Below are positions 1 to 64,000 of a DNA stretch of 64,000 bases, in pieces (within the stretch, counting starts at the first letter, position 1; the number at the start of each line of letters is the position of its first letter). Origin of the DNA: an uncultured Pseudomonadota bacterium. Lineage in GTDB: Bacteria; Desulfobacterota; Desulfobulbia; Desulfobulbales; Desulfocapsaceae. The position numbers and the translations under genes are program-made. The notes beneath the pieces were generated by a model, which searched no databases, was not told where the DNA came from, and worked only from the letters and a program-made list of their open reading frames with translations. The stretch is from positions 46,651 through 110,650 of the forward strand of contig CAVZOB010000011.1 of the NCBI GenBank assembly GCA_963776835.1, given 5' to 3'.

Positions 1-216
1 ACATCTGATGCCGTCATGGCCTGGGCAGGGGAAAAATCCAATTACCGGGGAGGTGCCATTCAAACCTCTCATATTTCAGATATTGGTCATTATACCCAGA
101 TGGTCTGGCAGGATACCACGCGGATTGGCTGCGCCACCGCGGTGTGCAATAAATGGCTGATTGTGGTCTGTAATTATGATCCACGGGGCAATTATCTGGG
201 TCAGAGTCCCTATTAA
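1..216 (+). CDS. CAP/SCP/PR-1 superfamily protein, C-terminal fragment (5' end outside window)
   Basis: Frame-1 reading frame is open from base 1 to TAA at 214-216. The translation ...GHYTQMVWQDTTRIGCA...VVCNYDPRGNY is the conserved C-terminal core of CAP/SCP domains. Confidence 0.75.
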   Translation, partial: TSDAVMAWAGEKSNYRGGAIQTSHISDIGHYTQMVWQDTTRIGCATAVCNKWLIVVCNYDPRGNYLGQSPY

Positions 217-348
217 CAATCACAAAATCCCAATGAGTGTCACAGGTCAGGTAAGACAGGAGAATCATTCCTGTTACTCTGCCGGAAATGACTCTCCTGC
301 TTTCCCTCTTGACGCGGCTTCGAGCGGAAAAACCATCCAGCCGACATC

Positions 349-1598
349 ATGGAAGTTCCCTTGAGCTCGACCCCTGCCAACCCTCATATTCCCGCCGAAA
401 AGACCGCCTTTGTCATCCTCATTATGATCAGTGCCTGTCATCTGCTCAATGACATGATGCAGACCCTGTTGTCGGCGATCTATCCGCTGCTCCAGAACTC
501 GTATGGATTGAGCTTTTCCCAGATCGGCATGATCACCCTCACCTTTCAGGGCACGGCCTCGATCCTCCAGCCCATGGTCGGTTTCTATGTTGACCGCCAT
601 CCGCGGCCCTATTCCCTGGCCATGGGTATGGGGATGACTTTGGTGGGGTTGGTGCTCTTTTCCCAAGCGGGAAGTTATTCGATACTGTTGGTGGCGGCGG
701 CCCTGGTGGGGACCGGCTCCTCGATATTCCATCCGGAATCATCACGCGTGGCGCGTATGGCCTCGGGCGGCCGACATGGGCTGGCGCAGTCGATGTTTCA
801 GGTGGGGGGAATGCCGGATCGGCCATTGGCCCCCTGCTGGCCGCGCTCATTGTCCTCAGGCACGGCCAGACCAGCATTGCCTGGTTTTCCCTCGCGGCCC
901 TGCTGGGAATATATCTTTTGATCAAGGTTGGTCACTGGTACAAGGAGTATGGGTTGTTGCGGCTGAGACCACGTGTCAATGTGACTCTTCCCCAGGCACC
1001 ACCGCTGCCCCGCGGCAAGGTGGCGCTGACCTTGGCCCTGCTGCTGGTCCTGATCTTCTCCAAGTTTTTCTATATGGCCAGTATCTCCAGCTACTACATC
1101 TTTTATCTGATGGAGAGGTTTCAGCTGCCGGTGCGGAGCGCGCAGCTGCATCTCTTTATCTTCTTTGGCGCCGTGGCCGTGGGTACCATAGCCGGCGGGC
1201 CGCTCGGGGACCGTTTCGGCCGCAGGGTGGTGATCTGGGCCTCGATTCTGGGGGTGCTTCCCTTTACCCTGGCCCTGCCCCATGCCAATCTGTTCTGGAC
1301 CGGTGTGCTCAGTGTGCCCATCGGCATGATTCTTGCCTCGGCCTTCCCGGCAATTGTGGTCTATGCCCAGGAGCTCCTCCCCGCCAGGGTCGGCACGGTG
1401 GCCGGGATGTCTTTTGGCTTTGCCTTTGGCATGGCCGGGATCGGCGCCGCAGTCCTCGGCCATCTCGCGGATAGGACCAGCCTGACCTTTGTCTATCAGC
1501 TGTGTGCCTTTCTGCCGGCAATCGGTCTGCTGGCCATTTTCCTGCCCCATCTGGAAACGGAATCCAGACGGCGGAAGGGCCGGTCACCTGCTCAGTGA
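349..1598 (+). pseudogene. fsr: Fosmidomycin-resistance MFS transporter Fsr (one frameshift in this sequence)
   Basis: ORFs 349-921 (frame 1) and 918-1598 (frame 3) together match E. coli Fsr from memory (HLLNDMxQ, GTGSSxFHPESSRVARMASGGRHGLAQSxFQVGGN, FSKxFYMASISSYYxFYL). The frame switches at the G6 run 804-809. Confidence 0.85.
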
Positions 1599-1616
1599 TG
1601 GCTGCGGAAAGATACC

Positions 1617-2231
1617 ATGGGTAATTTCCCCATCATCGTCCTCGATTTTGAGACAACAGGGCTGTCGCCCCAGCGGGGAGACCGCGCCCTGGAGATCGGC
1701 GCCGTACTGATTGACAACAAGAGGATCATTGCTCGCTTTCAAAGCCTGATGAATCCGGGCATTCCTGTGAGCCCCTTTATCGAGAGCCTGACAGGAATTA
1801 CCACTGCGATGGTGGAGAAGGCCCCTGGCTGCGCTGAGGTCATGGCCGGATTTGCCGATTTCATGGGCCAGTACCCTCTGGTGGCCCATAATGCTCCCTT
1901 TGACTGCAGGTTTCTCGATACCGAGCTGGCCCGTATCGGCCGGAAAAGAACCAATGAAATGGTCTGCACCCTCCGGGTCGCCCGGCGAATCTATCCCCAT
2001 CTCTCCACTCATAAGTTGCAGGCCCTGGTCCGCTATAAGAAGCTGCGCACCGACGGCGTATTTCATCGGGCCGCGGCCGACGCCGAGATGACCGGTCATC
2101 TGTGGATGGCAATGACCGAGGATATCAAAAGGCTCTACGGGCTTTCCGAGCTCTCCCTGCTTTCCATCCAAAAGCTTCCTCGAATCTCCAGGTCCAGGGC
2201 TCAGGCATTCTTGGGGCTTGAACCGTTGTAA
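1617..2231 (+). CDS. DnaQ-like 3'-5' exonuclease (DNA polymerase III epsilon family)
   Basis: Exo motifs are LDFETTG, AHNAPFDCRFL and HRAAADAEMT. The ATG is 18 nt after the fsr stop. Confidence 0.85.
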   Translation: MGNFPIIVLDFETTGLSPQRGDRALEIGAVLIDNKRIIARFQSLMNPGIPVSPFIESLTGITTAMVEKAPGCAEVMAGFADFMGQYPLVAHNAPFDCRFLDTELARIGRKRTNEMVCTLRVARRIYPHLSTHKLQALVRYKKLRTDGVFHRAAADAEMTGHLWMAMTEDIKRLYGLSELSLLSIQKLPRISRSRAQAFLGLEPL

Positions 2232-2260
2232 AGCCTCATATCAAAAAGGGATGGTCAAAA

Positions 2261-2977
2261 ATGCGGCATAAATCACATAGAGCTAACAAGAAAAAGATTC
2301 TCTATTGGCAGCTTTCTCAGAGGAAGCAACGAGATGCTTTTATCAGCTTGCGGCAACAAATACGGGATAAATCTTCAGTATATGGTGGCCAATTTATCAG
2401 TCCCCATGTTCTCAATGAACCTGGCCGTCCTGCTTTATATAACCAATGGGCCGATGCGTACTTTCTTGGCAGTGATGGGCGAACTATCTGGAATGCCACC
2501 ATCGTCACGGCTGGTCGAGAATTTTGGGATATTGTCGAAGAGATGGCAGATTCACGAGCGCGGGAGATGCTAACCACTGAAGAACAATCAGCAGAGGTGG
2601 ATATTAAATTTGAGCCTATTTGGTCACATGGCCAGCGAATGTACCGCATGATTGAAAGGCCAAAATTGATCTACGAAAAATTTGGCGGGCTCACCCTTTA
2701 CGAATATCAAGACAAACTGGTCGAAAAAATCATTCTGCACGAACCGCCGGAAGTATTTGAATCCTTTACCATGGATCGCTCTTACCGCTATGGTATTGGG
2801 CTGAATATTATCATCAATGTTGATGAAATCAATCAGGCAAGCATAGAGGAAGCGATTCGTAGATTCCGCGAGACAGGGGAAACCAACTGGTCGGCGGCCC
2901 AGCCGGTTTTGCGAAATGAGCTTCCCATGGAGAGTGCCAATTCCGCATTCAGTAAAATACGGTGGGAGCCAAAATGA
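2261..2977 (+). CDS. Hypothetical protein (238 aa, no recognisable motif)
   Basis: Intact ORF with an AAGGGA-like RBS about 10 nt upstream. It lies in visibly AT-richer DNA at the edge of the island. Product unknown. Confidence 0.5.
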   Translation: MRHKSHRANKKKILYWQLSQRKQRDAFISLRQQIRDKSSVYGGQFISPHVLNEPGRPALYNQWADAYFLGSDGRTIWNATIVTAGREFWDIVEEMADSRAREMLTTEEQSAEVDIKFEPIWSHGQRMYRMIERPKLIYEKFGGLTLYEYQDKLVEKIILHEPPEVFESFTMDRSYRYGIGLNIIINVDEINQASIEEAIRRFRETGETNWSAAQPVLRNELPMESANSAFSKIRWEPK

Positions 2978-3152
2978 GGTTGGGAAATGATAGGTCACAT
3001 AGAATTGAGATGAGCAATAGATCATTTTTGGGCAGATCTTCACTCAATTATCTTTTGTCTATTTTGAAATATTTATGGTTATAATGAGTTATACATAGTT
3101 ATATCATGGATTAGATATAAGCCGATATAATTCTATAGAGGTGAGATCAATA

Positions 3153-4337
3153 ATGGACAAAATAAATAATCCCTTCTCCCCTGGGGCGGGTTCCCCGCCT
3201 CCGGAACTTGCTGGTCGTGATGAAGTATTGGAGCAAGCCCGTATATTATTGGGACGCATACGCGCCAAACGGCCAGAAAAGAGCTTGTTACTCACCGGTC
3301 TACGCGGGGTGGGGAAGACTGTTTTGTTGAATGAAATTGAGCGGATGGCTCAAGATACGCACTACCGCACGATTCTGGTCGAGGCACATGAGGGGAAATC
3401 CTTGGCAGTCTTGCTGGCCCCGCATCTCCGGCGTCTGCTGTTCAATATAGATCGGATCGCCGGGGCTGGTAACAAAGTGCGGCGCAGCTTTTCTGTACTT
3501 AAAAGTTTTGTGGGCGCAATTAAAATCACGGTTGGCGAGATTGATATTGGTCTGGACATTGAACCAGAGGCGGGTTCTGCTGATAGCGGAGATCTTGAGG
3601 TTGATCTTCCCAGTCTTTTTATGGCCGTGGGCGAGGCAGCTCAAGAACGAGGCGTGGCAATTGCTCTCCTGATTGACGAAATTCAATATTTCAGCACATC
3701 AGAACTCAGTGCCCTGATTATGGCCATGCACAAGATGCAGCAGCGACAGCTTCCTTTGGTTTTGATCGGTGCTGGTTTGCCAATTTTACCAGGTCTGGCA
3801 GGGGAATCGAAATCATACGCCGAGCGACTGTTCAGTTTCCCGGAGGTCGGCCCATTACCGGAGCCAGATGCTATCAAGGCCCTCCAGGAACCGGTAATGA
3901 TGGCTGGAAAATCGTTTGAGCCGGCCGCATTACGAGAGATTTTTCGGCTGACACGGGGGTATCCGTATTTCCTCCAGGAATGGGGTTACCAGGCATGGAA
4001 TCACGCTGCTGCTTCGCCGATCACTTTGCAAGTGGTTCAGGAGGCAAGCGATTTGGTCTCCAGGCGATTGGACGAGAATTTCTTCCGTGTTCGGTTTGAC
4101 CGCTTGACCCCACGAGAAAAAAAGTTTCTCCGGGCCATGGCTGAACTGGGAGCAGGCCCATATCGTACAGGCGATGTTGCCGACAAGCTGAAGGTAAAGA
4201 TCAGCACAATTGGGCCGTTGCGTGCCGGTTTGATTAAAAAAGGGATGATATATAGTCCATCCTATGGCGATATGGCTTTCACTGTTCCATTGTTTGATGA
4301 GTTCATGCGGCGCGCGATCTCTACATTGGAGGGATGA
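3153..4337 (+). CDS. AAA+ ATPase (Orc1/Cdc6-like or archaeal-type ATPase) with probable C-terminal winged helix
   Basis: Walker A is GLRGVGKT and Walker B is LLIDEIQY. The N-terminal FSPG...ELAGRDEVL lead-in is typical of this ATPase class. ATG 3153 is preceded by AGAGGTGA; the track ORF starts at GTG 3141. Confidence 0.7.
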   Translation: MDKINNPFSPGAGSPPPELAGRDEVLEQARILLGRIRAKRPEKSLLLTGLRGVGKTVLLNEIERMAQDTHYRTILVEAHEGKSLAVLLAPHLRRLLFNIDRIAGAGNKVRRSFSVLKSFVGAIKITVGEIDIGLDIEPEAGSADSGDLEVDLPSLFMAVGEAAQERGVAIALLIDEIQYFSTSELSALIMAMHKMQQRQLPLVLIGAGLPILPGLAGESKSYAERLFSFPEVGPLPEPDAIKALQEPVMMAGKSFEPAALREIFRLTRGYPYFLQEWGYQAWNHAAASPITLQVVQEASDLVSRRLDENFFRVRFDRLTPREKKFLRAMAELGAGPYRTGDVADKLKVKISTIGPLRAGLIKKGMIYSPSYGDMAFTVPLFDEFMRRAISTLEG

Positions 4338-4676
4338 TAATGACTATGATAGTGAGGATCGTGTCGTATATTGAATAGTCCTTAGCAACTTGATGTTTGG
4401 GGTCATTATCTCCTTTTTAGTTTGCTAAGATATTTTGGAAGTACGATGACTTTGGCCGTTGCGAAGGTGCTCAGGAAAGAAGCTTTAATTTGCATTTTTC
4501 TTTATGAGGTTAACATTGCCACTGGCATCTTTTTAATTCTTCGCCTGAAATTCCTAGTAAAAATATTTCACCTGTGATTGAATAAATTAAACCTGTTAGA
4601 TACTCTGTTCGAGGTCAAGCGATTTTTTTGTGTTTTTTTGTTATTTTAATGTGTCAATATGCAGCACCGTGCGTAG

Positions 4677-4842
4677 CATGGAGAGGGAAAGTAATCAAGG
4701 CCAAGCCCCTTCGGGGTTCTCGCTGAAAAGCGCTCGCAGCCTTGACTACTTTCCCCCACCATACTTGACCTGAGGGTGGTGAAGGCGATGGGGCGCCATG
4801 CCTCCGGCGTGGCTCAGGTTCAAGGGCTGTTACTCTCTGATG
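4677..4842. ncRNA. Candidate structured non-coding element (GC-rich multi-helix fold), strand unresolved
   Basis: Closing helix is 4677-4685/4833-4842. A 16-bp helix 4686-4701/4739-4754 encloses ccccTTCGgggg and cgctGAAAagcg hairpins. Further helices are 4756-4760/4775-4779 and 4784-4791/4796-4802. The flanks are AT-rich. It lies 60 nt 3' of the IS110 recombinase stop. Confidence 0.4.
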
Positions 4843-6135
4843 ATTTTGCAAACCTTTCATCTTTGTCATTCATAACAATATAGAATCACAGCTTATCTTG
4901 CTCATGCTGGTAAGGCATAAAACCGAGAGCCGTCAAACGGTTGGTTGTTTTTCAACATGCCGTGGATGGCATGAAGCATTTTTCGCATGATCGCACAGAT
5001 TACCTGTAATGGTTTCTTGCCCTTATCTGTAAGGTGTTGAGCATAGGCCTTAATGTGTCGATCGTGCTGCTTGGCACTCAAGGCCGGCATATAAAGTGCT
5101 GCCCGAAGACGGCCATTTCCCGCTTTGGCCAGCCGTGCTTGCTTGTGAACGCTTTTGCCGGACTCGAAAATACGTGGATCAAGTCCTGCTGATTTCACCC
5201 ATTGTTTGGGGGTCAGTCCTGGCGGCAGAAGCAGAATTTCCCCAATAAGGGCGATGCCGCTGGTTTCCGCGATGCCCGTACAGGTCAGCAATAGGTTGAA
5301 TATGTGTTTGATCTCAGGGTATTTGTCAATCATGCCCAAGGCGCTTTTAGTTAAGTTGTCAATCCGTTGTTCTAACTGGCTGATGGCCAGACGAGCATCA
5401 TCCAGCACAGCTTCTGAGTTTTCCCCTGAAGCCTTTAAAGCGTGCAGGTGATTTTTGGAAGCAGCTTTTTGACGAGTAAGCGTGTTAATACGGCGAGATA
5501 AGCTGCGCGTGGCAACTTTTTCCTTGGACGGGCGTATCCAGGCGACAAAATCCATTCTCTCGGCGTATATGGCCAGCGTGTCGGCATCAATAGCATCCGA
5601 CTTGCTATTTTTCATCAATACTTTCGCAAAGTTGCGCGAAGACTTGGGGTTGACCACCATCAGCTTTATACCAGCATCGTGGATGGCGACAGACAGATCA
5701 AAAGAATAGACGCCTGTCGCCTCCAGGCATACGGTAACTTCTCCTAATGAGAGGAGTTTTTTTACCAATCGAGCATGATCCGCTGAGTTGTTGGCGAACG
5801 TCCGGGCCTTGTCAGAGACACCATCTCTACGAATGACAAGAACCAGCTCCTCGGAGCCAACATCAATTCCTGCAAAAATTTGTTTGATGCTTTGCGCTTG
5901 GTGTTTAATCTGAGTGCTCATGCTGTTTGTCCTTGAGGTTAAATGATAATAAAGTAAACTATTCACTGGTTCCCCGACCCTGCACATGCGCCTATCGACC
6001 TTGTGTATGCAGGCTCTAAGCCTCAGATACTCCGCGATATTGGCGAATAGGGCGGGGGGCCAATCTACAAAACAGGCTCTGGTTAAAAACCAGTCCTCAG
6101 GGTGCGACGACCTCCCACAGTGAACCCTAAATTTC
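4843..6135 (-). mobile_element. IS110-family insertion sequence (boundaries approximate; may also include 4677-4842)
   Basis: Contains the intact IS110-type recombinase gene plus about 210 nt of GC-rich 5' leader. No terminal inverted repeats were found, which is usual for IS110 proper. Confidence 0.55.
4902..5921 (-). CDS. IS110-family DEDD recombinase/transposase
   Basis: 339 aa. N-terminal motifs are GIDVGSE and CLEATGVY. C-terminal motifs are GIAETSGIALIGEI and AGLDPRIFESGKS, matching the DEDD_Tnp_IS110 plus Transposase_20 architecture. ATG 5921 is preceded by AAGGA. Confidence 0.9.
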   Translation of the reverse strand: MSTQIKHQAQSIKQIFAGIDVGSEELVLVIRRDGVSDKARTFANNSADHARLVKKLLSLGEVTVCLEATGVYSFDLSVAIHDAGIKLMVVNPKSSRNFAKVLMKNSKSDAIDADTLAIYAERMDFVAWIRPSKEKVATRSLSRRINTLTRQKAASKNHLHALKASGENSEAVLDDARLAISQLEQRIDNLTKSALGMIDKYPEIKHIFNLLLTCTGIAETSGIALIGEILLLPPGLTPKQWVKSAGLDPRIFESGKSVHKQARLAKAGNGRLRAALYMPALSAKQHDRHIKAYAQHLTDKGKKPLQVICAIMRKMLHAIHGMLKNNQPFDGSRFYALPA

Positions 6136-6259
6136 CTAAATTTTACTTAACCTCATTCTGAACATTTTGTTGTATTTGTTTGTCGTTTGATCATACAAGG
6201 GTGCGCATTTAACGGGCGTCAGGGATTGACAGCCCCCACTGAAAAGGGAAGGAACCAAA

Positions 6260-6451
6260 ATGATGAACTTCGGATACAGCGGCGTCTTGGGCCTCCTGAT
6301 ACTGATCGGAGATATCTGGGCAATTATCAATATTTTCCAAAGCTCTGCTTCGAACGAGAAGAAGCTGATTTGGATAATCGCAGTGGTGCTGCTGCCCGTG
6401 CTGGGCTTGATCCTCTGGTTCTTCCTTGGACCGCGTAATCGAGGAGCGTAG
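6260..6451 (+). CDS. PLDc_N domain small membrane protein
   Basis: 63 aa with two TM helices and the signature GDIWAIINI...KLIWIIAVVLLPVLGLILWFFLG. A GGAAGGAA RBS lies upstream. Confidence 0.8.
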   Translation: MMNFGYSGVLGLLILIGDIWAIINIFQSSASNEKKLIWIIAVVLLPVLGLILWFFLGPRNRGA

Positions 6452-6552
6452 CGTGCCAAGTTCACTTGGCTGAAAGGCGTCCTGTCGAGAGCCTCAAGTG
6501 AGTCTGTACTGGAAAACGAGCATGCCATCGCGCGCTCAAAGGAGGTAGATTC

Positions 6553-7005
6553 GTGAAATATCGCATTACTGTGCAAGCACTATTATTGATTTGCATATTG
6601 TTTACTCTGCCTGCTCTCTCGGATGCTGAAGAAAACCGAAAAGATGGTAATTGGTGGCGCGCACAGGACAGTTTCACGCATTCCGCGTACGTGGTCGGAT
6701 TCTTTGATGGAATGGATTTGGGCCACAATCTCTCATACTTGGCTTTCGTCGAAGATAAAAGGGGCAATGATTGCATGGGCAAAGCAATTGAATCATATGC
6801 CGACTATAGCTCGAAGTATTTCAAGAATGTGACAAACGTGCAGATCGTGGACGGTCTTGATTCCTTTTATACTAACTTTCGCAATCGTTACACTAGGGTA
6901 GCTGATGCCGTCTGGTTAGTTGTCAATCGCATTGCAGAAAGTGGCCCCGGAAATAATTTGAACAAGCCGTTAAGTGGAAAATCTGCTACAAATAATGCCT
7001 TCTAA
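6553..7005 (+). CDS. Hypothetical secreted protein
   Basis: GTG start preceded by AAAGGAGG. There is an N-terminal signal-peptide-like segment (ALLLICILFTLPALSDA). No family recognised. Confidence 0.55.
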   Translation: MKYRITVQALLLICILFTLPALSDAEENRKDGNWWRAQDSFTHSAYVVGFFDGMDLGHNLSYLAFVEDKRGNDCMGKAIESYADYSSKYFKNVTNVQIVDGLDSFYTNFRNRYTRVADAVWLVVNRIAESGPGNNLNKPLSGKSATNNAF

Positions 7006-7270
7006 TGGGCTAAATTATGGAGCAGAAAATGGCGAAATGCACGAGACGGAAACATTCATCAGCATTCAAGGCGAAAGTGGCGCGGTATTCGTGCATGTGA
7101 TTGCAGTCGTTAATATTGCCACATCTAATGTCTTACTATTTCAAATGACTTCTCGGTTAACCTTACTTATAGCTGTTCCAAAGAGAGAAAAATATAAAAT
7201 GATTACATTGTGATTTAAGAGAATGCGCCTCTCCCCGTTACGAATGAGCTTACTTAACGTTGAACGTTTT

Positions 7271-8715
7271 ACAGTAGACTTTCGGGCGGGTGAGAGTGAG
7301 CTGGTTCAAACGAATACTCAGAAGACGATCATTCAAATTGTCTTGCTATAAGGACCTCGACAAACCAGCGCTGCGTATATCTTGAAACCTGTAATCAAAA
7401 TATCTTCAATTGGGGAGCTACTATGAAGAACAAAGCAACTTCATATTCGCAGCATTTGTTGGGGTCGACTGGGCTGATAAAAAACATGATGTAAGTATCT
7501 CTTCTGTGATGGAGGCAAGCCGGTTCATCAAGTAATAACCCATACCCCTGAAGCGTTAAATGAATGGCTGCTTACCTTACGCCAACAGTATCCTGATGGA
7601 CAAATTGCGGCCTGTGCCTTGAACAATCAAGGGGTGCGCTGATCTTTCACCTGCTTGGGTATGATTTTTTAACCCTCTTTCCTGTGAACCCTAAAAATCT
7701 TGCTCGTTTTCGCGAGGCGTTTACGGGTAGTGGTGCAAAGGGAGATCCGTCTGATGCCGATTACCTGAGAGAACTTGTGGCTGTTCATTATGAAAGATTA
7801 CGCCCTTGGGAGCCTGATGACGAACAAACCCGGACAATATCTTTTCTTGCCCAGGGACGTCGTCAAGTAGTGGGTGAGCGAACAAGGCTGACGAATCGAC
7901 TCCTTTCCACCCTTAAGATGTATTTCCCACAGGCTATAATGCTTGCAGGGGGAACACTTTATAAAACAATGGCCTTGGATTTTCTCAGTAAATGGCCACA
8001 ACTAAGCGATGTGCAACGAGCAAAAGATAAAACAATTCAACTTTTTTACTCTACACATAATTCGCGATCAGCAGCGCGAATCAAGGAACGTCAGGAACTT
8101 ATTCGTTCAACAATACCACTTACCTCTGATCAAGCTGTTATAAAGAGTTGTCTCATTATTGTAAAGATGCTCATTGGTCAGACTTAGTGAGCTTAATAGT
8201 GCAATTGATGAATTTGATGTGGCGCTCAGGGAGCTCTACAACGACCATGAAGATAAAAGTATCTTTGACACTTTCCCTGGCTCAGGCGAGGCTTTGGGGC
8301 CGCGTCTCCTTTGTTCTTGGGGTACTGATCGTAACCGCTATGATTCCGCAGACAGCATGCAACAATATTTAGGCATAGCGCCTGTGACAAAGGCCAGCGG
8401 TCAATCAAAAAAGGTCATACGCCGACTTGCCTGTCCGAAATTTTTACTACAAACTTTTCATGAGTTTGCAAATTCCTCACGCAGGTCATCAATATGGGCT
8501 CAAGCATATTATGAAATGCTACGAGAACGAGGAAAGTCCCATCATACAGCCATTCGAGCTCTTGCTTTTAAGTGGATCAGAATCATGTACTGCTGTTGGA
8601 AGAACAGGACTCCCTATGATGAGATTAAATACATACAAACATTAAAGAGAACAAATTCTCCTTTGTTGGGATTTGTTTAAACTATTATTGACGGAACAAC
8701 TCAGAAGTCTACTGT
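7271..8715 (+). mobile_element. Decayed IS110-family element with 11-bp terminal inverted repeats
   Basis: ACAGTAGACTT at 7271-7281 has its exact reverse complement at 8705-8715. These bracket the frameshifted recombinase gene. Confidence 0.65.
7423..8680 (+). pseudogene. IS110-family recombinase, multiple frameshifts
   Basis: Fragments in three frames carry VDWADKKHDV, FPVNPKNLARFREAF...GDPSDADYL (7684-8187) and PGSGEALGPRLL...LGIAPVTKASGQS (8174-8680). The N-terminal 260 nt are broken by stops. Confidence 0.8.
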
Positions 8716-8801
8716 TATACGTAATAAAATAACGATCGAGCTTATGGTATAATAAGGTCATCAACATCCTGTTTTTTCTATAAAAGAAGAAGGGGGACAG
8801 C

Positions 8802-9983
8802 ATGACCATACAAAATAGTATATTCGAGAGTTATTATTCCACCGATTGGAGTGACCCCACCCAATCGTCTCAATCCTATCTCATTTTATCACTCCAACAT
8901 CCTGCCAGGCAAAATACCGGGTTGATGGATAAGTTATTCCTTCCCTCTGCCGGAGCGTTGTACGTCTATCGTCCCAGCAAACGGCGTCGTGTTCTTAATC
9001 GGGTTATAGACAAACTGGAGCACAGTAATCTTCCCGGCTATGAATACGTCATTGCTCATTTGTACGACAAGTATCGTCGTAATCTTACGATCAGTACCCT
9101 TGGTCAAACCGGTCAAACCCTGAGCGGTTTTCTGACTTTTTTGCAAGAAACAGGAAGGTCGGGCATAGAGGAAATCAGCCGTAAGGCTATTGCTGATTAC
9201 ATCGACCATGAGCAGGAGAGAGGGCTGAAGATTAACTCTGTCAGGAACCACCTGCAGACACTATATGCTTTTATTCAGTACCTGATTGATAAGGATATTC
9301 TTCCCCTGGAACTCCTCCGTAAAAAGATCAGAGTCAAGTTGCCTGAAGTGTTGCCAAGGGCCATCCCCACGGAAGATCTGAGGGAAATTCTTGCTGTAAT
9401 CACATCTGTGCGAGATCGTGCCCTTATCCTGCTGTTACTCCATACCGGCATGCGTATTGGAGAGCTTCTGCAGGTAAAAATGACTGATATTATTCTGCCA
9501 GAACGAAAGATCCTGTTATTTATCGGAGAGAAGAATCTCCATGGTCGGGTTGTTTATTACAATCAAGAAGCGGAAGAAGCATTGAAGAAGTGGCTTGGTG
9601 TCAGAGACAGGAATAGTGAGTATCTGTTTTACGGGAACAGAGGTCGGGATCTCTCCTATGTGGGTGCATGGATGATAATGAAGAAGGCTACTCAGCAGGC
9701 AGGGCTAGAGCAAAAAGGGTACAGCCTCCATTCACTGCGACACACGTTCGCCACCAATATGCTCAACGCGGGATTACGTCTGGAGGTACTGCAAAAGCTT
9801 CTGGGACACCTTGATATCGATATCACCCTTCGATATGCAAAGATCGCAGATGGTACACGGGAAGAGGCATATTTCAAAGCAATGGCAGTCATCGAGAAAG
9901 GAGAAGATCATGAATATGACCGAGTCAATCCTGAACTACAGGCAGTATTTGAAGAGAAAAAATTACTCGGAGTTGACGGTTAA
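8802..9983 (+). CDS. Tyrosine recombinase/integrase (A subunit of pair)
   Basis: 393 aa with motifs RDRALILLLLHTGMRIGEL, HSLRHTFAT and LLGH...TLRY. An AAGGGGGA RBS is present. Confidence 0.9.
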   Translation: MTIQNSIFESYYSTDWSDPTQSSQSYLILSLQHPARQNTGLMDKLFLPSAGALYVYRPSKRRRVLNRVIDKLEHSNLPGYEYVIAHLYDKYRRNLTISTLGQTGQTLSGFLTFLQETGRSGIEEISRKAIADYIDHEQERGLKINSVRNHLQTLYAFIQYLIDKDILPLELLRKKIRVKLPEVLPRAIPTEDLREILAVITSVRDRALILLLLHTGMRIGELLQVKMTDIILPERKILLFIGEKNLHGRVVYYNQEAEEALKKWLGVRDRNSEYLFYGNRGRDLSYVGAWMIMKKATQQAGLEQKGYSLHSLRHTFATNMLNAGLRLEVLQKLLGHLDIDITLRYAKIADGTREEAYFKAMAVIEKGEDHEYDRVNPELQAVFEEKKLLGVDG

Positions 9984-10809
9984 GAACTACCTGCACAGAC
10001 TGAAAATGTTCTTCAGCTGGCTACCGGTAACGGTTGAGGCCGCATCGGCAACAGAGGTGAATCACTATATCGATTACTTGCTGGAAAAGAGGATGGCTCC
10101 ACGCAGTATTAACTGCCATCTTTCAGCAGTTCGTGGATTCTATGATTACCTCACCTATGAGGAAAAAGTACCATTGAACAATCCAGTTGCCAGAGGACAG
10201 ATGCTCCGTGAGCCCCATCCTCTTCCGAGATACCTTCATGACAACGAGCTCCAGCTGTTTCTGGAAAGTGTATCAAGTACCAGAGACCTTGCCATCTTTA
10301 TGTTGATGCTGCGCTGTGGTTTACGTGTCCAGGAGGTGGTTAACCTGACCCTTGACGTTATTGATTACAGACGCAGCCGGATTCTGGTCAAAGCCGGCAA
10401 AGGTGCCAGGGATCGAATCGTCTATATCAGCAATGATGCAGCAGTGGCACTGGCAAAGTACTTGAGGAAGAGACCAAAAACTAATGAGAAGCAGATCTTC
10501 CTGGCTGAGAAGGGACGCTGCAGAGGAAAACCGATCTCTGTCCGTGCAGTACAGAAACGGGTAGAGCATTATGCTCAGGAAAGTGGTGTGGCCGTAACTT
10601 GTCACAGGTTCCGGCATACGATGGCCACCAAATTACTGAATGCTGATGCTGATATCGTTTCGATTCAGGAACTGCTTGGTCATTCCAAAATCAAGACTAC
10701 CCAGCGTTACAGTAAATTGTTGAACCTGAAAGCCCAGCGTGATTATTTCAAAGCTATGGAGGTGGTGATGAGACAGACATCGACAAATCAATCTGGAATG
10801 AAAAACTGA
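9910..10809 (+). CDS. Tyrosine recombinase, XerC/D-like (B subunit of pair)
   Basis: Motifs are RDLAIFMLMLRCGLRVQEV, HRFRHTMAT and LLGHSKIKTTQRY. It overlaps the upstream recombinase by 74 nt in another frame. The start was chosen by alignment with the copy-2 protein (MNLIESIPSYKRYLRRKN). Confidence 0.85.
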   Translation: MNMTESILNYRQYLKRKNYSELTVKNYLHRLKMFFSWLPVTVEAASATEVNHYIDYLLEKRMAPRSINCHLSAVRGFYDYLTYEEKVPLNNPVARGQMLREPHPLPRYLHDNELQLFLESVSSTRDLAIFMLMLRCGLRVQEVVNLTLDVIDYRRSRILVKAGKGARDRIVYISNDAAVALAKYLRKRPKTNEKQIFLAEKGRCRGKPISVRAVQKRVEHYAQESGVAVTCHRFRHTMATKLLNADADIVSIQELLGHSKIKTTQRYSKLLNLKAQRDYFKAMEVVMRQTSTNQSGMKN

Positions 10810-10831
10810 GGTGACAATTCCGCTCCGCCAA

Positions 10832-10882
10832 GGGCCAATTCCTCCGACGAGCATTTGTTGGGCCCATTCTCGGAACTGGCCC
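10832..10882. repeat. Conserved hairpin of the two-recombinase unit (copy 1)
   Basis: Stem is GGGCCAATTCC/GGAACTGGCCC around the 29-nt loop TCCGACGAGCATTTGTTGGGCCCATTCTC. The same loop occurs in copy 2 with a different but complementary stem. Confidence 0.6.
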
Positions 10883-11233
10883 TTAACGGAGCTACCATCG
10901 GAGGAAAAACTTGACATCTGGGTACTAAATGACCAAAAATAGAGACAGGTAACACTACAATTTAAAAGAAAAAATAGGATCTATTACGTATATAGACTGT
11001 GAATCTCTAATTTTCAAAAAGTCAATATATCTCCTATAAGCCTTGACCTGTTCTGATTTTATTAATTTTCTGACACAAAAAAACATTTTTGAAAATAGGT
11101 ATTGGATGAGACCTTCCTGCCAAGACCCATCCGGCCAAAATAATTGTCACTAATTGACTGGTTGGATTTTTTTTCCGAGGGTAGCTTTGATGTTCAGTGT
11201 GGGATAGCGTGGGGGGAAAGAAAAATTTTGGCA

Positions 11234-11266
11234 CAAAAAAAGGGATTCAGATATAATCTGAATCCC
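11234..11266 (-). terminator. Rho-independent terminator after tRNA-fMet
   Basis: On the minus strand, GGGATTCAG-ATTATAT-CTGAATCCC is followed by TTTTTTT. Confidence 0.8.
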
Positions 11267-11278
11267 TTGAATTTGTTA

Positions 11279-11355
<77 letters not shown>

Positions 11356-11406
11356 ATGCATTGCGACAATATAGCAAATTGGGAGATTATGTCAAGAATA
11401 TTCTCC

Positions 11407-14371
11407 TTAAATTCTCCACTCAAGCAGGGCCACGGGGAATTGCTGTAAAATATCTCCCAGGAAAAGGACGCGGTCCGCGCTCCTCTCTTCTGGATGAGAC
11501 CTACCGGTAAAGATGTTGTGGTAGTGAATGCCTGTGGCATCCTCCGGGAGTTCGATGACGGTCTCTCCCCAGGCCGATCTGCCCAAGGGATTTGCCACAC
11601 CATCCCTGATAATGTGCGACAGGAATCGCGGCACGATGACGAGCACCTTTTTGCCTTCCATGGTCCGTGAGAAGGCGACTACTGATTCCGCCTGCTCTCC
11701 CTGCACCGACAGCGGGGTGTAGGAGCCCTGCTCGAAGATATCCCGGTTGTCCCGCCGGAAGGTGAGGGCCTTCCAGATGAGGAAGAGCTTGATGGCCCCG
11801 TCTTCCATGGCCGAGGAGATCCTCGGCCAGGGCGGAAGGCCCTATCTGCTGTTCCCTGGTCTGCAGATCCCGCAGGATTTCCATGCGCTCTGGCGAAATC
11901 CACGGGCCTCCTGTTGTCCGGGTCCACAAGGCTCAGGTCCCAGACCTCGCTGCCCTGGTAGAAGTCAGGCATCCCCGGAGAAGTGATCTTGAGCAGCGTC
12001 TGGGAGAGGGAGTTGAACATGCCCAGGCGGTTCACATAGCCGGCAAACTCCAGAAAGGAGCGGACAAAGGGGGTATCGCCGCCCCAAGGATGGCATCGAT
12101 AAAGGTATCCATTGCCTCCTCGTAGGCAGTGTCGGGGTTCATCCAGCTGCTGTTGACCTTGGCCTCGCGCAGGGCCTTGCGCATATAAGCTTTGATCCGC
12201 TGCCGAAATTCGCCGAATGCTTCCTCCCGGCAGGGCTATGGGGCCAGGCGCCGAGCAGGGTCTGGTAGAGGAGATACTCCTCGTTACGGGAGGGCGCCTG
12301 CTGACCGTCGATATCCTTCGCCGTGTGCGGTTGAACTGGCTCCAGGTGGTGAGCGCCTTGCGCCAGAGCTCGGGAATCTCCGAGAGCACATTGATGCGGG
12401 CGCGCGCATCCTCGCTCCGTTTGGTGTCATGGGTGGAGGTGGCGATCATGGCATGGGGGTAGCTCGCGAGCGTTCGCTGTTTCGCTGGTGGAACGGCGTC
12501 GACGGAAGGCCGAAACGGTCGGGGGCACCGCCCACTTCGTTTTAGGAGGCGAGCCGGTTATACACATAGGAGGCCGTATCCTCCACGCCTTTGGCCATTA
12601 CCGGGCCGCTGAGCTGCTGGAAGCGCATGACAAAATCAAGCCGCAGCTGCAGATCTTCTTCGTCCGAACCTGCTGGGACAGCGCAAGAGCAGGACATCAT
12701 GCAGAAAGTCGAATATGGAGGAGCCTATGGCTGGATTACGGCGTCTGGCCTTTGCCAGCGCCTGTTCGATCTTCTGGCGATCATCCTCGCTGATTTTCGC
12801 TGCTGCTGATATAGGTCCGGTAGACCGGGAAGAAGGCGATGACCTCCACCAGCGCCTTGGTGAGGCTGTTCAGGGTAAAGTCCCGGGTGTGCCGGTTGCG
12901 TTCGGAGATGGCGTTGAGGAAGTGGCTTAGGGTGTTGATCTCGCTCGACATGGAGACCTGCATGACCAGCCGCTTGGCCTCGGATGCCAACTCGGAGAAA
13001 TTTCGGTGGCTGTGGACGAAACGGCCGTAAAGGGTGTTAAAATTTCGGGCGTTGAGGTGGTCGACGAAGAGACCATTCACGCTGTTCAGAAAGGCATATC
13101 CGGTGGCGCCATGCATAGGCCAGTCCTGGGGGAGCCGCTCGTCCGTGCATGAGGATCTTTTCCCCGATGATATAGAATGGCGTGCACGGGAGAAGAACTT
13201 CCGTCCCATCGGCAGGAAGATTTGACCGATCCTTGAATATGCCTCTCGGTTGAGAGTGGCCAAGGACGAGCAGGCATTGGGCCTGGAGGCGATGGAGATA
13301 GGCGGCGGGGTTATAGAGGCCGTCAACGTGATCCACCCTCAGGCCGGTCACCTTGCCTTCGCCCACCAGGCTAAGGATGAAACGGTGGGTCTCGGCAAAG
13401 ACCTCCTCATCCTCGACCCGGATGGCGGCCAGCGCGTTGATGTCAAAGAATCGGCGGTAGTTAATCTCCTCCGTGGCTACCCGCCAGTGGGAGATGCGGT
13501 AGACCTGCTCGGCCAGAAGCCGGTCGAGCAGGTCAAAACTCTCCGCTATGCCCGGTCTGCCATTGAAGAGACGGATATTCTCGTCGATGAAGGCGGATAG
13601 TGCCGGGTAATCGGTGTAGAGTGCGGCAAGCCGACGTTTGATCACCTCCTTTTCCCGGTAGCGCTCCACCACCAGTTCCGGATCGGTTTCCGTATACACA
13701 GGCAGATGCTGGAGCGCGGTCATTATGCTCAGCAGTTCCTGGAAGGGGACACTGTCGCTGCCCATATCCTGCTCCAGAGTCTCCAGACGGTGGCTGAGGA
13801 TGTGCTCATAGGTCTTGGGGATGACAGGAAAAGTGTGTTCATAATAATGGAGGGAGAAGGCGCCATCGGCAAAGGTGATGAGCAGTTCGCCGTTCTCCAG
13901 GATATTGCCGTACTGATCCCCCAGGACCGGGATGAGGACCTTGTCTTTCAGCTCCTTCTTCACTGGATTCCAGGCAATATCAAAGGTGCGGGAATAGATC
14001 GAGCTGGGGCCGTTTTCCAGGAGATCCTGCCACCAGAGGTTCTCCTTACTTTCGACGCACATATGGTTCGGCACGATATCAAGAATCTGGCCCATGTTGA
14101 GTTCACTGAGCCGTAGGGTGAAGGATTCATATTCCTCGGCTGACCCGACTTCCGGGTTCAGGCTGTCATGGGCCACGATGTCGTAGCCATGGGTGCTGCC
14201 CGGGCGGGCCTTGAGATAAGGGGAGGCGTAGATGTCCGTCACCCCGAGGTCCCGCAGGTAGGGAAGGATGGCTGTGGCGTCCTGAAAACCGAAACCTCCA
14301 TGGAACTGCAGCCGGTAGGAGGCAGCGGGGATGCGTGGACAATGCTGGATAGAATGGGGAATGTTGTTCAT
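11407..14371 (-). pseudogene. treY: Maltooligosyl trehalose synthase TreY (several frameshifts in this sequence)
   Basis: The N-terminal 440 aa are intact (SYRLQFH..., DIYASPY..., GYDIV..., LDIVPNHM). The alignment then continues through ORFs 12781-13326, 11679-12449 and 11407-11808 in other frames (GATGYAFLN, FPVYRTYI, STHDTKRSEDARARI). Confidence 0.85.
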
Positions 14372-14488
14372 TGTTACCAGCCTCGGGTAAGAGTTTTTTT
14401 GATCCGGCGCTATGACCCTCAAAGGTTCTGGAAGCCTTGGGCCTAAAAAGCGTTCCAGCCGCAAGGAGGCGCACTCGACCATGTTTTT

Positions 14489-16384
14489 CTATATGGGTTC
14501 CGTTTGATCTGGCTGCAAGGTTTTATCTTTTAGGTCCAGCAGCACTACTACACTCAAGGGATTGCAGTCATATCTTGAGCGTATTGTTTTTCCGGCCTGA
14601 CTTGGCGGGAGAAGTCCGGGACCATCCCATTCGCGTGCAGAGGAGTCGAGGAGCAGCCGCCAGTCGGCGGAAGCTGGAAGATCGATGGTCAGGGGTCCGG
14701 TTTCGAAGTTCAGGATGCAGAGCGAGCGATGGCCGTCGATATTCCGGGTGAGCAGGAGCGCAGATGCTTGGCCGACGCGGGTTACGGAACAGTCCCGCCG
14801 TCTGCAGGCGCCCAGGCAGGGATTCCCTTTGCGGAGGGCAATGAGCCGGCGGTAAAAGTTGTGGAGCAGGCTGTGATGGCCCTGATGATGGCGGTCGATG
14901 TCGATGCGGCTCTTCTCGAAGGTGTCCTTGTCCTGGGGATCGGCAACCTCACCCTCCCAGGCGAAGGCGGCAAATTCCTTCTGGCGGCCGCTGCGTATTG
15001 CCTCAATGAGCGCCATATCGGAGTGATGGACGAAGTAGTGAAACGGTGCGGTCTCGCCGTACTCCTCGCCCATGAAAAGAAGCGGCAGAAAGGGCGAAAG
15101 CAGCACCGTTCCTGCAGCAAGCTTGAGCCGTTCCAGATCAAGGTGCTGGGCCAGACGTTCGCCATCCTTGCGGTTGCCGATCTGGTCATGGTTCTGGGCA
15201 CAGACTACAAAGTGCAGCGGGTCGATATCGCTGGCATCATTGCCATGCCGACGCTGTCGAAAAGTGGAATAGCCGCCGCTATACACGAAGCCCTCTCGAA
15301 AGGCGGTAAGGAGTTGTCCGAATTCCCCGAAGTCTTCATAATACCCTTGGCGTTCCTTGGTGAGCAGGGCATGGAGGACGTGATGAAAATCATCGTTCCA
15401 CTGGGCGTCGAGGTCGTAACCTCCTTCTTGGCGGGACCGAATAAGCCGTGAGTCGTTCAGATCGCTCTCGGCGATGACGTAAGCCTTCCGGCCGATCGTT
15501 GCGGAAAGCTGGTGGACCGCCTCCCCCAATTCATCGAGAATGTGCCGGGCGCTATTATCAAAGATGCCGTGCACCGCATCGAGGCGCAGGGCGTCGATAT
15601 GATATTCTTCGATCCAGAAGAGGGCGTTGCCGACAAAGTAATCCCGTACTCCGTCACTCTCCGGACCGTCGAAGTTGACTGCATCGCCCCAGGGAGTCTG
15701 GTATCGGTCGGTGAAATAGGGTCCAAAGGCATGAAAATAATTGCCTTCCGGACCAAGATGGTTGTAGACCACATCAAGGATGACGGCGATGCCCTGCCGG
15801 TGACAGGCGTCCACCAGGAGTTTAAGGCCGTCTTCTCCCCCATAGCTGGTTTGCACCGCAAAGGGGTACACGCCGTCATAGCCCCAGTTTCGCTCTCCTG
15901 GGAACTGGGCCACGGGCATGAGTTCCACTGCCGTGATCCCGAGTTCGGAGAGGTAGCCGAGCCGTTGTATAACGCCGGCAAAGGTGCCTTCCGGGCTAAA
16001 GGTGCCGGTATGAAGTTCATAGATAATGAAGTCTGCAAGAGTCATCCCCGTCCAGGAGGAATCCTGCCATCTATGGGAGGATGGCGCTAACACCTGCGAG
16101 GGGCCGTGAACCCCCTCGGGCTGGCAGCGCGAAGCAGGATCGGGCCGTTCCAGTGTGCCGTCGAGCAGGTAGGTGTAGAGATCACCCCCTGCCATGCCAG
16201 GGATGGTTCCACTGAAATAGCCTTTCCCTTCCGGTGCTAATGTCACCATCCTGCCCTCTCCGGAAATCTGCCGGACCTCCACTTGCCCCGCCCGTGGTGC
16301 CCAGACCCGGAAAAAGACGCCATCCTGAATCGGTATCGACCCGAGAAGCGGTGGTGGAGGTGCGGGATAGCGCCCTTGTCTCAT
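14489..16384 (-). CDS. treZ: Maltooligosyl trehalose trehalohydrolase TreZ (GH13)
   Basis: 631 aa, intact. GH13 motifs are ILDVVYNHLGPEGNY, DALRLDAVH, VIAESDLND and QNHDQIGNR. It lies adjacent to treY. Confidence 0.9.
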   Translation of the reverse strand: MRQGRYPAPPPPLLGSIPIQDGVFFRVWAPRAGQVEVRQISGEGRMVTLAPEGKGYFSGTIPGMAGGDLYTYLLDGTLERPDPASRCQPEGVHGPSQVLAPSSHRWQDSSWTGMTLADFIIYELHTGTFSPEGTFAGVIQRLGYLSELGITAVELMPVAQFPGERNWGYDGVYPFAVQTSYGGEDGLKLLVDACHRQGIAVILDVVYNHLGPEGNYFHAFGPYFTDRYQTPWGDAVNFDGPESDGVRDYFVGNALFWIEEYHIDALRLDAVHGIFDNSARHILDELGEAVHQLSATIGRKAYVIAESDLNDSRLIRSRQEGGYDLDAQWNDDFHHVLHALLTKERQGYYEDFGEFGQLLTAFREGFVYSGGYSTFRQRRHGNDASDIDPLHFVVCAQNHDQIGNRKDGERLAQHLDLERLKLAAGTVLLSPFLPLLFMGEEYGETAPFHYFVHHSDMALIEAIRSGRQKEFAAFAWEGEVADPQDKDTFEKSRIDIDRHHQGHHSLLHNFYRRLIALRKGNPCLGACRRRDCSVTRVGQASALLLTRNIDGHRSLCILNFETGPLTIDLPASADWRLLLDSSAREWDGPGLLPPSQAGKTIRSRYDCNPLSVVVLLDLKDKTLQPDQTEPI

Positions 16385-16546
16385 GAAACACCTTCTGGTG
16401 TCGGCATGGCCATTTTTTCTCCGAAATAGTTATTCCGTGTAGTTGCAATTTCCAGGGTGGTGTTTAAACCTGCCAAACCTCCTTATGCCGCTAGTCGCTG
16501 CCGTTCATCACCTGACTTTTTGAATGCCGCGGCGGAAAAGGCATGA

Positions 16547-17785
16547 TCAGATGTAAATGGTGGACGAATCCTCCTGGGAGGTCAGAATATGAAAAAGGGT
16601 AAGATATTCCTTGAGATGACGCGTGAGCAGAAAATTTTCACGTACAAACTCCCGTGCCTTGATCCCCATCTTCTTTCGGAGGGGTTCGTGGTGGAGCAGA
16701 AAGCGGATACGGTGCGCAGCCCCTTCTGGAGTGTTGACGAGAAAGCCCGTATGATAGTCCACCAGCTGTAGCCGAATGCCGCCGGTGTCGCCGCCGATAA
16801 CCGGCCTGCCCTTCCACAGACCTTCAGTAACCGTGAGGCCGAATCCCTCGCGGGTCGACTTCTGGATGATGATGTCGGCAAGCCGCTGGAGGGCATTGAT
16901 GGTCCGGTGGGCATCGGAAGGCAGCAACAGGACGTGAATATCGGGATCCCCCGCAGCCGCTTCCAGTACTTCATTGAACACCTCTTGCCCTTCGGGGTCG
17001 TCAGAGGCCCCGCCCCCGGCCAGCACTAACTGCACCGGTTGAAACTCCCGGACGAGTCGGTAGGCGGCAATGACGCCGAGAGGGTCCTTGAACCGATCGA
17101 AACGGGATATCTGGACCAGAAGCGGTTTGTCCGGATCAAGGTTGTACTTGTGGCGAACACTGGCCAACTCTTCCGGATCGAGGTCCACGTTTTTCGGGCT
17201 CAGAGGATCGATACTCGGCGGGATGAGATACTGGGGATGGGGCAGCGGCTGGGCAAACTGGCACATGGAGAAGATGCTCGCATCATAGCCGGAGATAAAG
17301 GGCCACAACCCACGCCAGACCAGACGCGCCGGACGGCTGATGTCGATATGGGCCCGCCAGATCCATTTTCCCTTCCGGTCGGGGCAGAGTCCCAGCAATG
17401 CCGCCGGTTGGGGGTCGTGGATCACCACCAGGTCAGCTTCTTCGAGAATCGCCCGAAGCCGGACAGCATTTTCCTCGTTCACCTCCCGGTATGTCTGCCA
17501 CTCACGGCTGGAGATGGTGACCGGGAAGCCCTGGAGACCGTTATGGAACTTTTTGGTGACAGCAAAAAATTCGCTGGTCCCTTTTATTACCTCCCACTGG
17601 ACATCAATCCCCACATCCTGCATGAGGGGGATCATCCAGCCGAGGATCTCCGCCACCCCGCCGCCGTTCCGGGTCGAGCTGACGTGCACCACCCTCCTGC
17701 CGGCCAGCCGTTCGCCCAACTGGCGGAGTTCCCTGATAACAGTGGCACTGACCAGCCCTTCGTAGCTCGAAAGGAGTTTGCTCAT
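16547..17785 (-). CDS. treT: Trehalose glycosyltransferring synthase TreT-like GT4 glycosyltransferase
   Basis: 412 aa. The N-terminus (HVSSTRNGGGVAEILGWMIPLMQDVGIDVQWEVIKG...FFAVTKKFHNGLQG) matches the TreT pattern from memory. A C-terminal GT1-type EGFGLTVTE motif is present. Confidence 0.75.
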   Translation of the reverse strand: MSKLLSSYEGLVSATVIRELRQLGERLAGRRVVHVSSTRNGGGVAEILGWMIPLMQDVGIDVQWEVIKGTSEFFAVTKKFHNGLQGFPVTISSREWQTYREVNEENAVRLRAILEEADLVVIHDPQPAALLGLCPDRKGKWIWRAHIDISRPARLVWRGLWPFISGYDASIFSMCQFAQPLPHPQYLIPPSIDPLSPKNVDLDPEELASVRHKYNLDPDKPLLVQISRFDRFKDPLGVIAAYRLVREFQPVQLVLAGGGASDDPEGQEVFNEVLEAAAGDPDIHVLLLPSDAHRTINALQRLADIIIQKSTREGFGLTVTEGLWKGRPVIGGDTGGIRLQLVDYHTGFLVNTPEGAAHRIRFLLHHEPLRKKMGIKAREFVRENFLLTRHLKEYLTLFHILTSQEDSSTIYI

Positions 17786-18429
17786 GATCCATCTCCTTTT
17801 TCCAGGGTCCTTACCAGCTCTTCCCGCAGTTCGCTTAAGCTAAAGAAGAAGAAATCAACCTTCTGCAACAACCTGCACCAGTTTTCCTGGTCGGAAAAAG
17901 AGGCGAGCCATGCGGAAAAATCGTCAATGCCCACCGGGTCGCGCCGCCGGGATTCGAGGAAATGATAGTAGATGCTGCCATTGGACATCCTGCCGATGGC
18001 CTCGGGCAAATTTTCCGGTGATGTGACCCGCAATCCGGTGTCAAAGACCACGGTCACGGCCTCGGTAAAGAAGAACTCCTTGCCATCCTGGCATGAAGGC
18101 GTGGTATGTATTTCACTCAGCCGCTCGTCGAGGATCTCGACCACTTCTTCCCGCAGTCTTTCCAGATCGGTAAAAATATAAGGGTTGATGATGCCCAGTC
18201 GCTCGGCAAGAACCCTGTCGCTCGCATGCAGCAGGGCCCAGACTGCGAAATCGTTCTTGTAGTCGGGGTTGTCGAAGCTGGGAACGAGCGGGGTCTCGCA
18301 AAAGTGGTGGTAAAGCACGTTTTGCCGGCAGGTGGCAATCCGGTCGCGTAACTCCCTGAGATTGATGGCGGGGGGGACATTGCTGGTTCTGCTGAGCAGC
18401 GTGCAGTCCTGAATGATGAAGTCTTCCAT
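17782..18429 (-). CDS. Conserved hypothetical protein translationally coupled to treT
   Basis: 215-aa intact ORF. Its stop overlaps the treT ATG (ATGA). No motif recognised. Confidence 0.55.
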   Translation of the reverse strand: MEDFIIQDCTLLSRTSNVPPAINLRELRDRIATCRQNVLYHHFCETPLVPSFDNPDYKNDFAVWALLHASDRVLAERLGIINPYIFTDLERLREEVVEILDERLSEIHTTPSCQDGKEFFFTEAVTVVFDTGLRVTSPENLPEAIGRMSNGSIYYHFLESRRRDPVGIDDFSAWLASFSDQENWCRLLQKVDFFFFSLSELREELVRTLEKGDGS

Positions 18430-18626
18430 GGTTCCTCCTTCCCCTCATAAATGGCGGCCCGGCAGGTGAGAAACCTGTCGGGCGCAAAAGGGTAACGGTT
18501 GTGGACGGAAACGCATCGGTGGACGTCCCATCCATGGCTGTTTCATGCAAGCTTATTGCTAAATAATAGCAGGATGGGAGGCAGGAATCAAATCTATTTG
18601 TGGCCCCTTCCCTTTCCGGGCGATAT

Positions 18627-19073
18627 TCAGCCTTGGGGCGAAGGGGGATTGGCAAGAAAGGGCTGTAGCTTGTGGGTGATGTCCGTTGGCAGGGGGGTCA
18701 GCCTTCCCTCACGGTTGACCGAGGCGTGGGTGGTGAAGCCCTTGGCCAGGAGGCGTGGGTTGCTGCTGCCGTCTTCTTCGCGCAGGATTCGGTAGCTGAA
18801 GGTGCAGGAGACCTTTTTCAGCCCGGTGAGACTGGTCTCGATGGTGAGCAGATCGTCATAACGGGCAGGGGCCTTGAAGCGAATATGGCATTCGGTAACC
18901 GGCAGGATGATTCCCAGTTGCTCAATATCGCGATAGCTACAGACCCAGGCACGCATGAACTCGGTCCTGCCCAGTTCAAAGTAACGCAGATAATTGGCAT
19001 TATAGACCACGGCTGCGGCGTCCGTGTCGCCATAGAGGACGCGGAGCTGGCTGCGGTGGATCGGATTATCCAT
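18627..19073 (-). CDS. YbgC/4HBT-family acyl-CoA thioesterase
   Basis: YGDTDAAAVVYNANYLRYFELGRTEFMR is a hot-dog thioesterase signature. ATG 19073 overlaps the upstream stop by 8 nt. Confidence 0.8.
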   Translation of the reverse strand: MDNPIHRSQLRVLYGDTDAAAVVYNANYLRYFELGRTEFMRAWVCSYRDIEQLGIILPVTECHIRFKAPARYDDLLTIETSLTGLKKVSCTFSYRILREEDGSSNPRLLAKGFTTHASVNREGRLTPLPTDITHKLQPFLANPPSPQG

Positions 19074-20295
19074 TCTTGTGTCGTTCCAGGAGTTTCTCCA
19101 TGAGCAGTTCCCCGTTGCCCAGGCCATTGCGAAGCCGCTTGTCCTCGGCATATCCTGATTTTTCAGTGAAGGGGAGATTGCAGCCAGGGCTGGTCTGCCG
19201 GGAGTCGAAGAGGAGGGTGGGGACCGGGGAAGCCGTATGGGTGCAGAGGCAGAGGGGGGTATGATGATCCATGGTGGCGATCAGGCGAAAGTCCTCACCG
19301 CTGTCCCGCAGCCCCTCGAAAATGGGGCCGACAATCTTCCGGTCAAAGTCTTCAATGGCCTGGATTTTTTCCCGGAGCAATCCCTGGTGTCCGGCCTCAT
19401 CCGGTGCTTCCACATGGACAAAGACAAAGTCCTGGCTGCGCAGGGCCTCGAGTGCGGCCCGGGCCTTGCCGGCATAGTTGGTGTCGAGATAGCCGGTGGC
19501 CCCCAGCACATTGATGATGGAGAGCCCGGCGTTCACCCCCAGCCCCTTGAGCAGGTCCACTGCCGAGATCAGGCTGCCGCTCAGTCCGAAACGCTCCGCC
19601 AGGGTCGGCATTGTCGGTAACTTTCCTTCTCCCCAGAGCCAGATGGAGTTGGCGGGATTCTGGCCTGCGGCCACCCGGCTGGCATTGATCGGATGAGCAG
19701 CCAGGATGGCTGAGGCCTTGGCCAGGAGTGTTGCCCACCGGGGATCTTCGCAAAAACGGGCCCAGGGTGCGCTCACGTCCTTACCGGTGAAATCATGGGG
19801 CGGGACGGTGTGCATCTGGGGATAATCCCCCTGCACCAGCAGGATATGGCGGTAGCTGACCCCGGCGTGGAAGTGAAAGGTGTCGGTGGCGCAGCCCTCT
19901 TCGAGTGCGGCAATCAGCTGGTGGGATTCTTCACTGCTGATATGGCCGGCAGCATAGTCGATCATGCGCACCTGATTGTCCGCATCCCGGCCGAGGGTGA
20001 CCAGGTTGCAGCGAAAGGCGGTCTGCTCGGGACTCAGGGTAAGACCCATGGCGGCAGCCTCGAGCGGGGCCCGGCCGGTGTAATATTCCTCGGGCCGGTA
20101 GCCGAGCAGGGAGAGGTTCGCCACATCGCTGCCCGGTGGATACCCCTCCGGGATGGTGTGGGTGAGAAACAGCTCACCCTGCCGGCACAGGGAATCCAGA
20201 AAAGGAGTCTCCGCCGCCTCCAGGGGAGTCCGGTCGTTCAGTTCGGCTATGGGCAGGTCTCCCATGCCGTCACCTACCAGGATCAGATATTTCAT
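19066..20295 (-). CDS. Cofactor-independent phosphoglycerate mutase family (apgM-like; clade proposed as non-canonical homoserine kinase)
   Basis: MKYLILVGDGMGD...TPLEAAETPFLDSL...GSDVANLSLLGY is the ApgM/metalloenzyme superfamily pattern. It lies next to hom. The track ORF starts at TTG 20298; ATG is at 20295. Confidence 0.8.
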   Translation of the reverse strand: MKYLILVGDGMGDLPIAELNDRTPLEAAETPFLDSLCRQGELFLTHTIPEGYPPGSDVANLSLLGYRPEEYYTGRAPLEAAAMGLTLSPEQTAFRCNLVTLGRDADNQVRMIDYAAGHISSEESHQLIAALEEGCATDTFHFHAGVSYRHILLVQGDYPQMHTVPPHDFTGKDVSAPWARFCEDPRWATLLAKASAILAAHPINASRVAAGQNPANSIWLWGEGKLPTMPTLAERFGLSGSLISAVDLLKGLGVNAGLSIINVLGATGYLDTNYAGKARAALEALRSQDFVFVHVEAPDEAGHQGLLREKIQAIEDFDRKIVGPIFEGLRDSGEDFRLIATMDHHTPLCLCTHTASPVPTLLFDSRQTSPGCNLPFTEKSGYAEDKRLRNGLGNGELLMEKLLERHKNG

Positions 20296-20484
20296 CAAAA
20301 AAGCCTTGCTTTGAGTTATCGGTTATGCTGCCTGGGAATAAGGTGGGCCATTGCTTGTTCCCGTCCGCATTCAAGCAGGAACCTTCATCGGCAGCGCGGT
20401 TCCTCATGCTTCTTCGCCGCTCGCGCGGGGTTGTGTCTGCACTCAAGCACTGCCTTTGTGGTATCAACTTGAATGCTTTTGAAG

Positions 20485-21797
20485 TTATTCCGCATCAACG
20501 AGGAATCTGATCTTGACCGTTGGTTCCGGGCAGACCTCCAGTGCGTCGATCTCGGTCAGGGCGTGCTGCACATCTGCCTCCGATGCCTCATGGGTCTGGA
20601 TTACGATGCTGACAGGCTCATCCTGCTGGCGGCTTTTCTGGATAACGGATTTGATGGAAATGGAATGTTTGCCGAGGATGCCGGAGATGGTGGAGAGGAC
20701 CCCCGGTTTATCGAGGGCGGTGATCCGGAAATAATAGGGGCAGCAGCAGCTCGCTCATCGGGGTGATCGGCCGGGATGCCGATCTTCTCGGGCAGATAGG
20801 AGAGGGCTCGGCACCCGGTTGACCGAACCGTGGAGCGATGTTGCGGGCGATATCGACCACATCCGCCGCCACGGCGCTGCCGGTCGGCATCTTGCCGGCC
20901 CCCTGCCCGTAGAAGCAGGACATTGCCCACCATGTCGCCGGTGAAATGGATGCCGTTATAGGCCCCGTTGATATTGGCCAGCAGGTGGGATTCCGGCACC
21001 AGGGTCGGATGGACCCGGGCCTCGACATGGTCGCCATGGTTGACGGCTGATGGCCAGCAGTTTGATCCGGTAGCCGAATCGCGGGCAAAGTCGATGTCGA
21101 TGGGTTCGATCGTGCTGATCCCCTCGATGGAAATGTCCTCGAGTTGGACATGCTCATGCCGTAGGCGATGGTCATGAGGATGGCCAGTTTATGGGCGGTG
21201 TCGATGCCTTCGATGTCATAGGTGGGGTCGGCCTCGGCAAAGCCCAGTGCCTGGGCCTCTTTCAGCACCTCGTCAAAGGCGATGCCCTCATCGGTCATCT
21301 TGGTCAGGATGTAGTTGGCGGTGCCGTTCATGATGCCCATGATGGACAGGATCCGATTGGCGACCAGTCCTTCCTTCAGGGCCTTGATCACCGGGATGCC
21401 GCCGCCGACGCTGGCCTCGAAACCTACCTCGACGCCCGTTGCGGCCGCGGCGTCGAAGATCTCCTTGCCGTGCTGGGAGATCAGCGCCTTATTGGCGGTG
21501 ACCACATGCTTGCCGGCCGCGATGGCCTTAAGGATAAAGGTCCTGGCCGGTTCGATGCCGCCGATCAGCTCGACCACGATATCGATGTCCGGGTCATTGA
21601 AGATATCATTGACATCCTTGGTCAGGTCGTTTCCTGGAACTGTTCAGGCAACTTGTTGATGTTGATATCTACCACACGGGAGAGGACGACCTGGTGCCAA
21701 CCTTGCGCACGAGCCGCTCACCCTGCTCGAAGAGGGTCTGGGCCAGGCCGCTGCCCACGGTACCAAAGCCGATAAGGCCAACACGGATAACTTTCAT
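20485..21797 (-). pseudogene. hom: Homoserine dehydrogenase (many frameshifts in this sequence)
   Basis: MKVIRVGLIGFGTVGSG begins at 21797. The central block ELIGGIEPA...VVTANKALI...EASVGGGIPVI...GIMNGTANYIL is ORF 20708-21577. The C-terminal ACT domain (YYFRITALDKPGVLSTISGILG...) ends at the TAA 20485-20487 in another frame. Confidence 0.85.
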
Positions 21798-22119
21798 GAT
21801 TTTTTATGATTATTGGTTTATTGAGAATACGAAACAGGGTAGAGAAGAGGGCTAGAAGATACGACTGGAAAAATACGAGAGAGCCGACAATCCACTTCCC
21901 CATTTAATAATGAAGGTGAAAATACCCACTTTCCCCGTGAAAGTCAAAAAGAAGAGCAGATATTTTTGCTGGCCTCTAGATCTTTTTTGTTTATACTTTC
22001 TCTATTGTTTTGAGTGAATGCTCATCCAGCCCGTTCAGTGGGTTTTATTTTTTAGAAAAGTTAATTGGCTTATTTTGAAAAAAACGTATGATAACCAACA
22101 ATTGATCAAGGAGAACGGA

Positions 22120-22798
22120 ATGGCGGTAAATATTCTGGTTTTTGGGCCAAACGGCAGCGGCAAAGGTACCCAGGGCGCTATTGTCAAGGATAAGTATGGC
22201 TGCAACCATATTGAATCCGGCGCTATTTTCCGCGAACACATCAAGGGCGGCACCGAGCTCGGCAAAAAGGCCAAAGAGTATATTGACCGCGGCGATCTTG
22301 TTCCCGATGAGATCACCATTCCCATGGTGCTCGAGACCCTTGCAAAATCCAAGGAAAAGGGCTGGCTGCTCGATGGTTTTCCCCGCTCTCTGGCCCAGGC
22401 CGAGGCCCTGGACAAGGCGCTGGGAATGCGGATATGGAGCTTGATTATGTGATCGAGATTGAGCTTGACCGGCAGATTGCCAAAGAGCGGATCATGGGCC
22501 GCCGTCTGTGCGCAAATGATAATAATCATCCCAATCATATCGCCTTTGACGCTATCAAGCCGGTTGAAAAGGATGGCAAGCTGGTCTGCCGGGTGTGCGG
22601 CGGCGATCTGAGTGCCCGTGCCGACGACCAGGATGAAGAGGCAATCAATAAGCGTCACAATATCTATTATGATACCAGACCGGTACGATGGCTGCCATCA
22701 ATTACTTCAAGAAAGCGGGCGGCGCCAAGGTGATTGTCGTTGATGGTTCCGCCTCCATCAAGGATGTGACTACCGCGATTATGAGTCAGCTCAACTGA
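22120..22798 (+). pseudogene. adk: Adenylate kinase (two frameshifts in this sequence)
   Basis: The P-loop is FGPNGSGKGTQG, followed by LLDGFPRS. The alignment continues in frame 3 from about 22425 (DYVIEIELD...RRLC..., lid CRVCGG) and in frame 2 from about 22680 to TGA 22796-22798. Confidence 0.9.
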
Positions 22799-22847
22799 TG
22801 GTAATTTTGGAGAGGAATCTCTGAGTTGCCGGGACTACTTCTCCTGG

Positions 22848-22885
22848 GGACATGCCGGTACCTGTGACCGCATGTCCTTTTTTTT
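22848..22885 (+). terminator. Rho-independent terminator after adk
   Basis: GGACATGC-14 nt-GCATGTCC is followed by TTTTTTTT. Confidence 0.75.
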
Positions 22886-23004
22886 GCCTTTTTGGGCAGG
22901 ATATCTTAGAGTCATTTTCCATGTGGTTGAATAACTGGGAAGTGGCTTGAATGCGTCGAGTCGTCCCAATCAACGAAATTCCGCTTGTCAAGATTCCCTT
23001 TTAA

Positions 23005-23636
<632 letters not shown>

Positions 23637-23650
23637 TCGGGGGCGGAACA

Positions 23651-24589
23651 ATGCTTAAGCCCCTCGATTTCTCCGGGCTCAATACCTATTCGCTCCATGA
23701 TCGTCCTACCAAGGTAACAGTGGAGAACTTTGGCGGCCCATCCCGGCCGGCAGCACGGTGCGTGCCCTTCTGGACTCCCTGCCGGATCAGTTGCTGGGCC
23801 GCGATTTTCCTGATCTGGTCGAACGGCTGGCCGCGGCCCGGGACGGCGCGGCCGCTCCTGGTCGGGCTGGGGGCGCATGTCATCAAGGTGGGCCTGAACC
23901 CTATCCTCATCGATCTGATGGAGCGGAAGATCATCACCGGCATTGGCCTTGAACGGGGCCGGCATCGTTCACGACACCGAGATCGCCATGGTCGGCCGCA
24001 CCTCCGAGGAGGTGGACCAGGTCTTGGGAGACGGGGCTTTCGGCGCGGCCCGGGAGACCGGTGAGGTGATCAATGGCGCCATCAATCAGGGTGCCAGAGA
24101 GGGACTGGGCATGGGCGCGGCTGTGGGCGAGGCCCTTCTTGCCGGAAAATTTCCCCATAATGATATAAGTCTGTTGGCCGCGGCTTCCCGTCTGGGCATC
24201 CCGGTCACGGTGCATGTGGCTATGGGCACGGATATCGTCCATATCCATCCCTCTGCCTCGGGGCGGCCATCGGTGGAACCAGCCACCATGATTTCAGGAT
24301 CTTCTGTGCCCAGGTGGCGGCTCTGCAGGGTGGGGCCTATCTGAATCTCGGCTCGGCGGTGCTTCTGCCGGAGGTGTTTCTCAAGGCGCTGACCGTGGTC
24401 AGGAACCTGGGCCACCGGGTGGATGAGTTCACCACCGCCAATTTCGATTTCATGCGACAGTACCGTACCCTGACCAATGTGGTGAACAGGCCGACGGCCA
24501 AGGGCGGCAAGGGTTATCATGTAACCGGCCATCACGAGTTGATGATCCCTCTGCTGGCCGCCTGCCTGCTTGATGAATTAGCTGGTTAG
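23651..24589 (+). pseudogene. Deoxyhypusine-synthase-like family protein (frameshifted)
   Basis: Fragments in three frames read LVGLGAHVIKVGLNPILIDLMERKIITGI, NGAGIVHDTEIAMVG...GIPVTVHVAMGTDIVHIHP and GGAYLNLGSAVLLPEVFLKAL. The family call is from motif resemblance only. Confidence 0.45.
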
Positions 24590-24708
24590 GTGGATAGGCT
24601 GAAGGCTATAAGGGCGGACATGTTTCGTCGCCGGTGCAATCAGTCCGTTCCTCTGTCTCCTCCAACCTTAAACCATCAACCTTCAGTCTATCTATCTACA
24701 GTCTAATT

Positions 24709-26274
24709 ATGGAACAGCAAGCAAAGAATATGAAAACAGGAAAGGTCTATCTGGTGGGGGCCGGCCCCGGCGATCCCGGGCTCATTACCCTGCGTGGCAA
24801 ATATCTCCTGGAGAGGGCGGAGGTGCTTGTTTATGATTACCTTGCCAGTCCCAAGTTGTTGAAGTATGTGCCGAAGGATGCCAAGCTGATCTATGCCGGG
24901 AAAAAGGGCGGAAGCAAGCATACCCATACTCAGGAAGAGATCAATCAGATGCTGGTTGACTGGGCGCGGGCCGGTAAGATGGTGGTCCGGCTCAAGGGGG
25001 GCGACCCTTTTATTTTCGGTCGCGGCGGTGAAGAGCTGGAAGATCTGGTCAAGGCCGGTGTTCCCTTCGAGGTCGTGCCCGGGGTGACTTCGGCCACGGC
25101 GGCTGCCACCTATGCCGGGATTCCCATCACCCATCGGGATTATACTTCCTCCGTCTCCTTTATCACCGGCCATGAAGGACCGGGCAAAGAGAATTCCAGT
25201 ATCGACTGGTCCAAGCTGGCCACGGGCGCCGGGACCCTGGTCATCTATATGGGGATCAAAAACCTGCCCGTTATCGTCGACAATCTGATCCGGAATGGCC
25301 GCGCTGCCAAGACCCCGGTGGCGGTCGTACGCTGGGCCTCGACACCGGAGCAGCACACGGTGGTGGCCACCCTGGAGACCATCGTGCAACGGGTGGAGAA
25401 AGAGGGGATCAAGCCCCCGGCCCTGATTATTGTGGGGGAGGTGGTGTCCCTGCGTAACACCCTTGACTGGTTTGAGAAGAGGACTTTGTTCGGGAAACGG
25501 ATCATGGTGACCAGAACGCGGGAACAGGCCTCGGAGCTGGTTGCTTCCCTGGAGGGATATGGGGCCGAATGTCTTGAATATTCGACCATTCAGGTGGAGC
25601 CGCTGGATTCGTATGATGTCCTGGATGAGGAGCTGGACCGCCTCAATGAGTATCACTGGATCCTCTTCTCATCCATGAATGCCGTGCAATTCTTTTTTGA
25701 CCGGCTCTATGCCAAAGGGCTGGATGCCCGAAATCTGAAAGGACCGCATGTGGCGGCAGTGGGGAGGGCAACTGCCGATTTCCTGCTCCACTACGGCATT
25801 GTTGCTGATCTGATTCCCTCCACCTATACGGCTGAGGGGATGGCGGAGAGCCTTCTCGATTTTGGGGTTGAGGGACGCAATGTCCTGATTCCCAGGGCGG
25901 TCAAGGCCCGGGAGTTCCTGCCTGAGACCTTGCGCGGGGCCGGCGCTCAGGTAACGGTGGTCCCTGTTTACCAGAATGTTCCGCCCCTGGGTTCCAAGGA
26001 GAAGTTGCGGGCGGAACTGGAAAGGGGAAAAGTCGATATGATCACCTTTACCAGCTCGTCCACCGTTACTAATTTTTTAAATATGGTTGGTGCCGCCAGT
26101 GCGGAAGAGCTGAAAGGGCTGCTGAAGGGGGTAAAGATTACCGCCATCGGACCCGTGACTGCCAAGACCATAATCGACAATGGCCTGCGTGTGGATGTGC
26201 AGCCCGAAACCTTTACCATCCCCGATATGGTCGATGCCATAGTGCGGTATTACGAGAATGGCGAACAGAAATAG
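24709..26274 (+). CDS. cobA: Uroporphyrinogen-III C-methyltransferase / uroporphyrinogen-III synthase fusion (CobA/HemD)
   Basis: The N-terminus has [20 protein letters not shown] and [15 protein letters not shown] (SUMT). The C-terminal 240 aa are HemD-like ([11 protein letters not shown]...ITFTSSSTV). Confidence 0.9.
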
Positions 26275-26411
26275 GGAATGAAGGATCTCATGCCGGCGGC
26301 GGTTTGTATCGTTGTGCAGCTGCGATTATCGCCCCCATCGGCCGCAGGCCAGGTCAAAATCTGCTGGACACAATTCCAGATTAGTAAGTTGAAATACCGG
26401 GAATAGACCCT

Positions 26412-27041
26412 TTATCTCTTTTCCGGACCATGGCTTGTGGCCTGGACCCGGGGCAGGATGTCAAGCTGCAGGACTCCCTGCCGGGTGCGGATGGACACAA
26501 TATTCATATGGACAGTGATGGTCTTGCCGGTGGTCTCGGCAATCAGGGGCTCCAGCTGATTCATCTTCACTGGAAATTCGCGGTTATTGAGAAAGGCCAG
26601 GAGCAGGGCATCAATATCGCCCTGGGCGGCAGTGGATGATGCCTTCAGATCGCTGATCACCGGTTTGACGTAGAGTATCTGTCTGGCTTGGTCGAAGCGC
26701 AGAACGGCATTGCACTGGAGACCGAGCTGCAGGGAACCGACATTGAGTTTGATGCTCTGTCCGCCGATCTCAGTATCGAGGTGCATGTTATCTCCCCTGA
26801 GATCGATATGGCAGGCGATCCCTGTCTCCTGCAACTGGAGATTGCTGATCTTGACAATGGTGATGGCCCCGCTCAAGGTGCTGGATGCGGTGTCGACGGA
26901 AAGCGGCAGGGATTTATCCAGAGCCTCACTCAAAACGCTGTCCGGGACGGTGAGGGTGATCATCTTCCGGGCTGCGGCTGAACTTTGGTCCGGCAGCAGC
27001 AGGTTGAGAAGAAAGAGGATGCAGGCGACAGAACGAATCAT
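26412..27041 (-). CDS. Hypothetical secreted protein
   Basis: 209 aa counted from ATG 27041. There is a signal-peptide-like MIRSVACILFLLNLLLPDQSSA. No family recognised. Confidence 0.55.
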   Translation of the reverse strand: MIRSVACILFLLNLLLPDQSSAAARKMITLTVPDSVLSEALDKSLPLSVDTASSTLSGAITIVKISNLQLQETGIACHIDLRGDNMHLDTEIGGQSIKLNVGSLQLGLQCNAVLRFDQARQILYVKPVISDLKASSTAAQGDIDALLLAFLNNREFPVKMNQLEPLIAETTGKTITVHMNIVSIRTRQGVLQLDILPRVQATSHGPEKR

Positions 27042-27202
27042 GGTAAGACTCCTTGTTGAGAGGTTACGGGGTTGGTGGCGAATTTTCCTTTGTATCAGAG
27101 AGTGAGGCCATAACGATGCAACCAGTTGATATTTTTTACTCATATTTTGGTCGGGAGTCAATTCAGAGATTTGATTCCCGACTTTTTTCTTAACGGCCTT
27201 TT

Positions 27203-28552
27203 ATGCTTACCCTGACGGTGTCATCCGATTGTCTGCTTACGGGCAGCACTCTCCCCCTCGAGAAGGCCATAAAAGAGCGGCTGACCATAGATAATCCCAA
27301 ATATACTTCGGCAAAGCGCTATAGCCGCTGGGTGGGGAAGAAGTTGCTGCCCACTTTGAAGTATTATGAGCAGGTCCCCACCGGTCTTCATTTCCCCCGA
27401 GGATTTGCCAATCAGGCGATTATGCTCTGTCGGGAACATATGGGGGAGTCGCCGCGGATAGTGGAGGGGCGGCGGCTGCTGGCGGAGGTGGAGTTCTCCT
27501 TCAGCGGCGCCCTGCGTCCCTATCAGGAGCTTGCCGTGGCCCAGATTGGAGATCGTTCCTTCGGTGTGCTGGAGGCCGGGACCGGCAGCGGCAAGACGGT
27601 CATGGCCCTGGCCCTTATCGCCGCCCGCAGGCAGCCAACCCTGATTATTGTTCATACCAAGGAGCTGTTGTACCAGTGGCAGCAAAGGGCGGAGGAGTTC
27701 CTCGGCCTCAGGGTCGGTCTGATTGGTGATGCCCATCTGGATATCCAGCCGGTCACCGTGGCCATCGTCAACAGCGCCCGCAAGAGGGTGGAGGAGTTGA
27801 TACCCCTGTTCGGCCATCTGGTCGTTGATGAGTGTCACCGGGTTCCGGCGGCCCTGTTCACCGATGTGGTCAGCCGTTTTGACTGCCATTATCTGCTGGG
27901 TCTTTCCGCCACTGCCTTCAGGAGTGATGAGGGGACCACCCGCTTGATCTCCATTTTCATGGGAGACCGGATCCATCAGGTCGACCAGGCCCAGTTGCAG
28001 GCCAGCGGAGCCATTGTCAAGCCCGAACTGGTCCGGCGCAAGACAGCGTTTACCCACCACTATCGCGGTGATTATCAGGCCCTGATCACCGCCCTCACCT
28101 CCCACCAGGGGCGTAATATCCAGATTGTCGAGGATATTATCCAGGCGGCAGGAAAGGCGACAACAGGTGTCCTGCTGGTGGTCTCTGATCGGGTCAGTCA
28201 CTGTGAACTCTTTGCCGGAGAGCTTGGCCGGCGGGGAATGAGTGTGGCCCTGCTCACCGGCCAGACCCCTGCTGAAAAGAGGATGCAGATTGTCAAGGAT
28301 GTCCAGAATGGAGAACTGCGGATCCTGGTGGCCACCCTCCAGCTCATTGGAGAAGGATTTGACTGTTCGGGTTTGAGCACCCTTTTCCTGACCACACCCA
28401 TAACCTTTGAGGGCCGTCTGCTGCAGGTCCTGGGGCGCATCATGCGTCCTGCCGCCGGGAAAGAGGCCCAGGTCTATGATTATGTGGATGAATCCGTCTC
28501 CGTGTTGCGCCGTTCGGCGGAGCACAGAAAGAAGGTGCTGGCCGCATTGTAG
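27203..28552 (+). CDS. SF2 DEAD/DEAH-box helicase (ResIII + helicase C)
   Basis: Motif I is LEAGTGSGKT, motif II is VVDECHR and motif III is GLSAT. The C-terminal helicase domain carries LVATLQLIGEGFD and QVLGRIMR. Confidence 0.85.
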   Translation: MLTLTVSSDCLLTGSTLPLEKAIKERLTIDNPKYTSAKRYSRWVGKKLLPTLKYYEQVPTGLHFPRGFANQAIMLCREHMGESPRIVEGRRLLAEVEFSFSGALRPYQELAVAQIGDRSFGVLEAGTGSGKTVMALALIAARRQPTLIIVHTKELLYQWQQRAEEFLGLRVGLIGDAHLDIQPVTVAIVNSARKRVEELIPLFGHLVVDECHRVPAALFTDVVSRFDCHYLLGLSATAFRSDEGTTRLISIFMGDRIHQVDQAQLQASGAIVKPELVRRKTAFTHHYRGDYQALITALTSHQGRNIQIVEDIIQAAGKATTGVLLVVSDRVSHCELFAGELGRRGMSVALLTGQTPAEKRMQIVKDVQNGELRILVATLQLIGEGFDCSGLSTLFLTTPITFEGRLLQVLGRIMRPAAGKEAQVYDYVDESVSVLRRSAEHRKKVLAAL

Positions 28553-28745
28553 GATGTTTTTGACAAAACGGAAAAAAACACATGGCCGGTATGCAAAAGT
28601 GTTCCCGGGAGAGGCTGCCCGGGAACCGGCGAATATTAACCGAGATGGAAGCAGGAATTGCCGAGGTTAAAAGGGGTTGTTGTGGACGGGCCGGCGGAAC
28701 CTTTTCCCCCTCCGGGCGGATGCAGGCAAAGGTTGACGGTGGTCG

Positions 28746-29441
28746 TCACTTCTGCGTATCGATTGACAGCAGATTGATCTCGTAAATGATGGTCCGGTCA
28801 GCCAATGGGCCGCGTTCGCCGAAGGCCAGATCGGCTGGGATAAAGAGCTGCCATTCAGCGCCTTCCTTCATCAGCGGCAAGGCTTCCTGCCACGCCGGAA
28901 TGGTGTTGGAGAGCACGAAGGTGGCCGGTTTGTTGTCACGATACGAGCTGCCGAACTCGGTACCGTCGATCAACGTGCCGCGGTAATGAACCGTCACCGT
29001 ATCGTTCAGTTTGGGGCTCTTGCCCTTACCCTCCTTCAGCACCTTGTACTGAAGCCCGCTCGGCAGGGTTACGACTCCTTCCTTCTTGGCATTGGCAGCG
29101 AGAAAATCCCGCCCTTCTCCGCGATACTTTTCGACGATCCCTTTATTCTGTTCCATGTCCTGGGCGACAATCTTTTTCTTCAGCATCAGCAGGATCTCGT
29201 TGATCTCTTCCCGGGGCATCATTGGGTTGGCCCCGTTGAGGGCGTCACGTACGCCCTGGACGAGCGCCTCGGGATTGAGGGCCACTCCCTGCCGTTTGAA
29301 ATCGCCACCGATCTGGTAGCCGACGCTATAATTGATCTTGTCTTTTTCGCCCTGCAGTTGCGGTTTATCGCCGGCCTGGCTGATGCTGGCAGCCAGGAGA
29401 AGTATGATGGGGGCGAGAAAGTTCCATCGTCCGGATCCCAT
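28746..29441 (-). CDS. FKBP-type peptidyl-prolyl isomerase (FkpA/Mip-like, secreted)
   Basis: Has a signal peptide and the FKBP core VTVHYRGTLIDGTEFGSSY...IPAWQEALPLMKEGAEWQLFIPADLAFGERG. Confidence 0.9.
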   Translation of the reverse strand: MGSGRWNFLAPIILLLAASISQAGDKPQLQGEKDKINYSVGYQIGGDFKRQGVALNPEALVQGVRDALNGANPMMPREEINEILLMLKKKIVAQDMEQNKGIVEKYRGEGRDFLAANAKKEGVVTLPSGLQYKVLKEGKGKSPKLNDTVTVHYRGTLIDGTEFGSSYRDNKPATFVLSNTIPAWQEALPLMKEGAEWQLFIPADLAFGERGPLADRTIIYEINLLSIDTQK

Positions 29442-29591
29442 GTGTTCCCTCCTATTGCAGCCCGTCCCGGTGTACAACGTCCGGTCGGGCTGCTGTTGAT
29501 CAGGTATAGTCGGTGTAAGGTTTAGAAAATGTCGCTGATTGTCAACTTGTCAAATGAAATAAGCGGAAGGCCTGCCTGCCGACTTCGCCTC

Positions 29592-31870
29592 TCAGATACC
29601 GGCAGGAGCCTGGGGCCCGCAGGAACTGACACTATCCCCGGTCTGATCTGCGTTAGGATCGTCCACACAGTACGGCACCATCATTTCGTTATCCTCATGC
29701 TCGAGGATATGACAGTGCCAGACGTAGAGGCCGGCGGTGTCGAACAGGGCCTGGACATGGGTGATCTGCCCCGGATACATCAGGGCCGTGTCCTTCATTC
29801 CGGTTTCCCAGGCTTCCGGCGGATTGATCACATTGGATCTCGTGCCCTGGTTCATGACAGCCGGATCAGGCGTGAAGAGTTCCCGCCCCAGCACCCGGAA
29901 CTGCACAAGGTGCAGGTGGATAGGGTGGGCATCCATGGTGAAGTTCCAGATCTCCCAGGTTTCGGTGGTGTTCAGGCTCGGGGTCTGCTGGATTGTGTCG
30001 CTCCACATCTGGTGCGTTCCCACCCCGACATCGCCTGCCACGTTGACGGTGCCGAGCATCGCCGACTCGGGAGCAAAGGGCACGCCGCCGGCCAGTACGC
30101 AGGCATTGTTCAGGTCCGTCGGATCGAACATCGCTCCGTCGAGGTCGACATACCTCACCTTGCCAGCCGGATTGACTTGCACGCAGACATAGGCTGACGA
30201 CATTTCCATCAGGGCTAAATTGCGCGTGGCGGCGGGGGTTACGGGGTCAGGCTGCGAGGCGAGTACCAGGTTACTAGGAATGGTGCTGTTGTCCACCGTC
30301 TCCGGATTGTCCGCCACCAGAACGAACTCCATGACCTGTCCGGTTGTCCTTTCATGGGCAGGAATATCGGGAAAGCCGCCGAAGGGGGTGTCAGGTGCGG
30401 AATTGAGCATCCTCACCTTCGCTGTTCCGGCGGGAAGGTTCGAGAAGTCGACGATCACGTCGGCCCGCTCGGCCAGACCCATCAACAGGGCCGGGGCGGT
30501 ACCCGCCGCAGGCGCAGCCGCCGGCAGGGCCGGCTCGGTTCCGTCACCCGGCAGCAGCACCGCCTGGCCGCTGACGATCCGCACCACCTTGGGAAGCAGC
30601 CCCTGATCCGAACCGATCTGATAGAAGGGGATCTCGCCAATGACTTTGCCCTTCCTGTCCAAGGCCACCAGGTTCAGGTTGAGGACGCGGGCGTTGCAGC
30701 CGTTGAGCAGCCGAAAGCGGTAGCGCTCGGGTTCGACGTTTAAATAAGGCCAGCTCACGCCATTGGCCACCATGACATTGCCGAAGAATTCGGGATTCCA
30801 GATCGCCGCAATATCAGACGGGCTGTCAGGGTCACCGGTAAATGGGATCATTAGCTGCTGGATGGTCGTATCCTCGAAAAAGGCCCGGTTGTTCGGATAG
30901 AAGAGGCTGGTGTTGCCGGCTGTATCGACATTGAATGAGCGATCCTGGATGGCGATGGGTATCTCGCGATAGGCCAGATGGTCGAATGGACTGGCGCCAA
31001 TCCCCGGGCTCGGCCCAGGCAAGGTGCCGGAGACGAGCCCCGTCTCCCCCCGCCTGTCTCGCGGAGCAGGTAGAAGCCGGCTGGGCCGGCATAGACGTTG
31101 AGCCGGGTCATGCCCAAGGTATGGTCGTGGTACCAGAGGGTGGCCGAATTCTGGTCGTTAGGGTAGTTGAAGGTTGCGGCGCCAGAGCCGGTGTTGTCGG
31201 GTCCGAACTGGTTGGCCAGCCGGCCGGTGGTTGCATAGCCCACGGGGATATTATTGGCCGCAGGCAGGTACCAGGCCTCCGGATAGCCGTCACTCTCCGG
31301 ACGGGTATGGGCTCCGTGCAGGTGGGTGATAATCGGCACCGGACCGGAGTAGGGTTGCTGCAGGATCAGGCCGTTCGCTTCAGCGGGGCGGCAGTCGGTG
31401 CGCGTCTCCCCGTTGGCGCAGGGCAAAAGCTCGGGATTGGCCCAGTGCAGTGAGCGATCCACCGGCAGCAGATGCGGCAGAAAGGCGCCGTTGGCGTCGA
31501 CCAGATTATTGCGCCAGACAACTTGGGTATTCACGTCTTTGGTCGCCTCGATGGTGAAGGCGGGATAGTTGCGCGTCTCCGGGGCGTTGACGGCACCGTA
31601 TGTCCAGACCGGCGTCGCGCTCAATGGATTACCGTCGTTGTCGAGCAGTGGCAGGATCTGCTGGTTGTGCGGCACCACCTCAATGTCGTAACTCCCCGCC
31701 GGACCCGTCGCCGGCATCTCGGGCGGGACGGCCAGGGGACTGACATACTTGGGTATGGCGCTCGGATTGAGTGTACCACCCGGAAGCGGTGATGACGCCG
31801 CACTCAGATGCGGACAGCAGGCCATGGCGACTGTAACGATCGAGAAAACTACAGTATTGATGCCTTTCAT
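29592..31870 (-). pseudogene. Multicopper oxidase (CotA/bilirubin-oxidase-like), one frameshift
   Basis: Signal peptide from ATG 31870 (RBS GAGGAGG). Copper motifs are HLHG, WYHDH, HPIHLH and HCHILEHEDNEMM. The frame switches at the C6 run 31046-31051. Confidence 0.85.
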
Positions 31871-32473
31871 GTTCCACCTCCTCTGTTTGATTCTTCGCGT
31901 GAGGAACAAAAACTTTTCCGTTTCGTCTGGGTTTTTGTTCCTCCTGTACTTTTTATTAGCAGCTAAATCGTTATGAATGTAAATCTGCATCAGGGAGAGA
32001 AAGTGCAGAAGAATAGGATCTGCATTATGGGGTAAAAGGTGTTTTGTTATAAAGACTTTTCTTTGTATTTGTTGTCTGTATTTTCTTCCTGATTTTACTT
32101 TTCGATGAATTGAAAATATTCTCCAGATTGATGCGGCTGTCGTTGGAGACAAATGGAAAGAGGTTTGTTAGCTTCAACGCCGATCAGCAAAGAGCAGAAG
32201 AAAGATAGCGGCCGCATTGCAGGGGCCAGGGGAAAAATTATTTTTTCGCTCTTTCGGCTCTTTCCTTGCAAAACCTGCTCTTCTCTGGTAAAAAGAAGGT
32301 TTTTGCTAGTATGATGAGACAGGGAGGAAGTGCCTGGTAAAAACAGCAACACGTCCTTATCGTCTTGGCAGTGTATTTGCATCTGTCCGTTTTGTAAGGA
32401 AATTGAATTGGTCAGGTGTGTTTGTGTTCTTGTGAAGCCATCATTATTTGCGTTTGCATGAGTCATAATCGGT

Positions 32474-32507
32474 AAGCACTCGTCTTTTTACGGGTGCTTT
32501 TTTTTAT
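32474..32507 (+). terminator. Orphan rho-independent terminator upstream of typA
   Basis: AGCACTCG-TCTTTTTA-CGGGTGCT is followed by TTTTTTTT. No ORF of 60 aa or more ends upstream on this strand. Confidence 0.6.
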
Positions 32508-32536
32508 TTTGATCCTCAGGGATCAGGGAAGAGGAA

Positions 32537-34339
32537 ATGAAACAGGAAAAAATTCGTAACGTAGCCATTATCGCCCACGTTGACCATGGCAAGACCACGC
32601 TCGTCGATCAGTTATTCAAATACTCAGGGATGTTCCGTGAGAATCAGGACGTGGCTGAGCGGCTCATGGATTCCATGGACCTGGAGCGTGAGCGCGGTAT
32701 TACCATCACCGCCAAGAATGGCTCGTATCACTACGAGGATTTTTCCATCAATATCATTGATACCCCCGGTCATGCCGATTTCGGCGGCCAGGTGGAGCGG
32801 GTGCTGCAGATGGCGGACGGGGCCTTGCTGCTTGTTGATGCCCAGGAAGGGCCGATGCCCCAGACCTATTTCGTCCTGAAAAAGGCCTTGCAGAACAAGC
32901 TTCCGGTTATCGTGGTGATCAACAAGATTGATAAGCCGGCGGCCCGTTGTGCGTGGGTTCTCGATCAGGTCTTTGACCTGTTTGTCAAGCTTGATGCCCC
33001 GGACGATGTCCTTGATTTTCCCGTTGTCTATGCCTCGGCCAAGGATGGATATGCCCTGGCCGATCCCGACGATCCAATAGAGGGCGGCATGGGGATGCAG
33101 ATCATCTCCAAGATGATCACCGAGCATATCCCGGCCCCGACCGGCTCACCCGATGCCCCCCTGCAATTGCAGGTGAGCACCATTGATTATTCCCCCTATC
33201 TTGGGCGTTTGGGCATTGGCAAGGTGATTAATGGCACAATCGCCATCAATCAGCCCCTGGCGGTGGCCCGTCGGGACGGCAGCATCAAGCCGGTGCGGAT
33301 CTCCAAGATCTATCGCTTTGAATCCGATGGCAAGGTGCCCACCGACAGCGCCAGTGTCGGCGAGATCGTGGCCGTCGCCGGCATGGAGGACATGACCGTG
33401 GGAGTCACCTTTACCGATCCGGACAATCCCATGCCTCTGCCCCTGATCGACATTGATCCACCCACCATCTCCATGAATTTTATCCCCAACGATTCGCCCT
33501 TTGCCGGTATGGAAGGGAAGTATCGTCACCTCCCGCCATATCGAAGAGCGTCTGCGCCCGTGAGATCCTGTCCGATGTGGCCCTCATGATGAACCGCTTA
33601 CCGATGCGGTCGGCTACGAGGTGTCCGGCCGTGGCGAACTGCATCTCTCCATCCTCATCGAGAAGATGCGCCGCGAGGACTTTGAGTTTCAGGTGACCCG
33701 GCCGCAGGTGATCATGAAAGAGGAAAACGGCAAGATTATGGAGCCTTTGAGGAGCTGACCATCGACGTGGATGAAAAGTACCAGGGGGCGGTTATCGAAA
33801 AGCTCGGTAAGCTCAAGGGCCAGATGCAGGACATGACCACCGGCCATGCCGGGATGATGCGGATGGTGTTCAAGATCCCGACCCGCGGGCTGCTCGGCTA
33901 TCGCTCCCAGTTCATGACCGATACCAAGGGCATGGGCATGATGAGCTATGTCTTTGCCGAATATGGCCCCTATGCCGGGGAGATAAAAAACCGGGTCAAC
34001 GGGGTGCTGCTGGTCAAGGATACCTGTACCGCCGTGGCTTACGCCCTGTTCAGTCTGCAGGAGCGCGGCACGCTCTTCATTCACCCCGGCGCGCCCTTGT
34101 ATACGGGACAGATCATTGGTGAAAGCTCTCGTGGCGGAGACATGGTGGTCAATCCGGGCAAGGGCAAAAAACTCACCAATATGCGGGCCTCCGGTTCGGA
34201 CGAGGCGATGATCCTGACCCCACCCCGGGTCCTGACCCTGGAAGATTGTATTGCCTATATCAATGACGATGAACTGGTTGAGGTGACACCAAAGTCCATC
34301 CGGCTGAGGAAAAAAAGTGACGTGCGGATCAGGGGGTAA
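32537..34339 (+). pseudogene. typA: Translational GTPase TypA/BipA (frameshifts between about 33520 and 33770)
   Basis: [29 protein letters not shown]-like and NKIDK are in ORF 32537-33589. The C-terminal part (YQGAVIEKLG...GMGMMSYVF...VEVTPKSIRLRK) is in ORF 33767-34339. The connecting 250 nt read correctly only by changing frame several times. Confidence 0.9.
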
Positions 34340-34509
34340 TGCCGGGGGATGAAAGATTTGCTGATGTTGATCGTCTCCGGAGTGTTTGGGGTGGCGACCT
34401 TCGCGTTCATTGCCAGGAAATATGGCCGTGACTGTATCCCCTGACTGATGCTGTATGGCTCCATAGGTATGGGGCTTTTGGTCTTCTGGATCCTGCGGAC
34501 TATTTTTTA

Positions 34510-34691
34510 GAGGCCGTTATAAAAAGAGCAAAGCTTTTTTTGATCTTTTTATTTACGGCCTCTTATGCCGCATTCAAGAAACAGCAATCTTTACTGCTGT
34601 TTCTTTAAGTGGCCTCTGGCAGATAACATACAAGGAACCTTACGAAAGAACTAAACTCTCTCAAACTCTTTCGTTACGGATCTTTATGCCG
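34510..34691. repeat. Three-hairpin mosaic repeat, single inverted copy
   Basis: The reverse complement has the same module order as the units at 35216-35643. The modules are a long hairpin flanked by GAGGCCG/CGGCCTC, then AAGAAACAGCA...TGCTGTTTCTT, then the CGAAAGA...TCTTTCG hairpin. Confidence 0.65.
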
Positions 34692-34697
34692 TTTTTA

Positions 34698-35138
34698 TTA
34701 TCCGGATGGCTGTCTTGTTTTTTTGGCCGCGAAATAATCCACCAGGATTCGGGCATGGTCAAAGACCAGATCCGGAAGATTATCCTCTGAAAACAATCCG
34801 ACCTCGGCTGCGTCATCCCCTGCCTTGGGTTCGTTGCCGGCCTGGCCGATAAAGACGGTTGAAGCCGTATGCTGCCGGGGGTCACGACCTGGATCGGAAT
34901 AGGTGTGGAACTGAGTCAGATTCTCCACCGTAAGGCTGGTTTCTTCAACTGCTTCCCGAGCGGCAGCATTTTCGTAGGACTCTCCATAATCGACAAACCC
35001 GCCCGGCAATGCCCAGCCGTATGGCGGGTTTTTTCGTCTGATGAGCACGATCTCTTCCCCCACCTCGATGATGATATCGACGGTGGGAACCGGATTGCGA
35101 AAAGTGGGGATCTCAGCGTGGCAGTGGGGGCAGTTCAT
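34698..35138 (-). CDS. NUDIX hydrolase with N-terminal zinc-ribbon-like CxxC
   Basis: The Nudix box is [24 protein letters not shown]. The start MNCPHCH is at 35138; the longer track ORF runs into the repeats. Confidence 0.85.
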
Positions 35139-35215
35139 GATGGTTTTGATCTTGAAGTGTTGAGTCGTTTGTCTGAATAAATAACCGCACTGTAGTGCTG
35201 TCAGTATAACAGGAT

Positions 35216-35643
35216 GTAACGAAAGGAACAAACCTGAGAGGGTTGTTTCGTTACGGCTCTCTTGATCTTTGCCGCTTTCTGGCAGACGCCACTCAAATAA
35301 ACAGCCGTAAAGGATTGGCTGTTTCTTTGAAGCGGCATAAGGTGCCGTAAGAGAATTGAGCAATAAGGGACTTGCTCAATTCTTAACTCTCTTTTCTGCT
35401 TTCTGGCAGACGCCACTCCAAGAAACAGCCGTAAAGGATTGGCTGTTTCTTGGAAGCGGCATAAGGTGCCGTAAGAGAATTGAGCAAAAAAGGGACTTGC
35501 TCAATTCTTAACTCTCTTTTCTGCTTTCTGGCAGACGCCACTCCAAGAAACAGCCGTAAAGGATTGGCTGTTTCTTGGAAGCGGCATAAGGTGCCGTAAG
35601 AGAATTGAGCAAAAAAGGGACTTGCTCAATTCTTAACGGCACC
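35216..35643. repeat. Tandem array of three-hairpin mosaic repeats (three units, period about 125 nt)
   Basis: Units are at about 35257-35385, 35386-35510 and 35511-35635. Each carries TCCAAGAAACAGCC-GTAAAGGA-TTGGCTGTTTCTTGGA and GAGAATTGAGCAA-loop-CTTGCTCAATTCT hairpins. The array is preceded by hairpin GTAACGAAA...TTTCGTTAC (35216-35254). Confidence 0.8.
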
Positions 35644-36215
35644 TAAAAACTCAGCATGGCGTGGATCTCCTGCCAACTCCCCACACTCTGCAGGTCGTGC
35701 TTTCCCTGATTCCAGGGCTGGGAAAAGACCAGGGGCGTGATGGCCATATTCGCCAGTTGCAGGCAGGTCTCGGCCCGATCGTCCACAAAGTAACGGAGTC
35801 CGTGGTCGTGGATATAACGGGCCTTGTCATCGTGATGCCCCATGGCCACCAGGCGAATATTGGCACAGACGGCGGCGGGGAAGAAATGTTCCAGCCATGC
35901 CTCCACGGGTTGTTGCAGCGAGCGGGCGGTGATGATGGTCACAGGCGCGGCTGAGCTCATCTTCGTGATTACCTCCACGGCCCCTGTCATGGGTTGCAGG
36001 CCGGTTGTCAGGGAATCCCGAAGGATGGCGTCAAAGATCTCTTCCACCACGGGGCTGGGGATATTCAGGCAATCTTCCACCTGAAAGGTGGTGATTTCTG
36101 CGAGAGTGAACGAGCAGAAGGCGTATTCATTGCAGGCCAGCCTGATGAATGCTTCAGCTGTATCGGCAATGACTCCATCCAGATCAAATCCAATTTCTCC
36201 GCTTTGGATCTTCAT
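35643..36215 (-). CDS. HAD-superfamily hydrolase (5'(3')-nucleotidase-like)
   Basis: The DxDGV motif (FDLDGVIADT) is at the N-terminus. 190 aa. Confidence 0.7.
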   Translation of the reverse strand: MKIQSGEIGFDLDGVIADTAEAFIRLACNEYAFCSFTLAEITTFQVEDCLNIPSPVVEEIFDAILRDSLTTGLQPMTGAVEVITKMSSAAPVTIITARSLQQPVEAWLEHFFPAAVCANIRLVAMGHHDDKARYIHDHGLRYFVDDRAETCLQLANMAITPLVFSQPWNQGKHDLQSVGSWQEIHAMLSF

Positions 36216-36233
36216 CTCTCTTCTCTCCTTGCC

Positions 36234-37187
36234 TTAGGACTCGTCCTGACTGTAGCTGTTTTCCATGTCCTTTATCTGCTGCACCATTTCCTCATTGAAG
36301 GGGGTGGCGATGCCGAGTCGTTTTCCTTCCCTGACCACGGTACCGTTGATGGCGTCAATCTCGGTTGGCCGCCTGTTACGTCGGTCCTGGAGCATGGAGG
36401 AGATATTCCTGGCCGTGTTTTTACAAACGGCAAGGGTCGCCTGCAGCGGATCAATCCGAATGGAGATCCCGCAGGCCCTGGCCACTGCCTCTGTCTCCCG
36501 GACAATATTCTTCAGCCGGCTGCGGGCGGCGCAGGAGGTGAGGAGTTGGCCGTTGGTTCGGTTATAGATGGCGGTGAGCGGGTTGATCCCTGCATTGATG
36601 AACAGTTTGGCCCAGAGATGGGTGCGGATATCCTCGGACAGCGAGGCCTCAAGGCCGGCCTCCTGCAGCATCAACACAAGTTCTGCCAGTTGATGCTCTT
36701 GCAGCTCGGCGGGCCTCTGGAGAAAACCCATCTGGGTCTGGCCGCGGCCCGCATGCAGGACAAGGCCCGGCCCCTGCAGGGTAGCACCTTCCGTAGTGCT
36801 GGCAAAAGCCGGCACGCTGGGGAGATTCATTCGTTCCTGAATGTCGAGATGGCCGACGCCATTCTGCAGGAAGACAAGAAGCGTCTGGGGGGAAAACAGG
36901 GGGTGACTGGATTGCAGGCAGCTCTGCAGGTCATGCGATTTGACACAGAAGAGAACGACGTCCACCGGCTTGAGCGCCAAGGGATCCGAGAAGACAGGAA
37001 TCATCCGTCGTTCCCGGCTTTTCTCTGTCTGGTAGATGATCCCCTGACTGTTCAGCAGGGTAGCCCTCTCCTTGATATAGTCAAGGAGCCTGAGGCTGTC
37101 ATTTTCGCACTGTTTTTTTGGGGCAAGCAGCGAGGCGAACAGACAGCCCAAGGCTCCCGGGCCTATGATGGCGATACGTATTGGCAA
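36234..37187 (-). CDS. panE: 2-dehydropantoate 2-reductase
   Basis: Has an N-terminal Rossmann IAIIGPGALG and ApbA/PanE-like length and C-terminal domain. The apparent start is TTG with no clear RBS. Confidence 0.75.
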   Translation of the reverse strand: MPIRIAIIGPGALGCLFASLLAPKKQCENDSLRLLDYIKERATLLNSQGIIYQTEKSRERRMIPVFSDPLALKPVDVVLFCVKSHDLQSCLQSSHPLFSPQTLLVFLQNGVGHLDIQERMNLPSVPAFASTTEGATLQGPGLVLHAGRGQTQMGFLQRPAELQEHQLAELVLMLQEAGLEASLSEDIRTHLWAKLFINAGINPLTAIYNRTNGQLLTSCAARSRLKNIVRETEAVARACGISIRIDPLQATLAVCKNTARNISSMLQDRRNRRPTEIDAINGTVVREGKRLGIATPFNEEMVQQIKDMENSYSQDES

Positions 37188-37202
37188 GAGAGGTCTGGTA
37201 CG

Positions 37203-38048
37203 TTATTTGATGATTTTTGCCTCTTCCACAAGGACCTTGTAACTGTATCCTGAACCAAAATCCTTATTGGCCCTGACGATTCCTTCAACGGTGACGACCT
37301 TGTCTTTCGGCACCTCGGCACTGGTGGTGACGACCAGATCATGGGTGTTGTTTATAGCGTCACCGCTGCCATCCTGGAGATGAATCCAGTTCTTGCCCAT
37401 GATATTGGGGCTGTATTTCACCACTTTTCCCTGGACGCGAACAGTCTTGCCGTCAAGTTTCGTGGCGTCGGCAAAGAGCTCTGACACGGTGTAAGCATTT
37501 TCTCCCTCGGCTTTTGCCACTTTGGTTTCAGTGTAAGGGGCCATTGCTCCAACACTGCCACCTGATTCTGCCTTGGGCTGCGTGGCGGAATCCGGGGCCT
37601 CGTCCTTGACGGCGCTGGCGAATGAATCCGCTGCAGCTGGCTGAGGTGCTACCTGGCCCACAAGACCGGGAGAAAATACGATGGTATCAAACGTTCTGTT
37701 CAATGATTTACTGTTGAATTTTTGCATAACCATGCCATCATAATAGGTGACATCATCGCCTGCCTTGATCTTGGATGCAGGAATGGCAACCCACTGTTGG
37801 CCCTTGCCGGTATCTACCTGCATATAGGTGTATCCGCCGGCATCCATGGTTTCCAGGACCTTGCCGCTGACGGTCTTTCCTTGTGCTTGAGGCATGGTCG
37901 GAGCTTCCGGCTTCTGGGTTGCGGTGGTCGCGGCCGGTGCTGCTTTTTCCGTGTCCTTACTGGTTGTCGTCGTTTTTTCTTGCTGGTTGTTGCAGGCTGG
38001 GAGCAGGAGACAGAGACAAAGTACTGATTTCAGAATTTTATGGTTCAT
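37203..38048 (-). CDS. Lipoprotein with two OB-fold-like domains
   Basis: The lipobox is LLLPAC. A Thr/Ala/Pro-rich linker is followed by two beta-rich modules (GKVLETMDAGGYTYMQV..., GKTVRVQGKVVKYSP...). The domain call is tentative. Confidence 0.55.
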   Translation of the reverse strand: MNHKILKSVLCLCLLLPACNNQQEKTTTTSKDTEKAAPAATTATQKPEAPTMPQAQGKTVSGKVLETMDAGGYTYMQVDTGKGQQWVAIPASKIKAGDDVTYYDGMVMQKFNSKSLNRTFDTIVFSPGLVGQVAPQPAAADSFASAVKDEAPDSATQPKAESGGSVGAMAPYTETKVAKAEGENAYTVSELFADATKLDGKTVRVQGKVVKYSPNIMGKNWIHLQDGSGDAINNTHDLVVTTSAEVPKDKVVTVEGIVRANKDFGSGYSYKVLVEEAKIIK

Positions 38049-38138
38049 GGGTTCCTCAAGGGTAAAGAGTTGGAGGCTTTAGCAATCTTGCTTGATAAAA
38101 AGAAAGACGGCTGTTGGAAGAACATTAAAAAAATAATA

Positions 38139-38663
38139 TTAGTCATCTTCGAGCAGAAATGCAATATATTCGAGGATGGATCTGGCCCAGAGCTTGTAGC
38201 CCTTTTCGGTGAAGTGGATGCCATCCGCCCGGAAAAGCCCGACGTCGGCGCTGAATTTTGCAAACATATCAAGAAAACAACAACCGGATTGCAGGGATAA
38301 TGCCTCCATGGCCTTGTTGATCCTTTGCATCTCGTCTTTGTCCAGCCACGGTATCTGGAGAGGGATAAGGCTGTTGATGATAATCTCTGCCATTGGATAC
38401 CAATGGCTCAGAGAGACCACAATCTGCTGTATTGTTTCGCTGAAATTATAATCTTCCAGGAGAAGATTATTGGTGCCGGTCATGATCCAGATGATCTGAG
38501 GATCTACAACCTGCTCATGGATCGATGGCAGTCTATTCAGAAGTCCCTGCGCAGTCTCCCCGGCAATGCCGAAGTTGAGGACTGCAAAGTGAGTTAACCG
38601 TTCCTGCCAGTCAAAGTCGGTCAGGAGGGAATCACCGAGGAAAAGTAATCGGCCCTGTTTCAT
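38139..38663 (-). CDS. SGNH/GDSL-family hydrolase
   Basis: Block I is LFLGDSL, block III is GTNN and block V is DGIHFT. Confidence 0.8.
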   Translation of the reverse strand: MKQGRLLFLGDSLLTDFDWQERLTHFAVLNFGIAGETAQGLLNRLPSIHEQVVDPQIIWIMTGTNNLLLEDYNFSETIQQIVVSLSHWYPMAEIIINSLIPLQIPWLDKDEMQRINKAMEALSLQSGCCFLDMFAKFSADVGLFRADGIHFTEKGYKLWARSILEYIAFLLEDD

Positions 38664-38838
38664 CTCTGTCTCTTCATCTTTAACCCTAAAGGTCTGCTTA
38701 GGAAACTGTTATGAAATAACTTGTCAACGGCTTGAATGTTCAACCCCGAGGGGTTTCCTTTGATGTTCATGGTATGCGGTATGTACCATATGATAAAGGC
38801 ACTGCCAAAGTTTTTCTGCAGCATTGTGTGCGCACGAG

Positions 38839-40954
38839 TCATGTCGTTGATGAAGACTGGAGGACTACGGCGCCCATTGATTTGACATTGACTTGCGTCT
38901 TTGCTTTCTTTGTTGGAGCCTGTTGCAGGGACAGAAAATTATATGGGGAATCCAGGCTGGTGTCTATGATCTGATGCCAGTTTTGAGCATTAGAGGAGGG
39001 GATAGGAGGCAGGGTAAAGAGGGCATCTTCTGTTCTGTCGCCGTTGAGCATGATAAAAAAATGGTCATCCCGGTCGTTGTCGCTGCTGCTGCTTTTGAGG
39101 AGAAAGGCCAGGGTATGACATTCGGCAGACCAGTCCTGCTCGCACGGGTTTAACGACTGCCAGATGATTTCAAGCTGGGGGGCAATGCACTTTTCATCTT
39201 CATGCTGGTTGAAGAAACTCGTCCGTTGAAAGGTGGAATGGGCTTTGCGCAGCTGGATACATTGTTTGAAAAAACGGAGCAGCCCCTTGTTCTTTTCGAC
39301 AAGATCCCAGTTGAGCCAGTTGGTATTGTTGTCCTGACACCAGCTGTTATTGTTTCCTTTCTTGCTGTGGCCAAATTCATCGCCGGCACTGATCATGGGC
39401 ACTCCCTGGGAGAGCAGCAGGATCAGGATCATGGTGCGCATCCGCCGGAGCCGCAGCTCCTGGATGGTCCTGCTGCGGGTGAATCCTTCCTTGCCGCTGT
39501 TCCAGCTGATGTTGTGGTTGTCGCCGTCACGGTTTTCTTCCCCGTTCATCTCATTATGCTTTTCATTATAACTGACCAGGTCGGAGAGGGTAAAGCCATC
39601 GTGACTGGTGAGGAAATTGATGGAATTGAAAGGGTGGCGTGAGCTGGACTGGTAGAGGTCGGCGCTGCCGGCAATCCGGGTGGCCAGCTTGCCCACGGTA
39701 TTGTCAAGGCCTGCCATGAAGGCGCGGACATCATCGCGGAACATGCCATTCCATTCGGCCCAGCGGGCATCGGTGGAGAAGGTGCCCACCTGATAGAGAC
39801 CGGCGGCGTCCCAGGCCTCGGCGATGATCTTGGTATCGCGGAGGACCGGGTCTTCGGCGATCATCTCGATCATCGGCGGATTGGCCAGGAGATGCCCGGA
39901 GGTGTCCCGTCCCAGAATGGAGGCGAGGTCGAAACGGAAGCCGTCCACGTGCATCTCGATGACCCAGTAGCGCAGCGCATCCCTGATCAGTTCCCTGACC
40001 ACCGGATGGTTGCAGTTCATGGTATTGCCGCATCCGGAAAAATTCAGATATTCCTGCGGTCTGCTGGTGAAGCAGATAATAGATGCTGTTGTCGATGCCC
40101 CGGAAGCTGCTGGTGGTTCCGTCATATCCACCCTCGCCGGTGTGATTGAAGACCATGTCGAGGATGACCTCGATTCCCGCCTGGTGCAGGGCCAGCACCA
40201 TGGCCTTGAACTCATTGATGTGCCGGGCACTGTCAGCGGCATAGCCGGATTTCAAGGCGAAAAAAGAGGTGGGGTTGTAGCCCCAGAAATTTTTAAGCGG
40301 TTTCCCGCTCGCCGGATCCCTGAATATGTTGTCATTTTCATCAAATTCGGTGACCGGCATGAGCTCAACGGCCGTAATGCCCAGTTCCTGCAGGTAAGGG
40401 ATTTTCTCCATGATTCCATGGTAGGTCCCGGGATGGGTTACCTGCGAGCTTGGGTGACGGGTGAAACTGCGGACATGCATCTCATAGATGATGGATTTGG
40501 CCAGGGGGATGTTCAGCGGTTGATCGTCCTGCCAGTCGAAATCGTGTTTGATGACTGTGCATCTGGGAGTATCCCCGTCCTCAATTTTTTTCCCCCAGGC
40601 CCGGGGAATGTGAGCATGGCTTACGGGATCAAGGAGCAGGATCTGTTCGTCATACACCAAGCCGTCTTTTGCCCTTGATACAGGCCCCTTGATCCGGTAT
40701 CCGTATCGGAGGTCATCCCTGTCGGTTTGGAGCAGGATATGCCAGAGATCACCGGTTCTGTTGATCTGGGGGTGCAGGGGTATCTGCACCTGCTGCCGCT
40801 GACTTTTGTTCGTCTCCGGCAGTTCTATGACTAGTGTCACTGCTTCGGCATGCCGTGAAAAGATCGAGAAGTTAATACCTTCACTGAGAATGGTGCTGCC
40901 GGTTGACAGGGCGAACCCCCGGCTGGTGGGGATATCAGTTTTTTTCTTGGACAT
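38839..40954 (-). pseudogene. glgX: Glycogen debranching enzyme GlgX (one frameshift near 40050)
   Basis: The N-terminal ORF 39731-40954 reads ...IYEMHVRSFT..., ILDMVFNHTGEG and GIDNSIYY. The alignment continues in ORF 38839-40242 (EYLNFSGCGNTMN, GFRFDLASILGR, IAEAWDAAG, FLTSHDGFTL). Confidence 0.9.
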
Positions 40955-41128
40955 TTTCGATAATGAGAGTTATTATTAAAAATAAGTTTTGTATCATCAG
41001 TAGTGAATAGTTTCAGAGTATAGAATACACGAGAGGGGAGCAAAGCAGAAATATTTTATTGACCAGCCCTCTTATTCTTTTGTTCCATCAGGCTGTCAGA
41101 TTCTGCAGCGATAATCAGGGAGGTTGCC

Positions 41129-42064
41129 ATGGGTATGTTTCAAAAGCTTTCGTTGAGTGATTCCACAATCAAGACCATCGACTGGGGGATGACCCCTGAC
41201 CTGAGTTTCGGAACATTTGAGTCCTGGGGTGGACGGGAAAGAGTGCGCAATAACAGTGAGCGTATCTGTTATTTCTTTATTGATAATTGGGGTGAGGAAC
41301 CTAAGCTCTGCCTGATGGAGCGGGGTGTCAAACATGCCAGGATCCTGGCTGAGATAAACGCCCCGGTCGAGATGGTAAAGGAGTGCGTGCGGCAACAGGG
41401 AACTTCTTCAGCCTTTGAGAAAAGCTATGCCATTAACAGCGTGGTCAAGGAGTGGTTGATCCATAATGTAGTGGAGGCTGAGGGAGATAGCTATGTCCAG
41501 CCTGTCCATGTGGTGAAGACGGTAGAGGCTATGGGTACTCTGCCCTTGCGGGGCGTTCACTCCTTTGGTGGTGACAGTTGTCTCCTGCCGGCGGAGCCCG
41601 CCGTGATTAATGATGATCAGATTGAACCGCTGATTAAAAAGGGGAATTTTTTTGATTCCGTCCTCAATACTCAGGGAAGATTTGAGAACGCCCTGGTGGA
41701 TAGTGGCGATCGCCTCACCGTCATTGACGAGCGGACCGGACTCATGTGGCAGCGGGGAGGGCTTGATATCGCCTCCCATCGAACCATGCAGCGCGCCATT
41801 GAAAAACTGAATAAGGAAGGATTTGCCGGATTTCATGACTGGCGACTGCCGACCGTGGAAGAGGCCCTTTCGCTCATGGAACCGGAAATGAATAGCAAGG
41901 GGCTCCATCTGAATACGTGCTTTTCAAAAGAGCAGCCTTTTATCTTTGTGGCGGCTAAACGCAGGCCTGGCGGATACTGGTTTGTTGATTACAAGCAGGG
42001 CCGCGCCTTCTGGTCCTCCGGCAGTATCCCCGGTGCGTTTGGCAGATTGTGCCGCAAGGCATAG
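41129..42064 (+). CDS. DUF1566 (Lcl C-terminal-like) domain protein with unknown N-terminal domain
   Basis: The C-terminal TGLMWQRGG...GFAGFHDWRLPTVEEALSLME pattern is typical of DUF1566. No signal peptide. A GGGAGG RBS is present. Confidence 0.6.
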   Translation: MGMFQKLSLSDSTIKTIDWGMTPDLSFGTFESWGGRERVRNNSERICYFFIDNWGEEPKLCLMERGVKHARILAEINAPVEMVKECVRQQGTSSAFEKSYAINSVVKEWLIHNVVEAEGDSYVQPVHVVKTVEAMGTLPLRGVHSFGGDSCLLPAEPAVINDDQIEPLIKKGNFFDSVLNTQGRFENALVDSGDRLTVIDERTGLMWQRGGLDIASHRTMQRAIEKLNKEGFAGFHDWRLPTVEEALSLMEPEMNSKGLHLNTCFSKEQPFIFVAAKRRPGGYWFVDYKQGRAFWSSGSIPGAFGRLCRKA

Positions 42065-42117
42065 AGTGGGTGGCACTACAAATATTTAGTGAAGGTTATT
42101 TAAGGTAGAACCATAAA

Positions 42118-42150
42118 GGCAGGGTCATTCATTTGGCTCTGTCTTTTTTT
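42118..42150 (+). terminator. Probable terminator / repeated 3' motif
   Basis: GGCAGGG-12 nt-CTCTGTC (two G-U pairs) is followed by TTTTTTT. A 28-nt near-copy of the motif lies at 49064-49094 after usp. Confidence 0.4.
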
Positions 42151-42469
42151 ATGTCGAGGGGGCACACTAACCAAGGATGAGTATTGCTGGGCTTATGGGC
42201 AATATTTGCTTTTTAACTTTGTTTTAAAAGAGATGTCATTGGTGAATCCGTTTTTTTGTTAAAAACAAATTATTATTTATAGATTTATGGTTTCGCCGCA
42301 AATTTTTAGGCGTCAAACTCTGAAAAAAACATTCGCGGTTTCCACAAATCTTTCCTTGACAAGGCCTGATCAATATATTAACGTCTGTTTATATGTTGAT
42401 GTCTTAGTCTGTTGTCGTCCATAAAAAAGTAGGGGATTTTTGTACAAGGAAAAGCCACAGATTTGAATT

Positions 42470-49508: not shown

Positions 49509-51842
49509 TTATTCTTTTTTATCATCAGTAGGTTTCCATACCGGCCCGGTGGCCGTGTCGATGACCTGGATTCCCTGGCGCAGCAGTTCATCGCGTGCAT
49601 CATCGGCGGTCTGCCAGTCTTTTTTTGCCCTGGCTTTTTCGCGGCGGCAGATCAGGGTGTTCATGGCCGGGGCCAGGGGACAGCCCTGCAACCGGAAAAT
49701 CTGCAAGATCTGGTTGATCTTTGTGAAGCTCTCCAGAATATATTTTTTCTGGTCATGGTCAAGGTGATTGACGTGGAGGATGGGGTTGACGGTATTGATA
49801 AATTTATAGATTGCTCCCAAGCCCTTCGAGACGTTGAGGTCATCGTCCATGGCCTCGAAAAACTGCTCGCTCATGGTGGAGACAAAAGCGGCGATCTCCG
49901 GATGGGCTTTGCCCGGCGGCAGACAGAGAAGTTTGCACACGAATTCATCAATACGGCGCAGGGCGGTGCGGACGTTGATCAGTCTTTTATAGGAAAAATT
50001 CAGCGGTTTGCGGTAGTGGACCGAGAGCAGCATGAAGCGCACCTCGCGCGGAGTGAAGCCGCGCAGGAGCAGATCGTTCAGGGTCACCACATTACCAGCC
50101 TCGGTCGACATCATCTTGCCGTCCACCAGCAGCAGTTCGGAGTGCAGCCAGTATTTGGCCAGAGGCTTGCCGGTCAGGGCCTCGGCAATGGCGATCTCGT
50201 TTTCGTGGTGGGGAAAGATCAGGTTCCGGCTGCTGGTGTGGATATCGAGAGTATTGCCCAGATAACGGGTGGACATGGCGGAACATTCGATATGCCAGCC
50301 CGGCCGCACATTGCCCCAGTCGGTCTCATAAAAAATCCCTTTCTTCAACTCCGCCAGGGTGGAGCGCTTGAGCAGGGTGAAGTCGCGGGGGTTGTCCTTT
50401 TCATAGTTGTCCAGATCAACGGTTCGGCCCAGCTGGATCTTGCTCAGGTCAATGCCGGACAGGCGGCCGTAGCGCTTGAACTTGGAGATATCAAAGTAGA
50501 TGGAGCCATGTTTTTCATAGGCAAAACCCTTGTGGATCAACTCGTGGCTGATCTCGATCATATCGGCGACATGCTCCGAGGCCTTGGGGTAGCCGGTGGC
50601 CCGTTTGACACCCAGGGCATCGATTGCCTCCATGAAACCGTCAATGTATCTGCTGGTGAATTCGGCAAGCGAGACCCCGGCCTTGCTGGCGCCGTCGATG
50701 GTATTGTCGTCCAGATCAGTGAAGTTCATATAGGACTTCACTGTCAGTCCCTTGCTTTCCAGGTAGCGGGTGATCAGGTCGGTGACGATGAAACGGCGGC
50801 AGAGGGAGAGGTTGGGTGGTTCATAGGCGGTGGGACCGCAGGTGTAAAAGCTGACTTTCCCTTCAACCTGGGGAGTGAAGACCTCTTTCTGCCTGCTCAG
50901 GGTGTTGAAAAAACGCAGTTGCGATTTCTTCTCGGAGCTCTGGGTCTTGCGGGTGAAGAGGGGGGTGCTCAGATAGCGCTCGCCGCTGTCCGGGAGCAGG
51001 GTGACGATGAAGCCCTCCTCCAGTTTCTCGGCCAGATTGATGGCGGCAAAGATGGCCGCGCCGCTGCTCATGCCCACCAGCAGCCCCTCCTTGCGGGCCA
51101 GCATCCTGGCCATGTGAAAGGCGTCTTCATCCGCAACATTGACGATCTCGCTGGCCCTTGACTTGTCAAAGATACCGGGGCGATACGATTCCTTCATGTT
51201 CTTCAGCCCCTGGATCTTGTGGCCGAGATAGGGTTCCACCGCAATGATCCGCACCTGGGGGTGGTGCTCGGAAAACCAGGCATACAGTCCCATCGCCGTA
51301 CCCGAGGTGCCGAGGGTGGCCACGATATGGGTCACCTGCCCCTCCGTCTGCCGCCAGATCTCCGGAGCGGTGGTCGCGTAATGGGCCTGCCAGTTGGCCT
51401 CGTTATTAAACTGATCGGTGAGGAAATAGCGGTCCGGGTGCTCACGGGCCAGGGCGTAGGTCTTTTCAATGGCCCCATCGGTGCTTCTGTGGGCCGGAGT
51501 GAGCAGGATCTCGGCGCCATAGGCCTGCATGATCTTGCGGCGCTCCAGCGATGCGGCCTCGGACATGATCAGCTGGCAGCGGTAGCCTTTGGCCGCGCAG
51601 ACCATGGCCAGCCCGATTCCCGTATTGCCGCTGGTGGCCTCGAGGACGATCTTGTCGGGGGTCAGTTCCCCGCTCTTTTCGCCGGCCTCGATCATAGCAA
51701 GGGCGATCCGCTCTTTTACCGAGCCGCCGGGGTTGGAGGACTCCAGCTTGCCATAGAGACGAACCTGGGTATCGGGGCACAGCCGATTGATCCGGATCAG
51801 GGGGGTATTGCCAATGGCCTCTAGGACTGAGTTATAGAGCAT
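49509..51842 (-). CDS. Fusion protein: cysteine synthase (PLP, CysK/CysM-like) + cysteinyl-tRNA-synthetase-like domain with degenerate HIGH/KMSKS
   Basis: 777 aa, intact. Residues 1-300 carry GGSVKERIAL, TSGNTGIGLA and GTSGT (cysteine synthase fold). Residues about 310-777 are collinear with CysRS (FYTCGPT, RPGWHIECSAM, FPHHENEIA, anticodon-domain-like tail). HIGH is replaced by NLSL, HGGGxDL by HTSSRNL and KMSKS by KMMST. Confidence 0.85.
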   Translation of the reverse strand: MLYNSVLEAIGNTPLIRINRLCPDTQVRLYGKLESSNPGGSVKERIALAMIEAGEKSGELTPDKIVLEATSGNTGIGLAMVCAAKGYRCQLIMSEAASLERRKIMQAYGAEILLTPAHRSTDGAIEKTYALAREHPDRYFLTDQFNNEANWQAHYATTAPEIWRQTEGQVTHIVATLGTSGTAMGLYAWFSEHHPQVRIIAVEPYLGHKIQGLKNMKESYRPGIFDKSRASEIVNVADEDAFHMARMLARKEGLLVGMSSGAAIFAAINLAEKLEEGFIVTLLPDSGERYLSTPLFTRKTQSSEKKSQLRFFNTLSRQKEVFTPQVEGKVSFYTCGPTAYEPPNLSLCRRFIVTDLITRYLESKGLTVKSYMNFTDLDDNTIDGASKAGVSLAEFTSRYIDGFMEAIDALGVKRATGYPKASEHVADMIEISHELIHKGFAYEKHGSIYFDISKFKRYGRLSGIDLSKIQLGRTVDLDNYEKDNPRDFTLLKRSTLAELKKGIFYETDWGNVRPGWHIECSAMSTRYLGNTLDIHTSSRNLIFPHHENEIAIAEALTGKPLAKYWLHSELLLVDGKMMSTEAGNVVTLNDLLLRGFTPREVRFMLLSVHYRKPLNFSYKRLINVRTALRRIDEFVCKLLCLPPGKAHPEIAAFVSTMSEQFFEAMDDDLNVSKGLGAIYKFINTVNPILHVNHLDHDQKKYILESFTKINQILQIFRLQGCPLAPAMNTLICRREKARAKKDWQTADDARDELLRQGIQVIDTATGPVWKPTDDKKE

Positions 51843-51854
51843 GAGTATTCCTTA

Positions 51855-51964
51855 GGAATTACGAATTACGAATTAGAAATTACGAATGAATTACGAAATG
51901 ATGAAGTGAATTCCAAGGTGTTTTTAATTCATAATTCATAATTCGTAATTAGTAATTCGTCATT
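51855..51964. repeat. Imperfect palindrome built from AATTACG heptamers
   Basis: The left arm is GG(AATTACG)2AATTAGAAATTACGAATGAATTACG. The right arm is made of CGTAATT-type units (ATAATTCGTAATTAGTAATTCGT). It lies between the DUF721 stop and the fusion-gene start. Confidence 0.7.
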
Positions 51965-51998
51965 GATCGGTCAAGTCCTTTCTCCGCCGGAAGCCCCC

Positions 51999-52469
51999 TC
52001 AACTTTTTTGGCAGGAGTGGGAGAGGTACCAGAGGCTCATTAGGGAATCCCTGATTTTTTCGTCCTCAATGGTGGAGATCTGTTTCTGGAAGCAATCCTG
52101 GGCAGCGGGAGAGGGCTGAACAAAGTGCACGGTCTGTTTGGCGGGCTCCACTGTCTTGTGGCTGTTGCTCAGGGTGAATCTGATATCTTCAAGACGGGAG
52201 AGACGTAACGACTTGTTCAAGATCTCGAGAAGGTGGATCTTCTGAAATTGGAATTGCTGCATCCAGGCGGAGTTACTGATCTCAAGCCAGAGGACATTGT
52301 GCAGGATCTTCAGAGGGCGGGCGTGGACGCTGGTGTCCGTGTCAACCAGTTTGTCCCAATGCAGGAAAATAGAGTGGATATCCAGCTGCTTACGCCACCC
52401 CTGTTTGTTGCTGATTCCGGAAAGCAGGCTGGCAACATTCCGGGGATCATTGTGGCCATATTTTTTCAT
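51999..52469 (-). CDS. DUF721 (DciA-like) protein
   Basis: 156 aa. W..IVG..VA..T.P-like core is seen as FLHWDKLVDTDTSVHARPLKILHNVLWLEISNSAWMQQFQFQK. The family call is from pattern memory. Confidence 0.55.
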   Translation of the reverse strand: MKKYGHNDPRNVASLLSGISNKQGWRKQLDIHSIFLHWDKLVDTDTSVHARPLKILHNVLWLEISNSAWMQQFQFQKIHLLEILNKSLRLSRLEDIRFTLSNSHKTVEPAKQTVHFVQPSPAAQDCFQKQISTIEDEKIRDSLMSLWYLSHSCQKS

Positions 52470-52504
52470 TGTCTGCTGGAGCTGCGTTCAGAGATGAAAG
52501 GCCC

Positions 52505-54559
52505 CTACAAGCTGGCCGTGATGGTGCGGATGTAGGTCTGCAGTCCCTGGACGATTTCAGTGGCCAGAGCGTTCTGATACCCTTCTTTCTTCACTTGATT
52601 GGCATCTGTCTTGTTGCTGATAAAAGCCATTTCAACCAGGATTGCCGGCATCTCCGCGCCGATCAGGACATAAAAAGGGGCCTGTTTGACCCCGAGGCTT
52701 TTTACCTGCGGGTATTTCCTGCCGGTCAGTCCTGAGGAGAGCGCGTCCTGAACCTTATGGGCCAGCCGGGATGATTCATCAATCTTGGAGTTTTTCATGA
52801 TATCGGAGAGGATGGTCTGCAGGTCACTCAATTGATGGGTCGAGGTTGCATTCTCCACGGCGGCCACGCGGATGGCCTCGGTATCGGCGGTCAGGTTCAG
52901 ATAATAGGTCTCAAAACCATGGATCTTCGGAGAGGAATGGGCGTTGAGGTGCAGGGAGATGAAGAGGTCCGCGCTGTTGGCATTGGCAACGGCGGTTCGT
53001 TCTTCCAGCGAGATATAGGTGTCGTCGTTTCTGGTAAGAATGACCTCGTATCCCATCTCCTTCTTGAGTTTGATGGCAAGTTTTTTTGCCACCTGCAGGA
53101 CGAGATCCTTTTCCTGCATGCCAAAGGCGGAGGCGCCGGGGTCTCTCCCTCCATGGCCGGGATCGAGCACGATACGGTGAACTCCCAGGTTTAATTGCTG
53201 GGCCAGGGAGAGTGGAGAGGAGGTGAGGGGAGCGTTGAGCTCCGGCGCCGGTTTTTTGCCCTTGGCAGGGATCTTGTTCTTTTTGTAATCCTGGAGGATC
53301 AGAATCGGTGCCTCTTCAGCGTTTGTTGCAGGCAGGCTGGTTGTGAGGTGCCCTTCAGCCAGTCGCTTCGCTAATCTGGGCTTGATTAATCTTGGACCAT
53401 CCTTGGCCTCCGGCCCCGGAACAATCGACGCTGTGTCATCACTGGCAACCATCCCTGGATCAGGCGCCACTGAGGAGTCGATACCCTGCGCCTCTGGCGG
53501 CGCGTTTTTTCCCCCGACGGCGACATTGGTCCCATTGCTTTGTCCGTGTACGTCCACAATAACCCTGAAGGGGTCGGGAAGGCTATAGATCTTGTAACTT
53601 TTGATGGACTCGATGTCGAGAACAACCCGGACAGTATCCGGAGAGAACTGCGCGGTGCGGACCTGTTGGAGCAACCCGTCCCGGATGGGGACCGGGGCGC
53701 GGTACTGGGGCTCAATGTAGCTCTTGTCAAAATCGATGAAGAGGCGTCGGGGTTGTTCTCCAACTTTTTCCAGCAATTCTTCCCTATAGGTGACGGGACG
53801 CGAGGTGTTGATCACGATCCGGGTGTAATTATTGGATGACCAGTACTTTACCGGCAGGACGTAGGAACGGTTCTTCACATTGGGAAGTTCAGCGGTGGCG
53901 ACATCCGTGGGCGGAGAAATGTCCTTAGGCGGTGGAAAACCATCGGCCTTTGCCGGCGGGGAGGGAAGCGGGGTATTGAAATCCTTGGCCAGGGATTTAA
54001 GCTTTTCCATGGAGGTGTCCACCAGATCACCATTGTAATACTCGGAAATGATTCTGGTGTATATCCTGGCGGCCTCCTGTGGATTTTTTTTGTCTTCAAG
54101 CTGGATACGCCCCAGAGTGAACAGGGAATCATCGGCCAGCTGATGCCAGGGAAAAAGGGTGGTGACGTCCTGATAATATTTCAGGGCTGTCTCCAGATCG
54201 GCCGCATCATTGAATTGTTGGTATCTGCTGTACGTTATCCGGCCAAGCATGAACAGGCTGGCGGGGGCGTATGTGGATGTGGGGTGAAGATCAAGAATTG
54301 TTTGAAAATTTTTGCTGGCTTTATCCCACTCTTCCGGTAAGTTGACACGTTCTTTGTCATTCCTCAGCTCAGTGAAAGATGCGGTGGCCTGGTCAAACTT
54401 TTTGACCAGCTTGTCCTTCTGAACAGGGACTTTTTTTGTGGCCATGCTCTGGCCAGGGTCCTCTTTTCCTGCCACTGCTTCAGCACAAAAGAGAGGCCGA
54501 ATGGTCAATTGCAGAATGCCCAGGGTGGCCAAGAGATAAATGACGAGAAGACGGCGCAT
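52505..54559 (-). CDS. N-acetylmuramoyl-L-alanine amidase with N-terminal TPR-like region and AMIN domain
   Basis: Has a signal peptide. The AMIN-like block is VKYWSSNNYTRIVINT...VRVVLDI. The C-terminal Amidase_3 domain is IVLDPGHGGRDPGA...FISLHLNAH...PAILVEMAFISN. Confidence 0.9.
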   Translation of the reverse strand: MRRLLVIYLLATLGILQLTIRPLFCAEAVAGKEDPGQSMATKKVPVQKDKLVKKFDQATASFTELRNDKERVNLPEEWDKASKNFQTILDLHPTSTYAPASLFMLGRITYSRYQQFNDAADLETALKYYQDVTTLFPWHQLADDSLFTLGRIQLEDKKNPQEAARIYTRIISEYYNGDLVDTSMEKLKSLAKDFNTPLPSPPAKADGFPPPKDISPPTDVATAELPNVKNRSYVLPVKYWSSNNYTRIVINTSRPVTYREELLEKVGEQPRRLFIDFDKSYIEPQYRAPVPIRDGLLQQVRTAQFSPDTVRVVLDIESIKSYKIYSLPDPFRVIVDVHGQSNGTNVAVGGKNAPPEAQGIDSSVAPDPGMVASDDTASIVPGPEAKDGPRLIKPRLAKRLAEGHLTTSLPATNAEEAPILILQDYKKNKIPAKGKKPAPELNAPLTSSPLSLAQQLNLGVHRIVLDPGHGGRDPGASAFGMQEKDLVLQVAKKLAIKLKKEMGYEVILTRNDDTYISLEERTAVANANSADLFISLHLNAHSSPKIHGFETYYLNLTADTEAIRVAAVENATSTHQLSDLQTILSDIMKNSKIDESSRLAHKVQDALSSGLTGRKYPQVKSLGVKQAPFYVLIGAEMPAILVEMAFISNKTDANQVKKEGYQNALATEIVQGLQTYIRTITASL

Positions 54560-54935
54560 GGCTTAGGGTCTGTGGTTGTTTGTTTGGTAAATAAATACCA
54601 GTGGCTCTCAAGACTACCTTGCGGGAAAAGAAGTACGGATTGGAAAAATGTATTCTGAACTGATTGGGGTAAACTATACCTAAAAGCTGGCTGGATGGCA
54701 AAAGAAAATATGCATCCCTGCGGAAGGCTGTTCTCTGTGTGTAAATGATGGAGAAGATGAGGACGGGCACCGGTTTAGTCACAAAAGTCAGTAGTGTCCG
54801 GTTAGAATCTTGCATTACTATCAAAAAAAATCGCTCACCCCAGGGGAGTGGGAGTAAATATTTTGAGTGCAATTTTTAAACCGCACATTACTGCACAAAA
54901 GGATCAGTTGTTTTTGTATGACGGCTTCCCCGGCA

Positions 54936-57607
54936 TCAATCTTTAACCATGGCCTCCAGTTCATAGAGGATCTCCAGGGCCTGCCGGGGTGAGAGACCAT
55001 CGGCCTTGATCTTCTGCAGGTAGTCACGCAGGGGATCCGCCGGCGGGGTAAAAAGGGAAAGCTGGCTGGGGTGTTGTTTCCTTTTGCCCTTTTTCTCGCC
55101 GCGATCCCTGGCGATGCAGGGTCTGCCCTCCCGGTCCAGCTCCCCGGTCTCAATATTGGCCAGGATCTCTCCTGCCCGTTGAACGACCCTGGCCGGCACC
55201 CCGGCGAGTGCTGCCACCTGGATGCCGTAACTGCGGTTGGTGCCGCCCTCCACCAGTTTATGCAGAAAGATGATGGTGTCATTCCATTCCCGCACGGCAA
55301 TGGAGTAGTTGCGCACCCGGGGCTGGGTGCGGGCCAGATCGGTGAGCTCGTGATAGTGGGTGGCAAAGAGGGTCTTCACCCCCTTGTTATTTTTGGCGAC
55401 CAGGTCCTCGGCCACGGCCCAGGCGATGGCCAGACCGTCAAAGGTGGAGGTGCCGCGTCCGATCTCATCGAGGATCACCAGGCTGCGCTCGGTGGCGTTG
55501 TTGAGGATGTTGGCGGTCTCGTTCATCTCCACCATGAAGGTGGACTGGCCGCGCCGCAGATCGTCCATGGCCCCGACCCGGGTGAAGATCCGGTCAACCA
55601 CCCCGATTACGGCGCTGTCCGCCGGGACAAAGGAGCCCATCTGGGCCATGAGCACGATGAGCGCCGTCTGCCGCAGCACTGTTGATTTGCCGGCCATGTT
55701 GGGGCCGGTGATGATCAGCACCTCCTGGCTCTCCTGGTCGAGGGCGACATCGTTGGGCACGAACTTGCCGCTGGGCATTGAGCGTTCAATCACCGGGTGC
55801 CTGCCCTCGCTGATGACAATGGCCTCGCCGTCGTTCACCTCCGGCCTCCGGTAGTGATAGCGCTGCGCGCATTCGGCCAGCGCCACAAAAAAATCAACCT
55901 GGGCCAGCAGCTGCGCGGTCTTGATCAGGCGCGGGCTCTCGGCGGCCAGTTGTTTGCGGATCCGGGTGAAGAGCTGGTATTCCAGCTCCAAGCCGCTTCT
56001 CCTGGGCGCCCGTGACCTTGTCCTCAAACTCTTTCAGCTCCGGGGTGATGAAGCGTTCGGCATTGACCAGGGTCTGTTTGCGGATGTAATGATCCGGCAC
56101 CTTCTCGGCCTGGAGCCTGCTGACCTCGATGAAATAGCCGAAGACGCGGTTGTAGCCGACCTTGAGCTTGCCAATGCCGGTGGCTGCCCGCTCCTTGTTC
56201 TCCAGCTCCAGGATCATCTGTTTGCCGTCCCGGAGCAGGTGGACCAGCTCGTCGAGCTCCTGGTTATAGCCTGCGCGGATCAGGTTGCCGTCGCGCAGGG
56301 TGACGGGGGCATCCTCATGGATGGCCTCCTCCAGCAGTTGGTGCAGCTCCCCCAGTGGGTCAAGATCGGCACCGATGTCCAGGAGCCGTGCGGCGCTGCA
56401 TCGGGCCAGCAGTGTTTTGATGGCGGGCAGGATGGCCAGGGATTGGCGCATGGCCAGCATATCCCGGCCATTGGCGTTGCCCAGCACCATCCGGCTGTTC
56501 AACCGTTCAAGGTCATAAATGGTGGCCAGCTGCGCCCGGAACTCCTGGCGCAGGGTACTGTCCTTGAACAGCGCGCCGACTGCGTCCAGTCGGGCCGTAA
56601 TCCGGTCCACATCCTGAAGGGGAAAGAGCAGATGATGCCTGAGCAGACGGGCGCCCATGGGGGTGCAGGTCTGATCGAGCACGGCCAGAAGCGACCCTTC
56701 CCGCCGGGTGCCGATGATGGTCTGGGTCAGCTCCAGGTTGCGGCGCGAGGACTCGTCAATCTGGAGGATGGCGGCAAGGTCTATGGGGCGCAATATCTCA
56801 ATATGGTCCAGCTCGGTCTTCTGGGTCTCGCGGATGTAGTCGAGCAGCACCCCGGCACAGACAATCCCCTGGACCATGGCCCCGCAGCCGAAACCTGCCA
56901 GGTTCAGCACCTGGAAATGATCGGTCAGCAGCTCCTCGCAGCTGGGCAGATGGAAATAGGGTCTCCGGCCGCTCGGTGATGCAGAGCCCAGGCAGCAAGG
57001 TCTGGGCGGTCTGGAGCAGTACGGCCAGACCCTTGGCCTGATCGTGGCTGACCAGCAGTTCCGCCGGCGCCATGCGGGTCAGCTGGTCCAGAATCAGGTC
57101 ACCGGTGGCGGAGTCGTCCCGGAATTCACCCACCAGAAATTCGCCGGTGGACAGATCGAGAAAGCTGAGTCCATAGGTCACGACCCTGGCCTGTTCCTGG
57201 CGACTGATGGCGGCCACGTAGAGATTGCTCTTGTCGTCGAGGAGCTGGGCGTCGGTGACCACCCCGGGAGAGACCACCCGTATCACCTCCCGCTTGACAA
57301 TCCCTTTGGCCAGGGCCGGATCTTCGATCTGCTCGCAGATGGCCACCCTCCGGCCCGCCTTGATCAGCTTGGCCAGATAGGTCGGGGCCGCATGGTAGGG
57401 GAAACCGCACAGTGGCACCTTGTTGGCCTCATCCTTGTTGTTGCGGCTGGTGAGGGTGATGCCGAGGATCTTGGAGGCGACGATGGCATCCTCAAAGAAC
57501 ATCTCGTAAAAATCACCCATCCGGTAGAAGAGAATGGCGTCCGGGTGGCCCTGTTTGATCTCAAGGTACTGCTGGAGCATGGGGGTGATTTTCACAGCCT
57601 GGGTCAT
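54936..57607 (-). pseudogene. mutS: DNA mismatch repair protein MutS (two frameshifts in this sequence)
   Basis: TPMLQQYLEIKQGHPDAILFYRMGDFYEMFFEDA starts at 57607. The middle domain is in ORF 55894-56910. The ATPase domain (ITGPNMAGKST, LVILDEIGRGTSTFDG, FATHYHELT) is in ORF 54936-56027. Frame changes lie near 56960 and 56000. Confidence 0.9.
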
Positions 57608-57622
57608 GGTCGTTACACGTGG

Positions 57623-58141
57623 TTAAGACAGTTGCGGGAGTTCGTGGATGGCGGCCTGCAGAGCTTGCTGCCTGTCGTCGGCGTGTTCGTCGATATGCAG
57701 AATGGCGTAGGTGCCGGGAGCCCCATGCGGGCCGCTGCCCTGAAAGGTTCCCGGGTTGATGAACAGGATGCCCCCGGCTTGATGGCAGACAGCCTTATGG
57801 GTGTGGCCATAGACGATACAGTCGGCCTGGGGAAAAATGGCCCGGACTCGTTCTTCAATGGTATACCGTGGGCCCCAGGCGCCATGGCACAGCCCGATCC
57901 GGTAGCCGCCGATGGTGATCAGCCTGCTGACCGGCAGGAGTTGCCGGCTCTCCCTGCTGCACATGTTGCCATGGACCGCATGGATCTCTTTGTCGCGAAA
58001 AGCCTCAAGGACGGAGATATCGGTGAGGTCACCGGCGTGGAGGACGATGGGACATTCCGCAAAGACCGTTTCGACCTGTCTGCGAAAGGAATTTGTACAG
58101 TTGTTCAGATGGGTATCTGAAAGAATGCCGACGTGAATCAT
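57623..58141 (-). CDS. Metallophosphoesterase (YfcE/MJ0936 family)
   Basis: Motifs are ILSDTH, HAGD, GNMC-like GNxD, GHTH and INPGT. Confidence 0.85.
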   Translation of the reverse strand: MIHVGILSDTHLNNCTNSFRRQVETVFAECPIVLHAGDLTDISVLEAFRDKEIHAVHGNMCSRESRQLLPVSRLITIGGYRIGLCHGAWGPRYTIEERVRAIFPQADCIVYGHTHKAVCHQAGGILFINPGTFQGSGPHGAPGTYAILHIDEHADDRQQALQAAIHELPQLS

Positions 58142-58618
58142 GGCAAGGCTCCTGTCTATGATATGAATTTCCTTTTTATTATACTGAAGCGCTCTTGTGG
58201 AAGCATTGAAAAAAGAGGATCAGGTGAAAAAAGATGGACAGAAAATCACTCCTACGCCCTTTTCTGAAGCAGAGACCAAGGCTGTCATTTCAGGAAGCAG
58301 CAGTTGAAAAACATGAAGAAGTCATTATAAAACATTGTGTTGTCTTATATTTCAAAAAGTATTGCTCTGTATTCTATTGATGGGGATTTGCATTCCACTG
58401 CAATTTGATTATAGAATAAAGGTAAGAGATAAATGGATAATAAGGTCCTCAATCAATACGTCGTATTTACATCTCCAGGGATGATCATTCCTGTTTTTTT
58501 CTGTTGATGAGTGATGGTATCTTATTTTAATAATGCCATTCCCGCATAGACAGAAATTTTAGCAATCATAAGGCGGCAAGGGCAGAAGTAAAACTTTATT
58601 CTCACTTAAGGAGGCAAT

Positions 58619-58984
58619 ATGAAAAGGATAATGATTGCAACGCTTCTTACAGGGGCATTGTTGACGGCCTGTGTAGTGGCGCCAGCAGGGCGGAGCGGCT
58701 ACTATTCAGATGGAGTAATTATGGCACCTTTTCTTCCGCCGGTCGTGGAATTGGACGCAGAACCGTATTATTATTACAATAACTATCACTATCATTACAA
58801 TAAGAACCGTTGGTATTACTCCAAGTCAAGGCGCGGTCCTTGGGCCGAATTGCCAAGAAACCGTTATCCCAGGGAGGTCCGCTTCAAGAGAAATGACAGG
58901 AGGCATGACAGGAGGCATGACCGGAACCAAGGCCGTGACCGACGGGGCAGAGATCGAGACTACGATAACCGACGTTGGGAGTGA
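58619..58984 (+). CDS. Small lipoprotein with Tyr/Asn-rich and Arg/Asp/His-rich low-complexity tail
   Basis: AAGGAGG RBS and lipobox LLTAC. The tail reads EPYYYYNNYHYHYNKNRWYY then RRHDRRHDRNQGRDRRGRDRDYDNRRWE. Confidence 0.6.
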   Translation: MKRIMIATLLTGALLTACVVAPAGRSGYYSDGVIMAPFLPPVVELDAEPYYYYNNYHYHYNKNRWYYSKSRRGPWAELPRNRYPREVRFKRNDRRHDRRHDRNQGRDRRGRDRDYDNRRWE

Positions 58985-59200
58985 CCTGCCGGCAGTGACA
59001 GTTGCGGATGGATCCTCCCAAAAAGTCCATCAGATGGGCCTTTCGTGATTATTTCCGGTCGGCGTCCGCCTTCAGATCGGACGGAGGAGGACGTACGACT
59101 GGCGATTGAACCCAAGGCAACTCAACGTAAATTGAAGCTTAATTTTTTTCCTTGTAAAGTCTTCTGAAGGTGAAAAGCAGAGATATTTGACTTTTGTATG

Positions 59201-59238
59201 CAAAACAAGAAAGACCGCCTCCCTCGAAAGGAAAGCGG
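59201..59238 (-). terminator. Rho-independent terminator downstream of hup
   Basis: On the minus strand, CCGCTTTCC-TTTCGA-GGGAGGCGG (two G-U pairs) is followed by a T-rich tract TCTTTCTTGTTTTG. Confidence 0.55.
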
Positions 59239-59374
59239 CCTGTTTGTGGCTCGAATTATGGTGACGTCTTCTTCTTCCCCCCAGGGATCATTTACCAGTC
59301 TGACATGAGGTCAGCTACATCTGCTATTTCTTCTTTGCCTGCCGGTCTTGCATTCACAGCCAAACAGCCTTCAT

Positions 59375-59650
59375 CTAGGCACAGACTGATTCTTTCAGAT
59401 TCTTGCCAACCTTGAATCTCACGGCTTTCTTTTCGGCAACCTGCATCTCTTTGCCGGTTCGGGGATTACGGACGGTACGGGCTGCCCGCGTGGTAACTGA
59501 AAAAGAGCCGAACCCGACAAGGGTAACACTCTCATCATTTACCAATGCCCTGGCAATGACATCCAACACTGATTTCATGGCTTTCTCTGCTGCAACCTTG
59601 GTAAGGCCCGCTGATTCGGCAACCTTGCTGACAAGTTCTGATTTGTTCAT
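59375..59650 (-). CDS. hup: HU-family DNA-binding protein
   Basis: MNKSELVSKVAE...GFGSFSVTTRAARTVRNPRTGKEMQV is the canonical HU signature. Confidence 0.95.
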   Translation of the reverse strand: MNKSELVSKVAESAGLTKVAAEKAMKSVLDVIARALVNDESVTLVGFGSFSVTTRAARTVRNPRTGKEMQVAEKKAVRFKVGKNLKESVCA

Positions 59651-59794
59651 GATTGTTCCTCCGATTGATTTTGTGCTGCTGTTGTGGGACGGGTAGTCTC
59701 ATAATCTCAAAAAGAAACTACGAATGCAAGCAGGAAGAGAGAAATAATGGAATAATCGTGATCAAAACATGTGTCCAATTTTTTTTACCTCTTA

Positions 59795-61396
59795 TTACTC
59801 CCTGAAATCCTGCAGGAACTCCTGCAAAAAAGTCTCCATCCCTGGATGGGGCGGTGGTTGGGCAGGAGTCAGGCCCGGGGTGTAACCCCTCTTGCGGAAC
59901 GGGTCCAGCAAACGGGGATTCCGACTGATGATGTGCACCGGCACGGACCAGGGTTCGCCCGGGCCGGTGAGCTGCAGATTGGGTTGGTGATCCCCCATGA
60001 TAATGATCAGGGTGTCGGCGCTGACATATTTAGCAAAGTAGTCACCAAGCATCGTAAATTCGTAGTCCAGGGAGCGGAGGTAGGCGTCTCCCGCGTTTTT
60101 GAGTTCGGGCCAGGTAATGGGGTATGAGACCGGCTGCCGATCCTTATAGGTACTGCCGTCACCGATTACGTCCCAGTCGGGAATGAAAGGGGGCTGGCTA
60201 TTGAAGGCGGCGTGGCTGCTAACCAGGACGTAGCGGATAAAGAGCGGCCGGCTACGCTTGACGAATTCACGGCGACGCACCCGGTCAAGCACGTATTGGT
60301 CCGGCATGGGCGCCCAGCCGAAAGTCGGACCGTGATAGTTGAAATCCCGGGCGTAATAGACCTGTTCGTAGTCGAAATAGGCCCCTTCCGGAAAGGCAAA
60401 GCGGGTACCCGGCATTACCGAGACGGTGCGGTAGCCGTTCCTGCGAAAGTAAGAGGCCATTGGCGGCAGGGAGGAGCGCAGCAAGGCCGCGTTTTCGAGC
60501 TCATTTTCTACCCGCAGCCCGGATTCCAAGGTGCCATGGGCCAGCCAGGACGAGCCGCCGTAGGTCGGCGACGCCAGAGAAGAGGAGACTGCCTTGAAGC
60601 CATGCTCATCGAGGACCCTGGCAAAGTTGGTCACGGTGGCAGCCATTTTCTGTCGGTATTGGGGCCGACTGAAGACGATGCAGCCATAGGACTCGACCAT
60701 GAACAGCAGGACATCGGCGCCCTGCAAACCTTTGAGGGAGACAGAACCTGCGCCCCTCTCCCTGGCCGTTTGTGCCAATCGGGCCATAAAGACCTGCCGT
60801 TGTTCGGCCCGATTGCCGATGAAGAGGATCTCCTGTCCGAGGCGAACCAGGGCCGGCGGTCTGACCGCAACCCCTCCCCAGATCATGGATGCGCTGAGGA
60901 TAAGAGCGGAGCAACCCAGGAAAAAGTAACGGATCCGGTCGACCGCAAAGGCCTTGGCCGCTCTCTGCCAGGCGTACCAACTCGAGGCCATAACCCCCAG
61001 CATTGCTATTATTATACTCAGCGCCAGCAGCAGGAATTCCCGCTGACGGGAAGATGTCTTGAGCAGGTCATAGAGTCCGAAGAGATAACCGGAATCGGTG
61101 TAGAGGTTGAAGGGCCGGTCGAGGTACATGGGCACGACGGTATCGCCGATCCGGATCAGACGCAGGGCCAGAAAGAGAACATATATCGCCAGGCTGGTCC
61201 AGAACAGAGGCCGTTTCCCGCAGCCTGCCGCCATGGCCAGAGGAATGAGCAGCAGCCAGACATCGGCGGACGCCGACAGGAGTTGCCAGGTGAAAACCTT
61301 GTCGGCCGGATAGTTGAAGTTGAGAAGAATGCTGAGGAAGAGGAAGGCGGCCGCGAGGCCCAGCAGCGGCGACCAAAGGGGCTTAGCGGTTGTCAT
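59795..61396 (-). CDS. Membrane-anchored sulfatase/alkaline-phosphatase-superfamily protein (LTA-synthase/phosphoglycerol-transferase-like)
   Basis: About 5 N-terminal TM helices, then a soluble domain with VLLFMVESYG and GGSSWLAHGTLESG. The ATG overlaps the upstream stop (ATGA-type, 61393-61396). Confidence 0.65.
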   Translation of the reverse strand: MTTAKPLWSPLLGLAAAFLFLSILLNFNYPADKVFTWQLLSASADVWLLLIPLAMAAGCGKRPLFWTSLAIYVLFLALRLIRIGDTVVPMYLDRPFNLYTDSGYLFGLYDLLKTSSRQREFLLLALSIIIAMLGVMASSWYAWQRAAKAFAVDRIRYFFLGCSALILSASMIWGGVAVRPPALVRLGQEILFIGNRAEQRQVFMARLAQTARERGAGSVSLKGLQGADVLLFMVESYGCIVFSRPQYRQKMAATVTNFARVLDEHGFKAVSSSLASPTYGGSSWLAHGTLESGLRVENELENAALLRSSLPPMASYFRRNGYRTVSVMPGTRFAFPEGAYFDYEQVYYARDFNYHGPTFGWAPMPDQYVLDRVRRREFVKRSRPLFIRYVLVSSHAAFNSQPPFIPDWDVIGDGSTYKDRQPVSYPITWPELKNAGDAYLRSLDYEFTMLGDYFAKYVSADTLIIIMGDHQPNLQLTGPGEPWSVPVHIISRNPRLLDPFRKRGYTPGLTPAQPPPHPGMETFLQEFLQDFRE

Positions 61397-62355
61397 GGCA
61401 GGGCCTGACGACGGGCCAGAAAATCAAGGTGGCGGGCCTGGAAAGACAGTTCGCCGGATTCAACCTGCAGGTGTCGTAAGCGGGCCCAGGCGGCAAGGCT
61501 GGACGGTGGGCTGTTTTTTTTCGCCAGCTCCCGTTGCACCGTATCAATAATGGTATGCAGGAAAAAGGTCTCATCCCTGTGGTAGCCGGCTCCCTGGGGA
61601 TGGATGATCCAATCTGAATTGCCGGCGGCCAGGAGCTCCAGGCCAGGATTTTGTAAAAAGGTCTGCAGTCTCCGGCCCGTGCGGCTTGCCCCGGGCAGAC
61701 GCACCTCCATGGAGGCGTGGTAGAGCCTGATAATCTCCTCTTCCCCTTCACATGCCGGCAGAAAGACGGTTTCGCCGTCGAAGTTACAGGTGAGGTAGGC
61801 AAGCCCGTCATTTTTGAGTCGCAACATGAGCTGCGGCAGGATGACAGGGAAATCGACCAGATCAAGCACGGCATGGGCGATCAGGAGATGGAACGGGCCC
61901 GGCGAATCTGATCTCTCCGCCAGCTCTTCGGCACGAGCATGTCCAAGGATCAGCGCCACATCGGCCTTTGCGGTGCTCAGCCGGCCGCTGTCTGTTCCGG
62001 ACCAGGACAGGGTATAGCCCCGCTTTTCCGCCCACCGGGCAAGGTATTCCCGCGCCGCCCTGAGCTGGGCCGGGTCGCTGTCGGTGGCCAGGTAGGTGGC
62101 GGGTCCGGTCAGCAATTCCCGGTCTACGAGCCGCGCAAACATGGTGCCGATGCCGGCCCCGATCTCGAGAATATTCACGGGTTCAGCGGCTGCGGTCTGC
62201 GCCAGGGTCCGGCGCAGTGTCTCCCAGACATGGTGATTGAGGGCACGGTCGTCAACGCCTTTCTTGGCGGCAAGATAGCGGGGATCAAAGCCGGTCCCGG
62301 TTGCATCCGGTGCTGGCTGAGGGATTTGCCTGTTACTGTGATTATCCTGTGGCAT
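61393..62355 (-). CDS. Class I SAM-dependent methyltransferase
   Basis: Motif I is ILEIGAGIGTM. 320 aa. It overlaps both neighbouring genes. Confidence 0.75.
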   Translation of the reverse strand: MPQDNHSNRQIPQPAPDATGTGFDPRYLAAKKGVDDRALNHHVWETLRRTLAQTAAAEPVNILEIGAGIGTMFARLVDRELLTGPATYLATDSDPAQLRAAREYLARWAEKRGYTLSWSGTDSGRLSTAKADVALILGHARAEELAERSDSPGPFHLLIAHAVLDLVDFPVILPQLMLRLKNDGLAYLTCNFDGETVFLPACEGEEEIIRLYHASMEVRLPGASRTGRRLQTFLQNPGLELLAAGNSDWIIHPQGAGYHRDETFFLHTIIDTVQRELAKKNSPPSSLAAWARLRHLQVESGELSFQARHLDFLARRQALP

Positions 62356-63499
62356 CGGAATCCGTTTTCCTCGAGCTCTCCAGATTCTGGGATGGACCAG
62401 TCCGTTTTGTCCTGCGTCGCAATCCCTTCATCTCCCGTAGGAAGCCATCAATGGCTGCCACGCCGTCCTGCCAGCTCGGGCACCTTGCATAGGTCTCCCG
62501 GGCGGCAAGGGCCAATTTCAGCAACCCCTCGCGATCGCGGTGGAGAGACACAAGCAGCGGCTCTAGTCCCGCAAGGTCTCCAGAGTCCAGCAGGAAGCCG
62601 TTTATCCCGTGATTGATGGTCTCGCCTGCCGCACCATTCAGGCAGCCGATGGCCGGCAGACCAAAAGCCATGGCCTCCAGGATGGCAATACCGAATCCCT
62701 CATAGGCGTAGGGCATGCAGAAAAGATGGCTGGCATTCAGGATCTCGACCAGTTCGTCATCCTGGGCAGAGCCCATGAACCGGACCGAATCAGAGAGGTC
62801 AAGTTGGCGGATCAGTTGTTGCACCCCGGCAACATGGGCGGGGTCGAAATCGAGGCCTCCCACTACGGTGAGGCGCCAGGCGTTGCGGTCAACCCCGGCC
62901 AGGGCCTTGATTAATGGCGACAGACCCTTTCTGGGAATCACATTGCCCAGAAAGAGCAATTCCAGCGGTCCGGAGCGGTGGGCCCGTTTGCCAATGACTT
63001 CAGGAGAAAGAAGGACTCCCAAACGGTCACCGGCCGGATAGGCGATAACCTGGGGTTGATCGTGGTCCACCAGGGCCGCCACCGTCCGTTTGGTGGTTTG
63101 CGAATTGTGGATAAAGCCATCCACCGAGGCCAGGTAGCATCGTTCGATTACTCCCAAAAGCATATTGAGCCGGCGATGGTGTGGTTCATTGCAGAGGGTA
63201 TGGTGGACGAGGGCCACTGTGATCGGACCGGCCTGTCGACGAAGCTGTCTGTTCACCAGAAAGAGCGACGGATGACAGAGCTCATCCTCAATGAGGATAT
63301 CGAAGCCGCCGGCCAGCAGCCGTCGGCAGAATTTCAGGGAGAGGCCCTGTCCCAGCCGTCGGAGATACGAGCCGGAGGGTAAACTGATCACTTCGATCTG
63401 GTGGCCAAGCTGGGTCAGCCCTTGGGCCACAATCCGGTCATAGAGGTAACCGCCGGTGAGGGTGTCCAGGCTGCCGTAGATGATGAAGCCAATGCGCAT
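62342..63499 (-). CDS. GT4-family (GT-B) glycosyltransferase
   Basis: Starts MRIGFIIYGSLDTLTGG at 63499, sharing 1 nt with the upstream stop. The C-terminus has EGFGIAILEAMAFGLPAI. Confidence 0.85.
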   Translation of the reverse strand: MRIGFIIYGSLDTLTGGYLYDRIVAQGLTQLGHQIEVISLPSGSYLRRLGQGLSLKFCRRLLAGGFDILIEDELCHPSLFLVNRQLRRQAGPITVALVHHTLCNEPHHRRLNMLLGVIERCYLASVDGFIHNSQTTKRTVAALVDHDQPQVIAYPAGDRLGVLLSPEVIGKRAHRSGPLELLFLGNVIPRKGLSPLIKALAGVDRNAWRLTVVGGLDFDPAHVAGVQQLIRQLDLSDSVRFMGSAQDDELVEILNASHLFCMPYAYEGFGIAILEAMAFGLPAIGCLNGAAGETINHGINGFLLDSGDLAGLEPLLVSLHRDREGLLKLALAARETYARCPSWQDGVAAIDGFLREMKGLRRRTKRTGPSQNLESSRKTDSDATG

Positions 63500-63876
63500 C
63501 AGAGGCTGGCGTGGAAGGAGGTCCAGGCGATGTCGTCCTCCCGGATCTTGACGGTCAGGGCCTCCAGGTGAAAAGAGCCAAGCCGCTTCCTGAAAATAGC
63601 ATGGATAACGGTGGCCAGTTGTTCGATGCTGGGATTGATGCCTGCGAAGGCGGCAAGCGCGTTTAAAGTCTTGTCCTGGAATAGGGCCGCGACCTCGTCC
63701 AGATGACGCTCCACCTCGACAATATCCACCAGAAAACCGTGATCGTCCAGGTCCTTTTTCTCCAGGACCAGTTCCAGCCGGTAGCGATGGCAATGCTCGA
63801 TATTCTCGTCTCCCCAGTCGCCGCCGATCAGGTAATGCCGGGCGCTGAATTCGCGCCGTACTCCGAGACTGTACAT
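63499..63876 (-). CDS. 6-pyruvoyl-tetrahydropterin synthase / QueD-family protein
   Basis: 125 aa with a CAGGAGGA RBS. FSARHYL...HCHRYRLELV...GFLVDIVEVE fits the PTPS/QueD fold pattern (His triad candidates). Confidence 0.7.
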   Translation of the reverse strand: MYSLGVRREFSARHYLIGGDWGDENIEHCHRYRLELVLEKKDLDDHGFLVDIVEVERHLDEVAALFQDKTLNALAAFAGINPSIEQLATVIHAIFRKRLGSFHLEALTVKIREDDIAWTSFHASL

Positions 63877-63898
63877 GATTTTTCCTCCTGGCTTGATC

Positions 63899-64000
63899 TT
63901 ACATCTCCCCTGCGGGACTGTGGTCGAAGATGACCTGAATCGTCTCCCCCGGGCTGCGGTCGATGAGTGCATAGGCCAGGGACGCATCAGCCAGGGCAAA
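63899..64000 (-). CDS. 3' end of an upstream gene (C-terminus ...FALADASLAYALIDRSPGETIQVIFDHSPAGEM), possibly a zinc-dependent dehydrogenase
   Basis: Open frame from the window edge to the TAA at 63899-63901. Only 33 codons are visible, so the family guess is weak. Confidence 0.35.
   Translation of the reverse strand, partial: FALADASLAYALIDRSPGETIQVIFDHSPAGEM

Follow-up and report, generated by a model that had tools for sequence, protein, structure and literature searches.

A 2.3-kb mobile element encoding only two overlapping tyrosine recombinases, and the putative 7-nt crossover spacers at its ends

Organisation and distribution of the element

Two intact copies of a mobile element of ~2.3 kb, which encodes only two overlapping tyrosine recombinases (A and B), lie in the window (i.e. 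the whole 64,000-nt stretch of DNA analysed here; Table 1), and a third is found on another contig of the same genome (C4:58071-60347). In these units, inverted ends TATACGTAA(Y) enclose a promoter-like leader, A (393-399 aa), B (299 aa) and a non-coding tail, and the element is bounded by perfect inverted repeats of 11-15 bp, (g)TATACGTAAC ... GTTACGTATA(c). The 3.13-Mb assembly contains only six occurrences of TATACGTAA or its complement, each of them an end of one of the three copies, whereas ~24 occurrences are expected of a random 9-mer. The first-pass annotation had described the two units of the window (2277 and 2284 bp) as sharing one architecture, with recombinases of ~395 and ~297 aa that overlap by 74 or 89 nt, a non-coding tail of ~180 nt with a conserved hairpin, and common ends (TATACGTAAT/ATTACGTATA in copy 1, TATACGTAACAAAA with its complement in copy 2). 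Its coordinates, ends and gene layout hold: A measures 393 or 399 aa and B 299 aa, B overlaps A by 74 nt (copy 1) or 89 nt (copy 2), the tail of copy 1 is 183 nt long and its hairpin covaries. The boxes of the leader were compared in an alignment of 36 distinct left ends out of 45 elements.

Table 1. Features of both copies and their flanks, in window coordinates
Feature	Position	Strand	Remarks
Copy 1, left-flank spacer CTACTGT	8709-8715	+	Target's copy; lacks the usual -1 arm base A
Copy 1	8716-10992	+	2277 bp
Copy 1, left terminal inverted repeat TATACGTAATA	8716-8726	+	
Copy 1, leader	8745-8779	+	Putative functions; boxes conserved in left-end alignment
Leader, extended -10-like TGGTATAAT	8745-8753	+	Putative
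Leader, GGTCATCAA box	within 8745-8779	+	Putative
Copy 1, subterminal box CCTGTTTTTTCT	8768-8779	+	Recurs inverted near right end
Recombinase A1, 393 aa	8802-9983	+	
Recombinase B1, 299 aa	9910-10809	+	Xer-like; +1 frame, 74-nt overlap with A1
Copy 1, tail hairpin	10822-10892	-	21-bp stem, conserved apex; predicted bottom-strand fold
Copy 1, CTTGAC box	10910-10940	+	Invariant; 81-84 nt from right end; with weak -10-like hexamer, TTGACA-18-AAAAAT
Copy 1, right end	10967-10992	+	Inverted subterminal box AGAAAAAATAGG 10967-10978; right terminal repeat TATTACGTATA 10982-10992
Copy 1, right flank	10993-11000	+	+1 arm base T, then element-borne spacer AGACTGT
Copy 2, target context	45822-46094	+	End of a ~270-300-bp genus-wide repeat, terminating in CTTCTTCCTGA
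Copy 2, right flank	46087-46094	-	+1 arm base C (46094); element-borne spacer TCAGGAA (46093-46087)
Copy 2	46095-48378	-	2284 bp
Copy 2, right end	46095-46178	-	Terminal repeat GTTACGTATA 46104-46095; inverted subterminal box AGAAAAAACAGG; CTTGAC box 46178-46173
Copy 2, tail hairpin	46197-46267	+	Predicted fold on element's bottom strand, i.e. window + strand
Recombinase B2	47181-46294	-	295 aa from ATG (89-nt overlap with A2); 299 aa from upstream GTG at 47193
Recombinase A2, 399 aa	48292-47093	-	
Copy 2, leader and left terminal repeat TATACGTAACAAAA	48293-48378	-	
Copy 2, left-flank spacer TCAGGAA	48380-48386	-	Target's copy; -1 base at 48379 is A (G in sister elements)

All four proteins of the window (A1, B1, A2 and B2) contain Phage_integrase and SAM-like core-binding domains; the identity between A and B is 30%. 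A1 consists of a variable N-terminal tail and a beta-hairpin with two extra helices, followed by the core-binding and catalytic domains. In its AlphaFold model, A has beta-strands at residues 42-47 and 51-56, with a pLDDT of only 51-61. Residues R218, K244, H310, R313, H336 and Y345 of A are invariant across 32 homologues, as are the catalytic residues across three homologues of B, and judged by these alignments both recombinases appear to retain all catalytic residues. The overlap of the two genes amounts to 53-89 nt in nearly all intact elements checked, including subfamilies down to ~40% protein identity, and to only 14 nt in one element (L066). A programmed frameshift leading to an A-B fusion was considered and dropped, because the A-run in the overlap is not conserved.

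Between the two copies in the window, identity is 50% for A and 60% for B, and the three copies of the genome are 58-71% identical at the nucleotide level, in agreement with the earlier impression that the proteins are about half identical and the copies either old or independently acquired. The three copies are separate old lineages, not recent duplicates. Their A and B genes sit in low-GC islands in which mobile elements are abundant. Recent movement is evident in other genomes, not in the source genome.

Beyond this genome, at least 42 further elements retain the same ends, and the 45 elements considered in total (three own and 42 elsewhere) range from 2107 to 2284 bp. The A+B pair always lies within a bounded unit of 2.1-2.3 kb and was never met as ordinary separate xer genes. 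Five copies that are identical over 2278/2278 positions occupy five loci of a single genome, another genome has three copies at different loci, and the lineage of copy 1 recurs at other sites, full length and with 94-97% identity, in four other metagenome-assembled genomes. In the genomes with 100%-identical sets, searching with protein A returned only more copies of the element, with no third gene in the unit. The shared ends and the identical multi-copy sets both favour what had been suggested from the window alone, i.e. a compact, site-specific transposable unit with two recombinases. It is a large family, found in sediment bacteria: the hosts belong to Desulfobulbales and Syntrophales, there are 466 relatives among reference genomes, metagenomes add 2130 protein clusters (many of them from contigs of ~2.2 kb), and carriers within the order are patchily distributed (16 of 151 genomes, 13 of 58 genera). 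A 3.3-kb variant (L032) was rejected as a cargo carrier, being an element with a nested, decayed DDE transposase fragment. A search of plasmids gave no match above 33% identity, the best rhizobial matches being IS91-linked integrases, and a full-text literature search found no published account of a two-recombinase IS-like element.

Crossover spacers and target sites

Across 39 independent insertions, a 7-nt spacer is present on either side (at -8 to -2 and +2 to +8), one base beyond each end of the element. The two spacers are identical in 19 insertions and differ in 20, and in the differing pairs the fractions of matches at the seven successive positions are 0.05, 0.2, 0.25, 0.8, 0.7, 0.9 and 0.95, compared to 0.18-0.24 in a shifted-register control; a match is thus required only at the four positions adjoining the left end of the element. 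Of the insertions with differing spacers, 19 come from lineages represented by more than one insertion, and in all 19 the spacer typical of the lineage (with at most two bases changed) is on the right; no copy has the left spacer of a sister copy on its own right. AGACTGT, for example, is the right spacer of copy 1 and of L009, L012 and L017-L022, with one- or two-base variants in L010, L011, L013, L035 and L060. Since it is constant within a lineage, the right-hand spacer is that of the element, and the left-hand spacer is that of the target. The short direct repeats that had been noticed around copy 2 (TTCCTGA) and copy 1 (TCTACTGT versus TAGACTGT) are indeed present, and they represent this crossover spacer, not target duplications. 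A DDE-type IS does not fit either, as a DDE domain is lacking, the 7-mers on the two sides disagree in more than half of the insertions (20/39) and the right one is lineage-fixed.

The targets are imperfect palindromes, AAsATTn-[7 nt]-nAATsTT, with an 11-7-11 layout like that of the Xer/dif core site. The target of copy 2, TTCCTGA, derives from the repeat end CTTCTTCCTGA, at which the lineage of copy 2 (spacer TCAGGAA) inserts in one orientation and elements of the copy-1 lineage (spacer AGACTGA) in the opposite one; uninserted copies of this repeat end are present in L109-L112, in L114 and in the window itself (49117-49340). A seeming second type of insert at the repeat end (L111, L112) was rejected, being native flank. 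For the three own copies no empty sites were found among paralogues or 40 relatives, because their flanks are either not conserved or consist of other mobile elements. The junction pattern TTACGTATA-N7-11-TATACGTAA has at least 120 matches in metagenome contigs, and among the matches listed none is in an element context; neither a circular junction nor an excision product was observed directly. The arm bases next to the element also vary: L009, L012 and L022 read CTACTGT-A|TATACG where copy 1 reads CTACTGT|TATACG. Either copy of the window may be impaired by its -1 arm base, which is missing in copy 1 and reads A instead of G in copy 2.

Proposed integration route and rival explanations

Following these results, it is probable that we are dealing with an autonomous, cargo-less, IS-like transposable element that is driven by A and B and integrates by the following route. 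The excised form would carry a junction of right arm, spacer and left arm, and would insert where its own 7-nt spacer meets a partial match. Integration would open with an exchange of the bottom strand at the boundary of spacer and left arm, for which ~4 nt of homology would be needed (an order of strands that presupposes the usual tyrosine-recombinase geometry, in which the spacer is cut at its 5' edges). The intermediate would then be completed, either by replication or by one-strand copy-out/copy-in, in such a way that the bottom-strand product alone is inherited, which would explain why the left junction always has the target spacer and the right junction the spacer of the element. CTX phage and integron cassettes are established examples of a one-strand exchange that replication completes. 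At excision the right-hand spacer would leave with the element, given its constancy across deep lineages, and as the two spacers are direct repeats, end-to-end recombination would excise the element and not invert it. The arms of the element differ in sequence from those of the target, and A and B therefore probably bind one arm type each, in the manner of XerC and XerD at dif, although we assign them to arm types purely by inference.

In the alignment of the tail hairpin 98.2% of the cells are paired, double changes occur at 13 of 16 stem pairs, and the covariation score was reached by none of 500 shuffles. Mismatches on the top strand comprise 44 C.A against 0 G.T (i.e. wobble-type pairs on the bottom strand), and the alignment folds at -37.6 kcal/mol on the bottom strand compared to -18.1 on the top strand, so that the hairpin is predicted to fold only on the bottom strand. 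It may act either as an antisense RNA or as a single-stranded-DNA signal, while the invariant CTTGAC box may be either an outward promoter or an accessory site. The 2107-bp subfamily is devoid of the hairpin, which is therefore not essential to transposition. Searching Rfam with either copy or the tail gave no match except the neighbouring tRNA. A small bottom-strand protein across the apex was excluded because the length of the apex varies, and a role of the variable loop as a guide for the spacer was rejected because copies 1 and 2 have the same loop and different spacers.

A further-reaching possibility, which we regard as rather doubtful, is that the element represents a minimal class of its own, the sixth among prokaryotic tyrosine-recombinase transposons. 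The moving form would be a single-stranded circle of the bottom strand, in which the perfect terminal repeats, paired with each other, expose the 7-nt spacer as a loop for target search and the hairpin signals second-strand synthesis, A and B dividing element and target arms between them. An edit of four to seven spacer bases would then be enough to redirect the element to other targets.

Unlikely, in our view, is an ordinary cut-and-paste integrative element that exchanges both strands (as Tn916 and CTnDOT do) via a double-stranded circle and a heteroduplex spacer, with the polarity arising from biased mismatch repair or from sampling. Arms around a 7-nt spacer are the standard core-site layout, and the IntDOT rule, as far as PMC2817482 describes it, likewise comes down to partial homology at one side of the overlap. 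However, if the heteroduplex were resolved at random, about every second mismatched insertion would have the element's spacer on the left, but it is on the right in 19/19, and the right spacer has been kept, with small changes only, across lineages that are merely 62% identical in protein A.

It is very unlikely that the element is a reduced derivative of RIT or Tn554 that lost its third gene and is now non-autonomous, i.e. either moved in trans or a fossil. These two are the nearest multi-recombinase transposons (PMC10214605), and the two N-terminal beta-strands in the model of A are a feature described for the TnpA subgroup of Tn554 (PMC8138268), but the overlapping two-gene layout persists in nearly all intact elements checked, divergent subfamilies included, and the 100%-identical multi-copy sets do without a third gene in the unit. 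Moreover, in long alignments with the Rit trio of plasmid pMLa (RitA, RitB or RitC; E 1e-5 to 1e-15), A and B reach only 24-27% identity. Hardly credible, finally, is an invertible switch in which A and B flip the 2.3-kb segment so that the promoter-like CTTGAC box drives alternate flanks: the perfect terminal inverted repeats, the outward-facing box at constant spacing from the right end and a weak likeness to models of tyrosine-type DNA invertases are outweighed by asymmetric spacers in direct repeat (which dictate excision), by identical copies at many loci, by the patchy distribution and by the scores of the invertase models, which reach 32-54 bits where the cut-offs are 221-222.

Relation to known tyrosine-recombinase systems

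The earlier view that no named family fits has stood, as the element fails the membership criteria of the RIT, SE, Xer and integron families, and of Tn554, which is set apart by description only. In sequence, A and B are closest to XerA, XerC and XerD, yet the Xer equivalog models give 133-199 bits against cut-offs of 220-335. Both systems have 11-7-11 sites and two paralogous recombinases (possibly on two arm types), but an Xer resolvase is a single conserved housekeeping copy, whereas the A and B genes are mobile, multi-copy, self-contained and patchy. With the integron integrase model TIGR02249 the scores are 68-118 bits (cut-off 265), there is no attC array, and while the recombination site of attC lies inside a folded hairpin, that of the present element does not. 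A bipartite module (BIM) was rejected, as it combines one recombinase with an SMC-like protein.

RITs (Van Houdt 2012, PMC3414803; Ricker 2013) are likewise cargo-less and IS-like, with inverted repeats that enclose overlapping tyrosine recombinase genes and nothing else, and some genomes have several copies. They consist, however, of three adjacent genes (ritA-ritB-ritC) instead of the two found in the three own copies and in the elements checked elsewhere, with gene overlaps of 4-8 bp and repeats of ~34 bp. The similarity of A and B to the pMLa Rit trio is weaker than that to the Xer models, and RIT transposition, for which there is no known spacer rule, has never been reproduced. Tn554 (Staphylococcus, Enterococcus) also transposes by a tandem pair of tyrosine recombinases, without true target duplication and with short junction core sequences that act asymmetrically, and A may share the N-terminal feature of its TnpA subgroup (on the model only). 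In contrast, Tn554 requires TnpC, while the 2.3-kb unit has no third ORF; its TnpB is ~630 aa long, compared to 299 aa for B; it brings resistance genes with it and prefers a single att site; and the core at its right junction comes from the previous site, whereas the right spacer of the present element is the same, or one or two bases off, across lineages and genomes.

In its working the element resembles SEs, which also have two catalytic tyrosine recombinases, short terminal inverted repeats, and a target spacer at the left, recombinase-proximal junction (attL) with the element-borne one at the right (attR), under a strict strand bias (PMC10214605). The spacer is short in both (6 bp in SEs), and all 19 mismatched insertions from multi-insertion lineages follow this attL/attR placement, which is a likeness in working and not membership. 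SEs depend on a set of four genes (intA, tfp, intB and srap), have cargo (median size 15.7 kb) and are confined to Gammaproteobacteria, and their circle takes the left spacer, so that the footprint changes per hop (PMC10214605); the present element has two genes, no cargo and other hosts, and its right spacer stays. The core of SEs, GInts or the gamma-mobile-trio (intA-tfp-intB-srap or ginA-D) is absent, and the GmtY and GmtZ models give 18-26 bits against cut-offs of 340-600.

Tyrosine-recombinase transposons such as Tn554, SEs, GInts and RITs are poorly understood: a 2023 review lists only five groups, GInt movement, like that of RITs, has never been reproduced, and the route of Tn554 is unresolved (PMC10214605). 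With two genes and ~300 nt of ends, the present element is a minimal system that could serve as a model of how such recombinases transpose DNA, and its spacer rule can be read from natural insertions. Desulfogranum marinum DSM 2058 and Desulfofustis glycolicus DSM 9705, cultured strains that public collections supply, have multiple copies, and in them strand-biased transposition and the need for two recombinases are directly testable. If spacer homology really guides insertion, the element would also be a candidate for a small retargetable integration tool. On a practical level, the element interrupts short-read assemblies of Desulfobulbales and Syntrophales, in which its genes are annotated as XerC or XerD.

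Copies, surroundings and relatives

Copies 1 and 2 share one architecture, as the first-pass annotation had described. Each opens with the terminal repeat TATACGTAA(T/C), which returns inverted at the other end, and continues with a leader of 85 nt, recombinase A (393 aa in copy 1, 399 aa in copy 2), recombinase B (299 aa, starting in the +1 frame 74 or 89 nt before the A stop codon) and a non-coding tail of ~180 nt between B and the inverted terminal repeat. Each of the four proteins (A1, B1, A2, B2) combines a Phage_integrase catalytic domain with a SAM-like core-binding domain; identity is 30% between A and B, while between the copies A is 50% and B 60% identical, close to the half estimated earlier. 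Searching the whole assembly (3.13 Mb, 12 contigs) for more copies, as had been suggested, yielded a third intact copy and one decayed tail remnant, and all six occurrences of TATACGTAA or its complement in the genome are element ends. Since the three intact copies are only 58-71% identical in DNA, they represent separate lineages and not recent duplicates, in agreement with the initial view that they are old or independently acquired.

Coordinates of the element copies and neighbouring features (window positions unless a contig is named)
Feature	Position	Strand	Remarks
Copy 1	8716-10992	+	2277 bp
Copy 2	46095-48378	-	2284 bp
Copy 3	C4:58071-60347		2277 bp, intact; search of whole assembly
Low-GC island with copy 1	2240-11280		GC 42-49% vs 55-60% in flanks
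AAA ATPase gene	3141-4337		low-GC island
IS110-family transposase	4902-5987	-	intact; low-GC island
IS110 transposase	7684-8680		truncated and frameshifted; low-GC island
tRNA	11282-11355	-	near end of low-GC island, 286 nt away
Genus repeat, first and second copy	45822-46094; 49117-49340		non-coding, ~230-300 bp; start GGTG(A/G)TAAGAA(T/C)TCGCTTTCCAGTGG, end ...GCAACTTTAGCTT(C/A)T(T/A)CCTGA

Copy 2 is flanked by a TauE-family gene plus the genus repeat and, on the opposite side, by a gene for a universal stress protein. Copy 3 adjoins an insertion sequence with a DDE_Tnp_1_4 transposase (5548-6897 of locus L008, on contig C4), of which two further copies lie on contigs C7 and C11. The decayed solo tail (C7:324752-324990, outside the window) consists of the hairpin, the CTTGAC box and a degenerate right end GTTACCTATAC, and no recombinase genes adjoin it.

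The element is a member of a family of mobile elements. In a scan for relatives of A (one genome per species; 466 encoding stretches, 79 loci kept), both ends were found within one mismatch of the motif in 42 of the 79 loci, with element lengths of 2107-2284 bp, so that the shared ends do persist in further copies. The hosts are mostly Desulfobulbales (Desulfocapsaceae, Desulfobulbaceae) and Syntrophales (Smithellaceae), and long-read assemblies contain several copies per genome. One Desulfobulbus genome has five copies identical over 2278/2278 positions at five different loci. Four other metagenome-assembled genomes have the copy-1 lineage at different insertion sites, 94-97% identical over its full length, and within the host's order the element is present in 16 of 151 genomes and 13 of 58 genera. 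The identical copies at several loci, this patchy distribution and the 42 further loci with the same ends bear out the proposal of a site-specific transposable unit. Metagenomic protein clusters matching A number 2130 (E <= 1e-10) and are named only generically ('integrase/recombinase XerD'); their longest contigs are typically ~2.2-2.5 kb, which is the pattern of an assembly-breaking repeat. Two cultured strains have whole-element contigs (2161 and 2212 bp) that end exactly at the points beyond which copies should differ, after four shared bases on the left and after the +1 base plus 7 bases on the right. Between B and the right end, a 3.3-kb variant in a Desulfobulbaceae metagenome-assembled genome (L032:2100-2850) contains a nested fragment of a decayed DDE (rve-like) transposase.

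Junctions and target sites

Across 39 independent insertions, every element is flanked by two 7-nt words (i.e. the spacers), the left one at positions -8..-2 and the right one at +2..+8, and the -1 and +1 bases, as g/c, a/t or c/g, usually lengthen the inverted repeat to 11 bp; the left junction of copy 1 is one base short, lacking the -1 A of its sister elements, and copy 2 has an A where its sisters carry G. The two words are identical in 19 insertions and differ in 20, and agreement in the differing pairs is 0.05, 0.20, 0.25, 0.80, 0.70, 0.90 and 0.95 at positions 1-7, of which position 7 touches the left end. A register shift by one or two bases lowers spacer agreement to 0.18-0.24. Within a lineage the right word is the same or differs by 1-2 bases, being AGACTGT or a 1-2-base variant in 13 insertions of the copy-1 lineage (in which identity between A proteins falls to 62%), (T/G)CAGGAA in the copy-2/3 lineage and AAACTGT in two further insertions (loci L054 and L057), while the left word is variable; the right word therefore belongs to the element and the left one to the target. 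The flanking words are not target-site duplications. Insertions of the Smithellaceae subfamily have CTTCCTG on both sides and are thus uninformative on polarity. In the Smithellaceae elements of 2107-2119 bp (L072, L073, L065, L080, L087), the 60-80 nt past the right spacer are alike across copies and genomes; these elements may lie within another repeat, or their right end may be longer than defined.

Over all insertions, the target arms flanking the spacer conform to an imperfect palindrome AAsATTn-[7]-nAATsTT, a target layout (11-7-11) like that of the Xer core site, with arms that differ from those of the element (GTTACGTATAc). At its right end, copy 2 directly adjoins the final base of the genus repeat (~270-300 bp, ending in ...CTTCTTCCTGA). 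This repeat occurs in many genomes of the genus and elsewhere in the own genome and has no match in Rfam, and its terminal bases are a target of the element. Uninserted repeat ends are followed by unrelated DNA (L109-L112, L114 and the second repeat copy in the window), and in another genome of the genus (L113) a repeat end of this sort is occupied by an element. The empty site of copy 2 would read AACCTTC-TTCCTGA-AAAGTCG; empty orthologous sites for the own copies were not found among paralogues or 40 relatives. Elements of the copy-1 lineage (spacer AGACTGA; L010, L011, L013) sit at ...ACCTTCTTCCTGA in the opposite orientation, with only CTGA in common. One terminal sequence thus serves two lineages as target, each in the orientation dictated by its own spacer.

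Proposed strand exchange and non-coding features

Comparative evidence constrains the mechanism of the element unusually well. The ends, the spacer rule with its fixed polarity and homology gradient, and the catalytic residues are read directly from the alignments: R218, K244, H310, R313, H336 and Y345 of A are invariant in 32 homologues, and their equivalents in B in 3 homologues. Cleavage by tyrosine recombinases falls at the overlap's 5' edges, and the first exchange needs homology beside the cleavage site. From this geometry and the gradient we infer an order in which integration would start with bottom-strand exchange at the boundary between spacer and left arm, after which the bottom-strand product alone would be inherited. 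The left junction would then consist of target arm, target spacer and element arm, and the right junction of element arm, element spacer and target arm. If instead both strands were exchanged and the heteroduplex spacer resolved at random, the left junction would carry the element spacer half the time, but this spacer was on the right in 19 of 19. Under bottom-strand inheritance, retention of the spacer across lineages means that excision must cross the same boundary again, taking the right-hand spacer with it, and the direct-repeat arrangement of the two spacers would give excision, not inversion. Among the matches listed for the right-to-left junction pattern of a presumed circular intermediate in metagenome contigs, only unrelated ones were seen. 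Each integrated junction combines one element-type with one target-type arm. XerC and XerD each bind one arm type at dif, and by analogy A and B might each bind one (element versus target); the mixed junctions would thus provide a natural reason for having two recombinases.

The conserved hairpin reported in the tail is confirmed by covariation in 22 distinct tails: the 21-bp stem with its conserved apex (top strand TCCGACGAGC-N7-10-GGCCCATTCTC) has 98.2% of cells paired and both sides changed in 13 of 16 stem pairs, and its score was reached by 0 of 500 shuffles. All 44 wobble departures are C.A on the coding strand, i.e. G.T (G.U) on the bottom strand, with none of the opposite kind, and the folding energy of the alignment is -37.6 kcal/mol for the bottom strand versus -18.1 for the top, which suggests that the hairpin acts through the bottom strand in single-stranded form, be it antisense RNA or DNA. 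Rfam has no entry for the hairpin. A covariance model matches in 20 of 41 relatives, and in 9 of the 11 strongest matches with loci read the right end lies 147-149 nt from the hairpin. Some subfamilies have plain palindromes in its place and the 2107-bp subfamily has no hairpin, so that it is accessory and not a core part. The CTTGAC box is invariant: each of the 36 distinct tails has it at a distance of 81-84 nt from the right end, and in 24 of them a weak -10-like hexamer lies 16-18 nt further on. The box could be a promoter that points outward or else an accessory binding site. The left end carries an extended -10-like TGnTATAAT and a box, CCTGTTTTTTCT, whose inverted counterpart is found 15-27 nt from the right end.

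Relation to known systems

Five groups of tyrosine-recombinase transposons have been distinguished (ICE/IME, SE, GInt, RIT and Tn554; 2023; PMC10214605). The earlier impression that the unit fits no named family holds: it has two genes, whose products are nearest to XerA, XerC and XerD yet far below the equivalog cut-offs, and which are 24-27% identical, in long alignments, to RitA, RitB or RitC of a RIT element on plasmid pMLa. Models of the gamma-mobile-trio and of integrons gave noise-level scores, and BIM, considered as the identity of the element, was ruled out as a different thing, since it pairs one recombinase with an SMC-like protein. In the full text of an open-access library no description of a two-recombinase IS-like element of this kind was found. 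The window unit is a genuine and intact member of a large family of two-recombinase transposons, which is apparently undescribed.

SEs and Tn554 work most like the element, in that the left junction keeps the target's spacer and the right junction that of the element. In contrast to them, the element has only two genes and no cargo, keeps its own spacer (theirs is replaced at each hop) and resides in hosts of another phylum. The AlphaFold model of A (pLDDT 73.6) has a disordered tail at residues 1-42, a low-confidence beta-hairpin at 42-56 and two extra helices at 60-92, followed by the core-binding domain. The Tn554 TnpA subgroup has N-terminal beta-strands (PMC8138268), which, as far as their description allows a comparison, may resemble the modelled hairpin of A.

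Follow-up and report, generated by a model that had tools for sequence, protein, structure and literature searches.

A cysteine synthase fused to a CysRS-like body with degenerate ATP signatures: a putative non-charging tRNA-Cys reader in Desulfobacterota

HisZ, a HisRS paralog that does not charge tRNA, serves as the regulatory subunit of HisG, an ATP-phosphoribosyltransferase in the pathway of its own amino acid; in GCN2, a HisRS-like domain reads tRNA and thereby controls an enzyme. CysRS paralogs also occur in non-standard roles: MshC is the mycothiol ligase, and CysRS*, the SelC*/SelB*-linked paralog, is found in Desulfobacterales (Mukai 2017, as relayed in PMC9437257). Both MshC and CysRS* are still ATP-dependent ligases, and neither has the anticodon-binding domain.

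In a 64,000-nucleotide stretch of DNA (the window) from an uncultured Desulfocapsaceae bacterium, a CysK/CysM-type cysteine synthase continues into a complete CysRS-like body, hereafter the pseudo-CysRS half. As in a regulatory pseudo-aaRS, an aaRS homolog devoid of the catalytic motifs is coupled to an enzyme, both by fusion and, in relatives, through adjacent split genes. The logic we propose is like that of HisZ and GCN2, but the module is a class I CysRS rather than a class II HisRS, is joined in cis, and has a regulatory role that we infer; HisZ lacks an anticodon domain, whereas the fusion protein keeps one. Relative to MshC and to CysRS*, the latter from the same phylum, the situation is reversed, with the ATP site lost and the anticodon domain retained. 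The fusion scores 189.8 bits against the MshC model TIGR03447, below its cut-off of 485.1, and its anticodon domain, together with the lack of adjoining selB-like or selC-like genes, rules out CysRS*. We found no description of a CysK–pseudo-CysRS fusion in open-access full text. If the predictions below hold, it would be a natural and ancient case in which an aaRS no longer catalyzes but reads its own tRNA, and in this protein its amino acid too, while joined to the enzyme that makes that amino acid; should it regulate CysK, it would amount to a bacterial equivalent, acting at the level of the enzyme, of the sensing done by GCN2 or HisZ.

Architecture of the fusion protein

A sequence-only reading of the window had proposed a CysK/CysM–CysRS-like fusion in one intact 777-residue ORF, and the ORF itself, Pfam and NCBIfam all bear this out (Table 1). 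The PLP sulfhydrylase comes first, followed by a linker of ~10 residues and the full-length CysRS-like body. Pfam places PALP at residues 7-285 (E 9e-72), tRNA-synt_1e (PF01406) at 323-623 (E 4e-88), DALR_2 at 660-716 and CysS_C at 723-763; the NCBIfam models cysKM (TIGR01136) and cysS (TIGR00435) score 364.7 bits (cut-off 344.15) and 387.9 bits (cut-off 340), respectively.

Table 1. Features of the fusion gene and its 5′ spacer (window coordinates; res, protein residues)
Feature	Coordinates	Strand	Basis or remark
Whole fusion gene	49509..51842	(-)	Intact ORF, 777 aa + stop
CysK/CysM-type PLP O-acetylserine sulfhydrylase domain, res 5-297	50952..51830	(-)	Pfam PALP + TIGR01136
Linker, res 298-308, TRKTQSSEKKS	50919..50951	(-)	pLDDT <50
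Rossmann catalytic body of the CysRS-like half, with CP insertion, res 309-625	49968..50918	(-)	PF01406
Degenerate HIGH, N344-L-S-L	50802..50813	(-)	Alignments
Clade-specific conserved CP-domain block, res 472-510, GRTVDLDNYEKDNPRDFTLLKRSTLAELKKGIFYETDWG	50313..50429	(-)	Conservation
HIECSAM, res 517-523, Zn ligand C520 (E. coli Cys209)	50274..50294	(-)	Alignments
HTSSRNL (for HGGGxDL) then FPHHENE, res 535-549, Zn ligands H545/E549	50196..50240	(-)	Alignments
KMSKS position, M577-M-S-T-E	50100..50114	(-)	phmmer alignment + column counts
Helical bundle / DALR_2 region, res 626-722	49677..49967	(-)	Pfam DALR_2; helices in model
CysS_C anticodon-binding alpha/beta domain, res 723-770	49533..49676	(-)	Residue mapping to E. 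coli CysRS
5′ spacer with (AATTACG)n palindrome	51843..51998	(-)	Sequence inspection

The N-terminal half carries the PLP lysine K43 (GSVKER), the Asn loop at 69-75 (TSGNTG), GTSGT at 178-182 and MSSGA at 258-262, and these catalytic motifs are unchanged in all 52 diverse fusions. It has the type II PLP fold (TMt 0.94-0.97 against CysM structures and 0.89-0.92 against CysK), is modeled by AlphaFold with pLDDT mostly >90, and shares 42-47% identity in fold alignments with the CysK/CysM sulfhydrylases 2JC3, 2BHS and 2Q3B, all of whose PLP and substrate-loop motifs it possesses. It differs from these enzymes in scoring under the cut-offs of both the cysK and cysM equivalogs and in bearing a C-terminal extension of 470 residues. 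Within its genome it is a paralog of the stand-alone cysK (47% identity). We predict that this working-looking half is a CysK/CysM-type cysteine synthase that is catalytically competent; its Asn loop, which binds the carboxylate and is invariant, argues for a free amino acid as substrate.

The C-terminal half is collinear with the full-length fold of canonical CysRS (CysS, EC 6.1.1.16; 1LI5/1LI7/1U0B, 8QHP), matches it with TMt values of 0.93 (8qhp) and 0.82 (1u0b), and includes the SC-fold HYR and MDDD(F/L)N motifs; unlike the canonical enzyme, it lacks HIGH, HGGGxDL and KMSKS and carries the N-terminal CysK/M domain. Motifs were read by alignment to the genome's own canonical CysRS and to PDB CysRS sequences. 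The replacements of HIGH by NLSL (344-347) and of HGGGxDL by HTSSRNL (535-541) stand as originally proposed. The loss of KMSKS stands as well; the previous KMMST reading of this site was off by one residue, and the phmmer alignment gives MMSTE at 577-581, so both lysines are gone. The same motif states recur in 14 congeneric genomes, in which dN/dS is ~0.05, and the losses are therefore not a sequencing artifact.

The zinc/cysteine pocket, which the sequence-only reading held to be intact, does keep all four Zn ligands, C335 (in TCGPT), C520, H545 and E549, the equivalents of E. coli Cys28, Cys209, His234 and Glu238, along with the pocket residues G336, T375 and W516, the last of which lies just upstream of HIECSAM and corresponds to E. 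coli Trp205. The anticodon-contact residues of E. coli CysRS, Arg427, Trp432, Asp436 and Arg439 (PMC13449415), are matched by R738, W743, D747 and R750. Finally, the CP block is the best-conserved stretch of this half; it is 4 residues longer than in canonical CysRS and clade-specific, being shared by clade members of either form, fused or split, but not by canonical CysRS, and its residues 474-477 are modeled with pLDDT <50.

A clade with graded decay and strong constraint

In the tree, the fusions group with related stand-alone CysRS-like sequences in a single monophyletic clade (99*), apart from the canonical CysRS; the fusion is a second copy that branches separately from the housekeeping enzyme of the same genomes. 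Strongly conserved among sulfate-reducer relatives, the clade is present, at retained full length, in 160 of the 401 genomes sampled across the phylum (~40%), with Desulfopila, Desulfobulbus, Desulforapulum, Desulfatibacillum and Desulfovibrionaceae MAGs among the named carriers. In split versions the cysK-like and cysRS-like genes lie 2-4 nt apart, and both stand-alone CysRS-like members that we looked up follow a PALP gene at a distance of 2-4 nt; the physical coupling of the two halves is selected. A fusion encoded elsewhere, P0125 (GCA_048628415.1), has the same domain order, PALP then CysRS, but its HIGN, HTGG-IDL and KMSKS are retained and the clade-specific CP block is missing; it falls outside the clade in the tree and therefore had its own origin, and it could be genuinely bifunctional.

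Within the clade the ATP signatures are eroded to different degrees. The second lysine of KMSKS is kept in none of the 52 fusions, 22 of which have arginine there; the first two glycines of HGGG are Thr or Ser in 37-38 of 52; and the first position of HIGH is Asn in members of the host's order and His in 31 of 52. The cysteine pocket is not exempt, as in 17 of the 52 lineages one or more Zn ligands are missing, and cysteine sensing therefore cannot be the family-wide function. At the other end of the series, 15 of 52 members still have His at the first position of HIGH, the Asp of GxDL and the first Lys of KMSKS, together with Arg in place of the second Lys, so the ancestral form may still have been a weak synthetase. 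TIGR00435 scores of the C-terminal halves fall from 463 to 141 bits across the clade. The anticodon-contact positions do not follow this trend (R/K, aromatic, D and R, each in all 52 fusions) and persist even in fusions devoid of Zn ligands and of every ATP motif. The ATP site, and in some lineages also the Zn site, thus decays stepwise while the CysK motifs, anticodon contacts and CP block are fixed; the anticodon-contact set and the CP block, not the cysteine pocket, are the most constant features of the C-terminal half. Such a series, in which the pocket ranges from near-intact to fully decayed while the anticodon readers stay intact, lends itself to comparative work on which ligand matters.

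Selection was gauged by dN/dS within the genus, with the canonical CysRS of the same genomes as a comparison. The pseudo-CysRS half (0.050) is more constrained than canonical CysRS (0.095), the CysK half has a value of 0.063, the CP block and residues 513-625 reach 0.028 and 0.031, respectively, and the linker, at 0.21, is the only relaxed segment. The pseudo-CysRS half is under purifying selection and is not a relic. The idea that it is a decaying remnant of a duplicated cysS riding on a useful cysK copy, which the stepwise decay of the catalytic motifs and the loss of the gene from 5 of 41 relatives might favor, is scarcely credible given a dN/dS of 0.05, under that of an essential CysRS, the invariant anticodon contacts and CP block, and full-length retention across so many genomes.

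Apart from the fusion, the host genome encodes a canonical CysRS on contig C5 (cysS, 548 bits), with HIGH and KMSKS unaltered; it also carries a cysE-like/cysK pair and just one tRNA-Cys gene, of the ordinary kind (GCA, U73). The sequence-only reading would have been undone had no other cysS existed; the check it called for thus came out in its favor. Among the 59 fusion-bearing genomes checked, 58 have a canonical cysS above the cut-off; for the remaining one (G196), a congener has a canonical cysS, as do all six other genomes of its family, and we reject the fusion as its sole CysRS. A third CysRS-like paralog is found in only 4 of 41 relatives and is therefore not a partner of the fusion. 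On this evidence, the fusion is probably not needed for charging and would not be the genome's tRNA-Cys charging enzyme.

Candidate functions of the pseudo-CysRS half

The clade very probably does not charge tRNA, with adenylation presumably lost. The earlier suggestion, namely a module for binding, sensing or channeling cysteine in place of a canonical tRNA ligase, gains from the separate cysS, the fixed motif losses and purifying selection, and from the catalytic KMSKS lysine being kept by no clade member. We posit, tentatively and at somewhat less than even confidence, that the pseudo-CysRS half serves as a module that binds tRNA-Cys/cysteine without charging and regulates or targets the cysteine synthase joined to it. 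It would have given up cysteine activation with ATP while retaining the complete CysRS fold, and would present the residues that read the tRNA-Cys anticodon (GCA). It could then act as a ligand-binding regulator or adaptor that binds tRNA-Cys and, in this protein, also cysteine or the cysteinyl end of Cys-tRNA. The CP block might couple ligand occupancy to how active the PLP domain is or where it is located, and cysteine synthesis would therefore track supply and demand as the real CysRS experiences them. The AlphaFold model has confident domains, a disordered linker and a pTM of only 0.60, and contains no fixed interdomain contact that would support allostery.

An adaptor that works as a scaffold or channel without allostery, leaving CysK activity unchanged, is unlikely but deserves consideration; taken jointly, its variants would tether CysK to tRNA-Cys or the translation machinery, stabilize the CysK dimer, or act as a chaperone or buffer of tRNA-Cys or Cys-tRNA-Cys. 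Such a role would be in keeping with the flexible interdomain geometry predicted by the same model, with anticodon contacts that stay invariant even where the pocket is lost, and with the position of the gene among housekeeping genes without a partner. Simple hand-over, however, is hard to reconcile with the pseudo-CysRS and the real CysRS competing for the same anticodon, and the constraint on the pocket and CP block within the genus exceeds the needs of a passive tether.

Strong constraint on a "dead" pocket in the genus (dN/dS 0.03) would also fit a novel catalytic activity. Here the remodeled pocket would use Cys-tRNA-Cys or cysteine in ATP-independent chemistry, for example as a cysteinyl transferase, and might act on a product of the PLP half. 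In the genus, strong constraint (dN/dS ~0.03) covers the pocket, the Zn ligands and the residues that replaced the motifs, the substitutions bring in Ser, Thr and Asn (NLSL, HTSS, MMST), the tRNA-recognition residues are retained, and MshC sets a precedent for a CysRS paralog recruited elsewhere. We nevertheless regard this as improbable: the replaced residues vary across the clade and form no common catalytic constellation, the Zn site is incomplete in 17 of 52 lineages, and a biosynthetic neighborhood is absent. Cyclodipeptide synthases are class I aaRS-like, lack HIGH and KMSKS, and use aminoacyl-tRNA. By analogy, the pocket could be a new ATP-independent site that takes Cys-tRNA-Cys, recognized through the anticodon domain, as a cysteinyl donor and, together with the PLP domain, makes a product derived from cysteine as a tRNA-dependent thiol or peptide synthase, a version to which we give roughly one chance in ten.

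A working cysteinyl-tRNA synthetase with unusual motifs, fused to a cysteine synthase for substrate channeling, is a still poorer prospect. The pocket, anticodon domain and overall fold are intact, the TIGR00435 equivalog cut-off is passed, the independent fusion P0125 keeps HIGN and KMSKS, and some ArgRS enzymes lack a canonical KMSKS. Against this, all three ATP signatures are altered together, with neither KMSKS lysine left and with HIGH deprived of its first His and GxDL of its Asp; a canonical cysS stands alongside in nearly every carrier checked; and the drift in TIGR00435 scores is clade-wide. Passing that cut-off is also why pipelines name the clade cysteine--tRNA ligase, and such probable miscalls distort genome-scale tallies of aaRS genes and cysteine pathways in these organisms.

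Cysteine persulfide synthesis, in which the C-terminal half would make CysSSH in a PLP-dependent manner like E. coli and mammalian CARS, would suit a phylum that lives on sulfur chemistry, and the CARS activity requires neither ATP nor tRNA and tolerates mutation of a Zn ligand (PMC5660078). It depends, however, on the lysines of KIIK (K73/K76) and KMSK (K266/K269) (PMC5660078), which are replaced here (N380/D383 and M577/T580), and it would leave the retained anticodon contacts unexplained; we consider it very unlikely. Synthesis of cysteine on tRNA in the SepRS/SepCysS manner is ruled out, as no SepRS was found (best TIGR00470 match 19.7 bits against a cut-off of 380).

Genomic neighborhood

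The proximity of selenium genes had suggested a link to selenide or selenocysteine. A selD gene, itself encoding a selenoprotein here, does lie nearby (43397-44449), at ~5 kb rather than the 4 kb first given, but two integrase genes and a divergent usp gene intervene, and selenium genes do not recur as neighbors in 52 other fusion loci. The functional part of the proposal is thus not borne out, and the link of the fusion gene to the selenium cluster is coincidental.

All-against-all ORF clustering of 52 loci yielded no conserved partner gene; no neighbor cluster is found at more than 8 of the 52 loci, and the commonest look housekeeping by sequence (e.g., thymidylate kinase and MurJ). Beside the fusion in other genomes there is no tRNA-Cys gene, the adjoining tRNAs being those for Met, Arg, Ser, Pro, Leu and others. 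Neither the window nor any of 14 diverse loci had a riboswitch or T-box upstream of the fusion gene. The lack of a conserved neighbor, riboswitch or T-box gives no hint of regulation and counts against the regulatory reading. The 5′ spacer of the fusion gene has no Rfam match, and a promoter/terminator scan was at background level. The (AATTACG)n palindrome in this spacer is a dispersed genomic repeat rather than a gene-specific leader, with a 14-mer of it present 20 times in the 3.1-Mb assembly.

The cysteine synthase–CysRS fusion and its housekeeping relatives

The fusion gene encodes a CysK/CysM-type N-half and a CysRS-like C-half, both of which exceed their NCBIfam cut-offs (364.7 bits against 344 for cysKM; 387.9 against 340 for the cysS equivalog, TIGR00435). 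Sulfhydrylase motifs are intact, and the CysRS fold is complete with its ATP signatures dismantled. In alignments with solved CysRS structures and with the canonical CysRS of this genome, the C-half retains C335, C520, H545, and E549 (E. coli Cys28, Cys209, His234, and Glu238) and likewise G336, T375, and W516, while NLSL occupies the HIGH position, HTSSRNL that of HGGGxDL, and MMSTE that of KMSKS, with neither lysine left. Profiles and alignment thus bear out the sequence-only reading of a CysK-CysRS fusion with degenerate ATP motifs and kept Zn/Cys residues; the KMSKS loss stands, but the proposed "KMMST" was one residue out of register. Because the C-half tops the cysS equivalog cut-off, relatives bear the public name "cysteine--tRNA ligase"; the family is systematically mis-annotated, and no published description or characterization was found in the open-access full text searched.

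Features discussed, with positions in the window unless stated otherwise
Feature	Position	Strand	Evidence
TsoR-type ArsR/SmtB regulator, flanks selD	42470-42829	+	NF045707, 140 bits, above cut-off
selD	43397-44449	+	TIGR00476, 312 bits
TauE/SafE-family exporter, flanks selD	44436-45239	+	
Tandem pair of overlapping tyrosine-recombinase genes, phage integrase family	46294-48292	-	
Fusion ORF, 777 codons, uninterrupted	49509-51842	-	ORF call
PLP-enzyme domain	residues 7-285		Pfam, E 9e-72
Class I CysRS catalytic domain	residues 323-623		Pfam, E 4e-88
DALR_2	residues 660-716		Pfam
CysS_C anticodon-binding domain	residues 723-763		Pfam
Spacer 5' of fusion gene, long palindrome made of (AATTACG)n heptamers	51843-51998		
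Third CysRS-like paralogue	own genome contig C1:453208-454452, outside window (locus L003 1429-2745)	+	
P0125, CysK-CysRS fusion, 768 aa	locus L081 4001-6307 (NCBI GCA_048628415.1)		

The assembly (3.13 Mb, 90% complete) holds three CysRS-like genes, among them the fusion itself (389 bits) and a separate canonical cysS, which the sequence-only reading had proposed to look for (492 aa, 548 bits, with HIGH, HGGGQDL, and KMSKS). It also holds a separate cysK gene, which shares 47% identity with the fusion N-half and has a cysE-like gene directly upstream; both fusion halves are therefore paralogues of existing housekeeping genes. One ordinary tRNA-Cys (GCA, U73) and one tRNA-Sec are present, a profile search of the assembly found no SepRS, which excludes a SepRS route to cysteine, and charging of tRNA-Cys does not need the fusion gene. 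The third CysRS-like gene (438 aa; 303 bits, below the cysS cut-off) can be seen as the fusion's mirror image, retaining HIGN and KMSKS and missing the anticodon-binding domain, with two Zn ligand positions changed (WNVQDPAM, YRHHDYN). It belongs to its own long-branch clade, is sporadic (4/41 relatives), and recalls CysRS* of Desulfobacterales; unlike CysRS*, it has no adjoining selB*/selC*-like genes.

Distribution and constraint

The fusion family is large and old, occurring in 36 of 41 order-level relatives and, in an even sampling of 401 genomes across the phylum, in 160 (99/255 genera). Full-length matches include records named Desulfopila, Candidatus Desulfobulbus rimicarensis, Desulforapulum autotrophicum, Desulfatibacillum, Desulfocurvus, and Desulfovibrionaceae MAGs; Desulfotalea psychrophila, Desulfocapsa, and Desulfoprunum also turn up among relatives. 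Housekeeping copies coexist with the fusion: a stand-alone cysS above cut-off accompanies it in 51 of 52 diverse carriers, and the lone exception (G196) is an assembly gap, since the gene is present in each of the six remaining genomes of that family. In a FastTree tree of 188 CysRS and CysRS-like sequences, the fusions and several stand-alone sequences form one clade (support 99), distinct from the canonical CysRS that these genomes encode. Both stand-alone members examined have a PALP gene 2-4 nt upstream, so split versions of the pair exist; physical coupling to CysK is under selection. P0125 falls outside this clade. Its motifs are fully canonical (HIGN, HTGG-IDL, KMSKS) and the clade signature, the CP block, is missing; this fusion arose independently, and it is possibly a genuine bifunctional enzyme.

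Across an alignment of 52 fusions, the CysK half keeps 55-73% identity and invariant motifs (GS[VI]K[DE]R, EA[TS]SGNTGI, GT[TS]GT, MSSGA). C-half identity is 33-68%, and TIGR00435 scores range from 463 down to 141 bits. The second KMSKS lysine is kept in none of the 52 (Arg in 22, the remainder variable), and Thr/Ser replaces the first two Gly of HGGG in 37-38. The leading His of HIGH is retained by 31, and all four Zn ligands persist in 35. The residues by which E. coli CysRS contacts the GCA anticodon, Arg427, Trp432, Asp436, and Arg439 (PMC13449415), have equivalents (R/K, aromatic, D, R) in 52/52, including lineages that have lost the whole pocket; in this lineage the cysteine pocket is kept too. 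C-half conservation peaks in a clade-specific CP-insertion block (residues 472-510, GxTVDLDxYEKDNPxDFTLLKRxTLxELKxG....TxWGN), four residues longer than its canonical counterpart and common to fused and split members.

Purifying selection is strong. Pairwise NG86 dN/dS over 15 congeneric genomes is 0.063 in the CysK half, 0.21 in the linker, and 0.050 in the CysRS-like half, where it is 0.028 in the CP block (461-512), 0.031 in residues 513-625, which hold the "dead" motifs and Zn site, and 0.060 in the anticodon domain. Canonical CysRS of the same genomes gives 0.095, so the pseudo-CysRS half is more constrained than the essential enzyme; these values contradict the suggestion that the motif losses might be artefacts.

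A few loci depart from the usual form. In a complete genome of the same order (G040:C1:2736763-2739056) the fusion gene seems to carry a break or frameshift around residue 595, yielding two overlapping matches (6-596 and 594-770). Much longer stop-to-stop frames hold the fusion at L019 (G208:C12, 1403 aa), L034 (G183:C100, 929 aa), and L027 (G324:C14, 885 aa), hinting at extra N-terminal extensions or in-frame upstream genes.

Possible roles of the CysRS-like half

The joining of a pseudo-CysRS to a cysteine synthase is genuine and conserved; its function we infer. That the C-half is a selected, non-charging pseudo-CysRS is highly probable. We tentatively posit, as a reading of nearly even probability, that the C-half has lost adenylation, would bind tRNA-Cys and, in this lineage, also cysteine or the cysteinyl-A76 end, and that its occupancy would regulate or position the PLP domain, a HisZ/GCN2-like logic. 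Such a protein would be a new variant of a known theme, the recruitment of aaRS paralogues as noncatalytic modules.

An AlphaFold2 model from a 58-sequence alignment has a mean pLDDT of 89.3 and a pTM of only 0.60; pLDDT falls below 50 at residues 298-307, the linker, and at 474-477, within the CP block. Foldseek matched the C-half to CysRS (8qhp, TMt 0.93; tRNA complex 1u0b, TMt 0.82); for the N-half, CysM was the top match (TMt 0.94-0.97). It found no solved structure spanning both halves. The CP loop, highly conserved yet modeled with low confidence, may be a surface that orders upon partner binding, of which this combination is typical. A flexible model and invariant anticodon contacts would also fit a passive scaffold or tRNA chaperone, an unlikely alternative. 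Still less probable is a new, ATP-independent chemistry on Cys-tRNA, which the tight constraint on the pocket in this lineage would favor but for which the clade has no common catalytic constellation. A still-active synthetase is improbable indeed, with three ATP signatures altered at once and a second cysS nearly always alongside, and a CARS-type persulfide synthase more so, as the KIIK/KMSK lysines it needs are missing. A relic, of negligible probability, is contradicted by a within-genus dN/dS below that of canonical CysRS.

Genomic neighborhood

ORF clustering found no conserved neighbor of the fusion in 52 loci, tRNA-Cys adjoins it in 0/52, and no riboswitch or T-box lies upstream in the window or in 14 diverse loci. 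The link to selenium metabolism hinted at in the sequence-only reading is not supported: both recombinase genes separate the selenium cluster, which includes selD, the TsoR-type regulator, and the TauE exporter, from usp and the fusion, and beside the fusion in other genomes no selenium gene recurs. GC content is ~0.45-0.49 at 44-50 kb versus 0.54-0.57 at 50-56 kb. selD is itself a selenoprotein gene, with an in-frame TGA (43448-43450) within TCG-U-AAKIGP, because of which a plain ORF call starts only at 43523. The 14-mer CGTAATTCGTAATT occurs 20 times in the 3.1-Mb assembly, and the leader palindrome is therefore a dispersed REP-like element.
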